From: a virus
Virus record (IMG/VR): IMGVR_UViG_3300044679_000086
Length of the DNA: 35,013 bases
Strand: one strand, 5' to 3'
The notes under the pieces are model-generated. The model made no database searches. It saw only the letters and a program-made list of their open reading frames with translations, and was not told where the DNA came from. How positions within the stretch are numbered: position 1 is the stretch's first letter; each line of letters opens with the position of its first letter. A program made the translations under genes and the position numbers. Shown here piece by piece: positions 1 through 35,013 of this stretch.

Positions 1-127
1 TTTTATCGACATATTCTCATGCCATGTTTAAAGCGTCGACCTAATAATTATAATTTAATATACATATTGTAAAATACACCAGGCTGCGTGACATTCATAG
101 GAGCGCTTGAGCCAGTTGTTCCAGTAT
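1..127. repeat. Terminal direct repeat, copy 1 (identical to 34887..35013). It is most simply an assembly circularisation overlap.
   Basis: Direct comparison shows the first 127 nt (ttttatcgacatattctcatgcc...gttgttccagtat) recur exactly as the last 127 nt. Confidence 0.95.
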
Positions 128-2036
128 TATTAACAGGTGTCGTTGCATAAATACTAAACCCTGAAACTGCGCCAGCATTCGCAAGAGAAGGAGTTCCATT
201 TGTATGATTGTGAGCCGCTAATTCAGCAATCAATTGAGTATGTGCATATTCTCCTTCGCCAGAGCCTGTTGTTTGTATATAAGCAGTTACGGTTCCGGTT
301 TCTGCCCCTGTATAAGCAACGGCTGTGGAAGACAAAGCATTAGCAAAATTTGTTGCTATTCTAAACGTCGTTGCAGTTACAGGAATAATATAGTACACCG
401 TATTTGCTGCCACGTTAACCAATGCTGTTGAACTGGTGAAAGTAACTGTATTTCCACGAAATACATTTAACAAATTTGACCCCGTCGACCACAAAACTCC
501 CGAAGAACTTGACCCGGTTACCACAGAAGAAAAGCCTGTCAATGAAGAAGTAGCAGGTAACAATGCATTTAATGGAACAGTTCCTAGCATAACCTGACCC
601 ATCATTTTTGTTAATGCGATTGATTTATTAGCAGTCCAATCTGCATACGCAGAAGCGCCATAGGTTGTAGGAGTCCCTGTACTATCATATATCGGAATTA
701 AACTACCACCATTTACAGCTAAAGAAGAAAAGTTTTGCCATAACAAGTTAAACAATCTCCATGCATCAATATTTGGCCTGCATGTTGCATTAGAAGCAGC
801 GCTTCCAATGGTTCCATCGTTCATTGGAACCCACCCATAATAATAATAGCGATTCAAGGATGTTCTAATATCACCTGTCCTCGGGCTATTTATTACAGCA
901 TCAACTTGGTCATAAGTTTGAAAATCATTTGTGGGTAGTGCATTTTGCGTTAAATAAATACTGGGCTTTGTAAAATTAATAGTACACAAAGAATTTAACG
1001 GCATTTGTACTTGCAAATACCATGCATCATCTGCACCAACACCAAGATTAAGCCCTGAAGTTGCAGGAAAGAAATCTGTAAAAGTGTATTGTTGCCAACT
1101 GGTATTTAAAGAAATTGTGGTCATCAAAATAGGAGCAACTGGAGTTCCCCCCGTACCAGTATCTTGTAATAAATAAATAGAAATTTCATTGGCTCCGGGA
1201 CTTGTGCCACCGCCATTTTGAGCCTGGATTGAAAAAGTAAAAGGCTGGTTTGCTATTGTATTTAAATGCAATGAAATCGGAAATTGGTAGCATTTCTGTG
1301 TCTGCCCGGTTCCTGCACCACTGCATACATGGCTTATGTAATATTCAGGCGAATTAGTATTAGCAATAGGTTGCGTACTCCCCAAAGGGAATGGAGTAAA
1401 TGTAACGGAATTAGTACCTGTTAATACAGCTTGCTGATATTCAATATCAGGCATCCTAAATCCATCATGCTGGCTCGGCGCAACAATTGCCGTATAATTT
1501 GTTCCTCCAGGAGGTATTGCAAGTGTCGTGCTATCGTAACTGAAACTAATATATGGTGTAATATTAGTTGCATTTTGAGCAACGTTTCTCCAAAATCCGT
1601 TATTAATAATTAAATTATTAAAAGAATTTACAGTTTCACTAGGACCAGCTCCGAGTGGAGGAACAAAAGGAAAATTCTCTCTCGTAATTTGATTGGTTTG
1701 CTCATGATTTACGATTGTTATGTAATAAGGGTCTGACTCTGGAATTTGGCTCACATCAGTTTCATCATAAGGATAAAAGAAAGGTATTGTATCAACGCCA
1801 TTGATGTCACAAATCGTTCCAGCAGCGCTTAAGGTAAGTGGATTGGGAAGCGCTATATAAATATAAGTCCCGCCAGAACCAACCTGATAATACCAATTTT
1901 TAAGCGTTGTTCTACTGTTATCATGGTAGCATGTGATTGTGCCTCCAGACATAGGACTGCCATCTTTATCTACAAAACTATCTTGCAACATCGGTGCTGC
2001 TATCAATAAATTCTTATTTCCTGAAAATACTAACAT
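48..2036 (-). CDS. Tail fibre / tailspike-like receptor-binding protein with a tail-collar-type C-terminus
   Basis: 662-aa ORF. The C-terminus (GEGEYAHTQLIAELAAHNHT...APMNVTQPGVFYNMYIKL) resembles the phage tail-collar signature (HxH ... NxQP ... Y.I). It is rich in Asn, Thr and Ser and lies just downstream of the ejection-protein-sized genes. Confidence 0.7.
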   Translation of the reverse strand: MLVFSGNKNLLIAAPMLQDSFVDKDGSPMSGGTITCYHDNSRTTLKNWYYQVGSGGTYIYIALPNPLTLSAAGTICDINGVDTIPFFYPYDETDVSQIPESDPYYITIVNHEQTNQITRENFPFVPPLGAGPSETVNSFNNLIINNGFWRNVAQNATNITPYISFSYDSTTLAIPPGGTNYTAIVAPSQHDGFRMPDIEYQQAVLTGTNSVTFTPFPLGSTQPIANTNSPEYYISHVCSGAGTGQTQKCYQFPISLHLNTIANQPFTFSIQAQNGGGTSPGANEISIYLLQDTGTGGTPVAPILMTTISLNTSWQQYTFTDFFPATSGLNLGVGADDAWYLQVQMPLNSLCTINFTKPSIYLTQNALPTNDFQTYDQVDAVINSPRTGDIRTSLNRYYYYGWVPMNDGTIGSAASNATCRPNIDAWRLFNLLWQNFSSLAVNGGSLIPIYDSTGTPTTYGASAYADWTANKSIALTKMMGQVMLGTVPLNALLPATSSLTGFSSVVTGSSSSGVLWSTGSNLLNVFRGNTVTFTSSTALVNVAANTVYYIIPVTATTFRIATNFANALSSTAVAYTGAETGTVTAYIQTTGSGEGEYAHTQLIAELAAHNHTNGTPSLANAGAVSGFSIYATTPVNNTGTTGSSAPMNVTQPGVFYNMYIKL

Positions 2037-2050
2037 GGTAATCCTTTAAC

Positions 2051-3835
2051 TTATTCAGTAATTTTATTATATCCATATTTCAAAGCAGCCGGTCCTAAAA
2101 GAAAGCCTATCATTTTATTCCTTGATTTTCGCAATTTCTCTTCAGATTTTGCAATTGCATCTTTTCTTTTGGTGACCTCAACTTTGCCGGCTCTTGTAAG
2201 TTCTAATTCATGCTTTAATAGTTCTTTAAGTCTACGTTTTTTTTCTTGAAGTTGAAAAACGGATTTTTTCTGCTCATCGATTAATCGACCAATTTCTGGA
2301 TTAGATTTTATATATGGTTCAATTAATTTGTTTGGCTTCAAAAGTTTTTCAGGATTTTCAGCAAAAGAGTGGGCTAATGCTAATTTAGATAGCTCTGGAT
2401 TATTTTGTATTAAATTCGTAATAATCTTATTCCCTGAAGTGGTTCCTGATAATGACTCAATTACATCACCAGAATAACGACCATGTTTTAACATTTGTTG
2501 ATACAAAGGATTGTCGTGTAAAGGAGCTACTTTGTTAGCATATTCATGATTAATTTCATGAAGACTTTTTAATGTATTTTTTGGGAAATGTTGCTCGATA
2601 ATCTTTTCCATTTGTTCATAATTTTTCTTTGTTTTATCAGCTCTGTGTACCCATTCATCATGTGCTTTAGGGTCTAATCCAAATGCCTTTGAACGCTCCT
2701 GACCTTCCAGTCGCCTTAAGGATCTATATGTCCTAAAAAATTCTTTTCCATTTATTTGCTTATTTTTTGTATAAAGTGGTGCTATTACTTTTTCAAAAGC
2801 TGCTTTATCCGAATCTGTTACATCAGGACTTTTCCCAAAATGTGATTTAAGTGCTTTATTTAGTGATTTTATATCAGTAATTGGAATATTTACTTCAGGT
2901 AAACTTTCTTCCAATGCATCATATTTTTTCCCTATTTCTTCTCTTAATCCACCGTGTCTAACCTCTCTTGGTAGTCCTGTTTTAGGATGAGGTTCCATTA
3001 CTGGAGTTCCTTCTATGGACTCTACAATATGACGTGATAAATCTTGTATATTTGGTTCACCTTCACCTAGATATTTTTTTATTTCTTCATTTATTTCAGG
3101 AGATGCTTTTCCTTCTTTAGGTATTTGGCTTATCTGATTCTTAAGTTCTTGTGCTTCAGCATTTTGCATTTCATGTTCATATAAAGCTTTGTAATAATCT
3201 CTTTGCTTGGCTGAGACATTACGATTCTGAATATAATTTTTAGCTCCTTGTAAAGCAGTAGGAATAACTTCCCCTGCAGATCCTAATCCAGCGCCTATCA
3301 TTCTGTTATCTGGACTTATAGAAGAGCCTAATGTGCCTCCAGCCAATACATTTCGGATAAGCTCAGGTACCTTTTTGGCATAAGGTAAAGATTCTAGCCC
3401 TTTCTTTGTTGCTTGATAACCACGATAAGCGGGTAAACCCATTCCTAGGGAACCGATTGTTTCCGCAGCTTCACCAACATAAGGATTAACATTAACTTCA
3501 CTATACTGTTGTTTTGGGATGTTTACCCCAGGGACTAAATTGGCTAGACCTCTACTCATGTCAATCCCTGTGCCTAATAATCCTTTTGCTGCTGAAGGCA
3601 ATCCTGTACCTTCTACGGCACGATTGAAATGCCCCGCTATATTACCCGCAGTTTCAAGACCCGGAGTTCCTCTAAGCAATTCTGCGGCCTTATAAAGGTA
3701 TGGATGTCTTTTCTTTATTGTTTCAATCTGATTTCCTTCTTTTTTGGATTTTTTAGGTTGAGCAAGATATTGAGACCATCTGTCTTCATTGGCCTGTATT
3801 CCTGATGCTTTATATTGTTCCCATTTATCATTCAT
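2051..3835 (-). CDS. Putative internal virion / ejection protein (size and position of P22 gp16)
   Basis: 594-aa ORF, last of three consecutive genes whose sizes (201/363/594 aa) and order parallel P22 gp7/gp20/gp16. The C-terminal third is charged and coiled-coil-like. No catalytic motif recognised. Its start overlaps the upstream stop by 8 nt. Confidence 0.4.
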   Translation of the reverse strand: MNDKWEQYKASGIQANEDRWSQYLAQPKKSKKEGNQIETIKKRHPYLYKAAELLRGTPGLETAGNIAGHFNRAVEGTGLPSAAKGLLGTGIDMSRGLANLVPGVNIPKQQYSEVNVNPYVGEAAETIGSLGMGLPAYRGYQATKKGLESLPYAKKVPELIRNVLAGGTLGSSISPDNRMIGAGLGSAGEVIPTALQGAKNYIQNRNVSAKQRDYYKALYEHEMQNAEAQELKNQISQIPKEGKASPEINEEIKKYLGEGEPNIQDLSRHIVESIEGTPVMEPHPKTGLPREVRHGGLREEIGKKYDALEESLPEVNIPITDIKSLNKALKSHFGKSPDVTDSDKAAFEKVIAPLYTKNKQINGKEFFRTYRSLRRLEGQERSKAFGLDPKAHDEWVHRADKTKKNYEQMEKIIEQHFPKNTLKSLHEINHEYANKVAPLHDNPLYQQMLKHGRYSGDVIESLSGTTSGNKIITNLIQNNPELSKLALAHSFAENPEKLLKPNKLIEPYIKSNPEIGRLIDEQKKSVFQLQEKKRRLKELLKHELELTRAGKVEVTKRKDAIAKSEEKLRKSRNKMIGFLLGPAALKYGYNKITE

Positions 3836-4919
3836 AACTAAAACCCGCAGCTAGTGCATTGTTTAATTCTTTTTGCGGAATATAATAAAGCTCACCATTT
3901 CTATATAATCCAATACTTCCCGGTGGTGCCATATCATAGTTATTTTGATGTTTTGCTTGTTTTGCTGAAGTTTTTCTATTATTCGCTTTCATTACTTTCT
4001 GTTCAAGAGATTCAGGCTCATTTGCACTTACATTAATACCTTGCTCAAGGTTTTTCTTTTGTAATGCAATTTTTCTTTGAATTACAGGCCACGTCATTTT
4101 CAATCTATCTGCAATATTTTTTTCATTTTCTCCAGGATTAGCATTCAAAATATCTTCAATTTCTTGATTTGAATAACCAAGTGAACGTAATGCTGGGGCC
4201 ATTTGTGCTTTCAAAGCGCGGGCTTTTGCGGCTTCATTCGAAAGCTTATCCCCTCCTAAAAATTCTGAAACTTGCTGAGCGTAAGGTAATCCTGTTTTGC
4301 CTATACCACTTGCAAGCTTGGATAATTCCCTTCTTGCTCCACCAGCACCTCCTACTTTTGGAGCCAATTTAGAATATTCGTTAAATAATTTTTCAAGCCC
4401 TTTAGACTCAGTAAGAACATCTAGTCCTTTTTGCACATTAGTACCAGTTGGTGCATATATAGATTCTCCTTGCTCACCTCGATGAACTGTTCCGGGAGAA
4501 TAAGGGCTTTGCGTGAATTTACCAGTAAAATGTTCTGCGGGATTTTTAGGAGCCAATCCATTAATACCTTGCATACTACCCGGTTGCTGCGGCTGGCCCA
4601 TCTGACCGCCCTGAGGCATTTGGCCACTTTGACCGCTCATACCACCTTGTGAACCTAATCCTTGCCTTGAAAGCATCTGACTAATATAAGCTGCCATTTG
4701 TTGTTGTTGCTCAGGATGTAATGACGAAAAATAAGGACTACTTGCCAGCATAGCAAGTGGAGATATTTGTTTATGAAATATTTCTGCTTCTTTCTCGCGT
4801 GGCATATATTTTGCTTGTACTGCGCCTTTATAGCCTCCAAGCACACTCCCCAAAATATCAGGACTAAATCCAGCTCGTGAAGCCGTTAATTTAGATGCTG
4901 GGACATATGTGAATGACAT
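3828..4919 (-). CDS. Putative internal virion / ejection protein (position of P22 gp20)
   Basis: 363-aa ORF with a low-complexity Gln/Gly/Met tract (GMSGQSGQMPQGGQMGQPQQPGSMQG). The call rests on position only. Confidence 0.35.
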   Translation of the reverse strand: MSFTYVPASKLTASRAGFSPDILGSVLGGYKGAVQAKYMPREKEAEIFHKQISPLAMLASSPYFSSLHPEQQQQMAAYISQMLSRQGLGSQGGMSGQSGQMPQGGQMGQPQQPGSMQGINGLAPKNPAEHFTGKFTQSPYSPGTVHRGEQGESIYAPTGTNVQKGLDVLTESKGLEKLFNEYSKLAPKVGGAGGARRELSKLASGIGKTGLPYAQQVSEFLGGDKLSNEAAKARALKAQMAPALRSLGYSNQEIEDILNANPGENEKNIADRLKMTWPVIQRKIALQKKNLEQGINVSANEPESLEQKVMKANNRKTSAKQAKHQNNYDMAPPGSIGLYRNGELYYIPQKELNNALAAGFSYE

Positions 4920-4928
4920 AATTTATCC

Positions 4929-5534
4929 TTATGAAAATGCCTGAGCCCCAAGATAAGCACCAAATGGGCCGCCAACTGCAAATCCTGCTCCAGCACCCGC
5001 TAATTGACCGGCTTTATTAAACCATGAATTTGTATTTTCATTTTCCGCAGCCTGACCCTCATAAGCATTATTTGCTTGCGCGGCTAGAGCTTGTGCAATC
5101 ATATCTGCTTGGCTTTTTCCAGCATTTAATCCCATTCCAGCTAAGCCTTGTGAACCGGTTAATCCTTGACCATACAACCCTAATGCGTTTTGCATCCAAT
5201 TGTTATAGTCTTGACTTGCTATATCATTGGCCAATTGCATGTTTTGTTGCGAATGCTGAGGGCTTCCTGCCATTCCTCCGGCTGCTGCTGCATTCCCTGA
5301 TGCTTGTAATGCTTGTTGTATAGCAAATTTCATCCCTGGGGATTCTTTATAGGATTCTCCAAATTTATTCATCATGCCACCAGGGTCACCCATCAATCCT
5401 TTATATTGTCCTTCAAGGCCTGGGATGGCATTTTTACCAGCATTAATATATGGGTCGAAATAGGGGCTTGTAGCACCGGGAATTTGGCTATAGTAGGGAG
5501 ACGCAGCATCTGCGGGGTTCTTAAATCCAAACAT
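4929..5534 (-). CDS. Putative internal virion / ejection protein (position of P22 gp7)
   Basis: 201-aa Gly/Ala/Gln-rich ORF ending in a glycine-zipper-like hydrophobic segment (GAGAGFAVGGPFGAYLGAQAF). The call rests on position only. Confidence 0.35.
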   Translation of the reverse strand: MFGFKNPADAASPYYSQIPGATSPYFDPYINAGKNAIPGLEGQYKGLMGDPGGMMNKFGESYKESPGMKFAIQQALQASGNAAAAGGMAGSPQHSQQNMQLANDIASQDYNNWMQNALGLYGQGLTGSQGLAGMGLNAGKSQADMIAQALAAQANNAYEGQAAENENTNSWFNKAGQLAGAGAGFAVGGPFGAYLGAQAFS

Positions 5535-5581
5535 GATTCATCCTTAAATCATTTATTATTTACTATATCATATTCTTATGA

Positions 5582-5959
5582 TTACGTAATTGTAAACGTC
5601 CACCATCGAGCAGCAGTCACGTTTGGCGGTGTGCTTCCATCATAATTAATCACAAAAATTTGTGGCCCAGATATTGTTGTATTGTATATCATTTGACCGC
5701 TAATATCCGGTACTCCGGGGGGTAATGGAATGGGCGTTGGAGTGTAGTATTGAGCATACAATGCTGCAATATCTGCTGCCTGGGTACTTGTTAAAGGCGG
5801 AATTAAAATTCCTTCGTTTTTATAATTAGACTGTAACGCCTGAAATAGAGAAGAAAGCCCTAAGCTCCATAAATAATTAAAATTGCCATCTTTATCAACT
5901 GCTGGTGTTTCACGTGGCAAATCTGGAAAAATTGAATTTTGTATTTGTTGTTCTGCCAT
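5582..5959 (-). CDS. Hypothetical virion-module protein
   Basis: 125-aa ORF with an ATG start preceded by AGAGGATACCCAGAGG. It lies between the gp10-like gene and the ejection-protein-sized genes. Confidence 0.5.
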   Translation of the reverse strand: MAEQQIQNSIFPDLPRETPAVDKDGNFNYLWSLGLSSLFQALQSNYKNEGILIPPLTSTQAADIAALYAQYYTPTPIPLPPGVPDISGQMIYNTTISGPQIFVINYDGSTPPNVTAARWWTFTIT

Positions 5960-6168
5960 CCTCTGGGTATCCTCTTAAATCCCTGTGATTAATTTGTTGT
6001 TTTATGCAGGGCAACAAATTATCCATATTTTATCCTAGGGGATATTCTTAGCTTATATACAGCTTAAATAATTTATTAAGTTAATGAATAAATAACTTTT
6101 TTTAAAACTATACATAAAACATGAACGCATAATAACAATAATTAATAATATATATTAATTAATTATTA

Positions 6169-7884
6169 TTACGTCCTTGTGCTAGCAATTCCATCCGTTA
6201 TAACAAACCGGCCCATTCCCCAGAATTTAAACTGAGGCACGAAATCATTAGCAATACCACACTGCCACCACATCAACCTATTTTTACGATGACCAATGGG
6301 CGGCAAATAATAAGCCCACTGATTCCCAAAGGAAGCCCCTCCATCCGTTGAGATAGATAAATCAACATGGGGTAATGATAAATTAGTTATTCCTGTATTC
6401 CCTTCTTGCTGAGCTATCAGCCACGCAGAAGTTCCTAATGAAGTTTGTTGACTTACAATAAGAGCACTGTCTTGTGTTTCCAGGTAGTTCCCGTCTTGGT
6501 AAACTAGCCCTATAAGGTCGCCCTGAGTTTCGAGAATTGCACCATCTTGGGTGATAAGAATAATCTCACCTAACGATTGTTGCTGATAATTTGTTTCACC
6601 TGATTCAATTGTGAATCCTACATCATTAATGATGCGATATTCTTGGTCTGGGCTTCTTATGTTGGCGCATGTTCTGATTCGAGGAATTTCATGATTTTCA
6701 ACAACGCCACTAGGGTTTACATCTTGGTACGTATAAAATTGAGTATCGAATGCAAATAAGTTGCCATTGTTTCGTGAAACAAAATAATATTGGTTATTAA
6801 TGTAGGCCACTTCGGACGCAATGAAGTAATTAAGATTTTGGTCACTTGCATGGTAGAACTTTTGAGTGATGAAATCATAAAAAAGGGATAAATTATCACT
6901 ATAGAAATTAATATGGTAAAAAAGATGGCCATCTTGACGATAGAGGAAGGCTTGAGAGTCTTGCGGGTTCTGTAATGTAGAAAAGAGATAATCAATCCCA
7001 TCCGTAGTAATCTTTTGGGGCATTCCGCCATTTGAATAAACGATAATTGGACCAGATTTCTCATTCTGAGCGAGCCAAACGACAATCTCATCCATGTAAG
7101 CAACTGTTGCAGGTTGTAAACATCCATAGTCAATATTAAACTGATTGTTCCTTTGATAGGGGAATAATTGTGCGCCTGTGTCAAACCATGCCTCCGTAAC
7201 AATGCTTCCCATAACAAAAATCATATTACCTTTTGATGGGAAGCGTACCACTGCTTGCGTGTTATCAGGTTTCGTTGTTAATAGCCCAATCTTTGCCGAG
7301 GTAGAAGGCCAGCTTGTTCCGTCATTACTGGCAGATAGTCGCCAGGTATTATTAACGGCTGCTCCATTGTATGTATCATTACTAGCTGACAAAATAAAAT
7401 AAGTATCATGAAATGTAAGATAACCAGGCGTGAAATCTAATGGAATTGCTTGGAATACCGGAGAAAGGGATGGGTCATATATATAAAATGCACTGCCATC
7501 AGAAAGCCCTAGTTGAGGCTTATTATTTTCGGCAATATACACAACCCCGGTTTGGGTTTGCAGTGTGCCAATCAAAATAACTTGGTCGTAAATTACTTTC
7601 ATTAGTTGTTGCGAATAATTTAAAGTAACCAGATATACATTGGCATCAATAACGACAACTAATTTCCCAAATTTGGTACTAGTAAATACTGCGCGACCTT
7701 CTTTCCCATTATTGAATTGGCTCGATGGAACGCCAATCTGATATCCGGCATAAGGAACCATGAATCCGTCACTCATAAACATATTATAGGTTTTCTCAAC
7801 GCTTATCTTCGGATATCTTCCGAAAGTACTTGAACCTACAATGTTTATTGGGAACTGTTTAAAGTTCTGGCCTCTTGTTATCAC
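6169..7884 (-). CDS. Tail accessory / packaged-DNA stabilisation protein (P22 gp10-like, tentative)
   Basis: 571-aa ORF with a GTG start. It sits downstream of the gp4-like gene. Its N-terminus (FPINIVGSSTFGRYPKISVEKTYNMF..GFMVPYAGYQ) loosely recalls the N-termini of stabilisation-protein family members. Confidence 0.45.
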   Translation of the reverse strand: MITRGQNFKQFPINIVGSSTFGRYPKISVEKTYNMFMSDGFMVPYAGYQIGVPSSQFNNGKEGRAVFTSTKFGKLVVVIDANVYLVTLNYSQQLMKVIYDQVILIGTLQTQTGVVYIAENNKPQLGLSDGSAFYIYDPSLSPVFQAIPLDFTPGYLTFHDTYFILSASNDTYNGAAVNNTWRLSASNDGTSWPSTSAKIGLLTTKPDNTQAVVRFPSKGNMIFVMGSIVTEAWFDTGAQLFPYQRNNQFNIDYGCLQPATVAYMDEIVVWLAQNEKSGPIIVYSNGGMPQKITTDGIDYLFSTLQNPQDSQAFLYRQDGHLFYHINFYSDNLSLFYDFITQKFYHASDQNLNYFIASEVAYINNQYYFVSRNNGNLFAFDTQFYTYQDVNPSGVVENHEIPRIRTCANIRSPDQEYRIINDVGFTIESGETNYQQQSLGEIILITQDGAILETQGDLIGLVYQDGNYLETQDSALIVSQQTSLGTSAWLIAQQEGNTGITNLSLPHVDLSISTDGGASFGNQWAYYLPPIGHRKNRLMWWQCGIANDFVPQFKFWGMGRFVITDGIASTRT

Positions 7885-7887
7885 GTT

Positions 7888-7905
7888 TAAACCATCCTTG
7901 GTTTA
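7888..7905 (-). promoter_or_regulatory. Hairpin presenting the Shine-Dalgarno sequence, copy 1
   Basis: Minus strand reads TAAACC-AAGGAT-GGTTTA, a 6-bp stem with AAGGA in the loop, 3 nt before the GTG start at 7884. An element matching at 17 of 18 positions lies at 10053..10070. Confidence 0.5.
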
Positions 7906-7913
7906 TTTTTATC

Positions 7914-8081
7914 TTATGTTAAATGTACTGCATGCAAGGAAATTGACGCTAAAATAAATGTAAAAATTGCACCGCAAACAGTCATGATTATATTGAGTTT
8001 TCGATTCAATTGCTCATAACATAATTCTTGCATTCTTATTCGAACTTCATGGTCTATGAATACTTCTTTTTCTTCTATCAT
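7914..8081 (-). CDS. Small tail-anchored membrane protein, paralogue A (not in the supplied ORF track)
   Basis: Hand translation: MIEEKEVFIDHEVRIRMQELCYEQLNRKLNIIMTVCGAIFTFILASISLHAVHLT (55 aa). It has a polar, charged N-terminus and one C-terminal hydrophobic helix. The same architecture is seen in the next two genes. Confidence 0.55.
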   Translation of the reverse strand: MIEEKEVFIDHEVRIRMQELCYEQLNRKLNIIMTVCGAIFTFILASISLHAVHLT

Positions 8082-8099
8082 TGGATAACCCCGGTTGAA

Positions 8100-8300
8100 T
8101 CATCTATGAAAATAAGACAATAACCCGAACAATATCCCAGAACAAGCTATAATTAAGGAACCTAATCTTACCGTTACAGAATTGATTCTTTTTTCAAGCT
8201 CTATTTTTAGCTCAAGAGATAATATTCTTAAATCTTTTTGCGTGACAACATTATTATCGCCACTGTATTTGAACTCATTTTTTTCTATTGTTTCTTGCAT
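8100..8300 (-). CDS. Small tail-anchored membrane protein, paralogue B
   Basis: Track ORF 8100..8321. The internal ATG at 8300 is preferred because AGGAG lies 6 nt upstream. The sequence ...KDLRILSLELKIELEKRINSVTVRLGSLIIACSGILFGLLSYFHR has a coiled-coil-like N-terminus and a single C-terminal transmembrane segment, resembling XhlA-like architecture. Confidence 0.6.
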   Translation of the reverse strand: MQETIEKNEFKYSGDNNVVTQKDLRILSLELKIELEKRINSVTVRLGSLIIACSGILFGLLSYFHR

Positions 8301-8359
8301 ATTTGTCTCCTGCGGAGACATCCTTGTCGGACTTATGTCATCTATTTGTTTTTATCTAA

Positions 8360-8569
8360 TCAAAACCATTTTAGAGATTTTGTTAGAGCTGTAATCAAAG
8401 TTGATACTAATGTTAAATATAAAGCAGAAGTTGTCCCCATTATCCAGTAAAACTGACTTCGCGCTGCATCACCCAATCCTTTCATTTCTAGACTAAAAGA
8501 ATCCTGTCTTTGCTTGAGTAATTCTATGTCTAATTCTTGTTGTGTGTACAATTTCACTTCTTTATTCAT
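8360..8569 (-). CDS. Small tail-anchored membrane protein, paralogue C
   Basis: Track ORF 8360..8590. The ATG at 8569 is preferred because GGAG lies 6 nt upstream. Sequence: MNKEVKLYTQQELDIELLKQRQDSF...FYWIMGTTSALYLTLVSTLITALTKSLKWF. The start overlaps the HNH stop by 8 nt. Confidence 0.6.
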   Translation of the reverse strand: MNKEVKLYTQQELDIELLKQRQDSFSLEMKGLGDAARSQFYWIMGTTSALYLTLVSTLITALTKSLKWF

Positions 8570-9197
8570 GGATGGCTCCGGTTGAATCATCCTTGATGTG
8601 TTCGTGTTGCTTTAGGTATTGTATCGCTTTTAACAGTATATTTATATCATCCTTAAATTTCCCCAAGCCAGTATTGCAACCATGGCATAATAACCCTCTT
8701 ATCTTCCCGGTATTATGGCAATGGTCAATTGCTAAAGCACAAATTTTACCATCTGTTCTAGACTTTCTTGTCTCTTCCTCATTGCAAATAGCGCATTTGT
8801 TTTCTTGTTGTTTTAACATCTCATAGTATAACTCTGGGGTTGTATGAAGTCTTCTACAGACTTCCCTAGTATTACGAAATTGGCCGGTCCTTTTTCTGTA
8901 ATCACTTGTCCATTTCAAATGCTTTTCAGGGTTATTTTTTCTATCTTCTCTAGCAAGAATATTTGACCTGGGCTCTATATCGCTTAAGCCTTCTCTGTAT
9001 AAAGCTCTATCTTCATTTCTCTTTCTATTAGCAGAAGCTCGATGTTTATCAGGATTATTGAGTTTATAAATTCTATCCTTGTCTCTTCTGCATTCAAGGC
9101 ATCTATATTGAAAGCCTAATTTCATTTGGTTATTTTTTTCTTTTCTTACCTGGCCCTCTGTTAAATCGCCATGAATTTTGCATTTCTTTACTATCAT
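8562..9197 (-). CDS. HNH endonuclease of the recombination endonuclease VII type (possible free-standing homing endonuclease)
   Basis: The 211-aa ORF has the C-terminal motif CAICNEEE...LAIDHCHNTGKIRGLLCHGCNTGLGKF, typical of the Endonuclease_7/HNH family. Its SD sits in a 7-bp hairpin (CTCCTGA..TCAGGAG, 9204..9226). Confidence 0.85.
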   Translation of the reverse strand: MIVKKCKIHGDLTEGQVRKEKNNQMKLGFQYRCLECRRDKDRIYKLNNPDKHRASANRKRNEDRALYREGLSDIEPRSNILAREDRKNNPEKHLKWTSDYRKRTGQFRNTREVCRRLHTTPELYYEMLKQQENKCAICNEEETRKSRTDGKICALAIDHCHNTGKIRGLLCHGCNTGLGKFKDDINILLKAIQYLKQHEHIKDDSTGAIHE

Positions 9198-9267
9198 TTA
9201 TTTCTCCTGATTAATTAATTCAGGAGCATTATAATTTGGATTCCATCTTCAGTCAATGCATAATTGG

Positions 9268-10050
9268 TCACGGCCGGAAGCCATGTCCAATATTTACATC
9301 TCCCCAGTTGTACCCTGGGTTGGAGTCCGCATAAAGAATCGACAACTTCTTCCCAGTAACATCAGGAGGTCCCTCATACATCAACTTGCGCTGGTAACTT
9401 AAAAATATCTTTTCAGATTCCGGATTAAACATGACCCCGTATTCTGAGCACATGTAACGTGCCAAAGCGTACCTCAAATACTCAATATACGCCGTATCAT
9501 ATCCCTGAATGGCATTATTTATAAAAGTGTACGGCGTGTAATATGGTACATTATAGGTATTAACAAGATTCTCGGTTACGTTCTGCAAATCAGTCTGCAA
9601 ATCTACATCAACCAAAAAAATCTTAACCTTCATTTTCATTGGATAAGGCTGGTCTGGAATAAAATAAGTCGCAAAAGTTCCACCGCCTACTCCACGTTCA
9701 TAGTTCCATGAAAATGGGAGTGTATAGATATTATCAACGCGTGAAGAACCAAAGTAATTAGTCCTACTGGTAGAAACCATAGGATAACGCACAGGACCAA
9801 TATTGAAGGTAGAGGTTTCTATTTCGGCAACATAAGGCAGAAAGTAATACTCCTGAGTTGGAACAGCTTCAAAGGTAATGTACTGCCAATAAGGAATTAA
9901 GTCGGTTTCAATTTGCTTGAAATCAAGAAGATTATTCAACATATGAAGACCATCATAAATCTGGTCGCCAGTTGGCACTTGCAGGTTTCTTGCTACGATT
10001 CCAGAAAGAAACCAAGAGCGAGTAATTAAGTCTTGCGCTGTATAGGCCAT
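9268..10050 (-). CDS. Head-to-tail adaptor / tail accessory factor (P22 gp4-like, tentative)
   Basis: 260-aa ORF. Its N-terminus (AQDLITRSWFLSGIVARNLQVPTGDQIYDGLHMLNNLLDF) follows the pattern of the P22 gp4 N-terminus (DLVRAALRKLGV....QDAVDDLEAMM). It lies between the coat gene and the gp10-like gene. Confidence 0.5.
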   Translation of the reverse strand: MAYTAQDLITRSWFLSGIVARNLQVPTGDQIYDGLHMLNNLLDFKQIETDLIPYWQYITFEAVPTQEYYFLPYVAEIETSTFNIGPVRYPMVSTSRTNYFGSSRVDNIYTLPFSWNYERGVGGGTFATYFIPDQPYPMKMKVKIFLVDVDLQTDLQNVTENLVNTYNVPYYTPYTFINNAIQGYDTAYIEYLRYALARYMCSEYGVMFNPESEKIFLSYQRKLMYEGPPDVTGKKLSILYADSNPGYNWGDVNIGHGFRP

Positions 10051-10052
10051 AA

Positions 10053-10070
10053 TAAACCGTCCTTGGTTTA
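10053..10070 (-). promoter_or_regulatory. Hairpin presenting the Shine-Dalgarno sequence, copy 2
   Basis: Minus strand reads TAAACC-AAGGAC-GGTTTA, 2 nt before the ATG at 10050. It matches 7888..7905 at 17 of 18 positions. Confidence 0.5.
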
Positions 10071-10111
10071 TAGACCACCCCGAGAACTATCTCGAAATGG
10101 TCTTATCTTAC

Positions 10112-10978
10112 TTATACTAATGCTGGATATGCGGTATTAGAAACGCCAATCCATGAAGCAACTGCAACAGTAACCGCATCACTCCCAGAGGTAACTTTAT
10201 AATCGATTTCAGGTTTAGATGCGCCTACGCCTGCAATTACTTGAATATATTGAGTCTGAGCGACGCCCGCAGCGACCCCTGTAATTGTCACAAGCCCTGC
10301 AGTAGCAGATGAGCCAGTAGGCCTAAACTGAACAGTATCCCCTGCAGCCACTGGGGTGAAAGTTACAAATAACTCAACAATTACGTTAGGCAGCGTAGTC
10401 GTAGGAACCGCTGAGCTTGCGGTTAAATCAATCGCTGTAAACGTTGTAGCATTACCACCTGTTAATACAGCAATCGCAGGGCTATTGATGTACTGAAGCG
10501 CTCCAACCATATTTTGTGGTTTTTGAGTTGAATACACAAAATGCGATGAACTATCAGTTGCAGCAAAGCCAAGCAAACGATAAGAATCATATCCTGCTGG
10601 CAGCGTAGGAAATGCATTAGAGGTTAAAGACAGCAACCCTGCAACTAAATTATAACCGCGTGAATCACCAATTAAATAGATTGCATATTGAGTACTTGCA
10701 GCAATTGTTCCGGTATCAAGCCCATTCACACCATTTACCGAGGAATTAACAAGCAAAGGTTGCTGGTAATTTTGATATAAAATCGCTGGGTTGATGTTGT
10801 TATTAGCATCAGGGAAGCTAACAGGCATATCGATAACGTCATTTGCATCTCTTGCTTGACCGGGTGCAATTGCTATCACAGTAGTTGAAGCAAAAGAAAT
10901 ATTCATGCCGCTGATGTATAAATGTGGCAGCCCATAGATAGGGTCATTTTGTATGGATGGGGTAGAAAATGTAGCCAT
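10112..10978 (-). CDS. Virion-module protein of unknown role (decoration or fibre-like)
   Basis: 288-aa ORF immediately after the coat gene. It is Ala/Thr/Val/Gly-rich and beta-type in sequence (..GVNGLDTGTIAASTQYAIYLIGDSRGYNLVAGLLSL..). No motif could be assigned. Confidence 0.5.
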   Translation of the reverse strand: MATFSTPSIQNDPIYGLPHLYISGMNISFASTTVIAIAPGQARDANDVIDMPVSFPDANNNINPAILYQNYQQPLLVNSSVNGVNGLDTGTIAASTQYAIYLIGDSRGYNLVAGLLSLTSNAFPTLPAGYDSYRLLGFAATDSSSHFVYSTQKPQNMVGALQYINSPAIAVLTGGNATTFTAIDLTASSAVPTTTLPNVIVELFVTFTPVAAGDTVQFRPTGSSATAGLVTITGVAAGVAQTQYIQVIAGVGASKPEIDYKVTSGSDAVTVAVASWIGVSNTAYPALV

Positions 10979-11002
10979 GATTAATCCTCAATTTGTTAAG
11001 TT

Positions 11003-11026
11003 AATTACCCCGAATTCGGGGTAATT
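11003..11026 (-). terminator. Perfect 24-nt palindrome after the coat gene; possible attenuator or partial terminator
   Basis: AATTACCCCGAATTCGGGGTAATT lies between the coat stop (11033) and the next start (10978). The stem has a GC-rich core (ACCCCG/CGGGGT) but no long U-run follows. Confidence 0.4.
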
Positions 11027-11032
11027 GTCCAA

Positions 11033-12349
11033 TTAGCCTTGTGATAATGGAATGACGTAACGCATTGAGTATTCAGGCACGATGACCGAACCATGAGTTT
11101 CGTCATAAATCATTCCAGTTTGGTTTTGTCCGAACAAAGAACCATAAGTTAAGCGAAGAGATACACCAGTATCATCATCGTATTCATTCGCTGTATCATA
11201 AGGGCTTTGTTCTGGTAATTGAGGCATAGCCAAATAGAATGCATCTCCACCCAAAATACCGCCGCAACGATGACTAGGTAAGCCTAGAATCTGCATGCCT
11301 GCTTGGATTGGTTGGTTTAAGTTTTGGTTTTGCCCACCTGCCCAGTTCAATGCTGGAGTAATATTGATGGTTACTACACCAGAGGCATTTGCAGCGGCAT
11401 TTGCAGTTGCACGGAACTGAACTGCGTTAGCAGATGTAAAGTGCCCAATGAACGTCAAATAACGCATGTTAGTGAAGCCGGATACGCCATCTTGGAAGCT
11501 AAACAAATCGCCCGAGAATACGGCATTCAAATCACTTGCTGTAGCACCAGAGACAGTAATTTGCGTTACATTTTGGCCTGTAGGGTCATTCACAGAAACA
11601 ACAGTTAATGTATTTTGGTTCACGCCAGTATTACCTGAAACATGGATGGGCATTAAGTTAGATTGGTAATAATTTACACGAGGTGTACCAAAATCGCCCA
11701 CTTCCCAGCTCATTGCAATCTCATCGTTACGATGTGGAACGAACTGATTTAGACCATTTCCTACAATACTTGGTACAACTGTATCAGGAAGATACACTTT
11801 AATTCCTTCCGCAACAGAGCCATAATTCTTGAAGAACATGATTGCTTGAGCTAACTGTTGGTATGAAGTAAGCGCTTGAGTTCCATTACCATAAAAGCGG
11901 TATGGACCCGAGAATGTATTGAGCGTATTGGTTAATTGTGAATTAACTGCGGAAGCCCAGTTCAATGCAACGTTGCCTTCGACTTGAGTAGCAAGCTCAG
12001 CAATAGCTGATTTACCAAAGACTCTCATGTAGTCTTCTTCGCCTTTTTCCAAGTTAAATATACGTTGTTGTGAAGTAACAGCAAACGACGTATTGTTCGC
12101 TTGGTCGCACGCAAGAGTTTGGACTCTTTGTACTGCTGGCTGGAATGAAGCAACTAAACTCGCAGTAGTAGTGAACCTTGGGGGTAAATCAAATGTTACA
12201 GTAGAGCCTAAGTTCGCCTGTATGTTGTCAAAGTCTTTAAATTTGGTATTTGCCGTTGCGATGTGACAGCAAAGGTTTTGTAACAGCGCAAGACCAGAGC
12301 GTTGGTAGGTTTGCACCTGTTGCAATAAGTTTGTAGGGAAAACTGCCAT
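11033..12349 (-). CDS. Major capsid protein (P22 coat-like)
   Basis: 438-aa ORF directly after the scaffold-like gene. Its size is close to P22 gp5. The segment GDLFSFQDGVSGFTNMRYLTFIGHF..VVTINITPAL resembles P22 coat GDKISFAGVKFLGQMAKN...THVEITPKP. Confidence 0.75.
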   Translation of the reverse strand: MAVFPTNLLQQVQTYQRSGLALLQNLCCHIATANTKFKDFDNIQANLGSTVTFDLPPRFTTTASLVASFQPAVQRVQTLACDQANNTSFAVTSQQRIFNLEKGEEDYMRVFGKSAIAELATQVEGNVALNWASAVNSQLTNTLNTFSGPYRFYGNGTQALTSYQQLAQAIMFFKNYGSVAEGIKVYLPDTVVPSIVGNGLNQFVPHRNDEIAMSWEVGDFGTPRVNYYQSNLMPIHVSGNTGVNQNTLTVVSVNDPTGQNVTQITVSGATASDLNAVFSGDLFSFQDGVSGFTNMRYLTFIGHFTSANAVQFRATANAAANASGVVTINITPALNWAGGQNQNLNQPIQAGMQILGLPSHRCGGILGGDAFYLAMPQLPEQSPYDTANEYDDDTGVSLRLTYGSLFGQNQTGMIYDETHGSVIVPEYSMRYVIPLSQG

Positions 12350-12392
12350 GTTAGTAACTCCTAACTAGAATTAAGTTAGGACTCAGGCGGTT

Positions 12393-13118
12393 TTACGCTC
12401 TATACTTGTTCTTCAAATCTTTCATAGACAGAGCGCCGCCGGAATCCGTTCCGGTGTTAGAAGGTCTCTGTTGCGACAACGGTGAATTGGATGATTTTAT
12501 CCTTGAGGTGTCTTCGTTTGCTTTGATGGAAGAAGACAAACGTTGAATCTCATAGATTGCATCTTGAGGGTTATGCTGGCATACAGACTCAATTTGATGT
12601 AATTTTGTTCTGTTGCGAGCTAAGTCATAAAAAACATCGGCGGCATTATCGACGTGCTCAGCTAAAAGTTGAACAACATTCGGGTAATAGCGCATATCAA
12701 CATTATTTGTAACTGCCTCAAAATCCTGATACTTATCTTTGCCCGCAGAAATCTTTTCTTGGTAAGAGTTCACAATTCGTTTCGCTGCTTCAGCCTGGTG
12801 ATGTTCAAGATTTTGTCTTTCCCAGTCTTCACGCTGACGATTCAGTTCTTCGGTGGTTAACCGTTTCACATCGTCTTCAGATAACGATTTTTGCGAATAA
12901 ACTGGCTCATAAGAGGAAGATTGTTGTCTTTTATACTCTTCCACTGCTCGTTGCGCTGCTTTTTCAGCGGCTTCACGTCGCGCATGACCAACCAACTCAT
13001 TTACTTTAGATTGCGGCAGCATTCGTTCCGCTTCCTGCGTTACTGATGCTACTGCTGCTTCTACGGGTGTCTGATTCATATCAGACGCGGTGTTATCCAT
13101 AACACTATTGTCCATCAT
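12393..13118 (-). CDS. Scaffolding protein
   Basis: 241-aa ORF, highly charged with helix-favouring composition (E/K/R/Q/A). It lies immediately upstream of the coat gene. Confidence 0.65.
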   Translation of the reverse strand: MMDNSVMDNTASDMNQTPVEAAVASVTQEAERMLPQSKVNELVGHARREAAEKAAQRAVEEYKRQQSSSYEPVYSQKSLSEDDVKRLTTEELNRQREDWERQNLEHHQAEAAKRIVNSYQEKISAGKDKYQDFEAVTNNVDMRYYPNVVQLLAEHVDNAADVFYDLARNRTKLHQIESVCQHNPQDAIYEIQRLSSSIKANEDTSRIKSSNSPLSQQRPSNTGTDSGGALSMKDLKNKYRA

Positions 13119-13320
13119 CGTTCCTTCTAGCTATTTCCCCGCCACGGTAACGCCTCTGCCTATCGAACAGGTCTCGAACTATTACGCCGTCACGCTAAAA
13201 TCTATCCCCGCATAACGCGCGGGTCTCGTTGTGGTCTGCAAATCCTTTTGCTGCCAATCCTTGGCCCCACAAGCTAAATTTATTAGATAAATGTATGTCA
13301 CTCGATAAAAAAGGAATGGA

Positions 13321-13410
13321 ATGGTAAACAATGTATGGATATGTAAAGATATGTAAAAGACAGTAAACAAAAAGATAGGTACAGTAAAAATCGTAACAAA
13401 ATGTAAAAGT
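13321..13410 (+). repeat. Array of about 10-bp phased ATGTAAA / AGTAAA repeats upstream of the plus-strand cassette
   Basis: GTAA(A) cores begin at 13324, 13343, 13353, 13363, 13384, 13393 and 13403, with spacings of 9-10 bp or double that. The tandem unit ATATGTAAAGATATGTAAAAGA (13339..13360) recurs as CTATGTAAGATATGTAAGGAGA (13608..13629) in front of the second gene. Confidence 0.8.
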
Positions 13411-13426
13411 ATTGCAGGAGAAATGG

Positions 13427-13615
13427 ATGATATTAGATGGTCAAAGATATTTTACGGATAAAGAAGTTGCCAGAAAATACGAGGTTTCCGTTAGATGGGT
13501 TAGGCAAATAAGGTATAAATCCAAAGATTTTCCATATTATAAATTAAATGGCCGTGTTTTCTACAAACAGGATGAAGTTGAAAAATGGTTTAAACATAAT
13601 TTAGTGCCTATGTAA
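13427..13615 (+). CDS. Excisionase/MerR-type helix-turn-helix DNA-binding protein
   Basis: The track ORF begins at a TTG (13412). The ATG at 13427 has AGGAG 6 nt upstream. The sequence MILDGQRYFTDKEVARKYEVSVRWVRQIRYKSKDFPYYKLNGRVFYKQDEVEKWF fits the HTH_17/Xis-like pattern (T..E.A....VS...V......G..P..K.G....F....V..W). Confidence 0.7.
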   Translation: MILDGQRYFTDKEVARKYEVSVRWVRQIRYKSKDFPYYKLNGRVFYKQDEVEKWFKHNLVPM

Positions 13616-13633
13616 GATATGTAAGGAGACAAG

Positions 13634-14149
13634 ATGAAAAATTGTTCTTTTGAAGGATGTGAAAGAGAACATAATGCCAAAGGATACTGTAGAGCTCATT
13701 ACGCTATATGGAAGAAAGGAAAGCCGCTTCATGTAATTAGATTTAAAAGTGGTATCAAAATATGTAGTTTTGAAGGGTGCGACAGACATAATTTAGCTAA
13801 GGGATGGTGTAGAGCTCATTACAAACAAATATATATGTACAAGAGTAAAGGCGCCCCTTTCCCTATTCGAAAAAGGAGTTGCAATAAAAAAGCAAAGGAA
13901 AAGTGCAGCGTAGACAATTGCGATAATTTTTTCAGAGCTAGAGGATGGTGCGAAAAGCACTACGGACGTTACAGAAAACATAGCGACCCTCTTACCTGCT
14001 ACATAAGGGCACGAAAGTCCGAATATGTTTCATTAGATAATATACTGAAGAATAGAGGGAATTATTCTAAGTCAGATGATGCCGAAGTTCTTAGAGAAAA
14101 TTTTAGTGATTTATATGACCAATTTGACCAAGACACAAGTTATTTTTAA
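13634..14149 (+). CDS. Protein with three tandem CCCH zinc-finger-like repeats and an acidic tail; no nuclease domain seen
   Basis: 171 aa with three repeats: CSFEGCEREHNAKGYCRAHY, CSFEGCDRHNLAKGWCRAHY and CSVDNCDNFFRARGWCEKHY (C-x4-C-x6/7-G-[YW]-C-x2-H-Y). I recall this repeat type from the N-termini of some phage HNH proteins, but no HNH motif follows here. The RBS AAGGAG is at 13623. Confidence 0.6.
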   Translation: MKNCSFEGCEREHNAKGYCRAHYAIWKKGKPLHVIRFKSGIKICSFEGCDRHNLAKGWCRAHYKQIYMYKSKGAPFPIRKRSCNKKAKEKCSVDNCDNFFRARGWCEKHYGRYRKHSDPLTCYIRARKSEYVSLDNILKNRGNYSKSDDAEVLRENFSDLYDQFDQDTSYF

Positions 14150-14156
14150 AAAAGGT

Positions 14157-14200
14157 CTCAGGCTTAACAAAAAGGAAGATAAAGAAAAATTAAGCCTGAG
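14157..14200. terminator. Inverted repeat between convergent genes (possible bidirectional terminator)
   Basis: CTCAGGCTTAA (14157..14167) and TTAAGCCTGAG (14190..14200) form an 11-bp perfect stem. The 22-nt A-rich loop is long for an intrinsic terminator. Confidence 0.35.
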
Positions 14201-14215
14201 AAAGATGTCACTCCA

Positions 14216-15127
14216 TTATAACACACTGTATCCGATAAAAATGGTGCCGTTCAGTGCAGTTGCAGCGGTATTATTGTAAATTGTTAAAGTAGCTGATCCA
14301 GAACCTGGAACGCACTCAAATGTAATATTTTGTGTCGTATTAGTTCCGCCTTGTATTGAAAGATGAATTACAGAAGTCGCAGAAATTTTTGTATTAGTCC
14401 AAGTAATCGCATAGCTCGCGCCACCTGCAGTCGTCAACGAAGAGGTCGTAATCACACCTGCATTACCGCTGGCTGTTACGGCATTTGCAGCTTCTGTACC
14501 ATTTACTTTGGCAAGGATTATCTGACTTCCTGCGGCCATTGTAGTCGTGCCAGTATTCAATACGAAGTTTGCAGTTGCAGCACCGGGATCAGGAATGCTG
14601 ACTACAGTAGCCTGACCCATTGCCGCATTGCTTATAGTTGTTAATGTATTCCCCGTGTTCGCAACTGCTGCCAACACTAAAGAACCCCTCGCGGCAGTTC
14701 CTGGGAACGAGGCAACTGTTCCTGCTGTTCCCGATAATCCTGCAGAAATATTCCCGGGCTGTATTACGTTACCCGCGGCAGAGGAAATCGTACCAGTAGT
14801 ATTTACAAAGTGAGCCAAGTAATTAGCGGTAGTTGGCAATACGGCGTCGCCCGGGTTACCCCATGTTGTTAATGTAACTTGTCCAGAGGATGGGGCAATA
14901 TTAACTGTAAATATACCAAATGTACCAGATTGAGTTTGTTGATTAAAACTATATAAAGCCATAACTACATCAGCGTTAGACAATGGGAAACCAGAGGCTA
15001 TATTGCTGTTATTCAGATATCCAGCAGTGGTTACGGCGCTTAACCCGTCGCTAAATACTGCGAATTTAAATTGAGGGAAGTTACCATTCGTTACAGGAAT
15101 AGGAACTGGTGATTGAAGAATACCCAT
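14216..15127 (-). CDS. Fibre-like virion protein sharing a 69-aa module with the 668-aa fibre
   Basis: 303-aa ORF rich in Thr, Ala, Gly and Asn. Residues 125-193 align without gaps to residues 265-333 of ORF 32310..34316, including the motif SNAxxGQATxxSxPDPGAxTA....NTG. Confidence 0.6.
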   Translation of the reverse strand: MGILQSPVPIPVTNGNFPQFKFAVFSDGLSAVTTAGYLNNSNIASGFPLSNADVVMALYSFNQQTQSGTFGIFTVNIAPSSGQVTLTTWGNPGDAVLPTTANYLAHFVNTTGTISSAAGNVIQPGNISAGLSGTAGTVASFPGTAARGSLVLAAVANTGNTLTTISNAAMGQATVVSIPDPGAATANFVLNTGTTTMAAGSQIILAKVNGTEAANAVTASGNAGVITTSSLTTAGGASYAITWTNTKISATSVIHLSIQGGTNTTQNITFECVPGSGSATLTIYNNTAATALNGTIFIGYSVL

Positions 15128-15162
15128 TGCAAACGCTCCTTGTTATTTTTTAAGCCAAGTAT

Positions 15163-15390
15163 TTAGGCTTTTCTTGGTGTCAATGAATCGCCTTTACGGG
15201 ACCATTCAGCCCTATCTCCGCGGCCCATTTTACCGTTATGTCCGGCAACATCCATACGGTCATGTTTTCTCTGTAAAACGCGCGCGATGCCTTCTTGATG
15301 ATTATCGTGAACTTTACGATTATCAATCATACCATGCATGCATCCGGAAGTTTTATTGTATCCGCCGTGTTGTTTCATTTTTATCTCCAT
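15163..15390 (-). CDS. Small basic hypothetical protein
   Basis: 75-aa ORF (an alternative start gives MKQHGGYNK...). Its start overlaps the upstream stop by 1 nt (TAATG). Confidence 0.5.
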   Translation of the reverse strand: MEIKMKQHGGYNKTSGCMHGMIDNRKVHDNHQEGIARVLQRKHDRMDVAGHNGKMGRGDRAEWSRKGDSLTPRKA

Positions 15391-15614
15391 TAAAAATATG
15401 TGTAATCATTCTCATCTATGAGAAATTCATGTTCGCTGCGATAATTATAGTTTTTCAAACTACCGCGTAATTCATTCGGCAATTTCATTTCTAAGTCATT
15501 ATCATAGCTCTTTAATTTACTAGCGACAACTGCGGGCCAAGTAAGACGCCCAGTCTTTTTATTGTCTGGCCAAGTTAACTGATCGTTATTATCCTGACTA
15601 TTTTGTTTTTTCAT
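15390..15614 (-). CDS. Small hypothetical protein
   Basis: 74-aa ORF with a 4-nt ATGA overlap with the upstream gene. Confidence 0.5.
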   Translation of the reverse strand: MKKQNSQDNNDQLTWPDNKKTGRLTWPAVVASKLKSYDNDLEMKLPNELRGSLKNYNYRSEHEFLIDENDYTYF

Positions 15615-15802
15615 TTTCTAGACCTCAACCCTTTAAGAGTCTCTGCTAGATTCGCCTCTCTTCTAATGGTAGGATTTTTACTATGCTCCGCTTTAACTAA
15701 TTTCTTTTCAGGGATTTTCTCACCTTGAGGCACTCCGAGATTTCGGTGAAGTTTACCTTTATGTGATTCAGGTATTGCTTTTTGTATCCATTTTTCACTC
15801 AT
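15611..15802 (-). CDS. Small basic hypothetical protein
   Basis: Track ORF 15611..15850. The internal start MSEKWIQKAIPESHKGKLHRNLGVPQGEKIPEKKL.. is preferred because it leaves only an 8-nt overlap with the upstream gene. Confidence 0.5.
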   Translation of the reverse strand: MSEKWIQKAIPESHKGKLHRNLGVPQGEKIPEKKLVKAEHSKNPTIRREANLAETLKGLRSRK

Positions 15803-15977
15803 AATTCTCTCCTTTATTATTCTTTTTTTCATAGTCCTCATGTTTCTCATTAACCCATGATAGGATTTCAGGCAAAACTATCTTAGCTTCTGCTAATAAA
15901 AAAGAAGTTAATTCAGGCCGAAAAGAAACCAGTCCTTTTTCTAGACTTGGCAATATAACTGTATGAAATAAACTCAT
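15795..15977 (-). CDS. Small hypothetical protein
   Basis: 60-aa ORF in the tightly packed small-gene run. Confidence 0.45.
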   Translation of the reverse strand: MSLFHTVILPSLEKGLVSFRPELTSFLLAEAKIVLPEILSWVNEKHEDYEKKNNKGENYE

Positions 15978-15991
15978 CTCAATCCCCTTAA

Positions 15992-16243
15992 TTAACAGTC
16001 TTTTTTGCCAATAGGTTTTTTCATGTCACGCTTTAAAGTTGAGTTCGGTTTTTCTACTTTCTTAGCATTTACGCCAATTATTCGTGCTTTAGTTTCTTTT
16101 CTACGCGTCTTATTTGTGTCTTTAGCTACCGGATTTACTGATTTTTCTACAGATTTAAATGCTTTCTTAGTGTCTTTTTGCTCGCGCCTTAAGTATGGGC
16201 TTTTGTCTTTTCCAGCTTTAATTTGTTTTTTTCTGTCATCCAT
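15992..16243 (-). CDS. Small, very Lys/Arg-rich protein
   Basis: 83-aa ORF (MDDRKKQIKAGKDKSPYLRREQKDTKKAFK...) with its own RBS (GGAGAGGG about 7 nt upstream). It overlaps the upstream ORF by 55 nt in the -1 frame. Confidence 0.5.
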   Translation of the reverse strand: MDDRKKQIKAGKDKSPYLRREQKDTKKAFKSVEKSVNPVAKDTNKTRRKETKARIIGVNAKKVEKPNSTLKRDMKKPIGKKDC

Positions 16244-16380
16244 TTCTCTACCCTCTCCAGTCGTTGGCTCATGCCATGCAATGCTTCAACGCATAGCCTA
16301 GCAGCCTCTTCAAATTCATTTTTTTGATACTCTAATGAATCACATACCGCATCCAATCTTCTTTCTAAATCAGCATTCAT
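16189..16380 (-). CDS. Small coiled-coil-like hypothetical protein
   Basis: 63-aa ORF. It contains the heptamer A_AAA_AAC in frame at 16225..16231. Confidence 0.45.
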   Translation of the reverse strand: MNADLERRLDAVCDSLEYQKNEFEEAARLCVEALHGMSQRLERVEKWMTEKNKLKLEKTKAHT

Positions 16381-16444
16381 TTCAAACTTTCCTTTTTTAC
16401 CATCTTACGAATTAAAGCTTTATCTTCCTTTTCATCAGAGTGAG

Positions 16445-16783
16445 TTACTTTTTTTTTGCCCCTTTATGATGGTGATGCATCATTTTTTCATGATGTTTTA
16501 ATTCTTTCATGTGATGTTTATGCATTTCTTTATGATGGTGATGCATGTCTTTGTGGGCTTCATGCTTAGGATGCTCTTTTTTGGCATGTTCTTTTTTATG
16601 ATGTTCTTTCTTTGGTTCATGTTTCATTTGACGCTCCTTGTGTGGTTTTTGGATTCTTGCGCCAGATTCACGGGCTTCGTTTAGGCTGGCTGCAATTGCT
16701 TGCTTTCTTGGATGACCAGCGGCGACCATCTCAGAAATATTCTCGGAAATTACTTTTCTACTTCTACCTTTAGTTAATGGCAT
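16445..16783 (-). CDS. Small protein with a conserved-looking N-terminal domain and a His/Lys-rich tail
   Basis: Start moved to the ATG at 16783 because GGAGAGG lies upstream. Sequence: [44 protein letters not shown].. followed by [51 protein letters not shown]. The DNA repeat CTTTATGATGGTGATGCAT occurs twice in the tail region. Confidence 0.6.
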
Positions 16784-16955
16784 TTTCCTCTCCATCAATA
16801 AGACATTCGAGCTCAAGAATAGCACCTCGTGTATTCTCAATTTCTTTTTTGATGATTTTTACTCGTTCTTTTAGTGAAGCTAAAGTTTCTTCACAGCTAC
16901 GCAGTGTAGTAAACAAAATATCTTTTCGTTCCTCTAAAGATTGCTTTGTAATCAT
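16770..16955 (-). CDS. Small coiled-coil-like hypothetical protein
   Basis: 61-aa ORF with a 4-nt ATGA overlap with the upstream gene. Confidence 0.45.
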
Positions 16956-17134
16956 CTATTTTTATCCCACACAGTCTTATATAATTCCCTTCGCTCTGCA
17001 TGTCCTGCGCCATCCATATGGTTTCTCACTTGATTCTCAAGTTGTCGGTCATTAAGCTTGTACGTTTTTTTGAGTTCACAAAATGTTGCTGAATGCAAAT
17101 CATTCCAAGTTACCTTAGTCTTTTCTCTCTTCAT
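16952..17134 (-). CDS. Small hypothetical protein
   Basis: 60-aa ORF (MKREKTKVTWNDLHSATFCELKK...). Confidence 0.45.
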   Translation of the reverse strand: MKREKTKVTWNDLHSATFCELKKTYKLNDRQLENQVRNHMDGAGHAERRELYKTVWDKNR

Positions 17135-17234
17135 TTTTTTCTTTTCCCTTATTTAAATTATATTCCTTAAATAATTCTTCAAATGAAACGCCAGTAAGCT
17201 CTTTAACCAACTCGCCAAAACTAATAGCGTCCAT
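17115..17234 (-). CDS. Very small acidic ORF just downstream of the portal gene (not in the ORF track)
   Basis: Hand translation: MDAISFGELVKELTGVSFEELFKEYNLNKGKEKNEERKD (39 aa). A strong RBS (AAGGGGAG) lies 4 nt upstream of the ATG at 17234. Confidence 0.35.
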   Translation of the reverse strand: MDAISFGELVKELTGVSFEELFKEYNLNKGKEKNEERKD

Positions 17235-17250
17235 TTGCTCCCCTTGTGCT

Positions 17251-19353
17251 TCAATGATGTTGTTGATATCCACGAGGACTCCTTACTCTATGATGGGTTT
17301 CAATTACTTCTTTTACATGCCTATGGCCCATATCCTTATGTTTCAAGGTCAAATCCACTTCTTTTGCGAATTTCTCGGTCATCGCTTTAACGAGTTGAAC
17401 GTTTGCAGATTGTTGGCCTAAATGAAGGTCGGCGGTTACTTTGCGTTCATCTTGCTTTAAACGAGCCATATCTATTTGAAATTGTTGCTGCGCTTTCTGC
17501 TGGTCATGCTGCAACCTAGCCATATCCACTTGTGCTTTCATAGCCGAAGGATTTTGTTGTGCCTGTTGCTGCTGGGCTTGTTGCGCTTGTTTCTTCTCTT
17601 GCTCGTATTGTTGTACCCATTCATTGATTAATGACTTAAGCTCTTCAATGCCCTTTCCTTCCATGTTATCCAAGATGAAGTTCAACCCCTTTTCGGCCAT
17701 GAATTGAGCCACCAGAGGGGACATACCCATAATCTCCTTGACCATCATAATTGTTCTTGATTTTTGAACTTGGAAGCTTGCGCCTGCTTTAAGCGACACA
17801 TTGAGTGCATTGGTGTCGAAATCCATAGGCATGCCATCAGGCGAGTTGATTCGAACAAAATGCCTCTTACCTTCTTCATCCAATATGGGAAGGGTTCTTG
17901 GTGTGGTGAAATATTTAGGCATCAAATCAACGTAAATTTGAGCCACACGCTGGAATCCTTGCAGACAACCAACAATATAAGGCATTGCCGTTGCATTGGA
18001 CTGACTTGCAGCTTCAACAATGGCAACTCCAGACAATTGATTGTTGTTAATACCAAGACTGGCATCGTAAGAACCCAGCACGTTCTGAATAAGCGAATCG
18101 GCACCAGTAAATGCTTGCGCAATCTCAGGAGGAGCGGGAACACGCTGCACTTCTCTTATAGGATTACTAATAGGAAGGTCAGGATTAGACTCATGGACAG
18201 AATTATAAACAAGTACCGATTCCTTCTGTACATCTCGGTAAGCATCAAGAAATTGTTCTTCTTTTGGCAAAGCTTCTTTTGCCACCATAAACTTATGTTG
18301 GACTGTATTTTCAATCTCATTTGCGAGAGAAATACCGGCATAGTTTTTAAGGCGTTGCGCGCCTTTTGCATGATAAACATAGGGTCTGGTTACCTGTCGG
18401 ATGTTACCGTTTATTGGGGTTTTAATAAGGAGCGAATGACCGTCGATAAAAACTAGAGGCAGATGACTATAATCTGTTTCTTCGTATTCAATAACTTGGC
18501 TTTCGATGACGCGATAGCGACAAATGGTGTCTATCATCGTTTTACGGGGCTTGCCAATAATCGAAGGCGGAACGGTTATGTCATCCCATTCGTCGACCAT
18601 TTTTCGGTATTTACGCATGGTCATAACGCCGGCGTTGCGAACTTGAACTATTGTTTCATCCTTGCGCTTCTTTTCATAATAATCACCTACAACAACAATT
18701 TTGCTGTTGTCATTTAAGTAAGACCAATTAAAGCCTGCAAAGTCTCTTCTGAAGTTCAGAGTATTAATAGAAACATCAGGGTATTCATCCTGGAATTCTT
18801 CTGAATCTTTAGGGAATAATTCAAAGCAAAAATTGCCATCTCCTTTGTGAGAATAACGCGCAATTTTGTCAAAGCCACAAAGTGTTGGTTCGCAACGCGT
18901 GAATCGAATGGATTGATTCATGGACATAGGATGTTCGTAGTCTGTGAAGACTTTCATAACGCTAAACCCACCCGATAACAAATCTTTGTAGACTTCGTAA
19001 CGGGTGTGTTCATTGTTAGCATCCATGAATACATGCTTTAGATGCTGTTCTACTACTTTAATTGTAATTGGGTCGGCTTGGTCTTCATCAAATGCATTGA
19101 CCTGAATATCAGGTTCTTGTTTTGAGAATTCACCCAAAAGCCTGCTAATGTAGGCTTCCAAGACGTTAAATTCAAGCTGAGGCCGATTCATCGACATCAA
19201 CAGGGTGATTTCGTCATTTGTTAATGATGACTCAAACACAAACTTCCGGAACTCATTGTAGCGGTCGTAATTGTGCTTAAAATAGTCATGCGCATTGCGT
19301 ACTCTTTTCTTGATGCGCGCAAGATTATCTTGATAGCGTTTCGCTACGTCCAT
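17251..19353 (-). CDS. Portal protein (P22 gp1-like, with a long C-terminal helical extension)
   Basis: 700-aa ORF directly after the large terminase gene. The Gln-rich helical C-terminus (QQYEQEKKQAQQAQQQQAQQ...MARLQHDQQKAQQQFQIDMARLKQDERK) is consistent with the C-terminal barrel of P22-type portals. Confidence 0.8.
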   Translation of the reverse strand: MDVAKRYQDNLARIKKRVRNAHDYFKHNYDRYNEFRKFVFESSLTNDEITLLMSMNRPQLEFNVLEAYISRLLGEFSKQEPDIQVNAFDEDQADPITIKVVEQHLKHVFMDANNEHTRYEVYKDLLSGGFSVMKVFTDYEHPMSMNQSIRFTRCEPTLCGFDKIARYSHKGDGNFCFELFPKDSEEFQDEYPDVSINTLNFRRDFAGFNWSYLNDNSKIVVVGDYYEKKRKDETIVQVRNAGVMTMRKYRKMVDEWDDITVPPSIIGKPRKTMIDTICRYRVIESQVIEYEETDYSHLPLVFIDGHSLLIKTPINGNIRQVTRPYVYHAKGAQRLKNYAGISLANEIENTVQHKFMVAKEALPKEEQFLDAYRDVQKESVLVYNSVHESNPDLPISNPIREVQRVPAPPEIAQAFTGADSLIQNVLGSYDASLGINNNQLSGVAIVEAASQSNATAMPYIVGCLQGFQRVAQIYVDLMPKYFTTPRTLPILDEEGKRHFVRINSPDGMPMDFDTNALNVSLKAGASFQVQKSRTIMMVKEIMGMSPLVAQFMAEKGLNFILDNMEGKGIEELKSLINEWVQQYEQEKKQAQQAQQQQAQQNPSAMKAQVDMARLQHDQQKAQQQFQIDMARLKQDERKVTADLHLGQQSANVQLVKAMTEKFAKEVDLTLKHKDMGHRHVKEVIETHHRVRSPRGYQQHH

Positions 19354-19412
19354 TGTAGCTCCTTTAAGAGAAATCCTTTCTCTTGTTCAAGTATTTATTG
19401 TAACTTAATTAA

Positions 19413-20957
19413 CTATTTTGTATAAGCATTTTTCCTAAGCCGATTTAAATTCGTAGTGTTCATCGTTAAGTTTTTAGCTATGTCATTGTAATCGGTGCCA
19501 TTAATATGAGCTGATATTAGCAGTTTATCGATTAATGCAATTCTTATAGCGTCCGCGCATGTATCTGCAATGTCATCCCAACGATGCGTCTCATTTGCGG
19601 TAATCTTGCTCATATGCTCCAAGCACAGCTTAACATGGCGCCCAAATGCAGGAAAGGAAAGACGCCTTTCTGCTATATAAGGCTGTACTTCCAAGAACCT
19701 TTTTGTTTTATTTCCTTGCTCTCTAGTCCTAGGAATGTCCATAAGCTTCACTGTGCGTATTTCATCTAAAAGACTAAGCAACGTACCTCCAGTGGATTTC
19801 TTTTCAATAGCAATCATTTGTGGAGGTCGTTTATACCGCATGCATTGCTGCCAGAAATCTAGGAAAGTAGGTTTCAAGTCTTTTGGCTCGATACGCGTCT
19901 CCAACGTATCTATCCAATGGACTCCATATTGACCAGTCTTAATGCCAAATGATTCTATTTCATAAACACCCCAGAAGCTGAACACCGTTGCGTCATTATA
20001 ACTTTTTGCGGTTTCTGCAGTATCTGCGGTTATGAAACTATAAAGGATATATGGCTCATCTTCCAGCATCACAAACCATTCAGGTTTGAATAATGCGCCA
20101 CCTGATGGGATTGGGTCTTGCTGGTACTGACTGGCAAAGACATAGGGGTCTGTCTCTTGTTTTTTTAATAGCATCTCTTTGGGATTTACTTCAGGGTACA
20201 TAGCATTTCCTGCTTCATCTAAACTTTTTAGGATAACTTTATGCCAGTCATACCCATCTTTCCCGGAAATTAAGTAAGCTGCTAAGTCATCTTCATGGAG
20301 TCTTTGGCCGAGAAATATCGTAGGTACGTTGACTCCGCGGGCACGCTGCTGGATGGTTTCTCTGTAATTGTCGATAACAGATGTTCGAATTGTGTCAGAA
20401 TGTACCTCATCTGGTTTATGTGCGTCATCGATAATGACTGCACCTGTAAATCGGTTAAGCCCAGGCAGCCCTGCGTCCTGTCCAGTAATTGCGCCTCCTG
20501 AGCCAAAAGCTGCGACAGCTCCGCCTGCTGTTGTTTGGAAATACTCCCTTGCTTTTGAATCATGTCTAATCCTTACATCAAATAAAAAATTATAAGTTGA
20601 TAATTGCATAATCCGCTTTATTGTTTCTGTGTGTTTTGCTGCTAATACTTTGGAGTATGATATATAAAGAAATCGCGCATCAGGATATTTCGCCATCGTC
20701 CATGCAACCCACATGGCTAGCAATGTTGATTTCCCTGAACCGGGGCTTACGTTAATTAGAAGTTTGTGATTGGGTATTTCTAGACGAGCTGCCTCGGTAA
20801 GTGCTTCACTAATGATGAGATGATGTGACTGCCTTCCTTCAGGTTGTGAGACGATAAATGAACGTCCCGTAAGCAAAGGATAAAAGTATTTTGTAAACTC
20901 AATAAGGCTTCCTTTGAGTTTTGCCTTTAGACGGAAATGTTCATTTTCTGAGTTCAT
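19413..20957 (-). CDS. terL: Terminase large subunit
   Basis: 514-aa ORF with a Walker A-like motif (NVSPGSGKSTLLAMW) and a Walker B-like motif (GAVIIDDAHKPDE). A C-terminal nuclease-type region includes FITADTAETAKSYNDATVFSFWG. It lies immediately upstream of the portal gene. Confidence 0.9.
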   Translation of the reverse strand: MNSENEHFRLKAKLKGSLIEFTKYFYPLLTGRSFIVSQPEGRQSHHLIISEALTEAARLEIPNHKLLINVSPGSGKSTLLAMWVAWTMAKYPDARFLYISYSKVLAAKHTETIKRIMQLSTYNFLFDVRIRHDSKAREYFQTTAGGAVAAFGSGGAITGQDAGLPGLNRFTGAVIIDDAHKPDEVHSDTIRTSVIDNYRETIQQRARGVNVPTIFLGQRLHEDDLAAYLISGKDGYDWHKVILKSLDEAGNAMYPEVNPKEMLLKKQETDPYVFASQYQQDPIPSGGALFKPEWFVMLEDEPYILYSFITADTAETAKSYNDATVFSFWGVYEIESFGIKTGQYGVHWIDTLETRIEPKDLKPTFLDFWQQCMRYKRPPQMIAIEKKSTGGTLLSLLDEIRTVKLMDIPRTREQGNKTKRFLEVQPYIAERRLSFPAFGRHVKLCLEHMSKITANETHRWDDIADTCADAIRIALIDKLLISAHINGTDYNDIAKNLTMNTTNLNRLRKNAYTK

Positions 20958-21340
20958 TTAATATTTTACTTTTAATGCAAATCTGGGATGTTAAAGTCAT
21001 TAAAAAATCCTTTTTGACGAGCCTCTTCTTCTTTTCTTTTTAAATATGTACAAGAATATTTCATTTCTAAATAAGAAGGTAAATCTTCGGGCGGTTCTAT
21101 TCCGCTCATAATACAAAGACCTTCCCACCACGTCCATTTATCCTTTTTCAGCCAATGTACTTAGTTTTTTGGTTTCAACTTTTTAATTTTAAAAGACATT
21201 TTTATCACTCATTTTTATAAATTAAGCGATGGGCTTTCACCATCCCCGACCCTTATTACTGCCAGCCCTTGCAGAGCACTTATAGAGCATTTACCTACTT
21301 AGAGTAGCAGTAGCTCATTTTAGGTGAATGCTTGCACCTA

Positions 21341-21670
21341 TCAGCCATCATTGGAGGTAATGGCTGAATTCTTTTTATATTCTATGACAGTATCAAAACG
21401 TGTAATTGCTTCTTCCAAAGAAGCAATTTGACCGCTAACCCCGTCTATAATTTCCTGAAATTTATCTGTCAGTATCAGATATATAGGATTATTCCCAAGA
21501 GACTCAGAAAAACTAAGGCCTAATGATTTTTTTTCTGTTACACATAAATCTCGTGCCTTTACTAAAGAAAGTAAATATTCCTTCAACTTCTTTTTTTCTT
21601 TAAGTATGTCTTTCATAGATAAATTTTCGATCTTAGTTTTTTGTTCTTCTGTTAATTCATACATGTACAT
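21341..21670 (-). CDS. Hypothetical protein
   Basis: 109-aa ORF with coiled-coil-like composition. Confidence 0.5.
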   Translation of the reverse strand: MYMYELTEEQKTKIENLSMKDILKEKKKLKEYLLSLVKARDLCVTEKKSLGLSFSESLGNNPIYLILTDKFQEIIDGVSGQIASLEEAITRFDTVIEYKKNSAITSNDG

Positions 21671-21680
21671 TTCTCATTAA

Positions 21681-21821
21681 TGGTGACAACCGGTGGGAGT
21701 TGCACCCACTAGAGCCGGGCTGCTCAGCGATGAAGGTTTTATGGAAGGAGCCCCGTGCACACTATGTATCCCAAATTTAGCTTCATCTTTACTATACGTC
21801 ACTGTCCGTATTGCGATTGTC
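21681..21821 (-). ncRNA. tRNA-like structured RNA candidate ending in CCA, with a non-canonical or absent anticodon arm
   Basis: On the minus strand, GACAATCG (21821..21814) pairs with CGGTTGTC (21692..21685) and is followed by A-CCA. There is a T-arm-like hairpin GTGGG-TGCAACT-CCCAC (21709..21693) and a D-arm-like hairpin ATACG-GACAGTGA-CGTAT (21811..21794). A 7-bp helix GATGAAG/CTTCATC encloses 45 nt where the anticodon arm should be. Confidence 0.45.
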
Positions 21822-21825
21822 AAAT

Positions 21826-21900
21826 TGGCTCCCCGTGATAGATTCGAACTACCGACCAACAAATTAACAGTTTGCCGCACTACCGCTGTGCTAACGGGGA
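21826..21900 (-). tRNA. tRNA-Asn (anticodon GUU) with an encoded CCA
   Basis: Minus strand: TCCCCGT-TA-GCAC-AGCGGTA-GTGC-G-GCAAA-CTGTTAA-TTTGT-TGGTC-GGTAG-TTCGAAT-CTATC-ACGGGGA-G-CCA. It folds into a full cloverleaf with a 7-bp acceptor stem, GG in the D-loop, a TTCGAAT T-loop and anticodon loop CU-GUU-AA. Confidence 0.9.
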
Positions 21901-22035
21901 ATATTTATTTCTTTTCTTTTCTAATCTTCTGGCATTACGCGCTGTAATTGGCTTAATTGCATTATCGTGAGATTTCATCATCGTGCCGTTAACTTTGATA
22001 TTCGCTTGTTTAACTCTCATTACCCATTCCCTTCA

Positions 22036-22266
22036 TTAAAATATATCTCCACACGCTGAAGTAGATTGATAAATCTGCGGAAGTGAAGGCGGGTAACCAT
22101 CTGAACAATCCAGTATGGAATCTAGTTTCCTCTCCAGGTCCAGCAGTGCATTTTTATAACCAGAATTGTACCCACAAGCAAAACTTGCGGCATCTTGATG
22201 TACTAATGAGGGGAGTTTATTGGCTATTTCTGCTAATTTAACGTCAATACAATCGTTCAAAATCAT
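22036..22266 (-). CDS. Hypothetical protein
   Basis: 76-aa ORF. Confidence 0.45.
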   Translation of the reverse strand: MILNDCIDVKLAEIANKLPSLVHQDAASFACGYNSGYKNALLDLERKLDSILDCSDGYPPSLPQIYQSTSACGDIF

Positions 22267-22345
22267 TATGATGTCCTATCAATACCCGCCGATTTGAGCT
22301 TGTTGAAATGTGTGATAAAAACAGAGGCTTGGCGGGTGTATTCTT

Positions 22346-22543
22346 TTATTCTACATTATAAATTATCTGTATAAAATGCTTGCATGACTCGAGAGCGCTT
22401 TCCTGACTAACCCCTTCATTTTTCATCAAAGAAATGTAGGCAGCACCACAATAATGTAATGCACATCGAATATCGTCTTCGCCTCGTGTTCTAAAGAATT
22501 CAATGACCTCGTCTTTTATCCTTTCTTCATTATCAATCATCAA
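22346..22543 (-). CDS. Hypothetical protein
   Basis: 65-aa ORF with a 4-nt overlap with the small terminase gene. Confidence 0.45.
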   Translation of the reverse strand: MMIDNEERIKDEVIEFFRTRGEDDIRCALHYCGAAYISLMKNEGVSQESALESCKHFIQIIYNVE

Positions 22544-23019
22544 TAATCCTTTTTATACTCTTCTTCCAATTTCTTTTCATGCTCTAATGCTTTCTGGCTT
22601 TCTAAGGATTGAGTATCATTAACTTCAACTTTTTCCCCATAAATTCGAGGAGCTAAACGAGCGGCTTCCCATTTTAAATTATTAGCTCGTGCAATTCTCA
22701 TGCTAGCTGAAGGAGGGTCAATTCTTTTTTGTCCATTAGCATCTTCAATGTAAAGTAATGGGCAATCTAGTAAGTCATCAATCTGCTGGACCTTGATAAT
22801 TGCTTGCAAAGCCTTCGCTTCTAAATACTTCTTACGAAAATCTGGGTATTTTGCATGCCATTCATATATTGTTTTAGCAGCCGGAAAATCATCGTAAAGC
22901 TTCACAATAGTATCAAGACCAACAGGATTGGATGCTACTTTTTCACAAATAAGATCACCTAGTTTAGGAGTGTATTTCGTTGGTCTTCCTCTTTCTGGGT
23001 TGGTCACAATACACCTCAA
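22540..23019 (-). CDS. terS: Terminase small subunit (putative)
   Basis: 159 aa with a TTG or GTG start. The N-terminal HTH-type pattern (ERGRPTKYTPKLGDLICEKVASNPVGLDTIVKLYDDFPAAKTIYEWHAKYPDFRKKYLEAKA) and the C-terminal RIARANNLKWEAARLAPRIYGEK match a pattern I recall from small terminase / DNA-packaging proteins. Confidence 0.6.
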   Translation of the reverse strand: MRCIVTNPERGRPTKYTPKLGDLICEKVASNPVGLDTIVKLYDDFPAAKTIYEWHAKYPDFRKKYLEAKALQAIIKVQQIDDLLDCPLLYIEDANGQKRIDPPSASMRIARANNLKWEAARLAPRIYGEKVEVNDTQSLESQKALEHEKKLEEEYKKDY

Positions 23020-23255
23020 GTTTTATTGTAAGTATCTTCAAATAGTTTAACAGCTTCTTCACGCTTTAGCTTCGGGCTCGAATCCATTAATTCTTTAATC
23101 GCATCTTTGTACGCTTTACTCTTCTTATCAAGTTGTTTTGGTTTTACAACTTCTTTTTCGTCGTAAGAACCGTAACCATCGCAGGTAGAACAATCAACCT
23201 TAATCATCCCATTTCCATAAAGTTCGCCAGTGCCGCCACATCGACTGCAAAACAT
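23016..23255 (-). CDS. Small protein with DnaJ-type CxxCxGxG zinc-finger motifs
   Basis: 79 aa with CSRCGGTG and CSTCDGYG in the first 30 residues. It is the first gene of the long minus-strand operon. Confidence 0.55.
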   Translation of the reverse strand: MFCSRCGGTGELYGNGMIKVDCSTCDGYGSYDEKEVVKPKQLDKKSKAYKDAIKELMDSSPKLKREEAVKLFEDTYNKT

Positions 23256-23281
23256 AAGTTATCCTTAACCAAATTAACCAT

Positions 23282-23319
23282 GGAGTTTGACCGTTTGTTC
23301 CCGTTTACTCCCAAACTCC
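23282..23319 (-). promoter_or_regulatory. Leader hairpin with CCGTTT repeats upstream of the long minus-strand operon
   Basis: GGAGTTTG (23282..23289) and CAACTCC-type complement CAAACTCC (23312..23319) form an 8-bp inverted repeat. It encloses and flanks three CC(C)GTTT repeats (gaCCGTTTgttCCCGTTTact...CCCCGTTTagg). Confidence 0.35.
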
Positions 23320-23390
23320 CCGTTTAGGTCATCATAACATGCTATTTATACCAAGGAAACAAGGTAATTAAGCTTTAATGACTAAAACAC

Positions 23391-23419
23391 TTGACAAATA
23401 TAAGTGGATTAGTCATAAT
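23391..23419 (+). promoter_or_regulatory. Sigma70-type promoter for the small rightward operon
   Basis: TTGACA (23391..23396), a 17-nt spacer, then CATAAT (23414..23419). The -35 context TTGACAAATATAA is shared with the promoter at 26627. Confidence 0.6.
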
Positions 23420-23439
23420 TACTTCGTTAGTTAATAATT

Positions 23440-23460
23440 TTACGAGAATATAACAGGAGA
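23440..23460 (+). promoter_or_regulatory. Conserved 21-nt leader/RBS box, copy 1
   Basis: TTACGAGAATATAACAGGAGA is identical to 26715..26735 and ends 2 nt before the ATG at 23463. Confidence 0.7.
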
Positions 23461-23462
23461 AG

Positions 23463-23672
23463 ATGATGAATTTTGCCGATTTAACTGATTACCACTTTGC
23501 ATTCCATTGTGAAGTAGCGAATGATAAATGCGACCATTGGGAATATGATTTCTCAATAGAACGGTGGGACGACAAATATTGTCGCAACCTCAGCCAATTC
23601 GAAATAGAGCAACTTAAAGCAAATTGCAAAGGGATTTTAAGCGCAATTAGTGCAATTCAAGGAGGATGTTAA
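23463..23672 (+). CDS. Hypothetical early protein
   Basis: 69-aa ORF directly behind the promoter and leader box. Confidence 0.5.
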   Translation: MMNFADLTDYHFAFHCEVANDKCDHWEYDFSIERWDDKYCRNLSQFEIEQLKANCKGILSAISAIQGGC

Positions 23673-23673
23673 T

Positions 23674-23823
23674 ATGGCTTACTACGGAATGATGGATGGA
23701 TGGCATGGTGATGAATATGAGTGCCTGAATCAATGCGGTATGTGTAAAGATTGTGATGAGCATTACTATCACAAATGTGACACTGATTACGAAGAATGGC
23801 GCGATGATGAGCTAGCAGCTTAG
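23674..23823 (+). CDS. Small Cys-rich acidic protein (not in the ORF track)
   Basis: Hand translation: MAYYGMMDGWHGDEYECLNQCGMCKDCDEHYYHKCDTDYEEWRDDELAA (49 aa). The RBS GGAGG is 8 nt upstream and there is a 1-nt gap to the previous stop. Confidence 0.45.
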   Translation: MAYYGMMDGWHGDEYECLNQCGMCKDCDEHYYHKCDTDYEEWRDDELAA

Positions 23824-23832
23824 GGGAATAAT

Positions 23833-24033
23833 ATGGACGACGTGAATAAACTAATACCCATGCTATGGAATATGTCCCAAGGCAGGAAAAGAAGGCGCTT
23901 TACTGCAAATATACACTCCAAAGAGGAGGAAATCATTGTGAACATTTTAAGCGGTAATCGGTGGCGATGCTTTAAAAATAAAAATGCAGCTGCCTTAATA
24001 AGTGAAATTAAACAATCGTTAATTCTTGCGTAG
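23833..24033 (+). CDS. Hypothetical early protein
   Basis: 66-aa basic ORF. Its 3' end overlaps the convergent ORF 24008..24253 by 26 nt. Confidence 0.4.
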   Translation: MDDVNKLIPMLWNMSQGRKRRRFTANIHSKEEEIIVNILSGNRWRCFKNKNAAALISEIKQSLILA

Positions 24034-24253
24034 ATGAAGGGGTTTCGTACCCCTTTACATAATCTGGCATTCGATTACCCTTCCAAACGCCAATATGGCA
24101 CCTTAAAGCGTCGATAGGCAAATCCCCCACCATCATATCAACCTTGTCCTCTTCGCTTAATAAACGCAAAGCTACGAGCTTTGGTGACACTCCTAATTCG
24201 AACCCAAGCTTGCTTAGTATCTTTTTGCATTCATCTCGAGTCAGAAGTTCCAA
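24008..24253 (-). CDS. Hypothetical protein downstream of the P-like gene
   Basis: 81-aa ORF that overlaps the end of the P-like gene by 23 nt. Confidence 0.45.
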   Translation of the reverse strand: MELLTRDECKKILSKLGFELGVSPKLVALRLLSEEDKVDMMVGDLPIDALRCHIGVWKGNRMPDYVKGYETPSSTQELTIV

Positions 24254-24950
24254 AATCCCCTCCTAATAGTTTTTTCATCCATGCCATGTTTTCAGAATAA
24301 CCTTTTAAATTCTCAAAGCCTTTTTTTATTTCATTTTGTTTTTCAATTTCTTTAGCTTCAGCATTTTTATCTTCAAGCGCTTTTGGTATTTCTTTTAATT
24401 TCCCAGAAGTATAATCACGAACAGAAATTTCATAATTACGATAAAATACAGGCTGCGTTTTTTCCATGATGTTATTTTTTAGAAAATGACGGTCAGATTC
24501 ATTAATGGCATGCTGTAAGATGTTAAACTGAACTTCAGACATAGCGCCTATATCCCCATCCCTCATCAGCTTATAAGCCGAATTATATGCTTGCTCTTTG
24601 GTTAGCAAGCCCAAGTCATCCGCTGAAGGTTTGCACCAATTCAAGAACTGACCAACCGTAGGTGTATTAATAGGGCTTTCACGACGGCATTTTTTTATAG
24701 CAACTTCGAGTTGTTCGATTTGGTTAATCCCTGCTTCCATGAGGCCTCGAGCAAAATTTATTTTTTGCATTTTAAGTTTGCTTTCGTTCCCTTTGTACTG
24801 CTTATCATACCCAGGGCAATTCGCTTCAAAAAAATTAAATAATCGATTAACGGTCAAAACCGTGGATGCGTCCAAGTCTTTTTCGCTTTCTTTGTTATCG
24901 CGCATAGCAATAAATTCTTGGCCGTTAACAATGTCTGAAATTTTATTCAT
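24231..24950 (-). CDS. Replication protein P-like (helicase loader)
   Basis: Start moved to MNKISDIV (ATG at 24950, 8-nt overlap with the O-like stop). The segment IKKCRRESPINTPTVGQFLNWCKPS parallels lambda P RVARRQNRPFLPSPGQFVAWCREE. Confidence 0.7.
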   Translation of the reverse strand: MNKISDIVNGQEFIAMRDNKESEKDLDASTVLTVNRLFNFFEANCPGYDKQYKGNESKLKMQKINFARGLMEAGINQIEQLEVAIKKCRRESPINTPTVGQFLNWCKPSADDLGLLTKEQAYNSAYKLMRDGDIGAMSEVQFNILQHAINESDRHFLKNNIMEKTQPVFYRNYEISVRDYTSGKLKEIPKALEDKNAEAKEIEKQNEIKKGFENLKGYSENMAWMKKLLGGDFGTSDSR

Positions 24951-25788
24951 GATAAAACCCCAGCGTGTTGGTAACGTAAAAGTCTTTCCCCCAAGTTGTA
25001 TCATCCGACCCAGAAACAGTTCCTTTATCGTTTTGTTTATTAGACTTATTAAACCATTCCAATTTAAGAGATTGCCAACAATTGGAAACCATTACTCCAA
25101 ATGCATCAATTGGATTAATATTTAGGCTTTCATTGATTTGAAACAAAGTTTTATTGATAGTGCTCCATGCGGTTTTAGTTACACGAGCTTTCTTGTCTTT
25201 TCTAATAACAAGCCAATCTTCTAACATTTGCTGAGGGATATTATGAGGATTGCTTTCTAGCAAAGAATCCAAATTATATTCTGGTTCTTTCTTTTTATGT
25301 TCACTAATTTTTTCTGGAACACTATATTTATCTTTAGATAAATTATTAGTTGTATTATTAGTTGGTATCGTTTTCTTAAATTCAGGAAATCGATTTCCGA
25401 ATTCTAAGAAATCGATTTCCGATTTTTCGGAAATGGTGCTGTATAAGGCCTGTAGGTATTTCTCCGTAATTAATTCCGGGTAAAACTTTAACCCTTCATA
25501 TGTCAGAGCATACCAGCAAGTTCTGTCATAACCGTTCTTATTATAATTCCCTTTTTTAACTAATCCCGCATTTATAGATGCCTTAAAAACTGTCTCCAAT
25601 TGGCTTTTTGACCAATAAGGGAATATTTCGGAGTAAGCCTCATAAGTATTGAATGACCAGCAAAGGCCATCGTGGATATTTTTACGGTTAGCTAAATTAT
25701 TGAATGTCCACTGCGCGAGCTCTTGGCAAAATATAGAAATATTTACACCATACTGTACAGCAATGTTTGTGTTGAACGAATTAATCAT
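24943..25788 (-). CDS. Replication initiator (lambda O-like role; winged-helix-type N-terminus)
   Basis: 281-aa ORF immediately upstream of the P-like gene. It contains iteron-like repeats in its central linker-coding region, as lambda O does. Confidence 0.55.
   Translation of the reverse strand: MINSFNTNIAVQYGVNISIFCQELAQWTFNNLANRKNIHDGLCWSFNTYEAYSEIFPYWSKSQLETVFKASINAGLVKKGNYNKNGYDRTCWYALTYEGLKFYPELITEKYLQALYSTISEKSEIDFLEFGNRFPEFKKTIPTNNTTNNLSKDKYSVPEKISEHKKKEPEYNLDSLLESNPHNIPQQMLEDWLVIRKDKKARVTKTAWSTINKTLFQINESLNINPIDAFGVMVSNCWQSLKLEWFNKSNKQNDKGTVSGSDDTTWGKDFYVTNTLGFYHE
25342..25435. repeat. Putative replication origin: iterons plus AT-rich direct repeats inside the O-like gene
   Basis: GAAATCGATTTCCGA occurs at 25386..25400 and 25408..25422 (22-bp period). 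The first copy lies in the perfect palindrome GGAAATCGATTTCC (25385..25398). An inverted half-site TCGGAAAT is at 25427..25434. ATTATTAGTTG occurs at 25342..25352 and 25354..25364. Confidence 0.55.
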
Positions 25789-25856
25789 GATATAATTTCC
25801 TCACTGTTCGCACTTTCTGTGGTGCGATACGGCAGAGTGAAGCTTTTTAGGGATGT

Positions 25857-25886
25857 AAAAAAGCCTCATTCCCCAAACTCTAAGGC
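25857..25886 (-). terminator. Intrinsic-terminator-like hairpin between the Cro-like operon genes and the O/P genes
   Basis: Minus strand reads GCCTTA-gagtttggggaa-TGAGGC followed by TTTTTT. The stem is 6 bp including one G-U pair, and the 12-nt loop is rather large. Confidence 0.4.
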
Positions 25887-26037
25887 CAACGCCTGGGGAT
25901 GGTTAATAAAAGTCAATAAATGTCTGAATAGTCAACTTGGCGGGAGATATTCAAACGTGATAAATAAGATGTTGTTGTAGAGGCAGGAAGCCTCAAAAAC
26001 TTCCCCATAATACCCCTTTCAAAAATAAATTAAAACA

Positions 26038-26205
26038 TCATTGGTCTTTTTTATTTAAAAAATAGTTAATTGATTCAATTATTTGCTCTGTGATTTCATT
26101 TATACTTTCTTGTGTAATTGTTTTACCAATATGACAACACAAGTTTGACCGTATAAGGGATGTAAGTGATTCATTGTTAATCATTATTTTAATTTCATTA
26201 TCCAT
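26038..26205 (-). CDS. Small hypothetical protein (not in the ORF track)
   Basis: Hand translation: MDNEIKIMINNESLTSLIRSNLCCHIGKTITQESINEITEQIIESINYFLNKKDQ (55 aa). Confidence 0.35.
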   Translation of the reverse strand: MDNEIKIMINNESLTSLIRSNLCCHIGKTITQESINEITEQIIESINYFLNKKDQ

Positions 26206-26252
26206 TAATTATATACCCTCGCCTCCCAGCATTAATTCAAAAAATAGTATTC

Positions 26253-26417
26253 TCACCATCTTTTATTTAATATTTTAAAAGGCTTAATCTTTATCCCTTT
26301 CCTTGAAATTTCTGATTCGCTAATCGCACGCGCAATAATTATAATTAAAATGAATATTGCTATTTGCGTTGCTATGGTTGCCACAACGAATATCTCAAAA
26401 AATCCCATGAAGCTCAT
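26253..26417 (-). CDS. Small single-pass membrane protein coupled to the Cro-like gene (not in the ORF track)
   Basis: Hand translation: MSFMGFFEIFVVATIATQIAIFILIIIIARAISESEISRKGIKIKPFKILNKRW (54 aa). It has an N-terminal transmembrane segment and a basic tail. Its ATG overlaps the upstream TAA by 1 nt. Confidence 0.5.
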   Translation of the reverse strand: MSFMGFFEIFVVATIATQIAIFILIIIIARAISESEISRKGIKIKPFKILNKRW

Positions 26418-26599
26418 TACTTATCATCCTTATTAGCTTTTAATTTGCCATTAGTATCCACCTCTATAAGACATTGCATCTTAAAAGGAATAAAATCATT
26501 TTTCTTCCAAGAATTTACGCTCTCTCGAGCAACATTTAATTTTTTGACTATATTACTTATTTTATAATCGTAATATCCCATTACTTCACAAAATTTCAT
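26417..26599 (-). CDS. Cro-like small HTH regulator
   Basis: 60 aa. The segment ISNIVKKLNVARESVNSWKKNDFIP has a typical HTH pattern. It is the first gene transcribed leftward from the divergent promoter region. Confidence 0.6.
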   Translation of the reverse strand: MKFCEVMGYYDYKISNIVKKLNVARESVNSWKKNDFIPFKMQCLIEVDTNGKLKANKDDK

Positions 26600-26626
26600 A
26601 ACGCACCTTATTTTTAACTAAAAATA

Positions 26627-26655
26627 TTGACAAAATATAACAAATTAGGCATTAT
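26627..26655 (+). promoter_or_regulatory. Rightward sigma70-type promoter (recombination operon)
   Basis: TTGACA (26627..26632), a 17-nt spacer, then CATTAT (26650..26655). Confidence 0.6.
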
Positions 26656-26662
26656 AAGTCAA
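26634..26662 (-). promoter_or_regulatory. Leftward sigma70-type promoter (Cro-like / replication operon), interdigitated with the rightward promoter
   Basis: Minus strand reads TTGACT (26662..26657), a 17-nt spacer, then TATATT (26639..26634). The palindrome GGCATT-N7-AATGCC (26648..26666) covers the rightward -10 and the leftward -35. Confidence 0.6.
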
Positions 26663-26693
26663 TGCCTTGCATTACAGGCTAAAGGAGCAACAC

Positions 26694-26744
26694 ATGAAAT
26701 ACGGACTTTTATTATTACGAGAATATAACAGGAGATTTAAATGA
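26694..26744 (+). CDS. Possible 16-codon leader ORF coupled to the exonuclease gene
   Basis: AAGGAG lies 7 nt upstream of ATG 26694. The peptide is MKYGLLLLREYNRRFK, and its TGA overlaps the ATG of the next gene (ATGA). Confidence 0.3.
   Translation: MKYGLLLLREYNRRFK
26715..26735 (+). promoter_or_regulatory. Conserved 21-nt leader/RBS box, copy 2
   Basis: TTACGAGAATATAACAGGAGA is identical to 23440..23460 and ends 5 nt before the ATG at 26741. Confidence 0.7.
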
Positions 26745-27580
26745 TTACTAAACAACAACAAGAAGAAAGAAAAATGGGAATTGGCGGTTCTGACATGCCC
26801 ATTATTATGGGCTTATCTTCCTACAAAACTCCCTATCAACTTTACCTTGAAAAAACAGGCCTCATTGAATCTAAACAAGAAACGAATGAATTTCAGTACT
26901 GGGGAAACCAGTTAGAAGGTATTGTTCGTGATGAATTTGCAAAAAGACATAATGTACTGGTCGAAACTCCAGAAACAATAGTTCATCCTTTTTATGACTT
27001 TCTACGTGGGAATATTGATGGCTTTGTCCCCGAACATAACGCTGTGCTTGAAGTTAAATGCTCTTCATCCTATATGTCAAATCACTGGGGGGAAGATGGC
27101 TCAGACATCATACCCATGCAATACCTAGTTCAAGTCGCGCATTACTGCGCCATCACCAACGCAGATAAAGCTTATATTGCTGTATTGATTGGCGGCAATG
27201 ATTACAGAGAATACACGTATCATCGCGACGCACAGCTCGAGCAGCATGTAATTGATGCAGCAAAGAAGTTCTGGGATTGCGTTCAAAACAAAATTCCACC
27301 GGAAGCCGCGAAAGAAATTGATTTAAGGCTTATGTATCCCAAACATGATCCCAATAAAGTCAAAACAATTGCGCCAGAGGTAGAAGAACAATTAACAACT
27401 TTGTCAGAAACTCGATTTAAAATCAAACAACTTAGCGAAGTTGAAGACCAATACAAATTTAACATTATGCAATTTATGCAAGATGCAGAATGCTTAGTTA
27501 ATGCAGACGGCCAACCCATTGTGACATGGAAGGCAAACAAACGAGGAAGTAGAACTTTTCTCATGAAAGGAATGCATTAA
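26741..27580 (+). CDS. YqaJ-type (lambda Exo-like) recombination exonuclease
   Basis: 279 aa. The N-terminus RKMGIGGSDMPIIMGLSSYKTPYQLYLEKTG and the motif LEVKCS match the YqaJ viral recombinase domain pattern. It is followed by an annealase gene. Confidence 0.85.
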   Translation: MITKQQQEERKMGIGGSDMPIIMGLSSYKTPYQLYLEKTGLIESKQETNEFQYWGNQLEGIVRDEFAKRHNVLVETPETIVHPFYDFLRGNIDGFVPEHNAVLEVKCSSSYMSNHWGEDGSDIIPMQYLVQVAHYCAITNADKAYIAVLIGGNDYREYTYHRDAQLEQHVIDAAKKFWDCVQNKIPPEAAKEIDLRLMYPKHDPNKVKTIAPEVEEQLTTLSETRFKIKQLSEVEDQYKFNIMQFMQDAECLVNADGQPIVTWKANKRGSRTFLMKGMH

Positions 27581-27626
27581 ATTAATTAGTAGGTAACAAT
27601 TAAACATAATTTGTATAGGATAAAAA

Positions 27627-28550
27627 ATGAGCACTGAATTAATTGAATTAAAACATGAGTTAATGATTGAACGACAAAAATCTGAAATATTAGAACTAAA
27701 ATATCAATTGCAGAAAACGCAGGCTGAGAAAGCATCACGTTTAGACGACAGCCTTTTATCACCTCACTTGTATGAGCATTATCAAAAAGTAGCCATTATG
27801 CTCTCTAAATCAGGGGTAATCCCTAATGCGTATAAAGGGAAGCCAGAGGACATCTTCGTCGCCATGGCAATGGGGTATCAACTCGGATTTCCTATAGAGC
27901 AGTCATTGCAAGATATTGCGGTAGTTAACGGGCGTCCTTGTTTATGGGGCGATGGCCTTCTGTCTTTGGCATTGAACCATGCTGACTGCCAAAGCATCGA
28001 CGAAACGCCAATTTATGACGCCAAAACAGCTCAGGTAATAGGGTATCAGTGCACCGTTATTCGTAAGGGACACAAACCTCATACCAAGCAATTTACCCTC
28101 CAAGATGCGCATGTGGCTGGCTTGTTGTCACGAGGAACTGTGTGGAAGTCTTATCCTGAGCGCATGCTGCAAATGAGAGCGCGTTCCTACGCCATTAGAG
28201 ATAAGTTTGCTGATGCTTTAAGAGGGCTTCGCGTCGCAGAGATTGAGCAGGAAGACAGTCGAGTAATAGAAGCAGAAGTATCCACTGCTACACAAGGCGA
28301 GACTCAAACTGAAAAACTTAAATCCATATTAAACCAACGAATCGAGCAGAATGAGTCTATTGAAGTAGACAATATAAACCTAGATGACCCATTAAGTCCT
28401 ATAGATAAAATTAAAATTTTATTAGAAGAGAAAGAATTTACCGAAGAGCGAATTAAGAAAGCATTAAATTATTACAATGTTGATTCGTTTGAGTCATTAG
28501 ATAAAGCAACAGCTTTATTATTTTTAGCGCAACTGGAGAAAGCCCAATGA
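27627..28550 (+). CDS. RecT/Redbeta-superfamily single-strand annealing protein
   Basis: 307 aa. It is paired with the YqaJ exonuclease gene. The segment GTVWKSYPERMLQMRARSYAIRDKFADALRGL parallels lambda Bet GPWQSHPKRMLRHKAMIQCARLAFGFAGI. Confidence 0.7.
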   Translation: MSTELIELKHELMIERQKSEILELKYQLQKTQAEKASRLDDSLLSPHLYEHYQKVAIMLSKSGVIPNAYKGKPEDIFVAMAMGYQLGFPIEQSLQDIAVVNGRPCLWGDGLLSLALNHADCQSIDETPIYDAKTAQVIGYQCTVIRKGHKPHTKQFTLQDAHVAGLLSRGTVWKSYPERMLQMRARSYAIRDKFADALRGLRVAEIEQEDSRVIEAEVSTATQGETQTEKLKSILNQRIEQNESIEVDNINLDDPLSPIDKIKILLEEKEFTEERIKKALNYYNVDSFESLDKATALLFLAQLEKAQ

Positions 28551-28948
28551 TTAACATCGCAATAATACAAGGACGTGTCGGGAAAAAGGACACAAAAATG
28601 CTTAGCAATGGCAGTGAAGTTACCGTCCTTTCTGTAGCTACAAATAAGAGGTTTAAAGATGCCCAAGGCAATCCTAAAGAACAAACAACTTGGCACAACG
28701 TCAGTTGCTTCGCTAAGTTATGTGATATTGCTAGCAAGTACGTAAATGTAGGCGATCTTGTATTTATTCGGGGAGAAATCCAAAACAAGAAGATTGAAAT
28801 CGGAGAAAAATCTGGTCAATATATTTACTCCCTCCATGCGAATGAAATTCATTTTATCCCAAAAGGTAATAAAGAAACCCATCAACAGAAAGCAAAAGAA
28901 CAAAAATCAGAAGATGATTACATTTTAGATGATGGTGTACCTTTTTAA
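28547..28948 (+). CDS. ssb: Single-stranded DNA-binding protein
   Basis: 133 aa with an OB-fold-type N-terminus (MINIAIIQGRVGKKDTKMLSNGSEVTVLSVATNKRFKD....TTWHNV) and an acidic C-terminal tip (DDGVPF). It has a 4-nt overlap with the upstream gene. Confidence 0.85.
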   Translation: MINIAIIQGRVGKKDTKMLSNGSEVTVLSVATNKRFKDAQGNPKEQTTWHNVSCFAKLCDIASKYVNVGDLVFIRGEIQNKKIEIGEKSGQYIYSLHANEIHFIPKGNKETHQQKAKEQKSEDDYILDDGVPF

Positions 28949-29069
28949 AGTATATAATTACAAAAGAAACGGGCAGAAAGCAGATATTACAATGTGATTT
29001 GCCCTTGTTCCGTACAGGATTATATGGATATAGATTAACGACAGGAGTTGTAATTTATTGGAGTTATCT

Positions 29070-29471
29070 ATGAAGAAAAATAAAATACCTTATTTATTTT
29101 TAATATTATTATCCTCTCAAGGACATGCTGGATTTCACAAAGCAACCTATCATAGTCGCGCGAACTGTCTCAACAATGAATCTATTTCATGGGATTACAC
29201 ACTTGCACATAATTATGCTACTGTTTCGTTTCATACCCCTGATTATGCAAATCATTCGTTACCCACTCATCGTATTGAATCTGGGTGGGAGTTCACAAAG
29301 CGCTCTGCCGCTATCTGCTGGCTTGAGGGAAAGGCACTTCCTCGCCCTGACTGGTATTATGTAGCTGGGTATCATTGGGAAGTCGTAGGGAAAGCAGCCA
29401 TCTTGCAAATGCAGACTGGAACCGATTGGTGCAGCGTTGATGATGGCTGGTTTAAAAAAAATAAGGAATAA
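29070..29471 (+). CDS. Secreted protein of unknown function (signal peptide)
   Basis: The track ORF starts at TTG 29058, but ATG 29070 gives MKKNKIPYLFLILLSSQGHA/GFHK, a typical Sec signal peptide. The mature part is rich in Trp, Tyr and His and has 3 Cys. Confidence 0.6.
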   Translation: MKKNKIPYLFLILLSSQGHAGFHKATYHSRANCLNNESISWDYTLAHNYATVSFHTPDYANHSLPTHRIESGWEFTKRSAAICWLEGKALPRPDWYYVAGYHWEVVGKAAILQMQTGTDWCSVDDGWFKKNKE

Positions 29472-29473
29472 AA

Positions 29474-30148
29474 ATGAATAAGAAATTAATAATTGCAAGC
29501 GCATTAGTTATAACGAGTCAATGTTCTTTGGCGACAATCGATGTATATTCAACAAATGTACCAGATGATGCTTTTCCAAAAAAAGGATATAAAGAGCTCA
29601 TGGGAAAAATAGCAAGAGAGGAAAACGAGCAACTTGAAAAAGGTTATTTAGAAGGACATAGTGCCTATTATGATTTCCTACGCGACATTGAAAATGAAAT
29701 AAAATATAATCCTAGTCAATTTTCTCAATTAAAAAAATCAATTACAAAATTGAAATTGGTTCCTAATTTAAAACGCGTTCCTGAGTCAGTTAAAGCCATT
29801 TCTTTCGGATATGAAGGCGCTGGCGCTTTTAGCGAAAATGCAGGATGGAATTCATTAACCGAAATTTTTAAATCAAAGTCATCGGATTTATGTATGTTCA
29901 CGCACTCAGACTTAAAGGCTTCAAATGGGGGTTATACTTTATCAGAGGAAAATGCCAAATATGACGTTAATGGAAAATATAGCGTGATACAAGTGAAAGG
30001 AATACCACACATGGGGTTTGAGTATAATATTAATTGGTTTGACCAGTTAAATTTATACACCCTGACCTGCGTTAATAAAGAATTTACTCCAGAATTAAAA
30101 AATAAAATAATTGATTTCGCAATTAAAATAGACCAATCTTGGTCTTAA
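29474..30148 (+). CDS. Secreted or lipid-anchored protein of unknown function (signal peptide)
   Basis: 224 aa starting MNKKLIIASALVITSQCSLATIDVY (signal peptide; the Cys at ITSQC could be a non-canonical lipobox). There is a 2-nt gap after the previous gene. Confidence 0.6.
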   Translation: MNKKLIIASALVITSQCSLATIDVYSTNVPDDAFPKKGYKELMGKIAREENEQLEKGYLEGHSAYYDFLRDIENEIKYNPSQFSQLKKSITKLKLVPNLKRVPESVKAISFGYEGAGAFSENAGWNSLTEIFKSKSSDLCMFTHSDLKASNGGYTLSEENAKYDVNGKYSVIQVKGIPHMGFEYNINWFDQLNLYTLTCVNKEFTPELKNKIIDFAIKIDQSWS

Positions 30149-30513
30149 CTAATTTTGGTACCTTCATTTTCGAGGGTACCAATCGTTATCTTAACAACCC
30201 CATCTAAAGCCTCAAATCTTCTTACAGAGAGTTTATCTATTTGGCTGTCATCATAATACACACCAGCATGCTGTAACGCGTCTAAAAGGCTTTTTAGGAT
30301 GTTATCAAGGTCTCTTTTGCGCTTATCTGGAGGGAATGCATCTATAGTTACTATTAATCGGTCCTTTTCATGAAATTTATTTTTAAGTTGAATGCAGGCG
30401 TACAAAACAAACTCCCTATATTCTTGCCCTTTCTTGCTAATGTAATGGCCCTTAGAAGTATGACGCCAATAATTATTGATGCTTGGAGGCCATGGGAGCT
30501 CAATTGATATCAT
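30145..30513 (-). CDS. rusA: RusA-family Holliday junction resolvase
   Basis: The sequence MISIELPWPPSINNYWRH...PPDKRKRDLDNILKSLLDALQHAGVYYDDSQI closely follows E. coli RusA (ITLPWPPSNNRYYRH...[29 protein letters not shown]). The track start at 30531 is a GTG, so the ATG at 30513 is preferred. Confidence 0.9.
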   Translation of the reverse strand: MISIELPWPPSINNYWRHTSKGHYISKKGQEYREFVLYACIQLKNKFHEKDRLIVTIDAFPPDKRKRDLDNILKSLLDALQHAGVYYDDSQIDKLSVRRFEALDGVVKITIGTLENEGTKIS

Positions 30514-31072
30514 CTGGATTCCATGCAGCACGCTTAAGCCATCCTTTTAGGAATTTATAAAGCTTCGGATTTTCTTCTGTAATTGTTTTATAATAAGAAC
30601 TGGTTTCTTCGCAAATATTTTCCATTAAATCACTTTCACGCCCATGCAGTGTGCATTCATTAGTTGCAGCAATTGTTTTTGGCCCTAAAATACCATCCAC
30701 CTTCATCTCAGGATAGCCTGAATAAATTAAGGCTTTTTGAAGCAATTTATGGGACTCACATGCTCCTATATTAACTGCCATATCAAATATCTTTGTAGCG
30801 ATATTCAAAGAATTTATTGCCTCATAATGAAATCTATCCCACCACATGATTTTATAATATTTCGCAGCATCTTCACGAGTTAATTGTTCTACTTTTGCAG
30901 GTAATCCTAACTTTTCATGATAGTTATCTAAGTCTTCTTGTGTAATGCCAAGATTAGTAGAGCCTCCTGGATCATCGGCATCATTAGAATATCCTCCCTC
31001 ATCTTCAAGAAGGATATTAAGAGCATACTCAAACCGTTGTTGAGGTAATAATTTAACGACGTCTCCGGGCAT
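30500..31072 (-). CDS. Endolysin: GH108-type muramidase with a PG_binding_3-type domain
   Basis: The motif LEDEGGYSNDADDPGGSTNLGITQEDL is the GH108 signature (EGGY..D..D.GG.T..GIT). Downstream, VDGILGPKTIAA is typical of the peptidoglycan-binding part. The ATG at 31072 is preferred because GGAGG lies 6 nt upstream. Confidence 0.85.
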   Translation of the reverse strand: MPGDVVKLLPQQRFEYALNILLEDEGGYSNDADDPGGSTNLGITQEDLDNYHEKLGLPAKVEQLTREDAAKYYKIMWWDRFHYEAINSLNIATKIFDMAVNIGACESHKLLQKALIYSGYPEMKVDGILGPKTIAATNECTLHGRESDLMENICEETSSYYKTITEENPKLYKFLKGWLKRAAWNPDDIN

Positions 31073-31613
31073 AGATACCTCCACATGCTGATGCAGTACC
31101 GGTAAAAGAAGATACTGCACTTAAATAAACTGTAGTTGTAGTAGAAAGAGATAATCTTGCAAAAGGTACTGGTGTTGCCATCTGCGCAGTAACCGCTGGT
31201 ACAATATACATCCCAGCTGCCAATGAACCATCGGGTTGAGTCGCTGAAGTAGTACTTACCCACCCATATGAATACAATATCCCTGTAGCTCCGGAACTAA
31301 TAACAACATTCCCGAATACATCCCAATCTCCGGCAGTTAAAGAAATCGAGGTAACGTTAGCAACTACGGTAGAAGTTAAAGTTACAGGAGATATTGCGGC
31401 TACTACACTTGAAATATATTCACCAACACTTCCAGCGGCTGCATTATTATTAGTTGTAGTTCCTACTATTCCCGTGGTACTACTAAAAGTTACAGATGTA
31501 GCGCTTGCAGCCCCTAGTGTTGGAGTAACAAGAGTAGGGCTTGTTGAGCCTACAAATGTTCCTGTGCCAGTTTGGCCTGATAGAGAGGTATTTACTGCAT
31601 TATTTGTAGCCAT
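31053..31613 (-). CDS. Fibre-like protein
   Basis: 186 aa rich in Thr, Ser, Ala and Gly. The N-terminus NTSLSGQTGTGTFVGSTSPTLVTPTLGAASATS is a pattern I associate with phage fibre proteins. Confidence 0.5.
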   Translation of the reverse strand: MATNNAVNTSLSGQTGTGTFVGSTSPTLVTPTLGAASATSVTFSSTTGIVGTTTNNNAAAGSVGEYISSVVAAISPVTLTSTVVANVTSISLTAGDWDVFGNVVISSGATGILYSYGWVSTTSATQPDGSLAAGMYIVPAVTAQMATPVPFARLSLSTTTTVYLSAVSSFTGTASACGGIYARRRR

Positions 31614-31623
31614 GATTTAATCC

Positions 31624-32271
31624 TTATACAATGGTTAAATTTCCTTGTGGAGCAACGAGGGCTTGCCATCCAAAATTTGCTTGCACACATAAGAGCTCTA
31701 TAGAATCATATTGATTAGTGGATGATACACTTCCGCCTATTCCTATAGTTGATGAAGAGGAGCCAACAACTATTTTTTGCCCAGCATTTTGAGTAATTGT
31801 CCATCCTCCAGCAGCATTCCCAACAACATTTATTTTATCTCCAAAATTACTTGATAGTGGCAAAACAAATGTAGTTAGGGGCACATTTGTGTCTAAATAA
31901 CCGTAATTGCTAACCATATTTACAGGCGAAGATGTTACAGCAACCCAAGCAAAACTTACCGGATTAAAAGTAGCAATTAAAGTCCAAACTGCTGTTGAAG
32001 AAGTCCCGCTAGTAGTGCAAATAAATAACTGTTTGTCGGTGGTATCCCAGCAAAATTGAAACGTTGTTCCTGCTACTGCTCCATTAGGATTTCCTGCATT
32101 GTAAAGAATAATATTTGATTGAAATAAATTATAAACTTGCTGTAATGTTTGTTGCGTAGAAAGCCCTAAGTTTAATGGACTTGCAACATATCCTTGCACT
32201 GCACAAATAATATCTTGTAAAGTAGATGAGCCCACAGTAGGGAGGCTCGTAAACATTTGTTCTGTAGCCAT
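31624..32271 (-). CDS. Fibre-like / tail-associated protein
   Basis: 215-aa ORF between two fibre-like genes with beta-rich composition. Confidence 0.45.
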   Translation of the reverse strand: MATEQMFTSLPTVGSSTLQDIICAVQGYVASPLNLGLSTQQTLQQVYNLFQSNIILYNAGNPNGAVAGTTFQFCWDTTDKQLFICTTSGTSSTAVWTLIATFNPVSFAWVAVTSSPVNMVSNYGYLDTNVPLTTFVLPLSSNFGDKINVVGNAAGGWTITQNAGQKIVVGSSSSTIGIGGSVSSTNQYDSIELLCVQANFGWQALVAPQGNLTIV

Positions 32272-32309
32272 CTCAATATCCTTATTGAAAATCTTTGATT
32301 TAGTTTATT

Positions 32310-34316
32310 TTAATTTGTTGTAACGGTACATCCACGTCCAACTAATGTAGCTTTAGCTGCCAATCCTGTAGAACTAGGAGTAGAACTACTTCCTCCTGAT
32401 AAATTAACGGTCAAATTATTATAGGAAGTTGTTCCACCTGTACCATTTAAATTTGCAAGTGAAACCAGAATCCCATCTACGGATGCTTGAGTAAGAGCAG
32501 CATTAGTAATCGTCACATTTCCAGAAATTTTTAAGAGACCACTATTAAATGAAAAAGTAGTTAAGCTTGGCATTGTTAATGTAAAGTTACCTGATGTTTG
32601 TGTTAAAAATGCTGGAAGACTAAAAGTAGTTAAACTTGTAGAGCTTAAACTAAATGTTGCAGTTGTAGTTAATACTGGAAAAGACAATGAAGTAACACTA
32701 TTAAACGTTGCCGCAATATTCCCTATAGTAGTCAATGCTGGAAGACTGAGTGAAGTCACTGCATTCCAAGTCGCTCCAAAAGCAGAAGTTATGGTTACTA
32801 AATTAGGAATGGAAATAGTTGTAGCAGATGCCAAAGTACCACTAAAACTACCACCCACATAAACTAAATCTGGCAAACTATATGTAGTTAAAGAGGCAGC
32901 CGTAAATGTTAAATCTCCTCCTGTTGAGGTTAATGAAGGAAGTGTAAGTGTTGTTAATGCACTCCAATTAGGAGTAAATGATACATCGAAAGTACGCAAT
33001 GAATTAGCTACGAAACTAGTAATGCTCGTTGAATTAAAATTAAATAAACTCCCATTTACCTCGGTTACATTTCCTAAATTTAATGTCAATAAAGAGTTTT
33101 GGCTGGCGTTCATAACCGGAATTACCATAGTAATGCCGCTACCTGAAGAAACACCATTAACATAGGTAGTTGCAGGATAAAATGACCATATTGCAGGACC
33201 ATTAAATGTACCGGTAAAAGTAACATTTGGATTAAGTAAATTGCTTGCAGGAATCCCTGAATCCTGAACTAATCCAGAAGTTCCATTATAGGAGACAAGA
33301 TGTCCTGTAGTTAATGCACCGGTATTTACAGCAACTGTCGCTGTTGATGCACCAGGATCTGGCAAAGACCAAGTAGTAGCTTGCCCAAGACTTGCATTAC
33401 TTAAAACAGCTGCGAAATTTCCACTACTGTTTACTGCAGTTAATGAAAAAGTACCTAAATTAGATCCGGCTGCAAAGGACCTTAAAGTACCTGCAGTTCC
33501 ATTTGTTCCTGCAATAAGATTACCCGCTGTAGATTGTATTGTCCCGGAAGCTGTAAAAGCACCTGAACTTAAACTCAAATTATTAGAAACTATTGTTTGA
33601 TTACCACTTGGAGACAATAAAACAGCGCCAGTTAAATATCCAGGAGCTTGCCACGTGGCATTTCCGCTTGAATCTGAAGTTAATAAGTATCCGGTAGTAG
33701 CACTTCCTAAATTAATCGTTAAAGCACCATTATTTATTCCAGTCCCACCTCGAGAAGGTGATAATTGGCCAGCCCATCCTGCAGTAATCGAAGCCGCATT
33801 AACTAGCGCTGTACTTGGACTTCCTCCTAGCGTCAAGGTCACGTTGGTGTCATTAACCTCAGTTAAAGCAGCGCCCGTAGGTATCTGCGAAGTGGTGGCT
33901 AAGGTACCTGAAGTAGGAAATGTAACAGAGGTAGGTGCTGTCATTGTAAACGTAGATGCAAATGCTCCACTGGTTGTCAATGAGCCGCCTAAAGTAATTG
34001 TTGACCCAGATGCATTAGCAACGCCTGTACCACCTCGAGTTGGACTAAGTGTTCCCGTCCATCCAGCCGTGATTGAAACGGCGTGCAATAATGCCGTTGC
34101 TGGAGTTCCGCCTAATGTTAATGTCACGTTGGTATCATTAACTTCAGTTAATGCCGCAGGGGTAAAAGGTGCGCCAAACTGAGCAGCAAAATTAGCATAA
34201 GTCATCGCGGCATCATTACCAACGCCGTAAGGAGATTGCCCAAAATACATCAAGTCCGTACTGGCATTCGAGGTAATAGGGTTTGTCATATAGACTTGAT
34301 TAATATTCTTGGACAT
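32310..34316 (-). CDS. Large fibre / receptor-binding protein with an internal duplication and a leucine-rich-repeat-like C-terminal domain
   Basis: 668 aa. Residues 54-98 and 149-193 are a near-duplicate (AALTEVNDTNVTLTLGG.P.TAL..A.SITAGW.G.LSP.RGGTG). From residue 454 there are about seven units of 18-25 aa of the type LttxSLPxLttigg.f....ts. Confidence 0.7.
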   Translation of the reverse strand: MSKNINQVYMTNPITSNASTDLMYFGQSPYGVGNDAAMTYANFAAQFGAPFTPAALTEVNDTNVTLTLGGTPATALLHAVSITAGWTGTLSPTRGGTGVANASGSTITLGGSLTTSGAFASTFTMTAPTSVTFPTSGTLATTSQIPTGAALTEVNDTNVTLTLGGSPSTALVNAASITAGWAGQLSPSRGGTGINNGALTINLGSATTGYLLTSDSSGNATWQAPGYLTGAVLLSPSGNQTIVSNNLSLSSGAFTASGTIQSTAGNLIAGTNGTAGTLRSFAAGSNLGTFSLTAVNSSGNFAAVLSNASLGQATTWSLPDPGASTATVAVNTGALTTGHLVSYNGTSGLVQDSGIPASNLLNPNVTFTGTFNGPAIWSFYPATTYVNGVSSGSGITMVIPVMNASQNSLLTLNLGNVTEVNGSLFNFNSTSITSFVANSLRTFDVSFTPNWSALTTLTLPSLTSTGGDLTFTAASLTTYSLPDLVYVGGSFSGTLASATTISIPNLVTITSAFGATWNAVTSLSLPALTTIGNIAATFNSVTSLSFPVLTTTATFSLSSTSLTTFSLPAFLTQTSGNFTLTMPSLTTFSFNSGLLKISGNVTITNAALTQASVDGILVSLANLNGTGGTTSYNNLTVNLSGGSSSTPSSTGLAAKATLVGRGCTVTTN

Positions 34317-34328
34317 AATTGTAATCCT

Positions 34329-34508
34329 TTACAATAAAGTTAAATCTTCTCCATCAAGCAACAAAAAATAAGTGCCATCTAATAATAGAAAATAACCCTC
34401 GATAGGCGGCGGAGGATTCCCTATCTCCAAATCAATTAAAGAAAATACACCTTCGGAGCCAAATCCATAATTAGTATCAAAAAAGAATTGGTCTAATATA
34501 CTTGGCAT
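34329..34508 (-). CDS. Small protein with a tandem YFLLLDG repeat
   Basis: Start moved to MPSILDQ (ATG 34508, 1-nt TAATG overlap with the upstream stop). The sequence ends ...EGYFLLLDGTYFLLLDGEDLTLL. Confidence 0.45.
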   Translation of the reverse strand: MPSILDQFFFDTNYGFGSEGVFSLIDLEIGNPPPPIEGYFLLLDGTYFLLLDGEDLTLL

Positions 34509-34858
34509 TATGTATAACTCACAGGCCACATAACAATACTTACATCAGCTGTTGTCTGCGCTGTAATCACGCTAATATTTGTTCCTGATGTTAAAGTCAA
34601 AGAAGCAGGATTCAATTCTGATGTAGTGGTAGCCAATGTGGCACCTACAGGAACCGAAGCCGTTGCGCCGCTAACATCAACCCAGACATCATTAGGATAA
34701 TATCTAAATGAAACGACCCATAATGGGAAATTAGATGGAACAGTAATACTAGTAGCACTTCCATTGGTTATCGTTGCACTCCACTTATTGATACTAGGAT
34801 AGGGCGCATAACTATTATATCCTTGAACATCACGCCCAAATTGCAATTCTGTAGACAT
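34508..34858 (-). CDS. Small beta-rich virion-module protein
   Basis: 116-aa ORF, the first gene after the 662-aa fibre gene when the circle is closed. Confidence 0.45.
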   Translation of the reverse strand: MSTELQFGRDVQGYNSYAPYPSINKWSATITNGSATSITVPSNFPLWVVSFRYYPNDVWVDVSGATASVPVGATLATTTSELNPASLTLTSGTNISVITAQTTADVSIVMWPVSYT

Positions 34859-34886
34859 ATCGTGTCCTTGTGTTTAATAAATCCCT

Positions 34887-35013
34887 TTTTATCGACATAT
34901 TCTCATGCCATGTTTAAAGCGTCGACCTAATAATTATAATTTAATATACATATTGTAAAATACACCAGGCTGCGTGACATTCATAGGAGCGCTTGAGCCA
35001 GTTGTTCCAGTAT
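34887..35013. repeat. Terminal direct repeat, copy 2 (identical to 1..127)
   Basis: See 1..127. It includes a duplicate of the 3' end of the 662-aa fibre gene. Confidence 0.95.

Follow-up and report, generated by a model that had tools for sequence, protein, structure and literature searches.

The late region of the viral genome studied here (IMG/VR record IMGVR_UViG_3300044679_000086; the window is the whole analysed stretch of 35,013 nucleotides) raises the question of what two plus-strand genes do between head genes that run on the minus strand. One flank of this antisense unit consists of the terminase gene (19413-20957), the portal gene (17251-19353), small genes and p303, and the other of the scaffold (12393-13118) and coat (11033-12349) genes, all on the minus strand. 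The gene order bears out the claim of the initial annotation that the pair splits the portal/small-gene block from scaffold and coat. Both genes are real, encoding a 62-aa HTH protein and a 171-aa zinc-finger protein. The further claim that they are the only plus-strand genes within about 27 kb is roughly correct and holds for the structural block; three tandem plus-strand ORFs, as putative genes, are located at 23463-24033.

The first gene (13427..13615, plus strand) is the conserved core of the antisense unit. Its ORF was listed as 13412-13615, and the start codon is likely the ATG at 13427, located 5 nt past an AGGAG (13417-13421); the JGI gene call likewise gives 62 aa. The protein scored 32.5 bits with Pfam HTH_17 (PF12728; cut-off 27, E = 1e-7), the family to which its homologues are already annotated, and also matched phrog_66 (2.8e-8). 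The AlphaFold2 model (pLDDT 84; E6-9, H11-17, H22-31, E38-40, E43-47, H48-58) showed a single winged-helix domain without a coiled coil or an effector domain. A Foldseek comparison of both proteins had been suggested initially. For the HTH protein the best matches were BldC-DNA complexes (6ama, 6amk), the RdfS excisionase, small-terminase DNA-binding domains, and the Pukovnik and Tn916 Xis proteins, with TM scores of 0.6-0.76, a probability of 1.0 and E-values of about 1e-2, a modest figure that is expected at a domain size of 62 residues. For the zinc-finger protein the model was poor (pLDDT 57) and the matches were meaningless. Searches of PDB sequences with the HTH profile and with the zinc-finger profile gave nothing meaningful. 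As judged from the profile match and the modelled fold, the HTH protein belongs to the HTH_17 or BldC/Xis-type winged-helix DNA-binding proteins.

Directly upstream of the HTH gene is an array of direct repeats with a GTA core (13324..13407, plus strand; -103 to -20 relative to the HTH start codon), which we propose as the operator for the HTH protein. The array has eight units with a period of 10.0 bp. GTAAA is found at 13324, 13343, 13353, 13363, 13384 and 13403, and the variants GTAAC and GTATG at 13393 and 13333, respectively, while the slot near 13373 is degenerate. All cores are on one strand, and the repeats are thus direct and not palindromic. The phase vector R was 0.96 at a period of 10.0 and 0.66 or less at 9.5 and 10.5. 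The density of six GTAAA in 90 nt compares with a maximum of two elsewhere on either strand, and dinucleotide shuffling of the local AT-rich segment never reached it in 2000 trials. Three in-register GTAAA occurred once in the window, against 0.01 expected. The array is unique in the genome; no second copy of its motif was found elsewhere. The helical phasing noticed in the initial annotation is therefore non-random, and its regulatory reading is reasonable for the HTH gene and the phased repeats. A sigma-70 scan found no convincing promoter on either side of the array (the hits were fewer than in shuffled sequences and none was well placed), so that the promoter positions used below are putative. 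Host inference from MAG bins failed, since the six bins belonged to unrelated taxa and the contigs were of phage-genome size.

More than 20 syntenic relatives carry the HTH gene at the same place, in antisense orientation and flanked by the portal..p303 and scaffold-coat units, with sequence identities down to 30%; nearly all relatives have the slot filled in this way. Thirty positions are invariant among the close homologues. Phased arrays with differing cores and copy numbers recur upstream of the unit: GT[A/T]AA in L076-78, GGTAA in L011 and L012 (five and six to seven copies; a 20-nt difference), GTA at 10n spacing in L074, AAAATA / TAGTAAA in L020, and GTATGAA in L009, L014, L016 and L017. 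In L013, L015 and L024, the array is weak or has only two copies. DNA and coat-protein searches against 50,697 records of cultured or deposited phages gave no match, and an HTH search of phage records found only four unannotated faecal phage contigs.

The zinc-finger gene behaves differently from the HTH gene, being confined, within this antisense slot, to the window lineage (L006-8) and L079, and being absent there from more than 20 syntenic relatives. The slot holds other extra genes in L013, L009, L014 and L017; Pfam and PHROGs were uninformative for the cargo gene of about 170 aa in L009/L014 and for the 76-aa cargo gene in L013. The co-occurrence check proposed initially thus gave a divided answer, the HTH gene, the array and a closing hairpin being widespread and the zinc-finger gene mostly missing. 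A self-contained two-gene cassette, as the pair had been described, is not borne out. The cassette is a composite of a conserved antisense core and an accessory gene. We also considered the zinc-finger protein as the binder of the array. This was rejected as the main idea, because arrays occur without the zinc-finger gene, and zinc-finger phages without the HTH gene (L001, L003, L004 and L027) have no comparable GTA-phased array. Their four to five phased GTA are at the background level, and L005 has one run of six.

The antisense unit is closed by a conserved hairpin (14156..14201, minus strand) with a stem of 12-13 bp and a loop of 20-22 nt, which is A-rich (T-rich on the minus strand). The inverted repeat reported initially as 11 bp proved to be a perfect one of 12 bp (14156-14167 / 14190-14201). 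The hairpin (dG -18.6 kcal/mol, z = -3.1) is followed on the minus strand by CCUUUUUU. In L009, L011, L012 and L017, it is found directly 3' of the HTH gene, and in L014, L015, L077 and L078, the stem sequences differ yet still pair. The hairpin is likely to be the terminator of the portal..p303 unit and, at the same time, the end of the antisense unit.

We propose, with a probability of about one half, that head-to-tail binding of the HTH protein to the array controls its own operon by autoregulation and also modulates transcription from the divergent promoter of scaffold-coat, while the zinc-finger gene is cargo on the HTH transcript. Transcription of the HTH gene would diverge from that of the scaffold-coat operon and converge with that of portal..p303, both of the convergent transcripts ending at the conserved hairpin. 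Since a terminator hairpin on the minus strand follows p303, scaffold should need a separate promoter. Binding of the HTH protein to the eight GTA-core repeats, spaced by one helical turn, would be cooperative and head-to-tail, and would bend or coat about 80 bp of DNA directly upstream of its own gene. The array would overlap or abut the HTH promoter region, and would be located just upstream of the space required for the scaffold-coat promoter. Because of this placement at both promoter regions, binding may feed back on the antisense operon and determine how strongly or when scaffold and coat are transcribed; an effect of either sign on these two genes is possible. The zinc-finger gene would be a cargo acquired later, placed behind the HTH stop codon and ahead of the terminator and hence co-transcribed with the HTH gene; its product is a nuclease-free tandem array of fingers with a conserved, partly acidic C-terminal tail. 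Of these elements, the genes present, the fold class, the phasing of the repeats, the synteny, the boundaries of the insertion and the purifying selection are observed, whereas array binding by the HTH protein, the promoter positions, the effect on regulation and the target of the zinc-finger protein are predictions.

The initial annotation could not match the locus to a described system. This was too pessimistic, since an HTH protein with repeats spaced by one turn fits the mode of BldC, Xis, Apl, Cox and D29 gp36. BldC and Xis-type proteins form cooperative head-to-tail multimers on direct repeats of one helical turn (PMC5859096, PMC7498355). Streptomyces BldC occupies AT-rich direct repeats, in variable number, as a head-to-tail chain and distorts the DNA (PMC5859096). 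Such binding to variable repeat numbers fits the AT-rich array of eight units, with its 10-bp phasing and its copy number varying among the relatives. Like BldC, a small MerR-like protein, the HTH protein is a single winged helix-turn-helix domain of about 60 aa without a dimerisation or effector domain, and BldC is its best structural match. Unlike BldC, it is encoded by a phage, and the identity is only about 21-24%. The GTAAA core of the array is unrelated to the BldC consensus AATT-N4-C, and the binding of the HTH protein is a predicted one.

A similar comparison can be made with the Xis/Apl/Cox proteins (186 Apl, P2 Cox; PMC7498355) and with gp36 of D29 (PMC12266134), which are also small winged helix-turn-helix proteins. 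Their operators are direct repeats of one turn located between or over divergent or face-to-face promoters, as appears to be the case for the array, and their cooperative binding bends DNA. The D29 gp36 repressor provides a precedent for such binding in a lytic phage, and indicates that a protein of this kind can be purely a repressor there (PMC12266134). The window differs from the Xis/Apl/Cox systems in that no integrase was found among its ORFs of at least 90 aa and no att site is present. It differs from these systems and from D29 in that the HTH gene is antisense in the head-assembly block, not in an early or immunity region, and in that the target of the HTH protein is likely to be the scaffold-coat operon.

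There is another possible interpretation of the array, in which no protein is needed. The repeats double as phased A-tracts of A3-A5, and A-tracts in helical phase could form an intrinsically curved element that boosts the divergent promoter or promoters, the HTH protein acting elsewhere, for example on host DNA. The poor conservation of the array sequence among distant relatives, in which AT-richness and phasing persist, is consistent with this interpretation, as is the lack of a second motif copy in the genome that would indicate a regulon. However, the part of the array most conserved across relatives is GTA, which is not an A-tract. Moreover, the array always accompanies the antisense HTH unit, even where an extra gene precedes the HTH gene, in which case it is found upstream of that gene. 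The fold class of the HTH protein is in addition known to read direct repeats of one turn. We therefore regard protein-free curvature as unlikely, and binding of the array by the HTH protein as the preferred reading.

As a side observation, the scaffold gene was found to have a conserved, structured 5' leader RNA, located outside the antisense unit (13114..13259, minus strand). Four hairpins, in two tandem units, are followed by a Shine-Dalgarno sequence and the AUG at 13118. Across 21 loci, the leader is present in a single copy per phage; 97.6% of cells were paired, against 30-46% in slid controls, and covariation was strong, with compensatory changes in 10 of 18 pairs. An Rfam search of 12900-14400 gave no match. 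It is a well-supported conclusion that the scaffold leader is a new structured RNA motif. The edge of the leader is about 60 bp from the array, which spans about 60-140 bp upstream of the leader 5' edge. L019, and possibly L082, has no HTH gene and retains the leader RNA, which suggests that scaffold expression is not strictly HTH-dependent. One could imagine that this P22-like phage clade controls its most abundant virion proteins by a two-layer switch, in which an antisense BldC/Xis-type polymer on the array acts together with a leader RNA gating scaffold translation or transcript elongation, while in one lineage a captured and domesticated finger array, nuclease-free and with a new conserved tail, either regulates in a sequence-specific way or protects a homing site. 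This extension is speculative, and we give it a small chance of being right as a whole.

The hairpin and the orientation of the genes could also mean that the unit serves mainly as a transcriptional insulator that stops, or collides with, read-through from portal..p303, uncoupling low-copy from high-copy structural genes, with its encoded proteins being secondary. The convergent orientation, the conserved hairpin with a U-run after it on the minus strand, the position kept exactly between the portal-side genes and scaffold-coat, and the variable cargo of the slot are all in line with such a role. On the other hand, a lone hairpin would suffice for insulation, and the HTH sequence itself is conserved, with its 30 invariant positions, and recognisable to 30% identity. 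In L019, the leader and the gene order are kept with no HTH gene in the interval. Insulation as the main function thus seems rather improbable, and we return to regulation of the two operons by the HTH protein, with the zinc-finger gene as its passenger.

The zinc-finger gene (13634..14149, plus strand; 171 aa) is accessory and lies behind the HTH stop codon and ahead of the hairpin. It starts 18 nt past that stop codon, with only an RBS between, and makes use of the pre-existing conserved hairpin. Three CCCH fingers, as noticed initially, are borne out by the positions of the zinc ligands: finger 1 at 13643-13699 (aa 4-22; C4/C9/C19/H22), finger 2 at 13763-13819 (aa 44-62; C44/C49/C59/H62) and finger 3 at 13904-13960 (aa 91-109; C91/C96/C106/H109). 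The signature is C-x4-C-x7-G-[YWLF]-C-x2-H-[YW], then ..R..(H)GDP. A conserved C-terminal tail follows (13982-14146; aa 117-171). The initial observation that the protein has no nuclease domain also holds, in that a catalytic domain sought in Pfam, NCBIfam and PHROGs was not found and the alignments cover the fingers alone. PHROG families labelled 'HNH endonuclease' match the finger part only (phrog_5351, 1.8e-23), and tblastn with the protein gave matches inside actinophage HNH genes. The finger module is carried by 17,189 representative proteins; in the 116 top relatives, the domains beside the fingers were HNH (19), HNH_3 (14), HNH_5 (14), EndoVII (11), GIY-YIG (4) and LAGLIDADG_3 (3). The fingers, which had also been left without a match to a described system, are thus a common DNA-binding module of phage homing endonucleases.

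The same signature, in tandem, is found in the fingers of homing endonucleases (PHROGs 5351, 1271 and 19978; Pfam Zf_WRKY19-type; zinc-ribbon HNH nickases, PMC3592412). The phage context and the patchy, mobile-like distribution are also shared with these modules: zinc-finger homologues are found at other loci in L001 and L003-5, and in early operons elsewhere. Unlike homing endonucleases, the zinc-finger protein has no HNH, EndoVII, GIY-YIG or LAGLIDADG catalytic domain, and it has a conserved tail, some 55 aa long (RPRKSEYVSLDNILKN.G.YSK.DD.EVLRENF...), that is found in a small subfamily. This tail after finger 3 is conserved and non-nuclease in about 15 clusters, and 51 columns are invariant among nine members of the family. 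The dN/dS was 0.25 against L079 (171 codons, dS 0.40), and the ORF is intact. These facts show that the gene is under purifying selection and is therefore not decayed. Absence from syntenic relatives and homology to homing endonucleases, both of which the initial annotation had listed against its own reading, were thus found for the zinc-finger gene; decay was not. As judged from its sequence, the gene is a later add-on built from the DNA-binding module of homing endonucleases. It is our guess that the protein binds specific DNA sequences elsewhere, and not at the repeat array.

The junction between the two genes deserves a comment, because the repeat had been described as recurring there. What recurs is one 12-mer with a mismatch at a spacing of 9 bp, a tandem duplication of 9 bp (TATGTAAGA / TATGTAAGG; 13608..13629, plus strand) across the HTH stop codon and the zinc-finger RBS AAGGAG. 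The duplication is lineage-specific, being absent from L079, the closest relative with the same gene pair, in which the junction reads ATGTAAGGAGGCAGGATG. In L011, which has no zinc-finger gene, ATGTAAAGATAT follows the HTH gene. From these comparisons, the duplication is probably not a functional second operator. We asked whether a direct repeat of 9 bp (ATGTCACTC, at 13295 and 14205) could be a scar of the insertion, and rejected this. The left copy lies within sequence conserved in relatives without the zinc-finger gene, the insertion is bounded by the HTH stop codon on one side and by the hairpin on the other, and a match of a 9-mer within 1 kb is expected by chance.

The distribution of the zinc-finger gene could suggest that this gene, or the pair, is a selfish element of the homing-endonuclease type, whose nuclease was lost or is borrowed (for example from the EndoVII-type gene at 8562-9197), with no regulatory role. 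The fingers are shared with homing endonucleases of the HNH, EndoVII, GIY-YIG and LAGLIDADG types, the gene is patchy and found at differing loci in related phages, and its G+C is below that of the flanks. Stand-alone zinc-ribbon proteins beside HNH nickases have been described (PMC3592412), and the window, L003, L004 and L005 also carry EndoVII or HNH genes. However, the EndoVII gene is 5 kb from the zinc-finger gene, non-adjacent, and equally present in relatives without it. Proteins without the nuclease form a conserved subfamily, which has an invariant C-terminal tail of its own, the dN/dS of 0.25 speaks for function, and the HTH gene is a stable, non-mobile core gene. A purely selfish element is thus improbable.

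Morons are accessory-gene slots in the late operons of lambdoid and P22-like phages, as described by Hendrix and colleagues. Cargo placed in a conserved transcription unit, as proposed for the zinc-finger gene, is similar to morons in being extra DNA between elements that are adjacent in relatives, with a base composition off that of the flanks and a bounding terminator, and in that the slot cargo differs among relatives. Unlike a moron, the zinc-finger gene appears from its sequence to have no promoter of its own and to ride the conserved HTH transcription unit, and the HTH gene itself is core, not accessory.

The HTH protein could also be an excisionase (a recombination directionality factor), the repeats being part of an attachment site. 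The best PHROG of the protein is labelled 'excisionase and transcriptional regulator', RdfS and the Pukovnik and Tn916 Xis proteins are among the structural matches, and recombination directionality factors bind direct repeats of one turn. This reading was rejected because an integrase is absent: none was found among the window ORFs of at least 90 aa (35-kb contig). In addition, the relatives were found as free contigs of 35-39 kb, not inside bacterial contigs, and the site is in the morphogenetic block beside the scaffold leader, unlike an att-int-xis arrangement. An excisionase is accordingly very unlikely. Least probable is a role of the array and the HTH protein in packaging recognition or partition, as the initial annotation had also considered. 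This reading was rejected because a small terminase homologue is encoded separately at 22540-23019 (phrog_1482, 1.3e-23). In addition, a ParA/ParB-type partner is absent and the 62-aa protein has no oligomerisation domain, although 7lw0 and lambda gpNu1 (small-terminase DNA-binding domains) and RacA are structural neighbours and such proteins likewise read repeated sites.

Current ideas stand with these results, and all parts of the locus are of known kinds. If it is true that the HTH protein acts on the array, the locus would explain how the low-copy (terminase, portal) and high-copy (scaffold, coat) head genes are expressed separately in a podovirus group, the means being a small filament-forming regulator set backwards between the two halves of the head genes. 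The binding mode of BldC and Xis would then be extended to late-gene control in a phage without an integrase. The finger module of homing endonucleases, known from more than 17,000 representative proteins, is here seen in a conserved protein that lacks a nuclease and has a tail of its own; the zinc-finger gene is a candidate for the domestication of a homing endonuclease. The leader RNA, in turn, would offer a handle on the control of scaffold synthesis in P22-like phages.

The window is the 35-kb genome of a phage, and nucleotide and coat-protein searches of 50,697 deposited phage records found no close relative. The minus strand carries the genes for the small terminase (22540-23019), the large terminase (19413-20957), a P22-type portal (17251-19353), about eight small proteins, a 303-aa protein (p303, 14216-15127), the scaffolding protein (12393-13118), the coat protein (11033-12349), and the tail and ejection proteins. 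The remaining genes are RecE/RecT/SSB, replication genes, RusA and a lysozyme gene; a search of the ORFs of at least 90 aa turned up no integrase. A tRNA-Asn (GTT) gene at 21826-21900 (minus) separates the small-terminase block from the large terminase gene. Among the post-portal small genes, a 131-aa protein (16445-16840, minus) has an extremely His/Lys-rich C-terminal half, and its N-terminus matches phrog_2423, a family without assigned function.

Between the p303 and scaffold genes lie two plus-strand ORFs, as the initial annotation had described, in a segment where G+C falls to 31-36% over most of 13300-14200 versus 40-50% in the flanks. The first is the HTH gene. Its start is most likely the ATG at 13427, 5 nt after AGGAG, and the resulting 62 aa match the length of the JGI gene call (13427-13615). 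The second (13634-14149) encodes a 171-aa protein with three C-x4-C-x7-G-[YW]-C-x2-H-Y units, the predicted triple CCCH fingers. The inverted repeat said to close the pair is present and perfect over 12 bp, within a hairpin at 14156-14201. Three further tightly packed plus-strand ORFs (69, 57 and 66 aa), at 23463-24033, separate the small-terminase block from the replication genes; should they prove real, the HTH and zinc-finger genes are not the sole plus-strand genes in the left 26 kb.

The two genes had been taken as one cassette. To compare the loci of related uncultured phages (numbered with L), relatives were retrieved via the scaffold, HTH, zinc-finger and coat proteins, and six to nine marker proteins were mapped per locus. 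Three loci (L006-8) are near-identical copies of the window, with the HTH gene antisense and flanked by the p303 homologue and the scaffold gene. The same antisense position was found in L009-L015, L017, L020-L024, L074-L078, L080, L081 and L085, at 30-76% identity, and L018 has a more diverged copy. Among the mapped relatives the HTH gene was missing only from L019, and possibly from L082. The zinc-finger gene, in contrast, fills this slot in just the window lineage and L079, so that the cassette does not hold as a unit. In L019, the most distant relative examined, the portal-to-scaffold interval contains an antisense 245-aa HNH-type gene with Cys-rich fingers (4025-4762). The p303 homologues of L009-L015 align by tblastn in two overlapping segments (query residues 1-190 and 98-303), which suggests an internal duplication or inserted repeat domain, plus a variable C-terminus.

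Behind the zinc-finger gene of the window stands a hairpin, with TCAGGCTTAA before and TTAAGCCTGA after a loop of about 20 nt; in L009, L011, L012 and L017 this same hairpin comes immediately after the HTH stop codon. In L014, L015, L077 and L078 the stem sequences differ yet still pair. We therefore concluded that the hairpin was there first and that the zinc-finger gene entered between it and the HTH stop codon. In L013 a 76-aa gene takes its place after the HTH gene, and in L009 (about 5180-5700), L014, L016 (1-430) and L017 an extra gene of about 160-190 aa, on the reverse strand of each locus, precedes the antisense HTH gene. Neither the 76-aa gene nor the extra gene of about 170 aa matched a known family. 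The slot is a cargo hot spot. The 9-bp direct repeat ATGTCACTC at 13295-13303 and 14205-14213, which flanks the low-GC segment, was considered as an insertion scar; its left copy lies within DNA conserved in relatives lacking the zinc-finger gene, and the repeat is probably due to chance. The repeat unit reported to recur before the second gene, at 13608-13629, recurs there less clearly, as one 12-mer with one mismatch at a 9-bp spacing, in a stretch that takes in both the HTH stop codon and the zinc-finger ribosome-binding site. The corresponding junction in L079 (ATGTAAGGAGGCAGGATG), however, lacks the 9-bp duplication of the window. The recurrence is thus a local duplication.

The phased repeats upstream of the HTH gene were borne out. 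GTAAA occurs at 13324, 13343, 13353, 13363, 13384 and 13403, GTAAC at 13393 and GTATG at 13333, with a phase coherence of 0.96 at a period of exactly 10.0 bp. Elsewhere, on both strands of the window, GTAAA occurs at most twice per 90-nt stretch, and in 2000 shuffles of the local AT-rich segment the density of the array was never reached. The in-register GTAAA triplet occurs once versus 0.01 expected, and two-unit repeat patterns were found nowhere else in the window genome.

Repeats are also found in relatives. Where the HTH protein is 71-76% identical to that of the window (L076-78), the repeat is GT(A/T)AA at 10 bp. At about 68% (L011 and L012) it is GGTAA at 10 bp, in 5 and 6-7 copies with a 20-nt difference, and at 66% (L074 and L075) it is GTA spaced by multiples of 10 bp. 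At about 30% (L020 and L022), AAAATA or TAGTAAA recurs at 10 bp. In L009, L014, L016 and L017 (about 42-44%; the L016 contig stops before the HTH gene), GTATGAA-type repeats at 10 or 20 bp sit upstream of the extra gene described above; those of L016 are GTATGAATTAATATTAAT, three copies at 20 bp. The array is weak in L013, L015 and L024. No comparable GTA-phased array was found in L001, L003, L004 and L027, which have the zinc-finger gene and lack the HTH gene (score 4-5, equal to background); L005, of the same gene content, has one GTA-phased run of 6. This comparison points the same way as a reading of the array by the HTH protein.

The HTH protein scores above the Pfam HTH_17 threshold, and among PHROGs it best matches 'excisionase and transcriptional regulator'. 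Modelled by AlphaFold2 from nine homologues (pLDDT 84), it has a winged-helix layout and is structurally closest to BldC-DNA complexes, the RdfS excisionase, small-terminase DNA-binding domains, RacA, and the Pukovnik and Tn916 Xis proteins. BldC multimers assemble head-to-tail on direct repeats, whose number varies, and distort the DNA (PMC5859096). Apl, Cox and Xis bind with high cooperativity to direct repeats one helical turn apart and bend them, and Apl and Cox additionally regulate promoters (PMC7498355). In a lytic phage, the MerR-like repressor D29 gp36 also targets direct repeats (PMC12266134). The array of the window fits the need of a protein of the BldC/Apl/Cox/Xis class.

A profile run against 1.84 billion representative proteins picked out 17,189 that carry the finger module of the second protein. 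PHROG families that bear the HNH endonuclease label align to the finger part only (phrog_5351, 1.8e-23), and tblastn matches fall in N-terminal parts of actinophage HNH and EndoVII genes. Pfam domains on 116 top matches were HNH (19), HNH_3 (14), HNH_5 (14), Endonuclease_7 (11), GIY-YIG (4) and LAGLIDADG_3 (3), and the Zf_WRKY19 model matched 51 of them. Given these varied nuclease partners, the finger is a DNA-binding module used promiscuously among homing endonucleases. A nuclease domain is missing from the window protein and from about 15 related clusters, which all carry 3-6 fingers and a common tail (..HGDPLTCYRRPRKSEYVSLDNILKN.G.YSK.DD.EVLRENF..). Against L079, dN/dS is 0.25 at dS 0.40, and the gene is functional rather than decayed. 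Full-length relatives in L001, L004 and L005 lie near the end of early or replication operons, and L003, whose coat protein is 85% identical to that of the window phage, has the gene at a different locus.

An EndoVII gene (8562-9197, minus; phrog_2633, 1.4e-26) within the structural operon looks like a free-standing homing endonuclease; its homologues vary in site and strand among relatives, with two in L003. A two-part nuclease formed by EndoVII and the zinc-finger protein is not favoured, since EndoVII has no CCCH fingers and occurs equally in relatives that lack the zinc-finger gene. Some stand-alone zinc-ribbon proteins adjoin HNH nickases (PMC3592412), and some regulators reuse DNA-binding parts of homing endonucleases (PMC3384342). 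For the zinc-finger protein, the AlphaFold2 model and Foldseek search were too poor to inform. We read the zinc-finger protein as a putative sequence-specific DNA binder, expressed from the HTH operon.

On the other side of the array, the 146 nt before the scaffold start codon (13114-13259, minus) are conserved far above the neighbouring DNA. A 1-nt indel in L013 disrupts any reading frame, so this leader is non-coding. It folds into four hairpins in two tandem units, each opening with CGAGAC and a hairpin, followed by a short hairpin with the 9-nt loop GG(G/C)G(A/U)AAUA. Compensatory changes occur in 10 of the 18 pairs, and pairing holds in 97.6% of cells versus 30-46% with slid partners; none of 500 shuffles reached the observed scores. 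Covariation support for the structure is strong, and its G-U pairs place it on the minus-strand RNA. A covariance model matched 21 loci, nine of them outside the building set, with a single copy per phage that in every case lies shortly before the scaffold gene; Rfam gave no match. L019 retains the leader and lacks the HTH gene. P22 scaffold synthesis is autoregulated post-transcriptionally. The leader may serve in translational control, as an operator, or in antitermination.

On the minus strand, the hairpin behind the zinc-finger gene has a 13-bp stem followed by CCUUUUUU (dG -18.6 kcal/mol, z = -3.1), and the portal-to-p303 transcript probably terminates there. If so, the scaffold and coat genes need their own promoter in 13260-13420. 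The array occupies -103 to -20 relative to the HTH start codon, and about 60 bp separate its end from the leader's 5' edge. Such a placement is classic: it suits autoregulation of one flank, and the opposite flank could be activated from upstream or repressed by spreading. A scan called no sigma-70 promoter. The six MAG bins with relatives point to no single host: they belong to unrelated taxa, and the contigs are phage-sized. We can therefore only infer the promoter positions and the sign of regulation. To the model in which the HTH protein binds the predicted operator array and regulates from it, we give about an even chance (0.5).

The observation of the initial annotation is thus confirmed, and its interpretation was partly right: a regulatory module is likely, but it is made up of the HTH gene, the phased array and the hairpin, to which the zinc-finger gene is accessory. 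That gene is a nuclease-free kin of the DNA-binding modules of homing endonucleases. The module itself is a previously undescribed member or variety of the BldC/Xis kind, and the place it occupies is unusual and conserved.

Follow-up and report, generated by a model that had tools for sequence, protein, structure and literature searches.

Since the 1970s it has been known that the tRNA clusters of phages include, besides tRNAs, stable RNAs resembling tRNAs, such as the species 1 and species 2 RNAs of phage T4. These two RNAs (rnaC and rnaD, respectively) are stable and ~120–140 nt long, and their genes directly follow a phage tRNA gene and share its orientation: rnaD begins 1 nt after tRNA-Arg, and rnaC begins 6 nt after rnaD. 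Both share their precursor transcript with the tRNAs (PMC2330249). In tmRNA, the ends form an acceptor stem, a T arm lies at the 3' side, and a non-tRNA domain stands where a tRNA has its anticodon arm. YrlA is a non-coding RNA mimicking the tRNA elbow and the acceptor/T stack, and one report describes its tRNA-like module as being handled by tRNA enzymes (PMC4201824). Metagenomes and phages have yielded allo-tRNAs (8/4 and 9/3) with non-canonical acceptor/T geometries, in some cases close to toxin-antitoxin genes (PMC5389517). Allo-tRNAs have a 12-bp stack and real anticodon loops and are translated. The 13-bp acceptor/T stack of bacterial tRNA-Sec (8 + 5 bp, no spacer) is the geometry that SelB, and not EF-Tu, uses. 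Bacterial RNase P favours U at position −1, pairs with a 3' RCC and recognises the acceptor/T stack and elbow, normally measuring a 12-bp stack. Here we describe a tRNA-shaped element in an uncultured phage and the family to which it belongs, which is previously uncatalogued across Rfam, ARAGORN, the deposited phages and the literature searched.

The window analysed here is a stretch of 35,013 nucleotides of viral DNA (IMG/VR record IMGVR_UViG_3300044679_000086). ARAGORN called a tRNA-Asn(GUU) with an encoded CCA on its minus strand (21826–21900; Rfam tRNA score 64.6 bits), and sequence inspection placed an element of ~141 nt on the same strand at 21681–21821. The tRNA ends at 21826 and is followed by the spacer AUUU (21822–21825), with a U at −1 before the first paired base, which agrees with the 4-nt distance given in an initial annotation of this DNA. 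The 5' acceptor strand GACAAUCG (21814–21821) pairs over 8 bp, including one U-G pair, with CGGUUGUC (21685–21692), after which comes the single-stranded tail ACCA (discriminator A plus CCA; 21681–21684). The D arm (21794–21811; 5-bp stem AUACG/CGUAU, 8-nt loop GACAGUGA) begins 2 nt past the 5' acceptor strand. The 3' acceptor strand directly abuts the T arm (21693–21709; 5-bp stem GUGGG/CCCAC, 7-nt loop UGCAACU with G instead of U at position 55), giving an 8/5 geometry; the D arm, the T arm and this abutting strand were supported by both sequence and covariation. At the anticodon position, an extended arm of 59 nt (21729–21787) was predicted by minimum free energy (MFE) folding. It consists of an outer 7-bp stem, GAUGAAG/CUUCAUC (21781–21787 with 21729–21735), enclosing 45 nt, an inner 5-bp helix (21769–21773 with 21742–21746) with internal loops outside it, and a 22-nt apical loop (21747–21768). 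A variable-arm-like hairpin, GAGC-AGCCCG-GCUC, was located at 21712–21725 and is kept in both orthologues described below.

All helices, arms and loops listed in the initial annotation were present in the sequence and in the MFE fold, which had the same architecture as that described from sequence. The annotation had also proposed a comparison of folding energy with shuffled controls, and here the z-score of the window element was only −1.09, which is not significant, with 32 of 200 shuffles folding equally well. This test is insensitive, because the genuine tRNA-Asn next door scores only −1.29; the two orthologues reached −2.18 and −3.39.

Comparative evidence for the fold came from two orthologues, L002 from sample 3300028654 and L165 from ERR11630400, each located 4 nt past a tRNA-Asn 3' end. 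The upstream tRNA-Asn is intact in L165, and only its 3' half is found in L002; tRNA relics, such as these tRNA-Asn halves, are present in the phage lineage. The element is ~70% identical between the window and L002, whose TerL genes share 79% nucleotide identity. All 34 pairs were kept in the three sequences (102/102 cells paired), and 10 of them were changed on both sides, while only 36–51% of cells were paired in controls in which the 3' partner was slid by 1–3 columns. Pairs changed on both sides included four of the seven in the outer stem of the extended arm, where none was broken, and three of the five in the D stem. The variable-arm hairpin takes the form GAGG(U)/(A)CCUU in L002 and L165, with one pair changed on both sides; it is not common to the whole family. 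In the extended arm, UUUGGNAUACA, running from an internal loop into the inner helix, and CUCCUUCCAUAAAA, covering the end of the apical loop, the 3' strand of the inner helix and an internal loop, are invariant in all three sequences, although identical runs of 14 bases are not significant by themselves at ~70% identity. Within the family, only these three phages have the 59-nt extended arm. Exact 29-mer and GGGTGCAA-anchored patterns matched only L002 and L051 in IMG/VR, and a metagenome scan for the window-type insert returned the L002 contig again and one chance match, and nothing else.

Covariance-model searches, among them one with a frame-only model, yielded ~33 relatives in uncultured-phage contigs from IMG/VR, MAG, Logan and ENA. 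The element, treated as a single oddity in the initial annotation, is one member of a family with a conserved frame and a hypervariable insert. Members are 88–215 nt long, and their common frame is GACAAUCG-CG-D arm, followed after the insert by a T arm with the loop UGCAAUU and by CGAUUGUC, in 8/5 geometry. The T loop is nearly invariant (consensus UGCAAUU versus UGCAACU in the window) and GACAGUGA is the commonest D loop among the aligned frames, but frame sequence conservation is inflated, as most members were collected by a pattern fixing the T loop and the 3' acceptor strand. The loop UGCAAUU is also present in a real phage tRNA-Met of L099.

The helices of the frame covary throughout the family. 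When 30 frames were aligned by sequence only, 99.3% of cells were paired and 14 of the 18 pairs were changed on both sides, compared with 27–44% of cells paired in slid controls. Changes on both sides were observed at 5/8 acceptor pairs (with 100% of cells paired), 5/5 D-stem pairs and 4/5 T-stem pairs. The eighth acceptor pair is complementary in 30/30 frames and covaries, being U-A in L030; the whole acceptor stem is compensated in L030 (GACCGAUU/AAUUGGUC, eighth pair included) and in L027 (GAAAGUAG/CUACUUUC). Pair 3:70 is C-G in 27/30 frames, not G-U. Frequent G-U pairs and a small number of non-standard pairs (4 of 538 cells) place the structure in the RNA of the gene strand. Covariation of the proposed helices, a test named in the initial annotation, was thus found both within the window type (10/34 pairs) and in the frame (14/18). 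Judged from these sequence comparisons, the element is very probably a real structured RNA gene with the described fold. A structure-only scan for the 8/5 geometry with UGNRA T loops gave 38 matches in the sampled loci versus two in shuffled DNA, and no other 8/5 tRNA-like family with such T loops appeared in these loci. The 3' end described in the initial annotation as CCA-ending is indeed encoded as ACCA in the window, but this does not extend to the family as a whole: of the 32 tabulated members, only 3 encode ACCA, the closest orthologue L165 ends in ACCC, and tails in the family mostly read N-C-Y. Most members have A as the discriminator, but G, C or U also occurs.

Between the D and T arms, the 32 tabulated members carry inserts of 29–156 nt belonging to 28 unrelated types. 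No k-mer common to the inserts was found, and comparisons with Rfam, sub-threshold matches included, gave no family, known antitoxin RNAs included. Potential antisense targets of two conserved insert segments within the phage were no better than chance. Within both the window type and the L051/L078 type, insert stems covary, and no insert was found outside a frame in 1.5 Mb sampled, which together indicated that the insert is selected and is not junk. No conserved anticodon stem-loop was found on either side of the insert across the family; in the shortest member, L077 (88 nt), a stem of 5 bp with a 7-nt loop, UGUCAUG, occupies the anticodon position. The absence of a conserved anticodon stem-loop flank, the 28 unrelated insert types and the lack of any intron family match speak against a tRNA with a small intervening sequence, one of the explanations offered in the initial annotation. 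Without an anticodon loop the element cannot read codons, and we are highly confident that it does not decode.

Known RNA families did not account for the element. ARAGORN, which also searches for tmRNA, called only the tRNA-Asn and nothing over the element, where Rfam at E<=10 gave no tRNA, tRNA-Sec (RF01852), tmRNA, YrlA (RF02553) or intron family; at E<=1, Rfam gave no match to members over nine member-holding loci, the tRNA model included. The element has a canonical 5-bp/7-nt T arm abutting the acceptor, and its D arm starts 2 nt beyond the 5' acceptor strand; it lacks the 7-bp acceptor and 7-nt anticodon loop of a canonical tRNA (RF00005/ARAGORN). Its 8 + 5 bp without a spacer, its 13-bp stack and its extra arm resemble bacterial tRNA-Sec, and both the 8 + 5 likeness and the absence of a UCA loop, pointed out in the initial annotation, held on inspection. 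tRNA-Sec has UCA in a 7-nt loop, a D arm of 6 bp with a 4-nt loop and G73, whereas the element has no anticodon loop, a D arm of 5 bp with an 8-nt loop and discriminator A, which is also A in most of the family. An identity as tRNA-Sec was rejected, as only the geometry is alike and the UCA loop, the D arm and the Rfam result all disagree. The topology is that of tmRNA, but the element has no G3-U70, tag reading frame or pseudoknots, possesses a true D stem and belongs to a family of only 88–215 nt; the only reading frame common to the window and L002 inserts is broken by a 4-nt indel. In YrlA, the acceptor-like stem is closed and it is the Ro-binding stem that contains the free ends, whereas the free ends of the element form the acceptor stem, and neither TROVE (Ro60) nor SmpB protein families were found among the window ORFs scanned. 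Allo-tRNAs differ in their shorter stack with its shortened T stem and in their anticodon loops, and tRNAs with group I introns carry at least 200 nt of intron in the anticodon loop of an intact stem, while the 7-bp stem of the element encloses 45 nt.

By analogy in position and shape, the closest analogue is T4 species 1 RNA, in which a T arm likewise adjoins the 3' end, a hairpin branches off at the side and a long arm takes the place of the anticodon arm. A homing endonuclease gene occurs in the same tRNA cluster in both cases, segB in T4 and an HNH gene in L002, where the cassette is located near the element. Neither family covariance model (R1 or R2) matched the T4 tRNA region (L068), no sequence similarity was found either, and the T loop of rnaC is the canonical UUCGAAU rather than UGCAAUU. 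T4 also differs in phage type and position, as the present family is carried by phages of ~35–40 kb with a lambdoid gene set and lies between terminase genes. We know of no pattern of conserved frame and hypervariable insert for T4.

Members sit between an Sf6-type TerS and TerL/portal, on the same strand as these genes, and many of them end 8–20 nt before the next ribosome-binding site. Only 9 of 65 TerL-related loci carry a member, which indicates accessory status; on sequence evidence, the family lies in the accessory region of phages of ~35–40 kb that belong to a single uncultured lineage. Homologous elements next to tRNA genes in related phages, which the initial annotation had suggested looking for, were found in L002, L165, L098, L099 and L082. 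Some lie inside tRNA arrays, such as that of L098 between tRNA-Pro and tRNA-Met; the L099 member is 2 nt after tRNA-Asn, members flank tRNA-Gln on both sides in L082, and L073 has three copies, one of them on the opposite strand. An orphan RNA of the abiF antitoxin type is located at 22284–22336, 460 nt upstream of the window element, and the window ORFs scanned included no Abi_2 protein; an antitoxin role was reported for the abiF-motif RNA (PMC12373285). Clustering of ORFs within 4 kb of members gave only TerS, TerL, portal and scattered small ORFs and no conserved protein partner; the flanking small ORFs had no match in Pfam or PHROGs, and promoter and terminator scans were uninformative. 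Searches of deposited phages by megablast, blastn and a frame consensus query detected no relative, and the TerL is <35% identical to that of any deposited phage. We found no description of the family in the literature searched. One IMG/VR survey (PMC10690425) presents candidate RNAs without names by the thousand, of which 14 lie upstream of a putative gene for the large terminase, and the family may be among its anonymous predictions.

We propose that the element is a non-decoding, tRNA-shaped RNA gene whose product is a processed, stable scaffold with a variable module, a reading to which we assign a probability of about 0.5. The element would be transcribed on the gene strand together with tRNA-Asn, which is probably its upstream partner in one processing unit. 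RNase P would free the 5' end, a step suggested by the U at −1 (27/32 members, with a leader UUAU in 15/32), the second tail base, usually C, and the tRNA-like acceptor, T arm and elbow. The tRNA 3'-end pathway would then trim to the encoded ACCA here, with CCA added in relatives, giving a stable L-shaped RNA of ~141 nt. Against such processing counts the 13-bp stack, as RNase P usually meets one of 12 bp; maturation by tRNA-processing enzymes nevertheless appears likely. The frame would serve as a scaffold for processing and stability and the variable arm would do the actual work, most plausibly by binding or titrating a host factor in an accessory and possibly counter-defence role. This division into scaffold and module falls a little short of an even chance, and counter-defence itself is doubtful. 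The tRNA mimic or decoy suggested in the initial annotation would be compatible with this model, as it is the acceptor/T stack and the D/T elbow that are conserved, but an RNA lacking an anticodon loop is unlikely to be a decoy for anticodon nucleases. More speculatively still, the frame might be a natural display scaffold, made with the tRNA-processing machinery of the cell, on which each phage of the lineage presents its own RNA module to bind and neutralise host factors, for example RNA-targeting abortive-infection toxins. The interval between the terminase genes might then be an RNA-only counter-defence island of an abiF antitoxin-type RNA, tRNA-Asn and the scaffolded module.

The element might instead act in cis as a processing or punctuation signal, with RNase P and 3' enzymes cutting the late polycistronic transcript between the terminase genes and so setting the ends and stability of the neighbouring mRNAs, and with the insert as tolerated, harmlessly folding filler. 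This is unlikely. The constant gene-strand position between TerS and TerL, the conserved U at −1, the unrelated inserts of varying length without a common motif and the lack of a partner protein among neighbouring ORFs all favour it, and the short distance from many members to the next ribosome-binding site suits a cis role equally. With members in only 9 of 65 related phages, however, the signal is not needed for terminase expression, and ordinary tRNAs of the same islands could do the same job. Compensatory changes keep the insert helices in two subtypes, the frame loops and acceptor sequence are conserved beyond what RNase P recognition needs, and one of the three L073 copies lies on the opposite strand, all of which fit a cis signal poorly. 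An improbable alternative is an amino-acid-accepting RNA charged by an anticodon-blind synthetase (LeuRS, SerRS or AlaRS type), or an unconventional intron-containing tRNA, for use on the ribosome, in non-ribosomal aminoacyl transfer or after splicing to a normal tRNA. The intact acceptor/T/D body, the ACCA of the window copy, the prevalent discriminator A, the stem-loop of L077 and the T loop shared with the L099 tRNA-Met would suit charging. Against it stand the anticodon stem-loop that is not conserved across the family, the varying discriminator, the usual absence of CCA, the C-G at 3:70 in place of G-U, a 13-bp stack of SelB type rather than EF-Tu type, the lack of matches to ARAGORN or to the Rfam tRNA, tRNA-Sec and intron models, and inserts too short at 29–156 nt for group I or group II introns.

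The decaying pseudo-tRNA of the initial annotation, or another non-functional relic beside tRNA-Asn, would fit a window fold no better than shuffled sequence and a lineage that has tRNA relics, but it is very improbable given that 34/34 pairs are kept over ~30% divergence with 10 double changes and that compensatory changes are kept across ~33 members, with fully compensated acceptor stems in L027 and L030. A small tmRNA-like RNA with a tRNA-like domain and a short tag, or a Y-RNA-like tRNA mimic, shares the topology of the tmRNA tRNA-like domain, in which everything else stands between the D region and the T arm. The ARAGORN and Rfam results, the missing G3-U70, the real D stem, the length of 141 nt, the indel in the only common reading frame, the missing TROVE and SmpB proteins and the different ends of YrlA make it extremely unlikely. 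We regard a DNA-level site (pac, att or an inverted-repeat mobile element) as equally remote: the ends form an 8-bp inverted repeat, packaging genes adjoin the element and a homing-endonuclease cassette is nearby in L002, but three nested helices covary, the common G-U pairs would be A-C mismatches on the other strand, and target-site duplications are absent from the flanks.

The family offers dozens of natural variants in which the frame is constant and the insert exchanged, a set without counterpart in the T4 case, and this set separates the requirements for making the RNA from the likely effector. If the inserts are host-directed decoys, the family would represent a new way for phages to deploy RNA and a natural counterpart of the engineered tRNA scaffolds used for recombinant RNA expression. 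For annotation, genes of this family are missed by ARAGORN and Rfam 15, and a covariance model can be built from the present alignments. In our genome scan, two of the 58 pattern matches were real members, both on short MAG contigs.

The element was located on the minus strand (21681-21821), immediately after a tRNA-Asn(GUU) (21900-21826, minus strand; called by ARAGORN, 64.6 bits in Rfam), and the 4-nt gap reported between them in the initial annotation is the spacer AUUU. Read 5' to 3' along the minus strand, it runs from an acceptor and D side, GACAAUCG-CA-AUACG-GACAGUGA-CGUAU-AGUAAA, through a middle, GAUGAAG-[45 nt]-CUUCAUC-GCU-GAGC-AGCCCG-GCUC-UA, to a 3' side, GUGGG-UGCAACU-CCCAC-CGGUUGUC-ACCA. 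All helices named in that annotation were found in the sequence where they had been placed, and the architecture proposed there is the minimum-free-energy fold. The fold energy was not better than that of shuffled sequence (z = -1.09), a comparison put forward earlier as a means of refuting the structure; it is uninformative here because the genuine neighbouring tRNA-Asn reaches only z = -1.29. The element was not called by ARAGORN, and none of 4227 Rfam families matched it even at E<=10. ORFs of 46 aa (21880-22020, minus strand) and 67 aa (21677-21880, minus strand) in the mechanical ORF list overlap the tRNA-Asn and the element, and are almost certainly not genes.

Among 65 loci related to the window TerL in IMG/VR, one (L002) carries a copy 70% identical to the element, and a third copy was found in the 90%-identity TerL cluster (L165/L166, 3161-3297). 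Both start 4 nt after a tRNA-Asn 3' end, so that homologues beside tRNA genes in related phages, for which a search had been suggested, do exist. When the three copies were aligned, every one of the 102 pair cells was a standard pair, and 10 pairs had changed on both sides (three of five in the D stem, four of seven in the anticodon-position stem, one in the variable-arm hairpin and two in the T stem), which bears out the proposed helices; when the 3' partners were slid by 1-3 columns, only 36-51% were paired. Between the window and L002, identity is 79% in TerL DNA but about 70% in the element, indicating that the element changed no more slowly than the gene beside it while every pair was kept. 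Since the pairs were kept despite this divergence and the three copies fold independently into the same shape, the comparative evidence argues that the extended arm is a selected structure and excludes a chance hairpin. The earlier suggestion of a decaying pseudo-tRNA is likewise ruled out by the covariation.

Further members were collected by searching the TerL-related loci with a covariance model built from the window and L002, by a pattern based on the T loop plus the acceptor 3' strand that yielded 32 more viral-contig loci (25 with members), and by inspection (L027, L046 and L030); two come from MAG contigs. Their lengths range from 88 to 215 nt, and they have in common a frame of GACAAUCG-CG-GCGUG-GACAGUGA-CACGC on the 5' side and AG-CAGG-UGCAAUU-CCUG-CCGAUUGUC on the 3' side, with N-C-Y as the usual form of the tail. 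Conservation of this frame is overstated because most members were collected with the above pattern, in which the T loop and the acceptor 3' strand are fixed; among members found without it, GACAAUCG is the 5' acceptor strand in six of nine. A U precedes the first paired G in 27 of 32 members, and 15 of 32 have UUAU as the leader. Only three of the 32 tabulated members end in ACCA (the L165 tail is ACCC), so an encoded CCA is not family-wide.

When 30 frames were aligned by sequence alone, 99.3% of cells were paired, compared with 27-44% for slid partners, and both sides had changed in 14 of 18 pairs (acceptor stem, 5/8; D stem, 5/5; T stem, 4/5); a model-fitted alignment gave an agreeing picture. 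The acceptor stems of L027 (GAAAGUAG/CUACUUUC) and L030 (GACCGAUU/AAUUGGUC) are fully compensated, in L030 including the 8th pair, which shows that the 8-bp acceptor stem abutting a 5-bp T stem is real. Because G-U pairs are frequent and non-standard pairs rare (4 of 538 cells), the pair types fit an RNA read from the gene strand rather than a DNA cruciform. A structure-only scan (5-bp T stem with a UGNRANN loop, abutting 8-bp acceptor stem, 5-bp D arm 2 nt after it) gave 38 matches, compared with 2 in shuffled DNA, and recovered essentially only this tRNA-shaped family.

The sequence at the anticodon-arm position is hypervariable, with lengths of 29-156 nt and 28 unrelated types among 32 elements. 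No k-mer was common to these middles, they occurred only within frames in the 1.5 Mb of related DNA, and no Rfam family matched them even at E<=1. Insert helices were nevertheless retained through compensatory change in two types, that of the window and that of L051/L078. In the window type, the apical-loop GG-GCUC (21748-21754, minus strand) can pair with the 5' strand and loop of the variable arm (21717-21725; GAGC, a 3-nt bulge, CC), with the single variable position being G-C in the window, C-G in L002 and U-G in L165. These three sequences hint weakly that a pseudoknot could form, or an alternative conformer competing with the variable-arm hairpin. The insert of the L099 member (3056-3253) holds a nested tRNA-like sequence (3104-3222; Rfam tRNA, 36 bits) with a 54-nt insertion inside its own anticodon loop.

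The window, a JGI/IMG contig of 35,013 bp, has a lambdoid gene set, including an Sf6-type TerS, TerL, a 700-aa portal-like protein (with a P22_portal domain in orthologues of related loci), endolysin, a lambda P-like replication protein, YqaJ exonuclease, RecT, SSB and RusA, and its TerL shares less than 35% identity with the TerL of any phage deposited. The members map between TerS and TerL/portal, almost all of them on the gene strand, and no protein family other than the packaging genes co-occurred around them. The window ORFs scanned gave no RNA-directed enzyme family. Only 9 of the 65 TerL-related loci carry a member, and the element is thus accessory. Ordinary tRNAs, chiefly Asn, Tyr and Gln, were found in about half of 60 loci scanned. 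Several members belong to tRNA arrays: the L099 member begins 2 nt past a tRNA-Asn, the L098 member sits between tRNA-Pro and tRNA-Met, copies in L082 flank a tRNA-Gln on both sides, and L073 has three copies.

Several known identities were rejected. With no anticodon loop and no match to tRNA models, the element is not a decoding tRNA. The likeness to tRNA-Sec noted initially holds for the 8/5 stack, but the anticodon loop is missing, the D arm does not fit tRNA-Sec, and the tRNA-Sec models did not match. A tRNA with an intervening sequence, also proposed there, is rejected because neither an anticodon stem nor an anticodon is conserved around the inserts and no intron model matched; the inserts are also too short, as had been remarked for a group I intron. 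A tmRNA is contradicted by a C-G pair at 3:70, a real D stem, the lack of a tag frame and negative ARAGORN and Rfam results, YrlA by the position of the free ends in the acceptor stem and the failure to find a Ro60 gene among the window ORFs scanned, and allo-tRNA by a stack of 13 bp, not 12 bp. The closest analogue is the T4 species 1 RNA (rnaC), with rnaD. rnaC is of similar size with a T arm, side hairpin and long arm, and the positions are of the same kind (rnaD 1 nt after tRNA-Arg, rnaC 6 nt after rnaD), but covariance-model search detected no homology between the two T4 RNAs and the family. We place the family in a known kind, the phage-encoded tRNA-like stable RNAs. New in it are a frame that carries a hypervariable insert, a T loop of UGCAAUU, an 8/5 stack and a position between the terminase genes. 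No description of it was found in Rfam 15 or the searchable literature; it may already have been predicted, unnamed, as one of thousands of candidate RNAs from IMG/VR (PMC10690425).

Conservation covers the 13-bp acceptor/T stack, the elbow of D loop and T loop, the U at -1 and the C second in the tail. Such features are read by RNase P, 3'-end enzymes and the CCA-adding enzyme, and not by the decoding machinery, which points to processing. The RNA would be excised from a transcript together with tRNA-Asn and would accumulate as a stable L-shaped RNA in which a phage-specific module replaces the arm at the anticodon position; the same precursor logic applies to T4 rnaC and rnaD (PMC2330249). 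The main rival, action in cis on the processing of the transcript or on mRNA stability, is credible, because many members end 8-20 nt ahead of the next ribosome-binding site. Because the insert helices of the two types are compensated and the lineage can dispense with the element, we favour a trans-acting accessory RNA, composed of scaffold and module, rather than a signal for processing alone.

The module may be directed at the host or serve in counter-defence, as suggested only by the context. About 460 nt upstream, in the same inter-terminase region, is an abiF-motif RNA (Rfam RF03085; 22284-22336, minus strand; 42.6 bits, gathering score 37), flanked by 65-aa and 76-aa ORFs. It is an orphan, with no Abi_2/AbiF protein among the window ORFs scanned, and it was absent from 28 related loci scanned. 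Because abiF-motif RNAs neutralise the AbiF toxin by direct binding, like type III antitoxins (PMC12373285), that of the window may be a phage-borne antitoxin mimic.

Other unusual RNA genes were observed in these phages. ARAGORN reported 2-nt or 4-nt 'anticodons', that is, shortened or lengthened anticodon loops, in tRNA-like genes of L008 (4895-4965), L017 (2644-2721), L028 (2015-2102) and L099 (2829-2899), so that the lineage has tRNA bodies of a second kind whose anticodon loop is disabled. The tRNA-Met of L099 (3429-3500) has an unusual T loop, UGCAAUU, identical to that of the frame. Only a few nucleotides upstream of several members there are further hairpins, or 3' ends like those of tRNAs, whose loops are of UGNRA type (UGAAAGC, UGAGAGC, UGAAAUU, UGUAAGU, UGGAAAU) and on which ARAGORN made no call (L030, 455-468; L071, 2810-2835; L086, 7575-7604; L091, just upstream of 11175; L051, 2538-2625), and the inter-terminase islands may hold further unannotated structured RNAs. 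In L002, the order is a decayed 5' half of tRNA-Asn (3231-3268), an intact tRNA-Asn (3280-3354), an HNH endonuclease ORF (3359-3793; PHROG HNH, E = 1.6e-32) and a tRNA-Asn 3' half (3795-3822) directly before the element; the region 3231-3826 looks like a homing-endonuclease cassette inserted in tRNA-Asn and recalls segB in the tRNA cluster of T4.
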